Assembly: GCF_000025925.1 (NCBI RefSeq)
Contig: NC_014033.1
Location: 2,340,001 to 2,372,000, forward strand
Source: Xylanibacter ruminicola 23
GTDB taxonomy: Bacteria > Bacteroidota > Bacteroidia > Bacteroidales > Bacteroidaceae
Reading direction: 5' to 3'
Length of the DNA: 32,000 nt
Each line of letters starts with the position of its first letter. The first letter of the stretch is position 1. Of this stretch, positions 1-32,000 are shown in pieces. The notes beneath the pieces are model-generated. The model saw nothing but the letters and a program-made list of their open reading frames with translations, ran no database searches and was not told the origin of the DNA. Position numbers and translations under genes: made by a program.

Positions 1-392
1 TCTGACCTTGACATTTCAGCTTTCTCCTCATCGTTCATGGTGTAGTTTACCAGGCTATCCTTGAATTCGCGGATACACTCCACATCTACGCCAACGGGCT
101 TATCGCTGATGACACAGATGGCAGCCTCCTTGCAATGACTCAGATTAAAATATATCTTCGGATGGCCCACAATGCTGGGTTTGCCGTGCTCGTTATAGTC
201 GAAGATGGGATTATCGGTGATGCCATACTCCTGGCGTAAGCCCTCCTTCAACAGCTGGTAGGCCAGCACGCACAAACGCTGCCCCTGTTCGTGTTTAAAC
301 TTCAGGGCCTGCTCGCGGCGCTGCTCCGAAATCTCAGCCAATGCCGCTTGCAAGTCAAAATCCCATATCTTCTCGCTTATATATACTCCCAT
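1..392 (-). CDS. 4'-phosphopantetheinyl transferase (Sfp/EntD superfamily), N-terminal part; the 3' end runs off the window
   Basis: Minus-strand ATG at 392-390. My translation is MGVYISEKIWDFDLQAALAEISEQRREQALKFKHEQGQRLCVLAYQLLKEGLRQEYGITDNPIFDYNEHGKPSIVGHPKIYFNLSHCKEAAICVISDKPVGVDVECIREF... It carries the GKP, FN(L)SH and G(V)D(V)E motifs typical of PPTases. It is absent from the ORF track because it is open at the window edge. Confidence 0.7.
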   Translation of the reverse strand, partial: MGVYISEKIWDFDLQAALAEISEQRREQALKFKHEQGQRLCVLAYQLLKEGLRQEYGITDNPIFDYNEHGKPSIVGHPKIYFNLSHCKEAAICVISDKPVGVDVECIREFKDSLVNYTMNDEEKAEMSRS

Positions 393-403
393 TTTCTTTT
401 TTT

Positions 404-553
404 TTAGCAATGTCTTTCATACGAAACACCCAATTCGTCAAGTTCTATACATAGAGCATTTTCATATACAGACTCTAAGAAACCTGTCCCTAAAGTACTT
501 AAGACTGTAAAATATGCCTTTAGTATCTTCCCTGATAGTTCTTCGTATAACAT
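404..553 (-). pseudogene. Truncated GxxExxY-family (PD-(D/E)XK-like) gene remnant
   Basis: From ATG 553: MLYEELSGKILKAYFTVLSTLGTGFLESVYENALCIELDELGVSYERHC*. It contains the G-F-L-E-S-V-Y signature but stops after 49 aa. Family members are about 120-130 aa (from memory). The ORF-track extension to 643 overlaps rmuC and is not credible. Confidence 0.55.
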
Positions 554-587
554 AAATCCTAAAATCCTGTAGTCCGTTGCTAAAAAA
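554..587 (-). repeat. Half copy (left arm) of the GGA-octamer palindromic element
   Basis: The reverse complement, TTTTTTAGCAACGGACTACAGGATTTTAGGATTT, abuts ATG 553 of the GxxExxY remnant. It matches the left arms at 27191, 27578 and 28238. It ends exactly at the rmuC stop codon (588-590). Confidence 0.6.
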
Positions 588-1889
588 TCATTCAATACCA
601 ATCTCAGGTGTGGGGATTTTACGGTTTGGATTCTCCTTGGCACCTAGGGTGATTAGTTCTTGGGCTTTTTGGGTGACGCTTTGACGACCAGTTATCAACT
701 TGTTATTGGTGTTGTCGTAAGCCTTCTGCACAGCCTCAATCTTACTACCCAGGTCGTTATAGCGCTGCACAAAGTCGCCTAAGCGATCCAACAACTGCTC
801 AGCCAAGCCAAATACTTTCTCCTGATTCTCGGCCTGCTGGTTCTGCACCCAGGCAATGTGTATCATGTGCAGAATGCCCAACAGGTTCTGCTCGCCCGTT
901 ACAAACACCTTCTTTTCGAAAGCCTCGCGCCACAACGTAGGATCATTGGCCAATGCCAACTGCAGCGATGACTCGAAGGGTACGAACATAATCACGAAAT
1001 CAATCACATCGCGACCATTCTTCACATACTTCGAGTAGTCCTTACGTGCCAACTCGTTTACATGCTGACGCACACTCTTGATGTGGTCCTGCAGGTAACG
1101 CTCCTTATCCTCGGGTGTCTCGGCATTCACGTATTTCTCGTAGGCTACCAACGATACCTTCGAATCGATGATAGCATCCTGCCCCTGTGGGTAATGCAGA
1201 ATCACGTCGGGCTGCATCTCGCGACCGGTCTCATCGTGTTTCATGGGACGTCCGAGTTCATCGCGCAAACGGGCCTGCACCTCGTAGTGGATGCCCTCCG
1301 TCAGACCCTGACTATTCAGCAGGTCGCCCAGAATAATCTCGCCCATGTTACCACTCACCTTGTTATCGCGTCGCAGCACATTCGTCAAGTTTTCAGCCTT
1401 CTCACCCAGTTGCTGCGTTTGTTGCATCATCAGCAGCATCTGCTCACGAAACGAAGCCGAATGGGCTGCGCTCTCCTTTTGGTTTTCACTGATAGCCTTC
1501 TGCATGTTGGCGATAGCATCCTTCAATGGTTGCGTGATGCCAGATATTGTTTCGGTATTCGACTGCTTCAGTTTCTGGGCACTCTGCTCCAGCAGTTGCT
1601 GAGCCATATTCTTAAAGCGCTCCTCATGGCGCTGCGACTCTTCAGCCATCTGCTGATGCAGCAACTGCAACTCTCGCATCTGAGCTTCGGCACGTGCATG
1701 CAACTCACGGTTCTCACCCTCCAAGTGGCGCACTCTGCTGGTGCTCTCTGCCAACTGCTCATTCTTCAGTTTCAGCTCCATGCCAGTTTTGCCACCCTCT
1801 ATACGGAGGTGATCCATTTTGCGATCCATCAGCAGGTAAAGCGCTACAGCACCCACTGCGATACCTATTATAATATAAAGTACAATCAT
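588..1889 (-). CDS. rmuC: DNA recombination protein RmuC
   Basis: 433-aa ORF with an N-terminal TM helix and a long coiled coil. The C-terminal region (...VIDFVIMFVPFESSLQLAL...VFVTGEQNLLGILHMIHIAW...) is characteristic of the RmuC family. ATG confirmed at 1889-1887. Confidence 0.9.
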   Translation of the reverse strand: MIVLYIIIGIAVGAVALYLLMDRKMDHLRIEGGKTGMELKLKNEQLAESTSRVRHLEGENRELHARAEAQMRELQLLHQQMAEESQRHEERFKNMAQQLLEQSAQKLKQSNTETISGITQPLKDAIANMQKAISENQKESAAHSASFREQMLLMMQQTQQLGEKAENLTNVLRRDNKVSGNMGEIILGDLLNSQGLTEGIHYEVQARLRDELGRPMKHDETGREMQPDVILHYPQGQDAIIDSKVSLVAYEKYVNAETPEDKERYLQDHIKSVRQHVNELARKDYSKYVKNGRDVIDFVIMFVPFESSLQLALANDPTLWREAFEKKVFVTGEQNLLGILHMIHIAWVQNQQAENQEKVFGLAEQLLDRLGDFVQRYNDLGSKIEAVQKAYDNTNNKLITGRQSVTQKAQELITLGAKENPNRKIPTPEIGIE

Positions 1890-1914
1890 AAGTCGTATTG
1901 TTTTTATTTTGCTG

Positions 1915-1922
1915 CAAAATTA
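1915..1922 (-). promoter_or_regulatory. Bacteroidota -7 box (TAATTTTG on the minus strand) for rmuC
   Basis: Plus-strand CAAAATTA is the reverse complement of TAnnTTTG. It lies 26-33 nt upstream of the rmuC ATG. Confidence 0.4.
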
Positions 1923-2346
1923 AGCAATTTCTTCGTAATAAGGACCAAATGAACCTATAATTTTGCACAAAAAAAATGTGCATTCATTCGTTTTTCGAAA
2001 TCACGCACATTTTCACTCGTTCCGTATATTACTTCATGTCAGATTAAAGGTAAACTAGATCAGATTGTTCAATAAAACTTAAAAAACTGTTGTACGAGTG
2101 CAAATGTACGCATTTTAATCTACCAAACCAAATATTCTCTCCATTTTCTTTGCTTTGTTAACTCTATTTAACTTTAAAAAGAGGTTGTGTTCGTCCACAC
2201 AACACGAAAAACACACTAACTATGACTTTTTCTTTGCTTGGAACGTATAACCATGATTGACGACCAATGCAGTGAAAGACGTTTTTGACTAATTAAAGCG
2301 AATTTTTGGTTAAAGAATCTGTAAAATGTACGTTTTACACCTCTAT

Positions 2347-2435
2347 ATTTCGTCCACTCTTTTTAGATTTTTTAAAAATCTTATCACACTGTTAATCAGC
2401 ACTTTAGACATTTTAAGCGTATCATTTCGTCCACT
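2347..2435 (+). promoter_or_regulatory. Pair of 12-bp direct repeats ATTTCGTCCACT (2347-2358, 2424-2435) flanking a near-palindrome AGATTTTTTAAAAATCT (2365-2381); candidate PUL operator
   Basis: Exact 12-mer repeated 77 bp apart, 110-197 nt upstream of the susC-like ATG. A third partial copy, TTCGTCCAC, lies at 2190-2198. Confidence 0.3.
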
Positions 2436-2474
2436 TTTCGCTCTGTGCTGCCAAATGCGAGCATTAAAATTAAT

Positions 2475-2482
2475 TATCTTTG
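2475..2482 (+). promoter_or_regulatory. Bacteroidota -7 box TATCTTTG for the PUL operon
   Basis: Exact TAnnTTTG match 62 nt upstream of ATG 2544. The identical octamer also precedes the TA cassette (31015) and the XRE gene (31816). Confidence 0.5.
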
Positions 2483-2543
2483 CAGCAGAAAATCCTAATA
2501 GGGTATATTCTAACTTAACATTAACATTTAATAAAACCAAAGT

Positions 2544-5500
2544 ATGAAGAAAAGCAGGTTAGTAATGATGTTTCTGGCACTTATGGTGACCATGACATCT
2601 TGGGCCCAGGGAATCGTGGGCACTGTGATTGACGACCAGGGCGAGACCGTTATCGGTGCTTCGGTCGTTGAAAAAGGTAATCCTCAGAATGGTACTATTA
2701 CCGACTTTAATGGAAACTTCACCATTAAGGTTAACGAGGGCGCTACTATCGTAGTAAGTTACATTGGTTATGTAACCCAAGAACTAAAAGCAACCCGCAA
2801 CATGCGTGTGGTGCTGAAAGAAGATGCACAGACTCTGCAGGACGTAGTTGTTATCGGCTACGGTGTGCAGAAGAAGAGCGTGGTAACAGCCTCAATCGCC
2901 AAGGTTAGCTCGGATGACCTGGAGGGTAAGACACGTCTGCGTGCCGATGATGCCCTGAAAGGTCTGGCTGCTGGTGTAAACGTTACATCTGCCAACGGAC
3001 AGCCTGGTTCACAGTCGATGATTCGCGTGCGCGGTACAGGTACTATTAATGATACCAACCCGCTGTACATTATCGATGGCATGCCTACCGACCAGTACGG
3101 TCTGGAGAGCGTTAACCCTTACGATATCGAGAGTATCGAGGTACTGAAGGATGCGGCATCAGGTGCCATCTATGGTGCTCGTGCTGCCAACGGTGTCATC
3201 CTCGTTACTACTAAGAAAGGTAAAGTGGGTAAGGCTCAGATCAACTATAACTTCAGCTACGGTTGGCAGAGCGCCTGGAAGCATCGCGACGTGACCAGTG
3301 CTACCGACTATGCCATCCTGCAGAACGAGAAATACGTGAACGGCGGACAGGCTCCTTTGTATGCCGATCCTTATAACCTGACCGATGCCAACGGTAACAA
3401 GATTACCGGTTTTGGTACCGATTGGCAGGAACTGCTGTTTAACGATAACGCCCCTGTAGTACAGCACGACGTATCGGTTAGCGGTGCTACCGAAAAGGTA
3501 AACTACTACCTGTCGCTGGGTTACTACACTCAGGATGGTATCGTGGGTGGTAACTACGGCCGCTCTAACTACGACCGTTTGACCATCAACTCAAACAACC
3601 AGTTCAACCTGTTCGACGACTCAAAGGAGCGCAACTTCCTGAACAAACTGGACATCAGCGCAAACCTCTCTTATATGCGCACACATAGCACAGGTATCGA
3701 CACCAACTCTACATGGGGTTCGCCCCTGGGTTCGGCCCTGTACCTGGCTCCCACACTGCCCGTAACACTCACTGGTGCTGTGGCTCAGGATATGATTGAC
3801 CGTTACAGCGCTTACGACCTTTATCGCGACGAGAACGGCAATCCTTATACTATTCCCAACTACGTAGGTAGCTATCAGGAGCAGAACAACCCCATCGCCA
3901 TGATGCAGGGTAACCCCAGCCGCGGCTGGAGTCATAAGTTCAGACCTAAGTTTGCTATCGATCTGCAGATCTGGGACAACCTGAAGTACCACTTCACCTG
4001 GAGTGCCGAGCAGAGTTTCTGGGGCAGCGAGGGTGCTACCGTATCAAAGTACTACCTCTCTGGTAACAACAACAGCGACCACACATCGGCTTCAGCCGAG
4101 AAGGCCGACGCTACACAGTGGCAGGTTGAGAACACGCTGACTTACGACAAAGAGTTTGGCAAGCACTCTATCGGTGTAGTACTGGGTCAGAGCGCCCTGA
4201 AGTACAAGGGTAGCTACGTAGGTGCATCGCACTGGAACCTGATTAACGTAAACAAGCCTTATGTTGACTACACCACTGGTGGTAGCATTGAGACCACTAC
4301 CGATGCCGACGGCCACATTACAGGTGTTAAGAGTCTGGTTAGCGGTTGGGCTGGTCCTAACGTAGAGCATCACCTGGCTTCGCTCTTTGCCCGTTTGAGC
4401 TACAACTACGACGAGAAGTACATGTTCCAGGGCACCATCCGCCGCGATGGTTCAAGCCGCTTCGGATCAAACAACAAATATGGTGTGTTCCCCTCATTCT
4501 CTATCGGTTGGAACATCATGAACGAGGACTTCATGAAGAACACCAGCGACTGGCTCAGCAACCTGAAGTTCCGCGCCAGCTGGGGTAAGAACGGTAACGA
4601 GAACATCGGTGACTTCCGCTACACCGTGCTCACCACCACTGGTGGCACAAGCAACTACTACTTTGGCCGTCAGGGCGTGATGAATTACGGTTCGAAGGCC
4701 AACGGACTGGCTAACGAGAACCTGAAGTGGGAGGAGAGTGAGCAGACCGACCTGGGTATCGACCTGGGCCTGTGGAACAACAAGCTTACATTTACTGTTG
4801 ACTACTATATCAAGAAGACCAATGGTATGCTGATGACCATGCCTATCCCAAGCTACGTAGGTGAGACCAAGCCTATCGGTAACGTGGGCGACATGGAGAA
4901 TAAGGGTATCGAGTTTGAGCTGGGTTACAAGTTCAACATTGCCGATGCACACTTTGCCATTAAGGCCAACGCATCGCACCTGAAGAACACCCTGAAGAAC
5001 CTGGGTAACGATACTGGCTTCCTGAACTACGGTATCAGTCAGTTCAGCGATGGTGGCACACGTGCCGAGAACGGTCAGCCTTTCCCATACTTCTATGGTT
5101 ACAAGACTGCAGGTGTACTGCAGAACCAGGCCGAGGCCGATGCTTACAATGCTAAGAATCACGCTTCGTCGGTTCCTGGCGACCTGATCTTCGTGGATGT
5201 AAACGGTGATGGCTACATTACCAGCGACGACCGTACCAAGATTGGTAAGCCAACACCCGACTGGACTTACGGTTTGAACCTGAATGCCGATTGGAAGGGC
5301 TTCGACTTCAACATCTTCTTCCAGGGCGTTTATGGTGCCGATATCTTCGACGCTACCTGGCGCCAGGATATCGCATCGGGTAACTACCCAACTTGGGTGC
5401 TGCAGCGCTGGACCGGCGAGGGCACATCAAACAAGATTCCTATGCTGAAGCTGGGCGACAGCAAGAACTGGGTGGTTAGCGACATCTACGTACAGGACGG

Positions 5501-5735
5501 CAGCTACCTGCGCCTGAAGAACATCTCATTGGGTTACACACTGCCTAAGCAGCTTACCAAGCGTGTAAACATCGAGCGATTCCGCGTGTATGTTCGCGCC
5601 GAGAACCTCTTCACCTGGACCAAGTACTGGGGATTCGATCCTGAGATCGGTTCTGGCAGCACATCAATGGGTGTAGATTACGGTGTATATCCACAGGCAC
5701 GCATCTTTACTGTAGGTTGCAACCTCTCGCTGTAA
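2544..5735 (+). CDS. SusC/RagA-family TonB-dependent outer-membrane transporter
   Basis: 1063 aa with a signal peptide, a carboxypeptidase-regulatory-like N-domain (GTVIDDQGETVIGASVV), the TonB-box/plug region (DVVVIGYGVQKK, NPLYIIDG) and a C-terminal beta-barrel ending in an aromatic-rich strand. A SusD-like gene follows directly. Confidence 0.95.
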   Translation: MKKSRLVMMFLALMVTMTSWAQGIVGTVIDDQGETVIGASVVEKGNPQNGTITDFNGNFTIKVNEGATIVVSYIGYVTQELKATRNMRVVLKEDAQTLQDVVVIGYGVQKKSVVTASIAKVSSDDLEGKTRLRADDALKGLAAGVNVTSANGQPGSQSMIRVRGTGTINDTNPLYIIDGMPTDQYGLESVNPYDIESIEVLKDAASGAIYGARAANGVILVTTKKGKVGKAQINYNFSYGWQSAWKHRDVTSATDYAILQNEKYVNGGQAPLYADPYNLTDANGNKITGFGTDWQELLFNDNAPVVQHDVSVSGATEKVNYYLSLGYYTQDGIVGGNYGRSNYDRLTINSNNQFNLFDDSKERNFLNKLDISANLSYMRTHSTGIDTNSTWGSPLGSALYLAPTLPVTLTGAVAQDMIDRYSAYDLYRDENGNPYTIPNYVGSYQEQNNPIAMMQGNPSRGWSHKFRPKFAIDLQIWDNLKYHFTWSAEQSFWGSEGATVSKYYLSGNNNSDHTSASAEKADATQWQVENTLTYDKEFGKHSIGVVLGQSALKYKGSYVGASHWNLINVNKPYVDYTTGGSIETTTDADGHITGVKSLVSGWAGPNVEHHLASLFARLSYNYDEKYMFQGTIRRDGSSRFGSNNKYGVFPSFSIGWNIMNEDFMKNTSDWLSNLKFRASWGKNGNENIGDFRYTVLTTTGGTSNYYFGRQGVMNYGSKANGLANENLKWEESEQTDLGIDLGLWNNKLTFTVDYYIKKTNGMLMTMPIPSYVGETKPIGNVGDMENKGIEFELGYKFNIADAHFAIKANASHLKNTLKNLGNDTGFLNYGISQFSDGGTRAENGQPFPYFYGYKTAGVLQNQAEADAYNAKNHASSVPGDLIFVDVNGDGYITSDDRTKIGKPTPDWTYGLNLNADWKGFDFNIFFQGVYGADIFDATWRQDIASGNYPTWVLQRWTGEGTSNKIPMLKLGDSKNWVVSDIYVQDGSYLRLKNISLGYTLPKQLTKRVNIERFRVYVRAENLFTWTKYWGFDPEIGSGSTSMGVDYGVYPQARIFTVGCNLSL

Positions 5736-5779
5736 AATGTAAAAATGTAATAATGTAAAAATAAAAGAATTGAAGTATT
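5731..5779 (+). repeat. Intercistronic spacer made of TGTAAAA(A) repeats containing three ATG-TAA start-stop units
   Basis: tgTAAaATGTAAaaATGTAAtaATGTAAaaataaaag. ATGTAA occurs at 5737, 5745 and 5753 (8-nt period). The spacer begins with the susC-like stop codon. Confidence 0.6.
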
Positions 5780-7312
5780 ATGAATACGAAGATATATAAA
5801 ACACTGTTCGCTGGAGTAGTAGCCGTATCGCTGACTGCTTGTAACGACAGTTTCCTGGAGGTAGAGAACCCCACTGGTGAGCCTCTGGAGGAATATTACA
5901 TGACCGACGAGCACCTGAGCGAGGCTTGCACATCGGCCTATGCCCCACTGCACTGGCCCGACTGGGACGGAACAGCCTATAACGACCTGACTTGCGACGC
6001 CGAGATTATGGGCGACGACTTCTGGGTTGGTGGTTCGAGCATCAGCGACAACCAGCACTGGCACAAGCTGTTCAACTTTGAGGGCGACGGCAACAACACC
6101 CTGGGTACTCTTTGGGGCGACTTCTACAGCGGTATCAAGCGTTGTAACGACGTGATTAAGTACTGCTCATGGGGTGGCGGCAACGAAAAGAACCGCACAT
6201 CGTACGAGATGCAGGCCCGTCTGCTCCGCGTGTACTATTATAATATTCTGTGGCACTACTACGGCAACGTTCCTTTCTATCTGGAGAACCTGAGCGAGCC
6301 TTACACAGCCCCACAGATTACTGCTGATGAGATTTATGCACAGCTGCTGCCTGAGCTCGAGGCCATCATCGCTTCGAACGTGCTGCCTATGCGTTGGGAT
6401 GCAGCCAACGAGGGTCGCGTATCACAGGCTATGGCCTACATGCTGTATGCCGAGATGGTAATGTACCAGAACGACGCAGCCCGCTATCCTACTGCTCTTA
6501 CTTACATGAAGCAGATTATCGGCGACAGCAACTACTCGCTGAATCCCGACTTCAAGGATCTGTTCTCAGAGAACGGTGAGATGTGCTCAGAGAGCATTTT
6601 TGAGATTACTTACGACGACGATAACGCCCAGCGCGACTGGGGCACACCACTGCATGCAGGTGGTACCGTATTCCCTACACTCTGCTCGCCTAACGGTTGG
6701 GCTGGTGGCGAAGGCTGGGACAGCGGTAACGACGGTTGGGGCTTCCTGCCCATGCGCTTAGAGGCCTACAATATGTATGCCGATAACGACAAGCGTCGCG
6801 ATGTTACCTGCTGGGACGTTCGTGGCTACACCTATACCGAGCGTTATCAGGACACTCACATCTGGCACGGTAAGTATCGTCCACAGAGTGCCAACAATCA
6901 GGACTGTCCTACATCAAAGAACCTGAACTACAATAACAACAAGCGCATCTACCGCTATGCCGAGACCCTGCTGAATGCAGCCGAGCTACTGTTGCAGACA
7001 GGTGGCAGCGCAACCGAGGCCACTGGTTATGTTAACGAGGTTCGTACACGTGCAGGTCTTGCTAACCTGAGCAGCGTTACTATCGACGACGTACTGAATG
7101 AGCGTCACCTGGAGTTCTGCGGTGAGGGCAAGCGTTACTTCGACCTGGTTCGTGCCGAGGGTATCAGCGGTGCCACCGAAAAGGCTACCCTGAAGCTGGT
7201 TCCCGACACCTACGGCTATCGTACTAACACCTGGAGTGCCAGCAAGAAGCACATTCCTCTGTCACAGAGCGAGCTTGATGCCGACCCAACACTGGTGCAG
7301 AACAACTATTAA
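5780..7312 (+). CDS. SusD/RagB-family nutrient-binding outer-membrane lipoprotein
   Basis: 510 aa with a lipobox (SLTAC) and TPR-like SusD hallmarks. It sits immediately downstream of the SusC-like gene. Confidence 0.93.
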   Translation: MNTKIYKTLFAGVVAVSLTACNDSFLEVENPTGEPLEEYYMTDEHLSEACTSAYAPLHWPDWDGTAYNDLTCDAEIMGDDFWVGGSSISDNQHWHKLFNFEGDGNNTLGTLWGDFYSGIKRCNDVIKYCSWGGGNEKNRTSYEMQARLLRVYYYNILWHYYGNVPFYLENLSEPYTAPQITADEIYAQLLPELEAIIASNVLPMRWDAANEGRVSQAMAYMLYAEMVMYQNDAARYPTALTYMKQIIGDSNYSLNPDFKDLFSENGEMCSESIFEITYDDDNAQRDWGTPLHAGGTVFPTLCSPNGWAGGEGWDSGNDGWGFLPMRLEAYNMYADNDKRRDVTCWDVRGYTYTERYQDTHIWHGKYRPQSANNQDCPTSKNLNYNNNKRIYRYAETLLNAAELLLQTGGSATEATGYVNEVRTRAGLANLSSVTIDDVLNERHLEFCGEGKRYFDLVRAEGISGATEKATLKLVPDTYGYRTNTWSASKKHIPLSQSELDADPTLVQNNY

Positions 7313-7346
7313 TATTAAACATTAATGATTAAACATTAAAAAGATT

Positions 7347-9770
7347 ATGAAGAATCTGATTAAATATACAATGGGTGCGCTGGCAGCAGGTGTGATGATG
7401 ACCGCCTGCTCGCCCGAAAAATTCGACGGCGCCGACCCCAATGGTATTCCATCGGTAAGCGGTGTTGACTTCAACATCAGCGTCGATCAGGAAACCAACC
7501 AGATGATTGCCAACTACACCCCACAGCCAGGCACATACCCCATCTGGATTATCAACGGCAACACCTACTCTACACTGCAGGAGGTGGGATTCCAGAATCC
7601 TGAGGCCGGCACCTATACTATCGACATGAAATTGGGCAACCGCAATGGTTTCAGTCAGGGTGTCATCAGCAAGACATTCACTTTCAACGAGACTAAGATT
7701 GACTACTCTGCCGATTTCCGTCGTATCTGCGACAAGGAGTGGCGTATAGCCAACAAGGAGCAGGGACACCTGGGCTGCGGCCCTGCCGGAACAGCTGCCA
7801 CCGAATGGTGGAGTGCTGCTCCCAACGATAAGAAGGACTTTGGTGTTTACGACGACCGCATCACCTTTACAGCCACCACACGCAAGGGCGGTAGCTATAC
7901 CTACAATGCTGGTGCCGACGGTAACACCTATGTGAATAAGGGCGTAACCAAATGGAACACCCAGAACGACAATGCCGACGTAGATGTAGCTGTGGGCAAC
8001 CAGACATCAAGCTGGAGCTTCGAGATCTACGACTGGGAGGATGCCGAGGGCAACGTGACCAAGCAGACCTACATCCAGCTGGCCGACAACACCGCATTCC
8101 CCTACATCTCGAGCGACGCTCAGTACGAGAATCCTAAGTTCCGTATCGAGACCCTCACAGCCACCAAGCTGGTGCTGGTTTACGACGCTCCTGATCGCGG
8201 TATTGCATGGCGCTACATCCTGACAAGCGCTCCTGATGAGCGCCTCGTTGAGGAGCAGGGATTCGATGCCAACAGCGACTTCAACCTCTGGAAGGGCATC
8301 ACTCCTAACGCCACATTCTACTTCAACCCAGGTTGGGGCACAGAGCGCACTGGCGAGATGGAAGCTGGCTACACTGGTGGAAACAACGACTACACCGTGA
8401 CAGTTCCCGATGCTTGCTCAGACCGCTGGCAGGCTCAGTTCCACCTCCACACCGACCTGAATCTGAAGGCTGGAACCAACTACGACTTCTCTGTTATCTT
8501 CAATGCTGATAAGGATATCGACGGTGTGACTGTTAAGCTCACCGACGAGGCAGATGCCGATGCTATCATCGACGTAGCCGACGTGAACCTCAAGGCTGGT
8601 CAGGATATCGTATTCTGGCAGAGCGACATAGCAGGTAAGGACCTTTCTAAGGTGAAGTTGGTATTCGACTTCGGTCATGCTACCGGTGCTACCAAGATCA
8701 ACGTAAGCAACGTGGTTATCAAGGATCACGCTAACGACGATGGTACCATCGTTTCAGGTGGTGGCGAAGAGGGCGAGAAGCCTGTGATGGATTGGAACTA
8801 TGAGAGCGGCGCCAACCTTTGGAAGGCTGTTGACGATGGTACAGTAGCTAGCGAGTTCGCTTACTGGTTTGCTGATGACAGCTGGACACAGATTACAAGC
8901 CCAGTATGTACACACAGCGGCGACACTTACGAGCTCACCATGCCTGATGGTATCGGTGGCAGCCAGTGGCAGGGCCAGTTCCATATCGACACCAAGCTTA
9001 CAGCAAGTGCATCAAAGGCCTATAATTTCTACTGTGTATTAGAGGCCGACAACGACTGCGCTGGTGTTACCTTCAAGCTCACCGACGGTGGCGATTCTAA
9101 CTTCCTGCTCGAGGAGCGCATCCCTGTTAAGGCCGACGAGCCACTCATCGTGAAGCGCGAGGGCCTGACACTGAAGGATGGTGCTGATGCCGACCAGCTG
9201 CGCATGTTCTTCGACTTTGGTGGTACACCTGCTGGCACTCACGTGAAGATCAGCAAGATCTATCTCGAAGAGGCTGTAGTTCTGAACTACGACGATGCCA
9301 GCAACCTGTGGAAGGGTGTTGACGATGGTTCAGTAAAGAGCACATTCGCCTACTGGTTCGCTAACGACGCTTGGACAGAGCTGGCCAACCAGCCTGTAGC
9401 TACTCGCAACGGCGACACTGTTGAGCTCACTCTCCCAGAAGGAATGGGTGGCAGCCAGTGGCAGGGTCAGTTCCATATCGACACCGAGCTGACAGCCAAG
9501 GCCAACAAGGAGTATCACTTCCAGGTGGTAGTAACTGCTGATGCCGACTGCCCAGGCGTGACCATCAAGCTCACCGACAGTGGCGATAGCAACTTCTTCT
9601 GCGAGGGTCGTCACGACATCAAGGCCGACGAGCCTTACACATTCACACTGAAGAATGCAACACTGAAGGAGGGTACTGATGCATCGGCAATCCGTCTGTT
9701 CTTCGACTTCGGAGGATCAACACCTGGTACAAAGGTGAAGATTAGTAAGATTGTCTTTAAAGAGGCATAA
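7347..9770 (+). CDS. Surface glycan-binding lipoprotein (SusE/F-position SGBP) with an Ig-like N-domain and three tandem CBM-like modules
   Basis: 807 aa with a lipobox (MMTAC). It occupies the third position of the PUL. There are three modules, each with W-Q-(A/G)-QFH(L/I)(H/D)T ... GVT(V/F/I)KLTD ... (L/M/R)(V/F)FDFG ... K(I/V)(N/S)... Confidence 0.8.
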   Translation: MKNLIKYTMGALAAGVMMTACSPEKFDGADPNGIPSVSGVDFNISVDQETNQMIANYTPQPGTYPIWIINGNTYSTLQEVGFQNPEAGTYTIDMKLGNRNGFSQGVISKTFTFNETKIDYSADFRRICDKEWRIANKEQGHLGCGPAGTAATEWWSAAPNDKKDFGVYDDRITFTATTRKGGSYTYNAGADGNTYVNKGVTKWNTQNDNADVDVAVGNQTSSWSFEIYDWEDAEGNVTKQTYIQLADNTAFPYISSDAQYENPKFRIETLTATKLVLVYDAPDRGIAWRYILTSAPDERLVEEQGFDANSDFNLWKGITPNATFYFNPGWGTERTGEMEAGYTGGNNDYTVTVPDACSDRWQAQFHLHTDLNLKAGTNYDFSVIFNADKDIDGVTVKLTDEADADAIIDVADVNLKAGQDIVFWQSDIAGKDLSKVKLVFDFGHATGATKINVSNVVIKDHANDDGTIVSGGGEEGEKPVMDWNYESGANLWKAVDDGTVASEFAYWFADDSWTQITSPVCTHSGDTYELTMPDGIGGSQWQGQFHIDTKLTASASKAYNFYCVLEADNDCAGVTFKLTDGGDSNFLLEERIPVKADEPLIVKREGLTLKDGADADQLRMFFDFGGTPAGTHVKISKIYLEEAVVLNYDDASNLWKGVDDGSVKSTFAYWFANDAWTELANQPVATRNGDTVELTLPEGMGGSQWQGQFHIDTELTAKANKEYHFQVVVTADADCPGVTIKLTDSGDSNFFCEGRHDIKADEPYTFTLKNATLKEGTDASAIRLFFDFGGSTPGTKVKISKIVFKEA
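8781..9767 (+). repeat. Tandem duplication of a ~165-codon CBM-like module (8781-9272 and 9273-9767)
   Basis: The two peptide blocks align end to end. Example: NLWKAVDDGTVASEFAYWFADDSWT...GGSQWQGQFHIDTKLTA against NLWKGVDDGSVKSTFAYWFANDAWT...GGSQWQGQFHIDTELTA. A more divergent third copy lies at about 8250-8745. Confidence 0.8.
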
Positions 9771-9793
9771 CAAATAAAAAAATTGAATAATTA

Positions 9794-10891
9794 ATGAAAC
9801 GTTACATGTTTAACACTCTATTGCTCGCGCTCACCGCAGTCTTTACTGGCTGCGGTGGGGGTGGCGATGATCCACAACCCGCTGCTCCAACGATCACCGT
9901 ATCGCAGGAGAGCATCAATGCACCTGCCGAAGGAGGCAGCTACACAATTAACGTTACCACCACTGGAAAAGAGTGGGGTGTTTATGCCGATGGCGACTTC
10001 GTGAAGGCCACGGCTCAGTATGCTAACAATGCGGTGGCTGTGACCATCGACGAGAACCCTAATACCACGGAGCGTACAGGTAACGTCATCATTATGTCGG
10101 GTACTGCCCGTAAGAACATCACAGTGACTCAGGCCGCTGCTGCAAAGCCTGCCTACAACGCCCCCGAAGGTTACACACTGGTATGGCAGGACGAGTTCGA
10201 AGGCACCAGCAATCAGCTGAATGCCGCCGACTGGACCCACGAGGTGAAGAACTCAGGTTGGGTGAACCACGAACTGCAGAACTATGTGAACCAAAAAACG
10301 CCAGAGGGCCAGTTGGTGACCGAGGTTAAGAACGGCACCCTGCGCATCACCGCACGCAAGGAGAACGGAAAGGTTTACTCTGGTCGTGTGTATGCCAAGG
10401 TAAAAGAGGGCTGGACCTACGGCTATATCGAGGCCAGCATCAAACTGCCAAAGGGCAAGGGCACATGGCCTGCCTTCTGGATGATGCCTGTGAACTTCAA
10501 GTCATGGCCTGCTGATGGCGAGATTGATATCATGGAAGAGGTGGGCTATCACCCAAACTACGTATCATCAAGTCTGCATGCCAATGCCCATGTACACTCT
10601 AACAATACGCAGGTAACCCACGAGATGAAGTGCGATGGTGCCGAAGGCGAATTCCACACCTACGCTATCCTGTGGACAGCCAAGAACATCACCACCTATG
10701 TGGATGGTAAGGTTCAGTTGAGCTACGACAACCGCGGACTGGGTCGCGACGACTGGCCCTACGATGATCCGTTCTACGTGATCCTCAACCTGGCTTGGGG
10801 TGGCGATTGGGGTGGCGCTCAAGGCGTTGACGAGAGTGCATTGCCAGCCACCATGGAAGTAGATTACGTGCGTGTATTCCAGAAGAAATAA
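9794..10891 (+). CDS. Glycoside hydrolase family 16 endo-beta-1,3(-1,4)-glucanase (laminarinase type) with an N-terminal BACON domain; lipoprotein
   Basis: Lipobox VFTGC. BACON-like segment (ITVSQESINAPAEGGSYTINVTT...TERTGNVIIMSG...ITVTQ). GH16 core with WQDEFEG, GTWPAFWMMP and the catalytic GEIDIME (ExDxxE) motif. Confidence 0.92.
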   Translation: MKRYMFNTLLLALTAVFTGCGGGGDDPQPAAPTITVSQESINAPAEGGSYTINVTTTGKEWGVYADGDFVKATAQYANNAVAVTIDENPNTTERTGNVIIMSGTARKNITVTQAAAAKPAYNAPEGYTLVWQDEFEGTSNQLNAADWTHEVKNSGWVNHELQNYVNQKTPEGQLVTEVKNGTLRITARKENGKVYSGRVYAKVKEGWTYGYIEASIKLPKGKGTWPAFWMMPVNFKSWPADGEIDIMEEVGYHPNYVSSSLHANAHVHSNNTQVTHEMKCDGAEGEFHTYAILWTAKNITTYVDGKVQLSYDNRGLGRDDWPYDDPFYVILNLAWGGDWGGAQGVDESALPATMEVDYVRVFQKK

Positions 10892-12268
10892 ATGAAACCA
10901 AAATTAATACTCTCTATTTTGTTGACGATTGCCTGGGCTGGCCCTGTGCTGGCCCAGCAATATCAACAACTCACCGATGTACCAACGGTGTATATCGAGA
11001 CGGAGAACGGTCAGAACATCACCAGTAAGGAAGAGTACATCATATGTACCTTTACGATGGTGGATGGCGACAACACGCTCCGACTCGAGAACACACAGAT
11101 AAGAGGACGAGGCAACTCATCGTGGTGGAATTCTGACAAGAAACCCTACCGAGTTAAGTTCGACAAAAAGCAAACACTGTTAGGTGAGGACTTTGCGAAA
11201 GCCAAAAGTTGGACCTTGCTGGCCAATCACGGCGACAAGACCATGATTCGCAATGCCCTGACTTATCAACTCGGACGTTTCATCGGCATGAAGTTCTGTC
11301 CAGCTGCCAAGTTCATCGATCTTTATCTTAATGGCAAATACCGCGGAACCTACCAGATTAGCGACCAGGTGCAGGTGCACAAAAAGCGCGTTGAGGTAGA
11401 TGAGGACAACGGTTGGCTGCTGGAGGTGGCCAACGAGAACTCGCGCGAGGAGCCCTACATCACATCCACCCGCTACGGCATCATGTACAACATCAAGAAT
11501 CCTGATGACGAGCTGCTCACCATGGATAAGCGCATCGCCATCGGACAGTGGCTGGAGGCCTTCGAGAAGGCTGTGGCCAGCAATGACTACAAGGACTCCG
11601 AGAAAGGTTATCGCGCCTATATCGATGAGACCGATTTTATTAACTGGTACGTAGGCGCTGAGCTCACGGGCAACATCGATGCACTTTACAGCATCTACAT
11701 GTACAAGGAGGCCGACGAACAGAAGATGCACTTCGGACCGCTGTGGGACCTTGACTTGGGCTACGACAATAGTTCGGAAAAGAGTCTGCTGCGACAGATG
11801 GAGGCCTACTTAGGCTTGTGGAACCGTCCATTCGAAAAAATTCTGCAGCGCCTGTGGCTCGACCCTTGGTTTGCCAAGGCTTGCAACGACCGCCTGAACG
11901 CGCTGGTAGAAGCCGGACTGCAGCAGCACCTGATGGCATCTATCGACAGTTTGCGTGGTGCCATCTGGCAGACACAGGCTCAGAATTTCAAGGTGTGGCC
12001 CATCAACCAGCAGGTGTACGACTGGGAGAAGCACAAGTACCACAACGACTACGACAGCTACATCAGCGATCTGAAGGCGTTTGTGAACACTCATATCCCC
12101 TACCTGCAGGAGGCCTTCGCCCAGAAGTTGAGTGCCACCGGTATTACACCTGCCAAGACAACAGAAAAGAACAGCAGCACCCTCTACGACCTGCAGGGCC
12201 GAAAGGTGCAACAACCCAATAAAAAAGGAATATACATCCAGAACAGACAAATCATAACAAAACAATGA
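10892..12268 (+). CDS. CotH-family protein with a Sec signal peptide and a T9SS-type C-terminal sorting tail
   Basis: 458 aa. CotH hallmarks: KKPYRVKFDKK, SWTLLANHGDKTMIRNALTYQLGR, LYLNGKYRGTYQISDQV, GPLWDLDLGYDN. The C-terminus STLYDLQGRKVQQPNKKGIYIQNRQIITKQ resembles Por/T9SS type A tails. The ATG directly follows the GH16 TAA (TAAATG), and its stop overlaps the next ATG (ATGA). Confidence 0.8.
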   Translation: MKPKLILSILLTIAWAGPVLAQQYQQLTDVPTVYIETENGQNITSKEEYIICTFTMVDGDNTLRLENTQIRGRGNSSWWNSDKKPYRVKFDKKQTLLGEDFAKAKSWTLLANHGDKTMIRNALTYQLGRFIGMKFCPAAKFIDLYLNGKYRGTYQISDQVQVHKKRVEVDEDNGWLLEVANENSREEPYITSTRYGIMYNIKNPDDELLTMDKRIAIGQWLEAFEKAVASNDYKDSEKGYRAYIDETDFINWYVGAELTGNIDALYSIYMYKEADEQKMHFGPLWDLDLGYDNSSEKSLLRQMEAYLGLWNRPFEKILQRLWLDPWFAKACNDRLNALVEAGLQQHLMASIDSLRGAIWQTQAQNFKVWPINQQVYDWEKHKYHNDYDSYISDLKAFVNTHIPYLQEAFAQKLSATGITPAKTTEKNSSTLYDLQGRKVQQPNKKGIYIQNRQIITKQ

Positions 12269-13527
12269 AGAAAGCATTCGTTTATCTCTTTGCGCTCCTG
12301 CTGATGGCCTGCAACATGGGCAAGCAGAACAATACCAATGGGTTCGTCACCATCAACGGCCACGACCTCATCAAGCCCAACGGTGAGAAACTCCTGATTC
12401 AGGGCACCAACCTGGGCAACTGGTTGAACCCCGAGGGTTACATGTTCGGTTTCGGACGTACCAACTCGGCGTGGATGATCGACCTGATGATGAAAGAGGC
12501 CGTGGGTCCCGATGCCACTGCCGAGTTCTGGCAGCAGTTCAAGGATAACTACGTGACACGTAAGGATATCGACTTCATTGCCAATCAGGGTGCCAACACC
12601 ATTCGTCTGCCTTTCAACTACAAGCTGTTCTGCGACGAGGATTACATGGGACAGACAGGCAAGAAGGATGGCTACGCACGCATCGACTCGGTCATCACCT
12701 GGTGCAAGGCCAACAACCTGTATCTGATTCTGGATATGCACGACTGTCCAGGCGGACAGACGGGCGATAACATCGACGACGGACACGGTTACCCCTGGTT
12801 GTTCGAAAGTGAGAAGTGCCAACAGCAGTTCTGCAATATCTGGCGCGAGATAGCCTATCGCTATCGCAGCGAGACCACCATTCTGGGCTACGAACTGATG
12901 AACGAGCCCATCGCTCACTATTTTGCCAACAAGGACTCGCTCTACCAATTGTTGCAGCCGGTATATAAAAAGGCGGTAGAGGCCATCCGACAGGTAGATA
13001 AAAACCACATCATCCTGCTGGGCGGTGCCCACTGGAACAGCTTTTTCTGGATGCTGAACGACAGCACCTACGACGATAAGCTGATGTACACCTGCCACCG
13101 TTACGGCGGTCCTGCCACCAAAGAGGCCATCACCCACTACATCAATTTCCGCGACTCCATCAACCGTCCGATGTATATGGGCGAGTTCGGTCACAACACC
13201 ATGGAGTGGCAGCGCGACTTTGTGAAGGTGCTGAAGGAGAACAACATCGGTTACACCTTCTGGCCTTATAAAAAGGTAGATGAGTCGTGCATGATGGGCA
13301 TCAAGCGCCCCAAGGGTTGGGATAGCATCGTGGTGAAATATGCCGAGACATCGCGCAACACCTATCAAGAATGGCGCGAGGCACGCCCCAATCAGGCTCA
13401 GTTCCGCCAGCTGCTCAAGCAGTTTGCCGAGAACTGTCGCATCGAGAACTGCAAACCACAGGCGGAGTATATCCAAAGCATGGGGATGGGGAAATTGAAA
13501 AAAAAAGGTGAGAAGGTGAGAAAATGA
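12265..13527 (+). CDS. Clan GH-A glycoside hydrolase, GH5-like (putative beta-glucanase); lipoprotein
   Basis: 420 aa with lipobox LLMAC. Motifs: NTIRLPF, LILDMHDCPGGQ, the acid/base motif GYELMNEP and the nucleophile motif MYMGEFG. The subfamily cannot be assigned by eye. Confidence 0.8.
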   Translation: MKKAFVYLFALLLMACNMGKQNNTNGFVTINGHDLIKPNGEKLLIQGTNLGNWLNPEGYMFGFGRTNSAWMIDLMMKEAVGPDATAEFWQQFKDNYVTRKDIDFIANQGANTIRLPFNYKLFCDEDYMGQTGKKDGYARIDSVITWCKANNLYLILDMHDCPGGQTGDNIDDGHGYPWLFESEKCQQQFCNIWREIAYRYRSETTILGYELMNEPIAHYFANKDSLYQLLQPVYKKAVEAIRQVDKNHIILLGGAHWNSFFWMLNDSTYDDKLMYTCHRYGGPATKEAITHYINFRDSINRPMYMGEFGHNTMEWQRDFVKVLKENNIGYTFWPYKKVDESCMMGIKRPKGWDSIVVKYAETSRNTYQEWREARPNQAQFRQLLKQFAENCRIENCKPQAEYIQSMGMGKLKKKGEKVRK

Positions 13528-15794
13528 ACAATAAAACTAATTATAGAATGAAGAAATTTATCATGTCAGCACTACTGATTGGCGCTACTGCAGCGGCACA
13601 GGCTCAAAGCATACCTGTGTATCTCGACGAAAGTAAACCCATCGAGCAGCGCATCGACGACGCACTCAGTCGAATGACACTCGAGGAGAAGATTGCCGTG
13701 ATTCACGCGCAGTCAAAGTTTTCAAGCCCTGGTGTAAAACGTCTGGGATTCCCCGACCTGTGGACCGACGACGGTCCTCACGGTGTGCGCCCCGATGTAC
13801 TGTGGGACGAGTGGGAACAGGCCGGTCAGACCAACGACTCATGCGTGGCCTTCCCTGCCCTCACCTGTCTGGCTGCCACCTGGAATCCCCAGTTGGCCCG
13901 CATGTATGGCGAGAATCTGGCCGAAGAAGCACTCTATCGCAACAAGAGCGTGATGCTGGGCCCTGGCGTGAATATCTATCGCACCCCACTGGGCGGTCGT
14001 AACTTCGAGTATATGGGCGAAGACCCCTGGTTGGCCTCACGCATGGTGGTGCCCTACGTACAGGGACTGCAGTCGAAAGGTGTAGCAGCCTGCGTGAAGC
14101 ACTATGCCCTGAACAACGACGAGGAGTATCGTCATCAGGTGAACGTGATTGTGAGCGACCGTGCACTGCACGAGATTTATCTGCCAGCCTTCAAGGCTGC
14201 TGTGCAGGAGGGTGGTGCCTGGAGCATCATGGGTGCCTACAACCTGTATCAGAACCAGCACAACTGTCATAACGCCACGATGCTGAACAAGATCCTGAAG
14301 AAGGACTGGGGCTTCGACGGTGTGGTGATCAGCGACTGGGGTGGTTGCCACGACACTGAGGAAGCCATCAACAACGGTCTCGACCTGGAGTTCGGCTCAT
14401 GGACCAACGGTCTGAGCGAGGGCACCTCTAATGCCTACGACAACTACTATCTGGCAGTGCCATACAAGAAGCTCATCCAGGAGGGAAAATATACCACCAA
14501 GGAGCTCGACGAGAAGGTGCGCCGTGTGCTGCGCCTGTTCTATCGCACCACGATGAACCGCCACAAGCCCTATGGATTCCTGTGCAGCGAGAGTCACTAT
14601 CAGACTGCGCTCAAGATTGCTCAGGAGGGTATTGTGCTGCTGAAAAATGATAAAATTAATGAATTAAAAAATGAACCCCTTTTGCCGCTCAACCTGCAGA
14701 AGATGAAGCGCATCCTCGTTGTGGGCGAGAATGCCATCAAGATGATGACTGTGGGCGGTGGTTCGTCGTCGCTCAAGGCCCAAAAGGAGATTCTGCCTCT
14801 CGACGGCATCAAGGCCCGTTTTGCTGATGCCGAGGTGGATTTCGTTCGCGGTTACGTGGGCGATACCGTTCAGAGTTACAACGGCGTAACCGTAGGTCGC
14901 TCGCTGTACGAAACCCGTACACAGGCCGAGTTGACTGCCGAGGCTGTTGAGAAGGCCAAGCAGGCCGATGCCGTGATTTTTATTGGTGGACTGAACAAGA
15001 GCGACTATCAGGATTGCGAGGGTCACGACCGCAAGAGTTACGATCTGCCTTACGCCCAGAACGAGGTGATTGAGGCCATCCTGAAGGTAAACCCACGCTT
15101 GGTTTATGTAAACATCTCGGGTAACGCTGCTGCCCTGCCCTGGATTAACAAGGTGCCCGCTGTGGTACAGGCCTGGTTTATCGGCTCCGAGGCTGGCGAG
15201 GCCATCGCCTCGGTACTGGCTGGCGACGTAAACCCATCGGGCAAGCTGCCATTCACCTGGTACGCATCGCTCGGTCAGTGCGGCGCCCATGCCACAGGCA
15301 GCTACCCCGGCAACTGGCGCGAGGATTATAAGATTATCGACGAGGAGTACAAAGAGGGTATCTACGTGGGCTACCGCTATACCGATGCCAATAAGCTCAA
15401 GCCACTCTTCGCATTCGGTCACGGTTTAAGCTACACCACCTTTAAGTTAGGCAAGGTAACCACTAACACCCAACACCTAACACCCAGCACAAAGCTCACC
15501 TTCACCGTGCCCGTAACCAATACCGGCAAGGTGGCTGGTAGCGAAACAGTTCAGCTGTACATCGCCGCCAAGCAGAGCAAGGTTGATCGCCCTGTAAAGG
15601 AGCTCAAGGCCTTCCAGAAGGTATATCTGCAGCCAGGCGAAACCCGCAACGTAACACTTACCATCGGTGCCGATGCCGTAAGCTATTACGATGAGACTGC
15701 CAACAGCTGGTGTGCCGAGCCAGGCACTTACGAGGCCCTGATTGGTACAGCCTCGGATAAGCTCCCAACCAAGTACACATTCAAACTGAAGTAG
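13524..15794 (+). CDS. Glycoside hydrolase family 3 beta-glucosidase (periplasmic, BglX-like)
   Basis: 756 aa. GH3 motifs: DGPHGVR, KHYALNNDE and the nucleophile region GVVISDWGG. It has a C-terminal Fn3-like domain. ATG 13524 overlaps the GH5 stop (ATGA). An alternative start at 13548 (MKKFIMSALL...) is also possible. Confidence 0.93.
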   Translation: MNNKTNYRMKKFIMSALLIGATAAAQAQSIPVYLDESKPIEQRIDDALSRMTLEEKIAVIHAQSKFSSPGVKRLGFPDLWTDDGPHGVRPDVLWDEWEQAGQTNDSCVAFPALTCLAATWNPQLARMYGENLAEEALYRNKSVMLGPGVNIYRTPLGGRNFEYMGEDPWLASRMVVPYVQGLQSKGVAACVKHYALNNDEEYRHQVNVIVSDRALHEIYLPAFKAAVQEGGAWSIMGAYNLYQNQHNCHNATMLNKILKKDWGFDGVVISDWGGCHDTEEAINNGLDLEFGSWTNGLSEGTSNAYDNYYLAVPYKKLIQEGKYTTKELDEKVRRVLRLFYRTTMNRHKPYGFLCSESHYQTALKIAQEGIVLLKNDKINELKNEPLLPLNLQKMKRILVVGENAIKMMTVGGGSSSLKAQKEILPLDGIKARFADAEVDFVRGYVGDTVQSYNGVTVGRSLYETRTQAELTAEAVEKAKQADAVIFIGGLNKSDYQDCEGHDRKSYDLPYAQNEVIEAILKVNPRLVYVNISGNAAALPWINKVPAVVQAWFIGSEAGEAIASVLAGDVNPSGKLPFTWYASLGQCGAHATGSYPGNWREDYKIIDEEYKEGIYVGYRYTDANKLKPLFAFGHGLSYTTFKLGKVTTNTQHLTPSTKLTFTVPVTNTGKVAGSETVQLYIAAKQSKVDRPVKELKAFQKVYLQPGETRNVTLTIGADAVSYYDETANSWCAEPGTYEALIGTASDKLPTKYTFKLK

Positions 15795-15890
15795 ATTCAT
15801 GCGTTATTTTAAATATTTAGGTACACATATAGTTGATATTAGTTAGTAATTAGTAGTTCCAAAATGATTGTTTTACCAGGATTAACACAA

Positions 15891-15918
15891 AAGGAGCCGG
15901 CAGCAATGCTGGCTCCTT
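15891..15918 (+). terminator. Hairpin downstream of the PUL (AAGGAGCCGGC-agcaat-GCTGGCTCCTT)
   Basis: 11-bp stem with one G-U pair and a 6-nt loop, about 97 nt after the GH3 stop. The U-tract is weak. Confidence 0.4.
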
Positions 15919-15954
15919 TGCTAATTAACTAACACAAAATTATCACATAAAAGA

Positions 15955-15985
15955 GGGATTCAATACTCTCACAGTATCAAATCCC
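15955..15985 (-). terminator. Intrinsic terminator for glnA
   Basis: The minus-strand RNA, GGGAUUUGAUACU-GUGAG-AGUAUUGAAUCCC, forms a 13-bp stem (two G-U pairs) followed by UCUUUUAU. The plus-strand version has two C-A/A-C mismatches, so it is strand-specific. Confidence 0.55.
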
Positions 15986-16056
15986 CCACGCAAACTTCAA
16001 TAAATCGCTTTTTGCGATTTTCAAACAACCAAAAAAAGAATTGTTTGATTTATCGA

Positions 16057-18270
16057 TTATCGGATGAACAGCAGTTCTCTGTACTTAGGCAGTGGCCACA
16101 GTGCATCGTCGACAATCAGTTCGAGCTTATCGATCTGATAGCGAATCTCATCGAGCTTTGGCTCTACCTTATCATGATAAGCGATAGCCTTCTCATGCTC
16201 GTCCTCGATCTTGTTGGCCAGCTTGCGAGCGTTAACCAACTCCTCAACACCCTTCTCGATGGCAGATGTGCGCTCGGCAATCTCCTCGATAATCTTCAGG
16301 TTACGGGCGTTCAGCTTCTCGGCTTTGTCAACGGGGAATACAGCCACCATATTTTCTACATTCTTCAGCAGCTGGCTCTGATAGCTGGTAGCCACTGGAA
16401 TGATGTGGTTCATGCTCAGGTCGCCCAGTACGCGAGCCTCAATCTGAATCTTCTTGGTGTAGGTCTCCCACTTCACCTCGTTACGTGCCTCAAGCTCCTT
16501 CTTGGTCATTACACCCAGGCTCTCAAACATCTTAACGCTGGCGTCGTCGAGGTAACGCTCAAAGATTTTTGGACAGCTCTTCTCAACGTCCAGACCGCGT
16601 TTCTCGGCCTCGATAACCCACTCGTCTGAGTAGCCGTTACCATCAAAGCGGATAGGCTTACAGGTCTTGATATCCTCGCGGAGCACGTCGATGATAGCGT
16701 GGAACTTAGCGCTGTGCTCAGTACCAGCCAACTTCTTCTCGAACTCAGGAATGCGGGCATCAACACGCTTCTTGAAGTCAACCAGAGCCTCGGCTACGGC
16801 ACTGTTCAGGGCAATCATAGCGCTGGCACAGTTAGCCTCGCTACCTACGGCACGGAACTCAAAGCGGTTACCGGTAAAGGCGAATGGTGATGTACGGTTA
16901 CGGTCGGTGTTATCGATGAGCAGCTCAGGAATCTCGGGGATATCCATCTTCAGTCCCTGCTTGCCAGCCATAGCGAGGAAGTCCTTATCGGCAGTCTCGA
17001 TGTGGTCGAGCAGCTCAGAAACCTGCTTACCGAGGAACGAAGATACGATGGCTGGGGGAGCCTCGTTAGCACCCAGACGGTGAGCGTTGGTAGCACTCAT
17101 GATGCTGGCCTTCAGCAGTCCGTTGTGCTTGTAAACACCCATCAGGGTCTCAACAATAAAGGTAGCAAAGCGCAGGTTGGCCTCGGGAGTCTTACCAGGA
17201 GCGTGCAGCAGTACACCATTGTCGGTGCTCAAGCTCCAGTTGTTGTGCTTACCCGAACCGTTAATGCCAGCGAATGGCTTTTCGTGCAGCAGCACGCGGA
17301 AACCGTGCTTACGGGCTACGCGCTTCATAACCGACATCAGCAGCATATTGTGGTCAACAGCCAGGTTAGTTTCTTCAAAGATTGGTGCCAGCTCAAACTG
17401 GTTAGGTGCCACCTCGTTATGACGGGTCTTGCAAGGAACACCGAGTTCCAAAGCCTGAATCTCAAGGTCGCGCATGAAAGCAGCCACACGCTCGGGGATT
17501 GAACCAAAGTAGTGGTCGTCCATCTGCTGGTTCTTGGCACTATCGTGTCCCATCAGGGTACGACCGGTAAGCAGCAGGTCGGGGCGTGCAGCATACAGTC
17601 CCTCATCTACCAGGAAGTACTCCTGTTCCCATCCGAGGTTTGAGGTTACTTTCTTTACTGCGGGATCAAAGTAATGGCAAACATCAGTAGCAGCCACGTT
17701 GACTGCATGAAGAGCGCGCAGCAGAGGAGCCTTATAGTCAAGGGCCTCACCGCTATAACTGATAAATACTGTGGGGATACAAAGTGTATCGTCTATAATA
17801 AATACTGGAGATGTGGGATCCCATGCAGAATAACCACGTGCCTCGAATGTAGAACGGATGCCACCAGAGGGGAATGAAGAAGCATCAGGCTCCTGCTGAA
17901 CGAGCAGCTTTCCGCTGAACTCTTCAACCATACCGCCCTTGCCATCATGCTCGATAAACGAGTCGTGCTTCTCGGCAGTACCTTCGGTCAGGGGTTGGAA
18001 CCAGTGAGTATAGTGAGTTACGCCATTCTCGGTAGCCCACTGCTTGATACCAGCAGCTACAGCGTCGGCAACAGTACGATCCAAACGTGCGCCATTATCA
18101 ATTACGTCGACCATTTTCTCGTACACGTCCTTTGGCAGGTACTTGTACATTTTCTCACGATTAAAGACCTTCTTGCCAAAATACTCGCAAGGTCTCTCAC
18201 TTGGTGCTTTTACGTCGAGTGGCTTCTTCTTAAAAGCCTCGCCGACAACCTGAAATCTTAATGCTTCCAT
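16057..18270 (-). CDS. glnA: Glutamine synthetase, type III
   Basis: The 737-aa length and N-terminus (…FKKKPLDVKAPSERPCEYFGKKVFNREKMYKYLPKDVYEKM…) are typical of Bacteroidota GSIII. The catalytic core motifs are NGSGKHNNWS and HRLGANEAPPAI. Confidence 0.95.
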   Translation of the reverse strand: MEALRFQVVGEAFKKKPLDVKAPSERPCEYFGKKVFNREKMYKYLPKDVYEKMVDVIDNGARLDRTVADAVAAGIKQWATENGVTHYTHWFQPLTEGTAEKHDSFIEHDGKGGMVEEFSGKLLVQQEPDASSFPSGGIRSTFEARGYSAWDPTSPVFIIDDTLCIPTVFISYSGEALDYKAPLLRALHAVNVAATDVCHYFDPAVKKVTSNLGWEQEYFLVDEGLYAARPDLLLTGRTLMGHDSAKNQQMDDHYFGSIPERVAAFMRDLEIQALELGVPCKTRHNEVAPNQFELAPIFEETNLAVDHNMLLMSVMKRVARKHGFRVLLHEKPFAGINGSGKHNNWSLSTDNGVLLHAPGKTPEANLRFATFIVETLMGVYKHNGLLKASIMSATNAHRLGANEAPPAIVSSFLGKQVSELLDHIETADKDFLAMAGKQGLKMDIPEIPELLIDNTDRNRTSPFAFTGNRFEFRAVGSEANCASAMIALNSAVAEALVDFKKRVDARIPEFEKKLAGTEHSAKFHAIIDVLREDIKTCKPIRFDGNGYSDEWVIEAEKRGLDVEKSCPKIFERYLDDASVKMFESLGVMTKKELEARNEVKWETYTKKIQIEARVLGDLSMNHIIPVATSYQSQLLKNVENMVAVFPVDKAEKLNARNLKIIEEIAERTSAIEKGVEELVNARKLANKIEDEHEKAIAYHDKVEPKLDEIRYQIDKLELIVDDALWPLPKYRELLFIR

Positions 18271-18324
18271 AATTACTGTTTATGTTGTTATACAATTTGC
18301 TTACACTTTGCTATGATTTCGATG

Positions 18325-18332
18325 CAAAGGTA
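18325..18332 (-). promoter_or_regulatory. -7 box (TACCTTTG on the minus strand) of the glnA promoter
   Basis: Plus-strand CAAAGGTA, 55-62 nt upstream of ATG 18270. It is preceded by GATTTCGA (18315-18322), the same arrangement as at gltB. Confidence 0.5.
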
Positions 18333-18388
18333 CTACAAATTGAAAGTAAATTACCTATTTTATCGACACTTTTTATCTTGTTTTTATC

Positions 18389-18439
18389 TCGAAATTACAA
18401 ATTGTAAGTTCTGTATATGTATTTTCTTACAGATTGTAA
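18389..18439 (-). promoter_or_regulatory. Bipartite palindromic site TCGAAA-TTACAAATTGTAAG-N17-CTTACAGATTGTAA upstream of glnA
   Basis: Two TTACA-N3-TGTAA palindromes (18395-18407, 18427-18439), centres 32 bp apart. A near-identical arrangement lies upstream of gltB (25393-25444). Confidence 0.5.
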
Positions 18440-18466
18440 TCAAAATACGGGATTTAGCTAATACCT

Positions 18467-19270
18467 TTATAAAGCTATTTCGCCATCACACACAAACTCG
18501 GCCGGACCAGTCATGTACACGTGGTTGTCCTGTTCGCTCCACTCGATGGTAAGCGTGCCGCCATCCATCACAATCTGCGATGTGCGACTGGCCTTACCTG
18601 TAAGTGCGGCGGCCACAGCGGTGGCGCAGGCGCCTGTACCGCAAGCCTGGGTGATACCACTGCCACGCTCCCACACACGGGTACGGATGCCGCCGTCAGC
18701 CTCTACACGGGCAAACTCGATGTTACATCTTTGTGGGAATGCAGGGTGATATTCGAGTGCGGGGCCTGCTTCGCCAACCTGATCCACATCATCGGTAAAT
18801 ATCACGTAGTGGGGATTGCCCATCGATACGAATGTGCCATGACCAGGGTTACGCGATGGCAGGAACTGCGACTCGTTTTCAAGTACAGGCTCGCCCATAT
18901 CTACGGTAACACTCTCTACAAAACCATCGGTTACGTGCAGACTGAGCACTTTTACACCCGAAAGGGTGAGCAGGCGAATCTCGGTCAGGTCGGTCATACC
19001 GCGCTCGTAAAGGTACTTACCTATACAGCGACTGGCATTACCGCACATCATGGCCTCGCTACCGTCGGCATTAAAAATGCGCATGGTAAAATCAGCCTCA
19101 GGAACGGTAGATTTGCCAATGAGTACCAGTCCGTCGGAACCGATGCCCTTGTGGCGGTGGCTCCACTTAATGGAGGCCGCCTCAGGGTCGGGTATATTGT
19201 ACTGCGTGGTGTCAACGTAGATGTAGTCGTTACCACAGCCGTGCATCTTGGTGAAATGGATCTTGCTCAT
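18467..19270 (-). CDS. dapF: Diaminopimelate epimerase
   Basis: 267 aa. Motifs: [28 protein letters not shown] and [14 protein letters not shown] (the two catalytic Cys motifs). Confidence 0.95.
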
Positions 19271-19274
19271 GCTA

Positions 19275-19306
19275 ATTTTTACATTTTTGCATTTTTACAT
19301 TTTTGC
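19275..19306 (-). repeat. 16-bp tandem duplication (minus strand GCAAAAATGTAAAAAT x2) spanning the gltD stop and the gltD-dapF spacer
   Basis: Plus-strand atttttacatttttgc occurs at 19275-19290 and 19291-19306. One copy supplies the last Met codon and the TAA of gltD. Confidence 0.7.
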
Positions 19307-20704
19307 ACTTAAAAAGCTGTTCACCTTCTGGGCTGTCTGGCGGCCGCTGGCCATAGCGCGCACTACAAGAGAGGCGCCATTGGCCGCATCGCCACAAACA
19401 AACACATTATTACCATAAGCGGGATGCTCTGGCTTCAAGAATCCCATGGCCAACAATACCAGTTCAGCTTTTATAATCTCGGGCTTACCCTTCTCAACCA
19501 TGATGGGGCGACCGCCTTCGGGATTTGGTTTCCAATCTATCTCCTGTACCTTTACGCCGGTAAGCTTACCGTCCTTACCTAGGAACTCCAGGGTATTGAT
19601 GTTCCAACGGCGGGTGCAGCCCTCCTCATGACTTGATGTAGTCTTCAGGGTGCGAGGCCATTCGGGCCAAGGGTTCTGTGGGTCTTCGGGCCCCTCAACG
19701 GGCTTAGGCATAATCTCAATCTGGGTAACGCTCTTACAACCCTGACGATGGGCTGTACCAATGCAGTCGCTACCTGTATCACCACCACCTATTACCAGCA
19801 CGTCCTTGCCTTTGGCTGTTACGCGCTCGTCCTTACTGAACTCCATGCCTGCCAGCACGCGGTTCTGCTGCGACAGCATGTCGAGAGCAAAGTGTACGCC
19901 CTTGAGTTCGCGGCCAGGGGCTTTCAGATCGCGGGCTGTTGGAGTACCTGATGCAATCACGATTGCATCAAAGGCCTCTCCCCCCGCCCTCTCCAAAAAG
20001 AGAGGGAGCTGCTGTGCATCGGTGTCCCCACTCCCTTTGGAGGGGGTTAGGGGGAGGCTCACACCGTACTTAAACTCGATACCCTCCTGCTCCAGCAGGG
20101 CGATACGACGGTCGATAACGGCCTTGTTCAGTTTAAAGTTAGGGATACCGTAGCGCAGCAATCCGCCTGCAGCTTCGTTTTTCTCAAACACGGTAACGGT
20201 ATATCCCATGTGGTTCAGGTCGTTGGCAGCAGCCAGTCCGGCAGGGCCGGCACCAATCACAGCCACCTTCTTACCGTTGCGAACGATGTCGGTCTTAGGC
20301 TGGATAAAGCCCTCCTGAAATGCCATCTCGGTGATGGCAGCCTCGTCCTCACGGTTGGTGGTTGGCTCGTGGTTAAAGCGGTTCAGCACGCAAGCCTTCT
20401 CGCACAGTGCAGGACAGATACGACCTGTGAACTCGGGGAAGGGGTTGGTGGTGTTCAGCAACTGATAGGCCAACTCAAAGTCGCCTTTGTACAGGGCGTC
20501 GTTCCACTCGGGTGCTTTGTTGCCCAGCGGACAGGCCCAGTGGCAGAAGGGCACGCCGCAATCCATACAGCGGCTGGCCTGCAGTTTGCGTTCGCGAGTG
20601 CTGAGCGTCTGCTCTACCTCGCCAAAATCGTGGATTCTATCGTGAATCGGACGGTAACCCGCCTCCTGGCGGTGTATCTCTAAAAATGCTTTTGGATTTC
20701 CCAT
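19295..20704 (-). CDS. gltD: Glutamate synthase (NADPH) small subunit
   Basis: 469 aa. N-terminal Fe-S Cys clusters (CMDCGVPFCHWACPL, CPALCEKAC), the dinucleotide fold KKVAVIGAGPAGLAAA, and a second fold VLVIGGGDTGSDC. Confidence 0.95.
   Translation of the reverse strand: MGNPKAFLEIHRQEAGYRPIHDRIHDFGEVEQTLSTRERKLQASRCMDCGVPFCHWACPLGNKAPEWNDALYKGDFELAYQLLNTTNPFPEFTGRICPALCEKACVLNRFNHEPTTNREDEAAITEMAFQEGFIQPKTDIVRNGKKVAVIGAGPAGLAAANDLNHMGYTVTVFEKNEAAGGLLRYGIPNFKLNKAVIDRRIALLEQEGIEFKYGVSLPLTPSKGSGDTDAQQLPLFLERAGGEAFDAIVIASGTPTARDLKAPGRELKGVHFALDMLSQQNRVLAGMEFSKDERVTAKGKDVLVIGGGDTGSDCIGTAHRQGCKSVTQIEIMPKPVEGPEDPQNPWPEWPRTLKTTSSHEEGCTRRWNINTLEFLGKDGKLTGVKVQEIDWKPNPEGGRPIMVEKGKPEIIKAELVLLAMGFLKPEHPAYGNNVFVCGDAANGASLVVRAMASGRQTAQKVNSFLSAKM
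19974..20058. repeat. GC-rich hairpin-forming insertion inside gltD, translated in frame
   Basis: gcctctccccccgCCCTCTCcaaaaaGAGAGGGagctgctgtgcatcggtgtCCCCACTCCctttGGAGGGGGttagggggaggc. It has two internal hairpins and imperfect terminal inverted repeats (GCCTCTCCCCC / GGGGGAGGC). It encodes SLPLTPSKGSGDTDAQQLPLFLERAGGEA. Confidence 0.55.
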
Positions 20705-20795
20705 TGTGTAAAATTTAAAAATTTAAGAATTTAAAAATTTAAAAATGAAATGCGACAACTTTTACATTATTACATTTTCTAATTTTTACATTTTA
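20705..20795 (-). repeat. gltB-gltD intercistronic spacer of AT-rich short tandem repeats with three sense-strand ATG-TAA units
   Basis: Minus strand: TAGtaaaATGTAAaaattagaaaATGTAAtaATGTAAaag...tttttaaatttttaaattcttaaatttttaaattttacacaATG. It shares the 19-mer AAAATGTAATAATGTAAAA with the susC-susD spacer. Confidence 0.6.
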
Positions 20796-23700
20796 CTAAT
20801 AGTCGCGCTGGATGTCGGCAATCTTCTCGTGCAGGCGCGCCATCTTCTCTTCTTCGAGCACGCGTTTGTACTCGATAGGCACAACCTGGATAAAGTCCTC
20901 GATGTAGCGGTGCCAGTCGTCGAGCATACGTCCTGCCAGGGCCGAGCCTGTGTGCAGATAGTGCTCACGAATCAGCTCCAACAGTTCTTTGCGCGATACG
21001 CTGTCCTCAACCAGCGAGAGTTCAACCATATCCATGTTGCAGAAGTAGTCGAATGTGTGATCGGGGTCGTAAACATAGGCCACGCCACCACTCATACCGG
21101 CAGCAAAGTTTCGGCCTGTCTTACCCAGCACTACCACACGTCCGCCAGTCATGTACTCGCAGCAGTGGTCGCCGGCACCTTCAATCACAGCGATGGCACC
21201 CGAGTTACGCACTCCGAAGCGCTCGCCTACCTTACCATTTATATAGAGTTCGCCCGATGTAGCACCGTAAAGTCCGGTGTTACCTGCGATAATATTTTCT
21301 TCAGCCTTAAAGTCGTCGCTGCGGCGAGCTGGAGGCAGAATAGAGATGCGACCACCCGAAAGGCCCTTACCAAAGTAGTCGTTGGTCTCACCCTCGAGGC
21401 GCAAATCCAGTCCCTTCACGGCAAAGGCACCGAAACTCTGACCAGCCGAGCCCTTGAACTTAATTTTGATAGTTCCGTCGGGCAGTCCTTCCTCGCCGTA
21501 CTTCTGGGCAATCACACCACTCAGCATGGTACCCACGGCACGGTCGGTATTCTTGATGGCATAGTCGAGTGTTACCTCTTCCTGGTTCTCGATGGCCTTC
21601 TGTGCAGCCTTAATCATCTCCTCGTCCTTCACGCCTGTCACCTTGGTGTAGGCACCGCGATCCCAGTACAGAGCCTTGTCGGTTGCAGGCTTGTGCAGCA
21701 AGCGTGCAAAGTCGATGGTCTTCTGCTTGTCGGTAGCGTTCTCGGTGTTCACCTCAATCAGTTCGGTGTGTCCGATAATCTCCTTCAGACTCTTCACGCC
21801 GATTTCACTCAGGTATTCGCGCACCTGCTCGGCCAGGAAGGTAAAGAAGTTAACCACGTACTCGGCTCTACCCTCAAAATGCTTACGCAGCTCGGGGTTC
21901 TGGGTAGCCACACCCATGGGGCAGGTATTGGTATTACACTTACGCATCATCACACAGCCCAGAACAATCAGGGGCAGTGTTCCGAACGAGAACTCGTCGG
22001 CACCAAGCATAGCCATGATTATCACGTCCTTGGCAGTCTTCAGCTGTCCGTCGGTCTGCAGGCGAACCTGGTTACGCAGGCCGTTCATCACCAGTGTCTG
22101 CTGGGTCTCGGCCAGTCCGATCTCAGGACTAATACCTGCAAATCGCATACTTGAAGCAGGGCTGGCACCTGTACCACCCTCGGCACCACTGATAACAATC
22201 AGATCGGCCTTGGCCTTTGCCACACCAGCGGCAATGGTTCCTACACCGCTCTCGGCCACCAGTTTTACGCTGACGGCAGCTGTGGGGTTGATATTCTTCA
22301 GGTCGAAGATAAGCTGTGCCAGGTCCTCGATACTGTAGATATCGTGATGTGGTGGAGGCGAGATGAGCGAGATACCGGGGATGGCGTTACGTGTCTTGGC
22401 GATAATCTCGTTAACCTTAAAGCCAGGCAGCTGTCCGCCCTCACCAGGTTTTGCTCCTTGTGCCACCTTAATCTGTATCTCCTCGGCATTCACCAGGTAC
22501 TCGGCGGTTACACCGAAACGTCCACTGGCAATCTGCTTGGTCTTCGAGCTCAAGCTTACACCGTCAACCTCCGAGTGGTAGCGGGCGTTGTCCTCACCAC
22601 CCTCACCGGTGTTACTGCGGGCGCCCAGCTTGTTCATGGCCAGTGCCAGTGCCTCGTGGGCCTCGATGCTCAGGGCACCGAAACTCATAGCACCTGTAAC
22701 AAAATGCTTAACAATGCTTTCTACGCTCTCAACCTCGTCGATTGGGGTTGGCTTAGCAGCCTTCTTGAATCCGAAGAAGTCGCGGATAAAGATGGGGCTC
22801 TCCTTCTCATCCACCAGCTTCGACCACTGCTTGAACTTTTCGTAGTTACCCTGACGGGTAGCCAACTGCAGCTTAGCGATGGTCTCGGGGTTCCAGGCGT
22901 GCTTAATACCATCCTTACGCCATGCAAACTGGCCCTGGTTCTGCAGCAGTGTCTGCTCCTTGGCAGCCTCGTGCAGCGCAATGGCATCACGGGCTATCTC
23001 CTTCAGGCCTACACCACCAATGGTGCTCACCTCGGTACCGAAGTAGCGGCGCAGCAGATCCTCGCTCAGTCCGATGCTCTCAAAGATCTTGGCACCGCGG
23101 TAGCTGCGGATGGTGCTGATACCCATCTTACTCATAATCTTCTTCAGACCCTTGTCCACGGCCTTGATGTAGTTCTTCTCGGCGGTGGCGTACTCCTCCT
23201 GAATCTTGTGGTGCTTCACCAGATCGTCGAGTACCGCAAACGTCATGTATGGGCACAGGGCGCTGGCTCCGTAACCCAGCAGCAGGGCTGCGTGCATTAC
23301 CTCGCGAATCTCACCGCTCTCAACAATCAGAGCTGTCTGCACACGCTTACCTACGCTAATCAGGTAGTGGTGAACAGCACTAACGGCCAACAGCGATGGG
23401 ATGGCGGCATGGGTATCGTCCAGGTCGCGGTCGCTCAGGATAATGTAGTTCACACCCTCATCTACACTGGCTTCGGCCTGGTGGCACAGGTCGTCCAGAG
23501 CCTGGCGCAAGCCTTCCTCACCCTTGGCCATCTCAAACACGATAGGCAACTTCTTGGTGTTGAAGCCCTTGTAGCGGATGTTACAAAGTATATCAAGTTG
23601 TGTGTTGGTTAAAACTGGTTGCGGCAGGCGCACCATCTTACAGTTAGATGCGTCGGGTGTCAGAATGTTGGTGCCTACAGCGCCGATATACTCGGTTAGA

Positions 23701-25289
23701 CTCATCACCAGTTCCTCGCGGATAGGGTCGATGGCAGGGTTGGTAACCTGTGCAAACTGCTGACGGAAGTAGTTGAACAGCACCTGTGGACGGTCGCTGA
23801 TAACGGCCAGCGGTGTGTCGTTACCCATGGCAGCTACAGGCTCCTGTCCGGCTGTGGCCATAGGGATAATCGTCTTGTCGATATCCTCCTGACCGAATCC
23901 GAAGGTAACCAGCTTCTGCTGCAAGTCGCTCACACCGTTATCCACCTTACGTCCGCTCTTCAGTTTCTCAAGCTGCACGCGGTTCTCGGCCAGCCACTCG
24001 CGGTAAGGATGCGCCTTGGCCAGCTTCTCCTTAATCTCGCCATCGTAGTAAATCTTGCCTTCCTGCGTATCAATCAGCAGAATCTTTCCTGGCTGCAGGC
24101 GTCCCTTCGAAACCACGTCGCCGGGCTCAAAGTCCATCACGCCAACCTCAGAGGCTACCACCATCATACCTTGCTTGGTGATGGTGTAGCGGCTGGGGCG
24201 CAGTCCGTTGCGGTCCAGCATACCGCCTGCGTAGCGACCATCGCTAAACAGCAGTGCGGCAGGACCGTCCCACGGCTCCATCAGGATAGAGTGATATTCG
24301 TAGAAGGCTTTCAAATCTTCTGAAATAGGGTTCTTATCGTTAAAGCTCTCGGGCACCAGGATGGCCATGGCCTGTGGCAACGAGAGTCCGCTCATCATCA
24401 GGAACTCGAATACGTTGTCCAAGCTGGCCGAGTCGCTCATGCCGTCCTGCACAATCGGGCGCAAGTCCTTGATATCGCCCAGCGCCTCGCTGCTCAGCAC
24501 ACTCTCTCTTGCCTTCATCCAGCCGCGGTTACCACGAATGGTGTTAATCTCACCGTTGTGGGCCAGCAGACGGAAAGGCTGTGCCAGCTTCCATTTTGGG
24601 AATGTATTAGTCGAGAAACGCGAGTGAACCAAGGCCAGTCCGCTCGTAAAGTAATCGTTCGAAAGATCAGGGAAATAGCGACGCAGCTGTCCGCTGGTAA
24701 GCATCCCCTTGTAGATAATATTCTTGCTTGATAGCGAGCACAAGTAGAAGTCCTCATCATCAATGCGGTTCTCAATGCGCTTGCGTACCTTATATAATAT
24801 ACGCTCAAACACGGGCACGTTATCCTCCGACACGCCCGTTACAAATATCTGCTTAATGTCGGGTTCCACCTCGCGGGCAGCCACACCCAGCACCTCGGGG
24901 TTGGTGGGCACCGTACGCAGGTGCATCAGCTGCAGGCCCTCGCGCTCAATCTCCTCAATCATCACGCTCAGAATCTGCTGCTGGGCCTTCTCGTCCTTAG
25001 GCAGAAAAACCAGACCAGTGCCGTACTTACCCTTTTCGGGCACGGGGATACCCTGTAACAAAATAAACTCGTGGGGTATCTGTACCATGATACCCGCACC
25101 ATCACCGGTCTTGTCGCGTGTCTCGGCGCCACGGTGTTCCATGTTCTCAAGCACCTTCAGTGCATTGTCAACCAGATCATGACTTTTTCCGCCGTGTATG
25201 TTAACCACCATACCCACGCCGCAAGCATCATGCTCATAGTCAGATTGGTAGAGTCCTTTTTTGGGTTGAGTTTGCTTTCTTTTTGTCAT
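20796..25289 (-). CDS. gltB: Glutamate synthase large subunit
   Basis: N-terminus MTKRKQTQPKKGLYQSDYEHDACGVGMVV (amidotransferase Cys). The FMN and GXGXG domains are present. I place the start at ATG 25289, because a -7 box (25331-25338) lies inside the ORF-track extension to 25355. Confidence 0.95.
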   Translation of the reverse strand: MTKRKQTQPKKGLYQSDYEHDACGVGMVVNIHGGKSHDLVDNALKVLENMEHRGAETRDKTGDGAGIMVQIPHEFILLQGIPVPEKGKYGTGLVFLPKDEKAQQQILSVMIEEIEREGLQLMHLRTVPTNPEVLGVAAREVEPDIKQIFVTGVSEDNVPVFERILYKVRKRIENRIDDEDFYLCSLSSKNIIYKGMLTSGQLRRYFPDLSNDYFTSGLALVHSRFSTNTFPKWKLAQPFRLLAHNGEINTIRGNRGWMKARESVLSSEALGDIKDLRPIVQDGMSDSASLDNVFEFLMMSGLSLPQAMAILVPESFNDKNPISEDLKAFYEYHSILMEPWDGPAALLFSDGRYAGGMLDRNGLRPSRYTITKQGMMVVASEVGVMDFEPGDVVSKGRLQPGKILLIDTQEGKIYYDGEIKEKLAKAHPYREWLAENRVQLEKLKSGRKVDNGVSDLQQKLVTFGFGQEDIDKTIIPMATAGQEPVAAMGNDTPLAVISDRPQVLFNYFRQQFAQVTNPAIDPIREELVMSLTEYIGAVGTNILTPDASNCKMVRLPQPVLTNTQLDILCNIRYKGFNTKKLPIVFEMAKGEEGLRQALDDLCHQAEASVDEGVNYIILSDRDLDDTHAAIPSLLAVSAVHHYLISVGKRVQTALIVESGEIREVMHAALLLGYGASALCPYMTFAVLDDLVKHHKIQEEYATAEKNYIKAVDKGLKKIMSKMGISTIRSYRGAKIFESIGLSEDLLRRYFGTEVSTIGGVGLKEIARDAIALHEAAKEQTLLQNQGQFAWRKDGIKHAWNPETIAKLQLATRQGNYEKFKQWSKLVDEKESPIFIRDFFGFKKAAKPTPIDEVESVESIVKHFVTGAMSFGALSIEAHEALALAMNKLGARSNTGEGGEDNARYHSEVDGVSLSSKTKQIASGRFGVTAEYLVNAEEIQIKVAQGAKPGEGGQLPGFKVNEIIAKTRNAIPGISLISPPPHHDIYSIEDLAQLIFDLKNINPTAAVSVKLVAESGVGTIAAGVAKAKADLIVISGAEGGTGASPASSMRFAGISPEIGLAETQQTLVMNGLRNQVRLQTDGQLKTAKDVIIMAMLGADEFSFGTLPLIVLGCVMMRKCNTNTCPMGVATQNPELRKHFEGRAEYVVNFFTFLAEQVREYLSEIGVKSLKEIIGHTELIEVNTENATDKQKTIDFARLLHKPATDKALYWDRGAYTKVTGVKDEEMIKAAQKAIENQEEVTLDYAIKNTDRAVGTMLSGVIAQKYGEEGLPDGTIKIKFKGSAGQSFGAFAVKGLDLRLEGETNDYFGKGLSGGRISILPPARRSDDFKAEENIIAGNTGLYGATSGELYINGKVGERFGVRNSGAIAVIEGAGDHCCEYMTGGRVVVLGKTGRNFAAGMSGGVAYVYDPDHTFDYFCNMDMVELSLVEDSVSRKELLELIREHYLHTGSALAGRMLDDWHRYIEDFIQVVPIEYKRVLEEEKMARLHEKIADIQRDY

Positions 25290-25330
25290 ATTATCCTTTG
25301 TTAATCTTACATTTTGTCCGATTTCGACCG

Positions 25331-25338
25331 CAAAGGTA
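25331..25338 (-). promoter_or_regulatory. -7 box (TACCTTTG on the minus strand) of the gltB-gltD-dapF promoter
   Basis: Plus-strand CAAAGGTA, 42-49 nt upstream of ATG 25289. It is preceded by GATTTCGA (25320-25327), as at glnA. Confidence 0.5.
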
Positions 25339-25392
25339 TAACGTTTTGCTATCAAACAAGCCGAAACGCTGACGTTTTTATCTACATTTTTG

Positions 25393-25444
25393 TCGAAAAT
25401 AACAATCTGTAAGCAAATCGCATTGAAATGCTTACAGATTGAAA
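25393..25444 (-). promoter_or_regulatory. Bipartite palindromic site TCGAAA-ATAACAATCTGTAAG-N17-CTTACAGATTGAAA upstream of gltB
   Basis: Same block order and the same 17-nt spacer as the glnA site. The two halves also form an 11-bp perfect inverted repeat (25405-25415 / 25429-25439). Confidence 0.5.
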
Positions 25445-25837
25445 CTAATTTTTCTTTTTCTTATTAACATTTAACGGTGTGCTATGCGGAAAGGCTACGC
25501 TATAGGCACTGTCGAGCGCCTTCAGATCGATGCGCCAGAAGCTGATGCCGGTGCTTACGGCCACGATGGCACGCAGCAGCTCGCGATGCTTGCGCGGATA
25601 GAGATTGGGCAGAGGCAGCTCGTTCCAGCCCTCCTGCTCGCACAGATGGCACACGTGCCATATCATATCATCGTTGGCCGCAGCACCGAACCATGCTTTC
25701 AGCACGTTACGTATGCAGAAGCGCTTGCACTGCCCGCCCAGCAGGCGCCTTGTGCGCTCCAGCTTGCGCCAGAGCTGCACAAAACATTCTTGATTATTTT
25801 CGATTTTGACCATTTTGACTTTGACATTTTTAACCAT
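25445..25837 (-). CDS. Hypothetical small Cys-containing protein (130 aa)
   Basis: The ORF starts 5 nt after the stop of the replication gene. It contains CKRFC ... CHLC, a possible zinc-binding pair. The N-terminus MVKNVKVKMVKIENN is encoded by spacer-like AAAATG repeats, so the true start may be the second Met (25813). Confidence 0.45.
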   Translation of the reverse strand: MVKNVKVKMVKIENNQECFVQLWRKLERTRRLLGGQCKRFCIRNVLKAWFGAAANDDMIWHVCHLCEQEGWNELPLPNLYPRKHRELLRAIVAVSTGISFWRIDLKALDSAYSVAFPHSTPLNVNKKKKN

Positions 25838-25842
25838 GACTA

Positions 25843-28224
25843 TTATGACACCTTACGATAATTACCATTCTCATCGATTGTTACCAGCCCCTGTTTGCGC
25901 CAGTTTTTCAGCATCTGGCGCACGGTGTTGATGTTAACCTGGGCACCCTTGATGGCCACCGAGTGCTGCATGGCCTGATCGAACGTAAACTGGCAGTCCA
26001 GTCGCCCAAAAATCGAGTCGTTCTTGCCACGCTTGGTGCGTTCACCATTCATACCGCCAGCATAATCACGACTCTGGAAAGCGTTCTCTATGCGGTCGCG
26101 GAAAAAGTACAGGGCATTCTCCAGCAGCTGGTCGGCTATCACATCGTAGGCATCCAGCATGGTTGGTGTCTGTGCTTTCAGCAGCAGCTCTTTCCACAGC
26201 CCGGGCTGCTGTTTCAGCTTTGCCTCGGCACCGGTCAAGCCGTGCTTCTGTATCAGTGTTTCGCACACCTTGCAAAGCATCAGGCAGCACGTCATTCGCT
26301 GGGCTGTTACGCACACGCGGAAACGCTGACGGGCACGGGTCCTATCGTCGTTCTTCATCGTTTCCAGTCGTATTTTCTCCAGCCACTCCCTACCCCTTGC
26401 CTCCAGCTTGGGCAGCACCACCTCGCCGAACATCAGCGGTAGCAAGTGTGCCACCTGCTGTATGCGGTCGCGCTGGCGATCGGTCAACACGTTAGGCTTA
26501 TCCTCCAGCGGTGCAAAGGTATTGTCGGGTGTGCGGGCCACGGCAATACGACTCTGGAATCCGTCGGTGTAGTTGTTTACCACACGATACAGTGCATCGG
26601 GCGTACCGCACATACACACGTTCCACAGCAGGTGCTCTATATGTACGTTAACGGCATCGGCACTGCGGGCTTCGCGTTCGTACTTACTGCCGTCGTAACT
26701 CTGTCGCAGCATCACCGAAAAGTCGCTCATGGTCGATTTCCATTTCTGCGCTACCGTATCCGCCTCGGGTGTGAACGAAAAACCGTGCTTACCCTCGGTG
26801 TTGGCCAGTCGCTCGGCCAGGTTGGCCACGGTGTTGTTCAGCGTCAGGCAGCGCACGGGCAGCTTTGGTTCTTCGGGCTGTTCCTTCTTGTTTTTGGCGG
26901 CACGTTTCTTGGCGCGCCACTCATCCTCCTGCTGCTGGTACATCTTGTCGAGCGCAGCCACCTCGCTCATCCAGGCCTCTACCACAGGGTCGATACTCCC
27001 CTTACCACTGGCAAAGTCGCCGGCTATGTAAGATATCAGATTCAGTCCGCGCTTGGTGCCGTGCACATCCAACTGTACGCCCGTAGCCAGCGTACCGATA
27101 CAAGGGCAGATGGCCGTTACAACCGGCATCGCCAGTCCCGCACCCACGGCATCTACAGAGTCCTTCACTCCCTGCGGAAGCTTAGGGATTTTTAGCAACG
27201 GACTACAGGACTCTAGGAGGTTTTGTTCACCCAAGTCAACTTCTTCAGCATCTATACAATCAGTCTTGTCAGTCCTCTTGTCCGTGGCTAAACAATTAAG
27301 CACATTTTTTAATCGCAGCGGGAAACCGTTGTACTCCGAGGTGAGGGCGTTCTTGATTTTTTCGCGTTTTTCCTCGGGGGTAAAGCCATCGTAGCAGGGT
27401 ATCACCTGATCCAGCCAGTCGGCATTCTTGCCACAGATATGGCGCAGGTCGCAGGCCAGTTGGTAGGTAAGCGTATCGCGGTCGCCCTCGGTAGGTTCAT
27501 AGCCCTGGTTGTTCACCTCCCAGTACTTTTTGATAATCCTATCAAACGGTATCCCGTGGTACTGCGTAGGATATTTTTTTTGCAACGGAACACAGGACTT
27601 TAGGATTTTTCCTTCGAGGGAATTGTCAACAGAATCAGTCTTGTTAGTCCTGTTGTCCGTTCTTGCGTCCCCCCGGTAGCAAGCGAGCGGAGCTCGAGCG
27701 GCTAAATCTATCTCAAACAGTTCATCATCCAAGTAAATCAGTTCATTGCCCGATGTAGTAAAGAACACGCGGGTGATATCCTTAGCCCCACTATCATAAG
27801 CTACAGATATCAACTCGCTCGCCCATTTCAGGTTCTCCTCCTGACTCAGTTCGGGCTTTCGCGCAAACACCAGATGGTAGCCACCACCACGGGCACTCTC
27901 CTCCATCATCTTCAATCCCAGCTCATCTTTCTTAGCTAAGATGCGCTCACGTACGGCGGGCATCTCATCGGGTGTCAGGTGGTCGATATCCATGCCAACG
28001 GTGGTGCTCATTCGGGTGCTGCCCTTTAGGCTGCCATCATCGTTAGGCAGACAGCTGTAGTTCATCTGCAGCAGCTTGTGTTTCAAAGCCTCCTCACCTG
28101 CGCGTATCCGCTGCACCAATTGCTGTTGCTCGCCACCATTTCGCAAACTCAAATACTCCTCTCTCGTTAGGACGGGACGCATCATCTTCGCCCCATCCTT
28201 TATATAAATTACATGTACACTCAT
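25843..28224 (-). CDS. Replication protein: N-terminal archaeo-eukaryotic primase-like (BT4734/VirE-N type) domain fused to a DUF3987 domain
   Basis: 793 aa. AEP-like motifs: TVGMDIDH (DxD), GGGYHLVF (sGxGxH) and KDITRVFF. The C-terminal half has a P-loop-like segment (AGDFASGKGS). It also resembles YfjI/DUF3987 in LTLNNTVANLAERLANTEGKHGFSFTPEADT...LRQSYDGSKYERE. Confidence 0.8.
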   Translation of the reverse strand: MSVHVIYIKDGAKMMRPVLTREEYLSLRNGGEQQQLVQRIRAGEEALKHKLLQMNYSCLPNDDGSLKGSTRMSTTVGMDIDHLTPDEMPAVRERILAKKDELGLKMMEESARGGGYHLVFARKPELSQEENLKWASELISVAYDSGAKDITRVFFTTSGNELIYLDDELFEIDLAARAPLACYRGDARTDNRTNKTDSVDNSLEGKILKSCVPLQKKYPTQYHGIPFDRIIKKYWEVNNQGYEPTEGDRDTLTYQLACDLRHICGKNADWLDQVIPCYDGFTPEEKREKIKNALTSEYNGFPLRLKNVLNCLATDKRTDKTDCIDAEEVDLGEQNLLESCSPLLKIPKLPQGVKDSVDAVGAGLAMPVVTAICPCIGTLATGVQLDVHGTKRGLNLISYIAGDFASGKGSIDPVVEAWMSEVAALDKMYQQQEDEWRAKKRAAKNKKEQPEEPKLPVRCLTLNNTVANLAERLANTEGKHGFSFTPEADTVAQKWKSTMSDFSVMLRQSYDGSKYEREARSADAVNVHIEHLLWNVCMCGTPDALYRVVNNYTDGFQSRIAVARTPDNTFAPLEDKPNVLTDRQRDRIQQVAHLLPLMFGEVVLPKLEARGREWLEKIRLETMKNDDRTRARQRFRVCVTAQRMTCCLMLCKVCETLIQKHGLTGAEAKLKQQPGLWKELLLKAQTPTMLDAYDVIADQLLENALYFFRDRIENAFQSRDYAGGMNGERTKRGKNDSIFGRLDCQFTFDQAMQHSVAIKGAQVNINTVRQMLKNWRKQGLVTIDENGNYRKVS
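27191..27292. repeat. GGA-octamer palindromic element, copy A (inside the CDS, in frame)
   Basis: Arms TTTAGCAACGGACTACAGGACT (27191-27212) and AGTCCTCTTGTCCGTGGCTAAA (27271-27292). It is translated as LATDKRTDKTD...LLESCSPLLK. Confidence 0.7.
27578..27666. repeat. GGA-octamer palindromic element, copy B (inside the CDS, in frame)
   Basis: Arms TTTTGCAACGGAACACAGGACT (27578-27599) and AGTCCTGTTGTCCGTTCTTGC (27646-27666). It is translated as ARTDNRTNKTD...ILKSCVPLQK. Confidence 0.7.
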
Positions 28225-28237
28225 AGTTTTTCATTTT

Positions 28238-28306
28238 TTTGCAACGGATAACAGGACTTTACGATTTTTCTAATCAATCTTGTCAGTCCTGTAGTCCGTT
28301 GCTAAA
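28238..28306. repeat. GGA-octamer palindromic element, copy C (intergenic, 5' of the replication gene)
   Basis: Arms TTTGCAACGGATAACAGGACT (28238-28258) and AGTCCTGTAGTCCGTTGCTAAA (28285-28306). This is the best-conserved and shortest copy. Confidence 0.7.
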
Positions 28307-28314
28307 TATATTTA

Positions 28315-29013
28315 TTAGAAATTAGGATAACCAAGTTTAGAATTAAGGAATCTCACGCCATCAAGGGTCCAGGTCATATAAACCTTTACTTTCTTCTGGC
28401 CCTTTAAACTATAGGATACGTGCGTGCGCAGGCGTGTAAGGTTGCGGTCGGCCAGATCGTCGCTGATGTTCCAATGCCCATCGCGGCGGTACTGTATGCC
28501 CATGTCGCGCAGAATGGCGTTAAAGTCGTAGGTAGTCATGTTAAACGTCTTGGCCACCTGCGTAGCCGTCAGTGTATCCTCGGCGGGCTCGTTCAGCATG
28601 CGCAAGGTGTTACCAACAATCGCATCGGCTCGGTGCAGGATTTCAACGGCAGAAAGGTCGCGGCCATCAGCAGCGCGGGTTGGAATGTAACCGCCCGTCT
28701 GGCGAATCTGTGGCAGCACCTCGCTGGTAACCCAGTGCTTAAAGGCCTTGGCTTGTGGAAGCTTGGATGAGAGGATGAGTGCGTAAAGTCCGCTCTCGTT
28801 GATGATGATGACACTTCGAACTTGACCTGACAGAACGAATCGTTCGGTCAGCTTATCGTCGTCGTCAATATGGTCGCGAATAGCTTTCGGGGTATTAGTA
28901 TACCCCAATGCTGTGGCAACATCCTTAGCCACAAACATGATTTGATTATTAACCTGGCAAGTACGAATCTCGCCGAAAATTTCACTAGTAAAAATCTGTA
29001 TTGCTGTTTTCAT
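28315..29013 (-). CDS. Phage-type antirepressor, Bro-N domain plus KilAC/ANT C-terminal domain
   Basis: 232 aa. Bro-N motifs: FGEIRTCQVNNQIMFVAKDVATALGY...INESGLYALILSSKLPQAKAFKHWVTSEVLPQIRQTG. The C-terminal part, LTATQVAKTF...NAILRDMGIQYR..., is KilAC-like. Confidence 0.85.
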   Translation of the reverse strand: MKTAIQIFTSEIFGEIRTCQVNNQIMFVAKDVATALGYTNTPKAIRDHIDDDDKLTERFVLSGQVRSVIIINESGLYALILSSKLPQAKAFKHWVTSEVLPQIRQTGGYIPTRAADGRDLSAVEILHRADAIVGNTLRMLNEPAEDTLTATQVAKTFNMTTYDFNAILRDMGIQYRRDGHWNISDDLADRNLTRLRTHVSYSLKGQKKVKVYMTWTLDGVRFLNSKLGYPNF

Positions 29014-29378
29014 TTTGTTGTGAGTTTAGCGAGGGAAGAGGCATCTGAAACGCTGGCCAGCTTGTCTCATGAGATTCCTTCTGCTCACTTCACTCAGCAT
29101 CCCGCTGCCTTTTCAGCGGGGATAAATTGTTATTAATGTTTGTTGTTGTGCATCAGTCATGGATTAGAATAACTAAGGTACGCATGTGTATGCATATGTG
29201 CTGTGTACGCTCGGGCCTACCCGTGCGTTTCGAAGTATCAACATGTCAAAGAACGCTTTCGAAGTATGTGCCTCTCGCCAGAGGTGCTTCTATAGTAATA
29301 ATGTTTGGGGAGTCAGCGTTAATTGGAAAAAAGAAATAACGCTGAGCGAAAAAGTTGGGTATAGCACATAAAAAAAAA

Positions 29379-29410
29379 CGCAGAAATCCTTGCTATAAAG
29401 GTTTTCTGCG
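29379..29410 (-). terminator. Strong intrinsic terminator ending the two-gene hypothetical operon
   Basis: The minus-strand RNA, CGCAGAAAACCUU-UAUAGC-AAGGAUUUCUGCG, forms a 12-bp stem with one A-A mismatch. It is followed by a run of 9 U (plus-strand A-run just upstream at about 29370-29378). It lies 67 nt after the stop at 29477. Confidence 0.7.
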
Positions 29411-29476
29411 AATCTCAAAAAAAATCGAAAAAAAATTCTGCCTTCAGCCGCAAACGCTGAGTGAGGCTATTTTTCG

Positions 29477-30172
29477 CTAAGCGGTCATTTCATCGAACAG
29501 CGCGTCTAAATCCTGATAGGGATCCAGCAAACGCACCAGCCACTTGATGGTTTCCATCTTGTCTATCGGAGCCGTCGTACAGCGTAGGCGGTCGTTACCA
29601 AACTCCTTGTTACCCTCTTTGTTCCAGAAGTGAGCGTTAACCATCACCCAAATGCTGTAGCCCTCGGGCAGACCAACGTATTTCTTGCGGGTCACCAATT
29701 CACGGAACAGCTCGGCCAGCACATTCACATCGTCGAGCCAAACCACACGGGCGTAGCTTTCCTGGCCTGAGAACAAGTCGATGAAGTCGCGCTGCTGCGT
29801 ATTGGCTGCAATCCAGCCCATCTGAACCAGTGCCGTATAGAGTTTCTGAAGCCTGTCGTTCGTCTCGCCACGTTTGGCTTTGTACGAGAACGTCTTGCCA
29901 ATCTTCTCGCTGGTTTTCTTTGGACGGCCACGTTTGGCGGGTATTTTAACCACCCTGCCGTTGTTGTTGTTGTCAGAGGCAGGCGATCCTTGCAGCCGCT
30001 GTTTATCGTATCTCTCCATATCCTTAAGAAAACTGAGAATCCTCGGGTCGTGCGTCTCGATATAATCGGTTATACGCTGCTCAAGGGCAGCCTTTCCAGT
30101 CTGCCATCCACAAATCCTGAATACATCCTCGATGCCTTCAAGATTAATGCCTTGTGTATTCGTTGTCGCCAC
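29477..30172 (-). CDS. Hypothetical protein with an AT-hook-like KRGRPKK segment (231 aa)
   Basis: The ORF has a GTG start at 30172, two nt after the stop of the upstream gene. It has a low-complexity linker (SPASDNNNNGRVVKIPAKRGRPKKTSEK) and I recognise no family. Confidence 0.6.
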   Translation of the reverse strand: MATTNTQGINLEGIEDVFRICGWQTGKAALEQRITDYIETHDPRILSFLKDMERYDKQRLQGSPASDNNNNGRVVKIPAKRGRPKKTSEKIGKTFSYKAKRGETNDRLQKLYTALVQMGWIAANTQQRDFIDLFSGQESYARVVWLDDVNVLAELFRELVTRKKYVGLPEGYSIWVMVNAHFWNKEGNKEFGNDRLRCTTAPIDKMETIKWLVRLLDPYQDLDALFDEMTA

Positions 30173-30174
30173 GC

Positions 30175-30810
30175 CTATAGGTTCTCTACAAATCCTTCTG
30201 CCGTTGATGATTCGGGAGTGTATTTAATCTTTATAACGTGGTCGTATAAGTCCTCCCAGTACTCACGTTCCTCAGTCAGACGTTTGCCCAATTCTTCAAG
30301 CGTTGGCTCAATGTGGTGTAGATTCAGGATTGTCAACTCCATGAGCTGTGCAAAGTAGCCGTCACTACAACCGCCAACTTCGATGCCAACCTCGACAACC
30401 GGTTCTTTCGACTTGAAGCCGATGCCATATTCGCGCAGTTTCTCTTTCAGCGGTTCGGCCTCTTCGGCAGAATTTTCCCAGGCTTCGTATCCCCAAGGAT
30501 CGTCACCATCCGCGTTTGCTTTCTGTGTTGCGCGTTGGATGCACAGCAGGAAGAACTTCTGCACGTCTATGCGCATGTCGTCCTCGCTGCAAAGCACTTC
30601 GCAGTCGGTCAGTTCCGCACGGTTCCACACCACACCTTTTGCGCCATGCTTGTACTGCACAATCGGATGACTGTGCGTTTCCAACGTATATTTGCCGTCC
30701 TCACCGATGCGGCTTTCGCCCACAATGTACGTAGCTATATGCTTGCCCACCTCGCCATTACAATAGATGTAGTCGAAGGGCGCTTCCAGTTTTAAAATCT
30801 GAGTTTCCAT
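30175..30810 (-). CDS. Hypothetical acidic protein (211 aa)
   Basis: ATG at 30810 with a -7 box 33-40 nt upstream. It is rich in D/E and I recognise no family. Confidence 0.6.
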   Translation of the reverse strand: METQILKLEAPFDYIYCNGEVGKHIATYIVGESRIGEDGKYTLETHSHPIVQYKHGAKGVVWNRAELTDCEVLCSEDDMRIDVQKFFLLCIQRATQKANADGDDPWGYEAWENSAEEAEPLKEKLREYGIGFKSKEPVVEVGIEVGGCSDGYFAQLMELTILNLHHIEPTLEELGKRLTEEREYWEDLYDHVIKIKYTPESSTAEGFVENL

Positions 30811-30842
30811 AAAATCCTGTATAGTAACATTCTTTTCGGTTG

Positions 30843-30850
30843 CAAAAATA
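30843..30850 (-). promoter_or_regulatory. -7 box (TATTTTTG on the minus strand) for the hypothetical two-gene operon
   Basis: Plus-strand CAAAAATA is the reverse complement of TAnnTTTG, 33-40 nt upstream of ATG 30810. Confidence 0.45.
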
Positions 30851-31014
30851 ATACTTTTCTATCAATAAAGCATGCAAAAAATCAAAAATGTTACACAAAC
30901 GGTTCCATATTACCTGATGCCACAGAACCGTCCCCTGACAGGTTTCGGCACGGCTCTCGTTTTGCGATTTTTTATTTTCTGATTGAAAAACTTGCACGTT
31001 TCAAAAATACTTCG

Positions 31015-31022
31015 TATCTTTG
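31015..31022 (+). promoter_or_regulatory. -7 box TATCTTTG for the TA cassette
   Basis: Exact TAnnTTTG, 27 nt upstream of ATG 31049. It lies inside the TTG-initiated ORF-track extension (30983), which argues for the ATG start. Confidence 0.5.
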
Positions 31023-31048
31023 CAACCGTAAGACAAATTTATCGCATT

Positions 31049-31273
31049 ATGACAGCAATTACTATCAACATTCCCAATCACGAAGTCAGCTTCTTTAAGA
31101 AGATGATGGCGAAGATGGGGTGGACGTACAGCGAAACCGATGTTGTGCGGTCAGCTGCCACACCCAAGGAGAAGACACTCGCCAAGGTTGACCACGCTTT
31201 CAAACAGTTGCGTCAAATGAAAGACGGCCAGTTGGAAGGTGTTAATGCGGAGGATTTGCTTAATGAACTGTAA
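31049..31273 (+). CDS. Putative antitoxin (74 aa) of a RelE/ParE-type TA pair
   Basis: MTAITINIPNHEVSFFKKMMAKMGWTYSE...EDLLNEL. It is small, overlaps the toxin ATG by 11 nt, and is preceded by its own promoter. Confidence 0.65.
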   Translation: MTAITINIPNHEVSFFKKMMAKMGWTYSETDVVRSAATPKEKTLAKVDHAFKQLRQMKDGQLEGVNAEDLLNEL

Positions 31274-31604
31274 GATTGAAGCAACCCCAGACTTTGCCCG
31301 CGAACTCAAACAACTCGCCAAGCGCTATCCCTCGATGAAGGACGACTATCGTAACTTCATCGATGCACTACGCAAGTCACCCCTCATGGGCGAGCCGCTT
31401 GGCAAACACCTACGCAAGGTCCGTTTCTCAATTGCATCAAAGGCCAGGGGGAAGAGTGGTGGCGCTAGGGTTATCACTCATACTGTGCTTGTGGAGTCTG
31501 ATGGTGCAGACATCAAGCTTGTTACTATCTACGACAAGTCTGACCAAGTCAACATAACAGACAAGGAACTGAAGCAACTGATGAAGAAGAATGGTCTCGA
31601 ATAG
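31263..31604 (+). CDS. Type II toxin, RelE/ParE superfamily (113 aa)
   Basis: MNCKIEATPDFARELKQLAKRYPSMKDDYRNFIDAL...KGKSGGARVITH...IKLVTIYDKSDQVNITDKELKQL. The K-S-G-G-x-R-V-I and IYDKS motifs are typical of this toxin family. I prefer ATG 31263 over the GTG at 31239. Confidence 0.8.
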   Translation: MNCKIEATPDFARELKQLAKRYPSMKDDYRNFIDALRKSPLMGEPLGKHLRKVRFSIASKARGKSGGARVITHTVLVESDGADIKLVTIYDKSDQVNITDKELKQLMKKNGLE

Positions 31605-31673
31605 TATATTACGCCAGCACTGTGATACCATTTATATATGAGGTTATCGCCATCCAAGCGTAGCAAAAAATAC

Positions 31674-31708
31674 AGAGAGCCATGCCCCAGCGGCACGGCT
31701 CTCTTTTT
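31674..31708 (+). terminator. Intrinsic terminator after the toxin gene
   Basis: AGAGAGCCATGCC-ccagc-GGCACGGCTCTCT followed by TTTT. The stem is 13 bp with one mismatch. Confidence 0.65.
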
Positions 31709-31748
31709 GCGATGCGATAACTCTGCGAAAGGGATTTTTATATCTGTT

Positions 31749-31787
31749 CGGGTATAATTTTGTTATAATTACTTAAAATTATACCCG
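31749..31787. promoter_or_regulatory. Perfect 13-bp inverted repeat CGGGTATAATTTT-N13-AAAATTATACCCG; candidate operator of the XRE regulator
   Basis: It lies 53-91 nt upstream of ATG 31840. Related half-sites (A/G)TACCCGT..G.TATAAT recur at 31781-31799 and 31823-31841. Confidence 0.4.
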
Positions 31788-31815
31788 TATTGATATAATC
31801 AAACGATTTAATACT

Positions 31816-31823
31816 TATCTTTG
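31816..31823 (+). promoter_or_regulatory. -7 box TATCTTTG for the XRE gene
   Basis: Exact TAnnTTTG, 17 nt upstream of ATG 31840, which implies a very short leader. Confidence 0.45.
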
Positions 31824-31839
31824 TACCCGTTAAGGTATA

Positions 31840-32000
31840 ATGATAATGACTTTATCGGAGTATATTAAGCAAAAAAGGAAAGAAAACGGCCTTTCTCAGG
31901 TTGAATTAGCAGAGAGGGCCGGAGTAGGTCTCAGGTTTGTGAGAGACTTGGAACAGGGGAAGCAGACCTTGCGAATGGACAAGGTTAACGACGTGCTGGC
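31840..32000 (+). CDS. XRE-family HTH regulator, y4mF/HipB-like, N-terminal part (runs off the window)
   Basis: My translation is MIMTLSEYIKQKRKENGLSQVELAERAGVGLRFVRDLEQGKQTLRMDKVNDVL... The GL(R)FVRDLEQGK.T.R.DKV pattern is typical of regulators that precede HipA-type kinase toxins. Confidence 0.7.
   Translation, partial: MIMTLSEYIKQKRKENGLSQVELAERAGVGLRFVRDLEQGKQTLRMDKVNDVL

Follow-up and report, generated by a model that had tools for sequence, protein, structure and literature searches.

Palindromic units in and ahead of a Prevotella DUF3987 gene are probably gene-less relatives of a repeat element that carries a GxxExxY nuclease gene

Introduction

Among the closest described systems are the REP/REPIN sequences of Escherichia and Pseudomonas, short imperfect palindromes dispersed mostly between genes. 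They are associated with RAYT, a single low-copy, vertically inherited gene flanked by inverted repeats of the same type, and the type of the dispersed repeats co-varies with that of the repeats flanking the gene. Their copies cluster or duplicate in tandem, and their arms are conserved beyond neutral expectation. Rickettsia palindromic elements (RPEs) insert in frame into coding genes, where they add a peptide at permissive sites, and also occur between genes; no nuclease gene is known to be associated with them. MITEs, such as Correia/NEMIS of Neisseria and ERIC, are short, non-autonomous and scattered in intergenic DNA, and have terminal inverted repeats in common with a longer coding element.

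Here we analyze a 32,000-nt stretch of the Xylanibacter ruminicola 23 genome (NC_014033.1, positions 2,340,001 to 2,372,000; "the window", whose own numbering we use throughout), in which three palindromic units lie in and just ahead of a gene for a DUF3987 protein. Their relatives are dispersed mostly between genes like REP/REPIN sequences, two of the three units are translated within a gene like RPEs, and, as in MITEs, the arms recur around a longer coding form, here an ORF of the GxxExxY family.

Results

The features of the window that enter the analysis are:

404-553, minus strand: truncated GxxExxY ORF, 49 aa plus stop (ORF 407-553), recognized by the TIGR04256 profile and by alignment with the intact unit of locus L034
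554-590, minus strand: half unit, a left arm (TTTTTTAGCAACGGACTACAGGATTTTAGGATTT) that belongs to a GxxExxY unit and lies immediately between the rmuC stop codon, on its 5' side, and the remnant ORF, on its 3' side
25843-28224, minus strand: host gene for a 793-aa BT4734-like (N-terminal, weak)/DUF3987 protein, with copies A and B in two inter-domain linkers
27188-27292, minus strand: copy A, a short ORF-less palindromic element running from left arm to right arm (repeats, arm pattern, translation, fold)
27575-27667, minus strand: copy B, a short palindromic element in the orientation of copy A (repeats, arm pattern, translation, fold)
28234-28309, minus strand: copy C, the best-preserved short palindromic element (repeats, arm pattern, fold, orthologue comparison)
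28315-29013, minus strand: BRO-N/KilAC (anti-repressor-like) gene, co-directional with and upstream of the host gene

A repeat search of the window recovers the first half of the element as three direct repeats (27188-27224, 27575-27611 and 28234-28270) and the second half as three more (27243-27292, 27618-27667 and 28257-28306), together with inverted arms of 22 nt at 86% inside copy C and of 16 nt at 88% inside copy B. The arm pattern GCAACGGANNACAGGACT, allowing up to three mismatches, matches seven times where 0.29 matches are expected, a count that none of 100 shuffled sequences reaches; six matches fall in copies A, B and C and one at 563-580. The three inverted-arm units and the half copy had been described in a first-pass annotation made from the sequence alone, and their coordinates and anatomy hold. 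Each arm comprises three GGACT-centred units spaced 8-9 nt apart. The left arm (TTTAGCAAC followed by three GGACT units) leads through a short loop into the right arm (three complementary units followed by GTTGCAAAA); the consensus is tTtAGCAACGGACtACAGGACTaAcaggacT for the left arm (54 copies) and, as its reverse complement, TTTtGCAACGGACTACAgGACTtnAGGAcTTTT for the right arm (51 copies). Copy C is identical to a copy in loci L121/L122.

The RNA folds predicted for the gene strand have energies of -32.4 kcal/mol for copy A (z -3.9 against shuffled sequences), -25.3 kcal/mol for copy B (z -3.3) and -30.7 kcal/mol for copy C (z -8.4). Both ends of the units read TTTT-hairpin-AAAA. The hairpins lack a T tract, which rules out intrinsic terminators, and a promoter/terminator scan made no terminator-like call on the copies themselves. 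The nearest such call is a stem at 27169-27188 on the plus strand, which ends where the T-run of copy A begins. A covariance-model scan of the whole window against Rfam matched no family at E ≤ 1.

Translation confirms that copies A and B are read through in frame in the 793-aa ORF, as the first-pass annotation had it, and yields both of its peptides. Copy B corresponds to residues ~186-216 (...ARTDNRTNKTD...ILKSCVPLQK) in the linker past the N-terminal BT4734-like domain, copy A to residues ~312-346 (...LATDKRTDKTD...LLESCSPLLK) in the linker ahead of the DUF3987 domain. Again in agreement with the earlier description, copy C fills the 90-bp spacer ahead of the ATG of the 793-aa ORF; on the other side of this tandem-gene junction lies the stop codon of the BRO-N/KilAC gene. 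Of the label "PrimPol-DUF3987" given there to the host protein, the DUF3987 assignment is solid; for "PrimPol", we find a sub-threshold match of the N-terminal domain to Pfam BT4734-like_N (E 0.03) and weak Foldseek matches to Prim-Pol structures (E 8.5e-3, TM 0.31). Neither the 793-aa protein nor its small neighbours matched any PHROGs or NCBIfam profile, and a guess that ORF 3-392 (minus strand) encodes a phosphopantetheinyl transferase was dropped, having no Pfam support.

The same sites differ between orthologues. Proteins 91-94% identical to the host protein carry four other, unrelated sequences at the position of copy B (site B), and the spacer corresponding to copy C (site C) is empty in the orthologue loci L125, L129, L136, L155, L140 and L199. 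Across orthologues, the two linkers and the pre-gene spacer are either empty or occupied by palindromes from at least nine unrelated families. Orthologous DUF3987 genes without the units, which the first-pass annotation had proposed to look for, have other sequences or short linkers at these sites. By this comparison, copies A and B were inserted in frame into a pair of linkers of the BT4734-like/DUF3987 protein, orthologues have other elements in place of the units, and the two linkers act as hot spots, occupied by palindromes of many different families. No GxxExxY paralogues matching the other palindrome families were found in the 1.5 Mb of loci examined.

An arm-pattern scan of one genome per species gave at least 120 matches. 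Among the matches listed, about half lie on Prevotella/Prevotellaceae contigs with full palindromes, and the rest are single-arm chance matches in unrelated taxa; matches in Melainabacteria with GCAACGGATAACAGGATT belong to an unrelated tandem array of 184-191 nt. The search for more copies in related genomes, suggested at the outset, was therefore productive: 76 full palindromes were mapped (loci L001-L200 and the window), most of them between genes. The same pattern found 106 single arms and no full palindrome on viral contigs (IMG/VR), which are therefore chance matches; the family was not seen there. In the 38 kb of the source genome examined, copies A, B and C and the GxxExxY remnant are the only copies; the dispersal described here is therefore that seen in other genomes.

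Intergenic copies lie 4-30 nt past a stop codon and 13-30 nt ahead of the next ATG. Thirty are co-directional with both neighbours, five with the downstream gene only and four anti to both, and all 23 oriented copies within ORFs are in sense. The first-pass annotation had foreseen neither this polarity, with the element running in the direction of transcription, nor the low copy number and long residence of the nuclease gene described below, nor the hot-spot character of the two linkers. Housekeeping sites are occupied as well, including the PfpI-IspD, IspD-RecG and rmuC junctions, and further in-frame copies are found on other contigs inside PrmC, IspD and a MetH-like ORF. Between two species with flanking coding DNA 76-77% identical, the arms are 100% identical and the loop has diverged. 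In favour of propagation of the short form itself, a loop consensus is common to copies at unrelated sites and tandem copy number varies between near-identical contigs. Close relatives lack the element at many junctions and show no sign of a cost. Comparison of filled and empty junctions revealed neither a target-site duplication nor a clean boundary. In predicted hairpins the antisense strand is more stable than the sense strand in 31 cases against 9, which lends no support to selection on the sense transcript, although the copies counted share ancestry and are not independent.

In the long form of the element, both arms enclose a gene for a ~125-aa GxxExxY protein (TIGR04256) whose ATG immediately follows the left arm and whose stop codon falls within the right arm or beside it. 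The earlier analysis had also asked for full-length copies in which the ORF between the arms is intact, and such copies occur at two separate gene junctions. Each of five GxxExxY homologues with 70-82% identity occupies the position PfpI-[GxxExxY]-IspD with arms on both sides; loci L026 and L080 have a short palindrome at this very junction. Where the arms around GxxExxY are of the CTACGGACT or the GAACGGAC type, the contig contains short palindromes of the matching type and none of the ACAGGACT type, and in three lineages the arm type around the nuclease gene is that of the nearby short copies. Gene conversion alone could produce this co-variation and the identity of the arms. Beside ACAGGACT-type GxxExxY genes both arms are of the "R" kind, and the short L/R elements are therefore not simple deletions of those copies. 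All loci examined together hold only 2 GxxExxY ORFs against ~50 independent short copies. From its distribution, the gene looks low-copy and long-resident, more like RAYT than like a jumping transposase, and what looks like vertical inheritance at one junction across many species would suit a domesticated resident no less than a mobile element.

All 120 GxxExxY homologues carry a precomputed PF13366 (PDDEXK_3) annotation. The AF2 model of the protein (pLDDT 92.5) matches the folds of Cas4, lambda exonuclease and Hjc, and intact homologues share residues E27, D66, E76 and K78 without exception. I-Bth0305I, a PD-(D/E)xK homing endonuclease, is also among the fold matches. A sequence search against PDB chains gave no match, leaving the fold search alone as informative.

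The window itself contains a truncated copy of this gene next to rmuC. ORF 407-553 (minus strand) scores 43.3 bits against TIGR04256 (cut-off 35) over model positions 2-44 of 116, which, with the arm match at 563-580, confirms the half copy beside a GxxExxY remnant reported in the first-pass annotation. At the same junction, L034 has arms around an intact ORF of 123 aa that scores 130.5 bits. Alignment of the two reveals a ~245-nt internal deletion in the window copy, which took away the catalytic portion (D...ExK) and almost all of the right arm; only TGCTAAAAA is left of this arm, at ~400-412, and the PD-(D/E)xK core is not intact, being truncated before D66/E76/K78. Full unit (L034), internally deleted unit (window) and solo left arm (L015) form an allelic series at the rmuC junction, and by this alignment the window remnant is plainly a deletion derivative of the long form.

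The GxxExxY profile covers 20,610 clusters at 50% identity, and the function of the family is listed as "Unknown" in a 2012 survey (PMC3424549). In other phyla the genes lie between co-directional genes in all five annotated cases, and four of the seven sampled there have inverted arms of ~8-nt units that exceed all shuffled sequences. The inverted arms at the sampled genes are:

Bacteroides finegoldii: 30 nt
Bernardetia: 28 nt
Sphingomonas: 25 nt, within fabD-fabG
Treponema: 13 nt

Inverted arms are absent from three of the 13 GxxExxY loci examined, one of which, in Fusobacteria, has a direct repeat in their place.

Discussion

Copies A-C are, in our judgment, likely to belong, as forms without an ORF, to a family of polar palindromic repeats in rumen Prevotella whose long form carries a GxxExxY nuclease of the PD-(D/E)xK type. 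Sequence comparison places them in a dispersed and polar family, with long and short forms at one junction and with nuclease genes whose arm type matches that of nearby short copies. The first-pass annotation had proposed a MITE-like derivative of a GxxExxY-carrying selfish element; further copies, intact long forms and variable sites in orthologues support this reading, and the target-site duplication is the part that was not found. Also weighing against it are the seemingly vertical inheritance of the nuclease gene at one junction, the GxxExxY loci that have no inverted arms, the "R"-kind arms on both sides of ACAGGACT-type genes, and gene conversion as another source of matching arms. Sense placement in the few bases between two co-directional genes suggests that both forms are probably transcribed with the flanking host genes. 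Copies A and B are translated as linker peptides in two disordered inter-domain linkers, and they survive there thanks to an open reading frame through the element. We infer that the GxxExxY nuclease recognizes the arms with their repeated units, most likely when these form a DNA hairpin or cruciform, and by this recognition may copy, move or homogenize, and so maintain, the short elements in trans, which would resemble the service of RAYT to REP/REPIN. The units presumably have no role in replication of the island. A search of the accessible literature, mostly outside subscription journals, found no description of a link between GxxExxY and palindromes.

The repeats could instead serve the host as intercistronic mRNA hairpins (in processing, stability or insulation, as has been proposed for REP sequences) under selection on host operons, with GxxExxY as a mere resident. 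Their strict stop-to-start placement between co-directional genes, ~9:1 in sense, the complete conservation of arms amid coding DNA of 76-77% identity and the strong predicted hairpins argue for such a role, and rRNA intervening sequences, with an ORF inside a long stem within the transcript, have a similar architecture. However, nothing in the window matches Rfam at E ≤ 1, hairpins without a following T tract are not intrinsic terminators, and antisense folds are more often the more stable ones (31 vs 9, in copies that are not independent). Many junctions are empty in close relatives at no apparent cost, and copies within ORFs would put a processing site inside an mRNA that needs to be translated. 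We consider a host-serving RNA unlikely; it is compatible with the origin of the units from a nuclease-bearing element.

A reversed history, in which the short palindromes spread otherwise and a homing-type GxxExxY gene entered their loops, so that the long form derives from the short, appears improbable. One junction does hold either form, the ORF lies at the exact loop position, I-Bth0305I is a fold match, and free-standing homing endonuclease genes occur between conserved genes. Yet GxxExxY genes in distant phyla have lineage-specific arms of the same ~8-nt unit design, which fits arms and ORF belonging together and makes an invasion less easy; moreover, the window copy is plainly a deletion derivative, and GxxExxY is low-copy despite dozens of potential target loops. 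The other reading in the first-pass annotation took the units as iteron-like binding sites, or an origin, for the BT4734-like/DUF3987 replication protein of the island. The three copies do lie close together, within the gene and immediately ahead of it, their arms consist of short repeated units as iterons do, and origins inside rep genes are known, e.g. lambda O. But the same element occurs at housekeeping junctions in many genomes, four unrelated sequences take site B in proteins 91-94% identical, site C is empty in six orthologue loci, and at least nine unrelated families occupy the sites across orthologues. These sites are neither confined to the replicon nor conserved with the replication protein, and scattered copies are what the annotation itself had named as speaking against iterons; we reject this reading as very improbable.

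Starting from copies A-C as gene-less relatives of a nuclease-bearing element, we propose tentatively, as a possibility that falls somewhat short of probable, that GxxExxY proteins (~20,000 clusters) are the nucleases of a widespread two-part system in several phyla. A low-copy gene in arms of ~8-nt units between co-directional genes would maintain or spread cognate ORF-less palindromes, in a REP/RAYT-like manner with PD-(D/E)xK instead of HUH; islands with BT4734-like/DUF3987 genes would serve as favoured landing sites and might also carry the palindromes from one genome to another. This offers a testable function for a very large orphan family and, if true, the few proteins associated with bacterial palindromes of the dispersed kind would include a second class of enzymes, unrelated to the first. 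The Rickettsia precedent of in-frame "selfish DNA in genes" is extended to the dominant Bacteroidota of gut and rumen. Hypervariable linker peptides that otherwise confuse the annotation and alignment of thousands of DUF3987 proteins are explained, and the units of the window are no longer to be taken as the mark of a replication origin.

Several known systems share some traits with the family. The iterons of phage P4 ori/crr and lambda ori (gene O) likewise consist of short repeats in or close to a replication gene, but they are replicon-specific and conserved with the protein, whereas the Prevotella units are genome-dispersed and swapped for unrelated elements in orthologues. Homing endonuclease genes such as T4 seg/mob and I-Bth0305I are small nuclease genes between conserved co-directional genes, present or absent in relatives; they lack unit-built inverted arms and leave no dispersed ORF-less palindromes. 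The intervening sequences of 23S rRNA (Leptospira, Coxiella; "four helix bundle"/S23p) have a small ORF in a long inverted-repeat stem, in sense within a host transcript, and their proteins, like GxxExxY, form a large multi-phylum family of unknown function. The Prevotella elements, in contrast, are hosted by mRNA spacers or protein linkers instead of rRNA, and the fold of their protein is that of a nuclease. Unlike MITEs, the family has no IS-type transposase and no detected target-site duplication, and its coding partner has few copies and has long resided at a single locus. RPEs behave alike, but the Prevotella element differs from them in sequence and phylum, is not a member of their family, and has a strong hot spot in one gene family (BT4734-like/DUF3987). 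Compared with REP/REPIN-RAYT, the gene encodes a ~125-aa PD-(D/E)xK nuclease (GxxExxY, TIGR04256) rather than an HUH/Y1 IS200-like transposase, the arms are built of three ~8-nt units, and the elements occupy tandem-gene spacers, ~9:1 in sense, with several copies translated inside genes.

Palindromic units in and upstream of the DUF3987 gene

A repeat search resolved both halves of the palindromic GGACT elements into direct families of three copies, each unit with its own inverted arms. Fold energies and z-scores were computed on the gene (-) strand.

Elements identified in the window
27188-27292, - strand: copy A (repeat search; RNA fold -32.4 kcal/mol, z -3.9)
27575-27667, - strand: copy B (repeat search; RNA fold -25.3 kcal/mol, z -3.3)
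28234-28309, - strand: copy C (repeat search; RNA fold -30.7 kcal/mol, z -8.4)
404-590, - strand: deleted GxxExxY unit (alignment with contig L034; internal deletion of ~245 nt)

With up to 3 mismatches, the arm pattern GCAACGGANNACAGGACT matches the 32 kb seven times versus 0.29 expected, a count reached by no shuffle; six matches fall within A, B and C, and one further arm stands by itself at 563-580. The three units with common inverted arms described in the first-pass annotation are thus borne out. Their placement is confirmed too: the 793-aa ORF at 25843-28224(-) contains A and B, both read through in frame, and C fills the 90-bp 5' spacer between this ORF and a BRO-N/KilAC gene. No further copies are present in 6 kb outside the window, and the window itself has no Rfam matches and no tRNA genes.

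The host gene had been labeled PrimPol-DUF3987. A profile search gives a solid DUF3987 match, whereas the primase-like N-terminal domain is weakly supported (PF08800, E 0.03; Prim-Pol folds, E 8.5e-3, TM 0.31). The gene resides in an island flanked by pyrG and gltB (window 25445-31700; locus L229, 1-10000), which encodes HU-HIG, Big_2, HipBA, RelE-like, BRO/ANT and DUF3987 proteins and lacks a recognizable integrase or a tRNA gene. Island ORFs of 130, 211 and 231 aa, as well as the 793-aa protein outside its DUF3987 region, have no Pfam, NCBIfam or PHROG match. Close to the far island edge, directly beyond a RelE-like small ORF pair (30983-31604), lies an inverted repeat (31738-31798) with 24-nt arms that are 88% complementary and 13 nt apart.

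The same arms flank a GxxExxY nuclease gene

The half copy near the start of the window had been interpreted as the flank of a GxxExxY remnant. Indeed, 404-590(-) aligns as a deleted form of a long unit in L034, which occupies the same junction after rmuC and carries, between the same arms, an intact 123-aa ORF scoring 130 bits against TIGR04256 ('GxxExxY protein'). The ~245-nt deletion cost the ORF its catalytic part and the unit almost its entire right arm; in contig L015, the left arm alone remains at the rmuC junction. All five further GxxExxY homologues looked up (70-82% identical) are arm-flanked, co-directional with their neighbors and arranged as PfpI-[GxxExxY]-IspD-RecG. Full-length copies with an intact ORF between the arms therefore exist at both rmuC and PfpI-IspD. 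Contigs L026 and L080 have a short, ORF-less palindrome at the PfpI-IspD junction and another at IspD-RecG, a junction that is free of palindromes in other contigs. Arm type varies with lineage (ACAGGACT, CTACGGACT or GAACGGAC units), and the short copies found close to a given GxxExxY gene match its arms in type. GxxExxY genes are scarce: all Prevotella DNA analyzed contains only two such ORFs, one of them broken, versus ~50 independent short copies.

Arms beside GxxExxY genes are often tandemly multiplied, with three left arms in L215 and L217 (~1050-1200), two left arms in L219 (~1110-1200) and two right arms in L201 (1867-1950).

Outside Prevotella, tblastn of the GxxExxY protein against PLSDB plasmids found seven genes in other lineages. 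Five of these loci are annotated, and at each of them the gene is tightly enclosed by two host genes of the same direction; on a Sphingomonas replicon these are fabD and fabG. Inverted flanks of ~8-nt units exceed every shuffle at four of the seven loci.

Inverted flanks of GxxExxY genes on plasmids
Bacteroides finegoldii: 30 nt, CAGAGGAC units
Bernardetia: 28 nt
Sphingomonas: 25 nt, CGCGAAG units
Treponema: 13 nt

The remaining three PLSDB loci lack inverted arms: the Fusobacteria locus has a direct repeat and two have neither. Overall, arms exceed all shuffles at 10 of 13 GxxExxY loci tested. The Fusobacteria repeat (L230, plasmid CP102406.1; ~22 nt, CAGATTTAATCCGTGTACCTAT) flanks the gene at ~920-1000 and ~1376-1440, and includes a CACGGATT unit common to the Treponema arms and a Prevotella palindrome family.

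The GxxExxY family comprises 20,610 clusters at 50% identity (E<=1e-3). The confident AF2 model (pLDDT 92.5) is that of a minimal PD-(D/E)xK nuclease, with Cas4, lambda exonuclease and Hjc as the closest folds; the D...ExK triad and the glutamate in GxxExxY are invariant. Many members (P0241-P0250 and many others) are ~260 aa long and contain the GxxExxY domain twice in tandem, often with a divergent second copy.

The short form is a dispersed, polar element

A scan for the arm pattern, with each species represented by a single genome, yielded at least 120 matches. Among the matches listed, about half are rumen Prevotella/Prevotellaceae contigs with complete palindromes; the others (Streptomyces etc.) have just one arm, as often as chance alone would produce. 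Across loci L001-L200 and the window, 76 complete copies were mapped. A 184-191-nt tandem array from a Melainabacteria genome (Candidatus Avigastranaerophilus; L047 3002-3364 and 4501-5039, also L041, L100, L084 and L103) matched because it begins with GCAACGGATAACAGGATT, and looks unrelated to the Prevotella element.

The left arm consensus is TTTAGCAACGGACTACAGGACT-aACA-GGACTgatt and the right arm, as reverse complement, TTTTGCAACGGACTACAGGACT-tnA-GGACTTTTT; since the arms differ in this fixed way, every copy has an orientation. Intergenic copies start 4-30 nt past a stop codon and end 13-30 nt ahead of the next ATG. Thirty are oriented with both neighbors, four against both and five with the downstream gene only, counts that are not fully independent because some sites are orthologous. 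The hairpins are not followed by a T tract and hence are not intrinsic terminators.

At one junction compared between two species, both arms are identical and the loop has drifted, with flanking coding DNA 76-77% identical. Short copies at unrelated sites have a common loop consensus, and tandem number varies between one and two in near-identical contigs. Taken together, the observations indicate that the short form itself propagates or is homogenized and that its arms do not decay freely.

Among the oriented copies, antisense RNA hairpins are predicted to be stabler than sense hairpins (31 versus 9 intergenic copies; G-U pairs 104 versus 39). If selection acted on the sense transcript, the reverse would be expected; the bias may reflect only the fixed arm differences.

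Linkers of the 793-aa protein are a hot spot

Homologues of the 793-aa protein number in the thousands, and the top 120 are 77-94% identical. In their alignment sites B and A, the linker positions of copies B and A, behave as cassettes, with five unrelated peptides at site B among proteins whose mutual identity exceeds 90%. At 80 orthologous loci, the DNA revealed that the linker peptides are translated palindromes of different kinds, each with a short unit that is repeated (GGGGACAGG, CACGAATCT, GAAGTTAAA, CCCCTAAGTTAGGGG and others), some nested or chimeric. Fold z<=-3 is found in 18/47 unique site A alleles and 16/48 site B alleles, versus 0/46 control segments of the same genes. Site C, the upstream spacer, varies to the same degree: six orthologues have nothing there (stop, 5-10 nt, ATG), and many others carry other unit-repeat families, several of which also occur outside the host gene. 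Orthologous genes without the GGACT units, which the first-pass annotation had proposed to look for, are therefore at hand.

Across loci L121-L200, the two linkers hold at least nine unrelated palindrome families; chimeras occur, for example, in L128, L152, L153 and L151. One-sided runs of 7-9-nt units without an inverted partner (TGAACTA x3, CAACTCT x3, CACGAAT x3) are present in many tandem-gene spacers (L201 ~2630-2660, L211 ~2335-2365, site C of L126, L127, L139, L146 and L156) and may represent solo arms from other families.

The reading frames of a PrmC methyltransferase and of a 988-aa MetH-like ORF likewise run through the GGACT element, and IspD carries an in-frame GAACGGAC-type element. 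In the MetH-like case (L029, 3958-6921(-)), two copies connect three modules, namely an N-terminal part with no assignment, S-methyl_trans and B12-binding. The element may fuse neighboring genes through read-through. Palindrome-bearing IspD, with tandemly multiplied right-arm units, is 334 aa in L226 (10392-11396) and 310 aa in L227 (3961-4893) versus 241 aa in relatives; near-identical contigs differ by a 24-aa length polymorphism in the interrupted protein.

All in-ORF copies are in sense orientation. No other outcome is expected, since stop codons interrupt two or all three frames of a reversed element (consensus read directly). Of the six loci with in-ORF copies in an unbiased genome sample, four are homologues of the 793-aa protein, which makes its linkers a genuine hot spot. 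Several causes are conceivable: existing palindromes may draw in new ones, as nesting suggests; the DNA of the island may have greater single-strand exposure; or mobility of the island may lead to wider spread and more frequent sampling of its copies.

Comparison with known systems

Two readings had been offered for the units, iterons bound by the replication protein and a MITE-like derivative of a GxxExxY-carrying element. The iteron reading does not hold: copies are dispersed over housekeeping junctions, they are swapped for unrelated elements in near-identical proteins, and the upstream site is empty in several orthologues. The MITE-like reading holds in refined form, as a polar element of transcribed spacers. 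The GxxExxY protein would act on the arms, by cutting, copying or converting them, and the hairpins may also serve the host as RNA. The searchable literature, which covers few subscription journals, contains no description of the GxxExxY-palindrome association; a prior description is possible.

Instead of a multi-copy transposon, the coding partner here is a nuclease gene of low copy number and long residence. Together with the polarity of the element and its location in transcribed spacers, this makes REP/REPIN sequences with their RAYT the closest working analogy, with a different enzyme.
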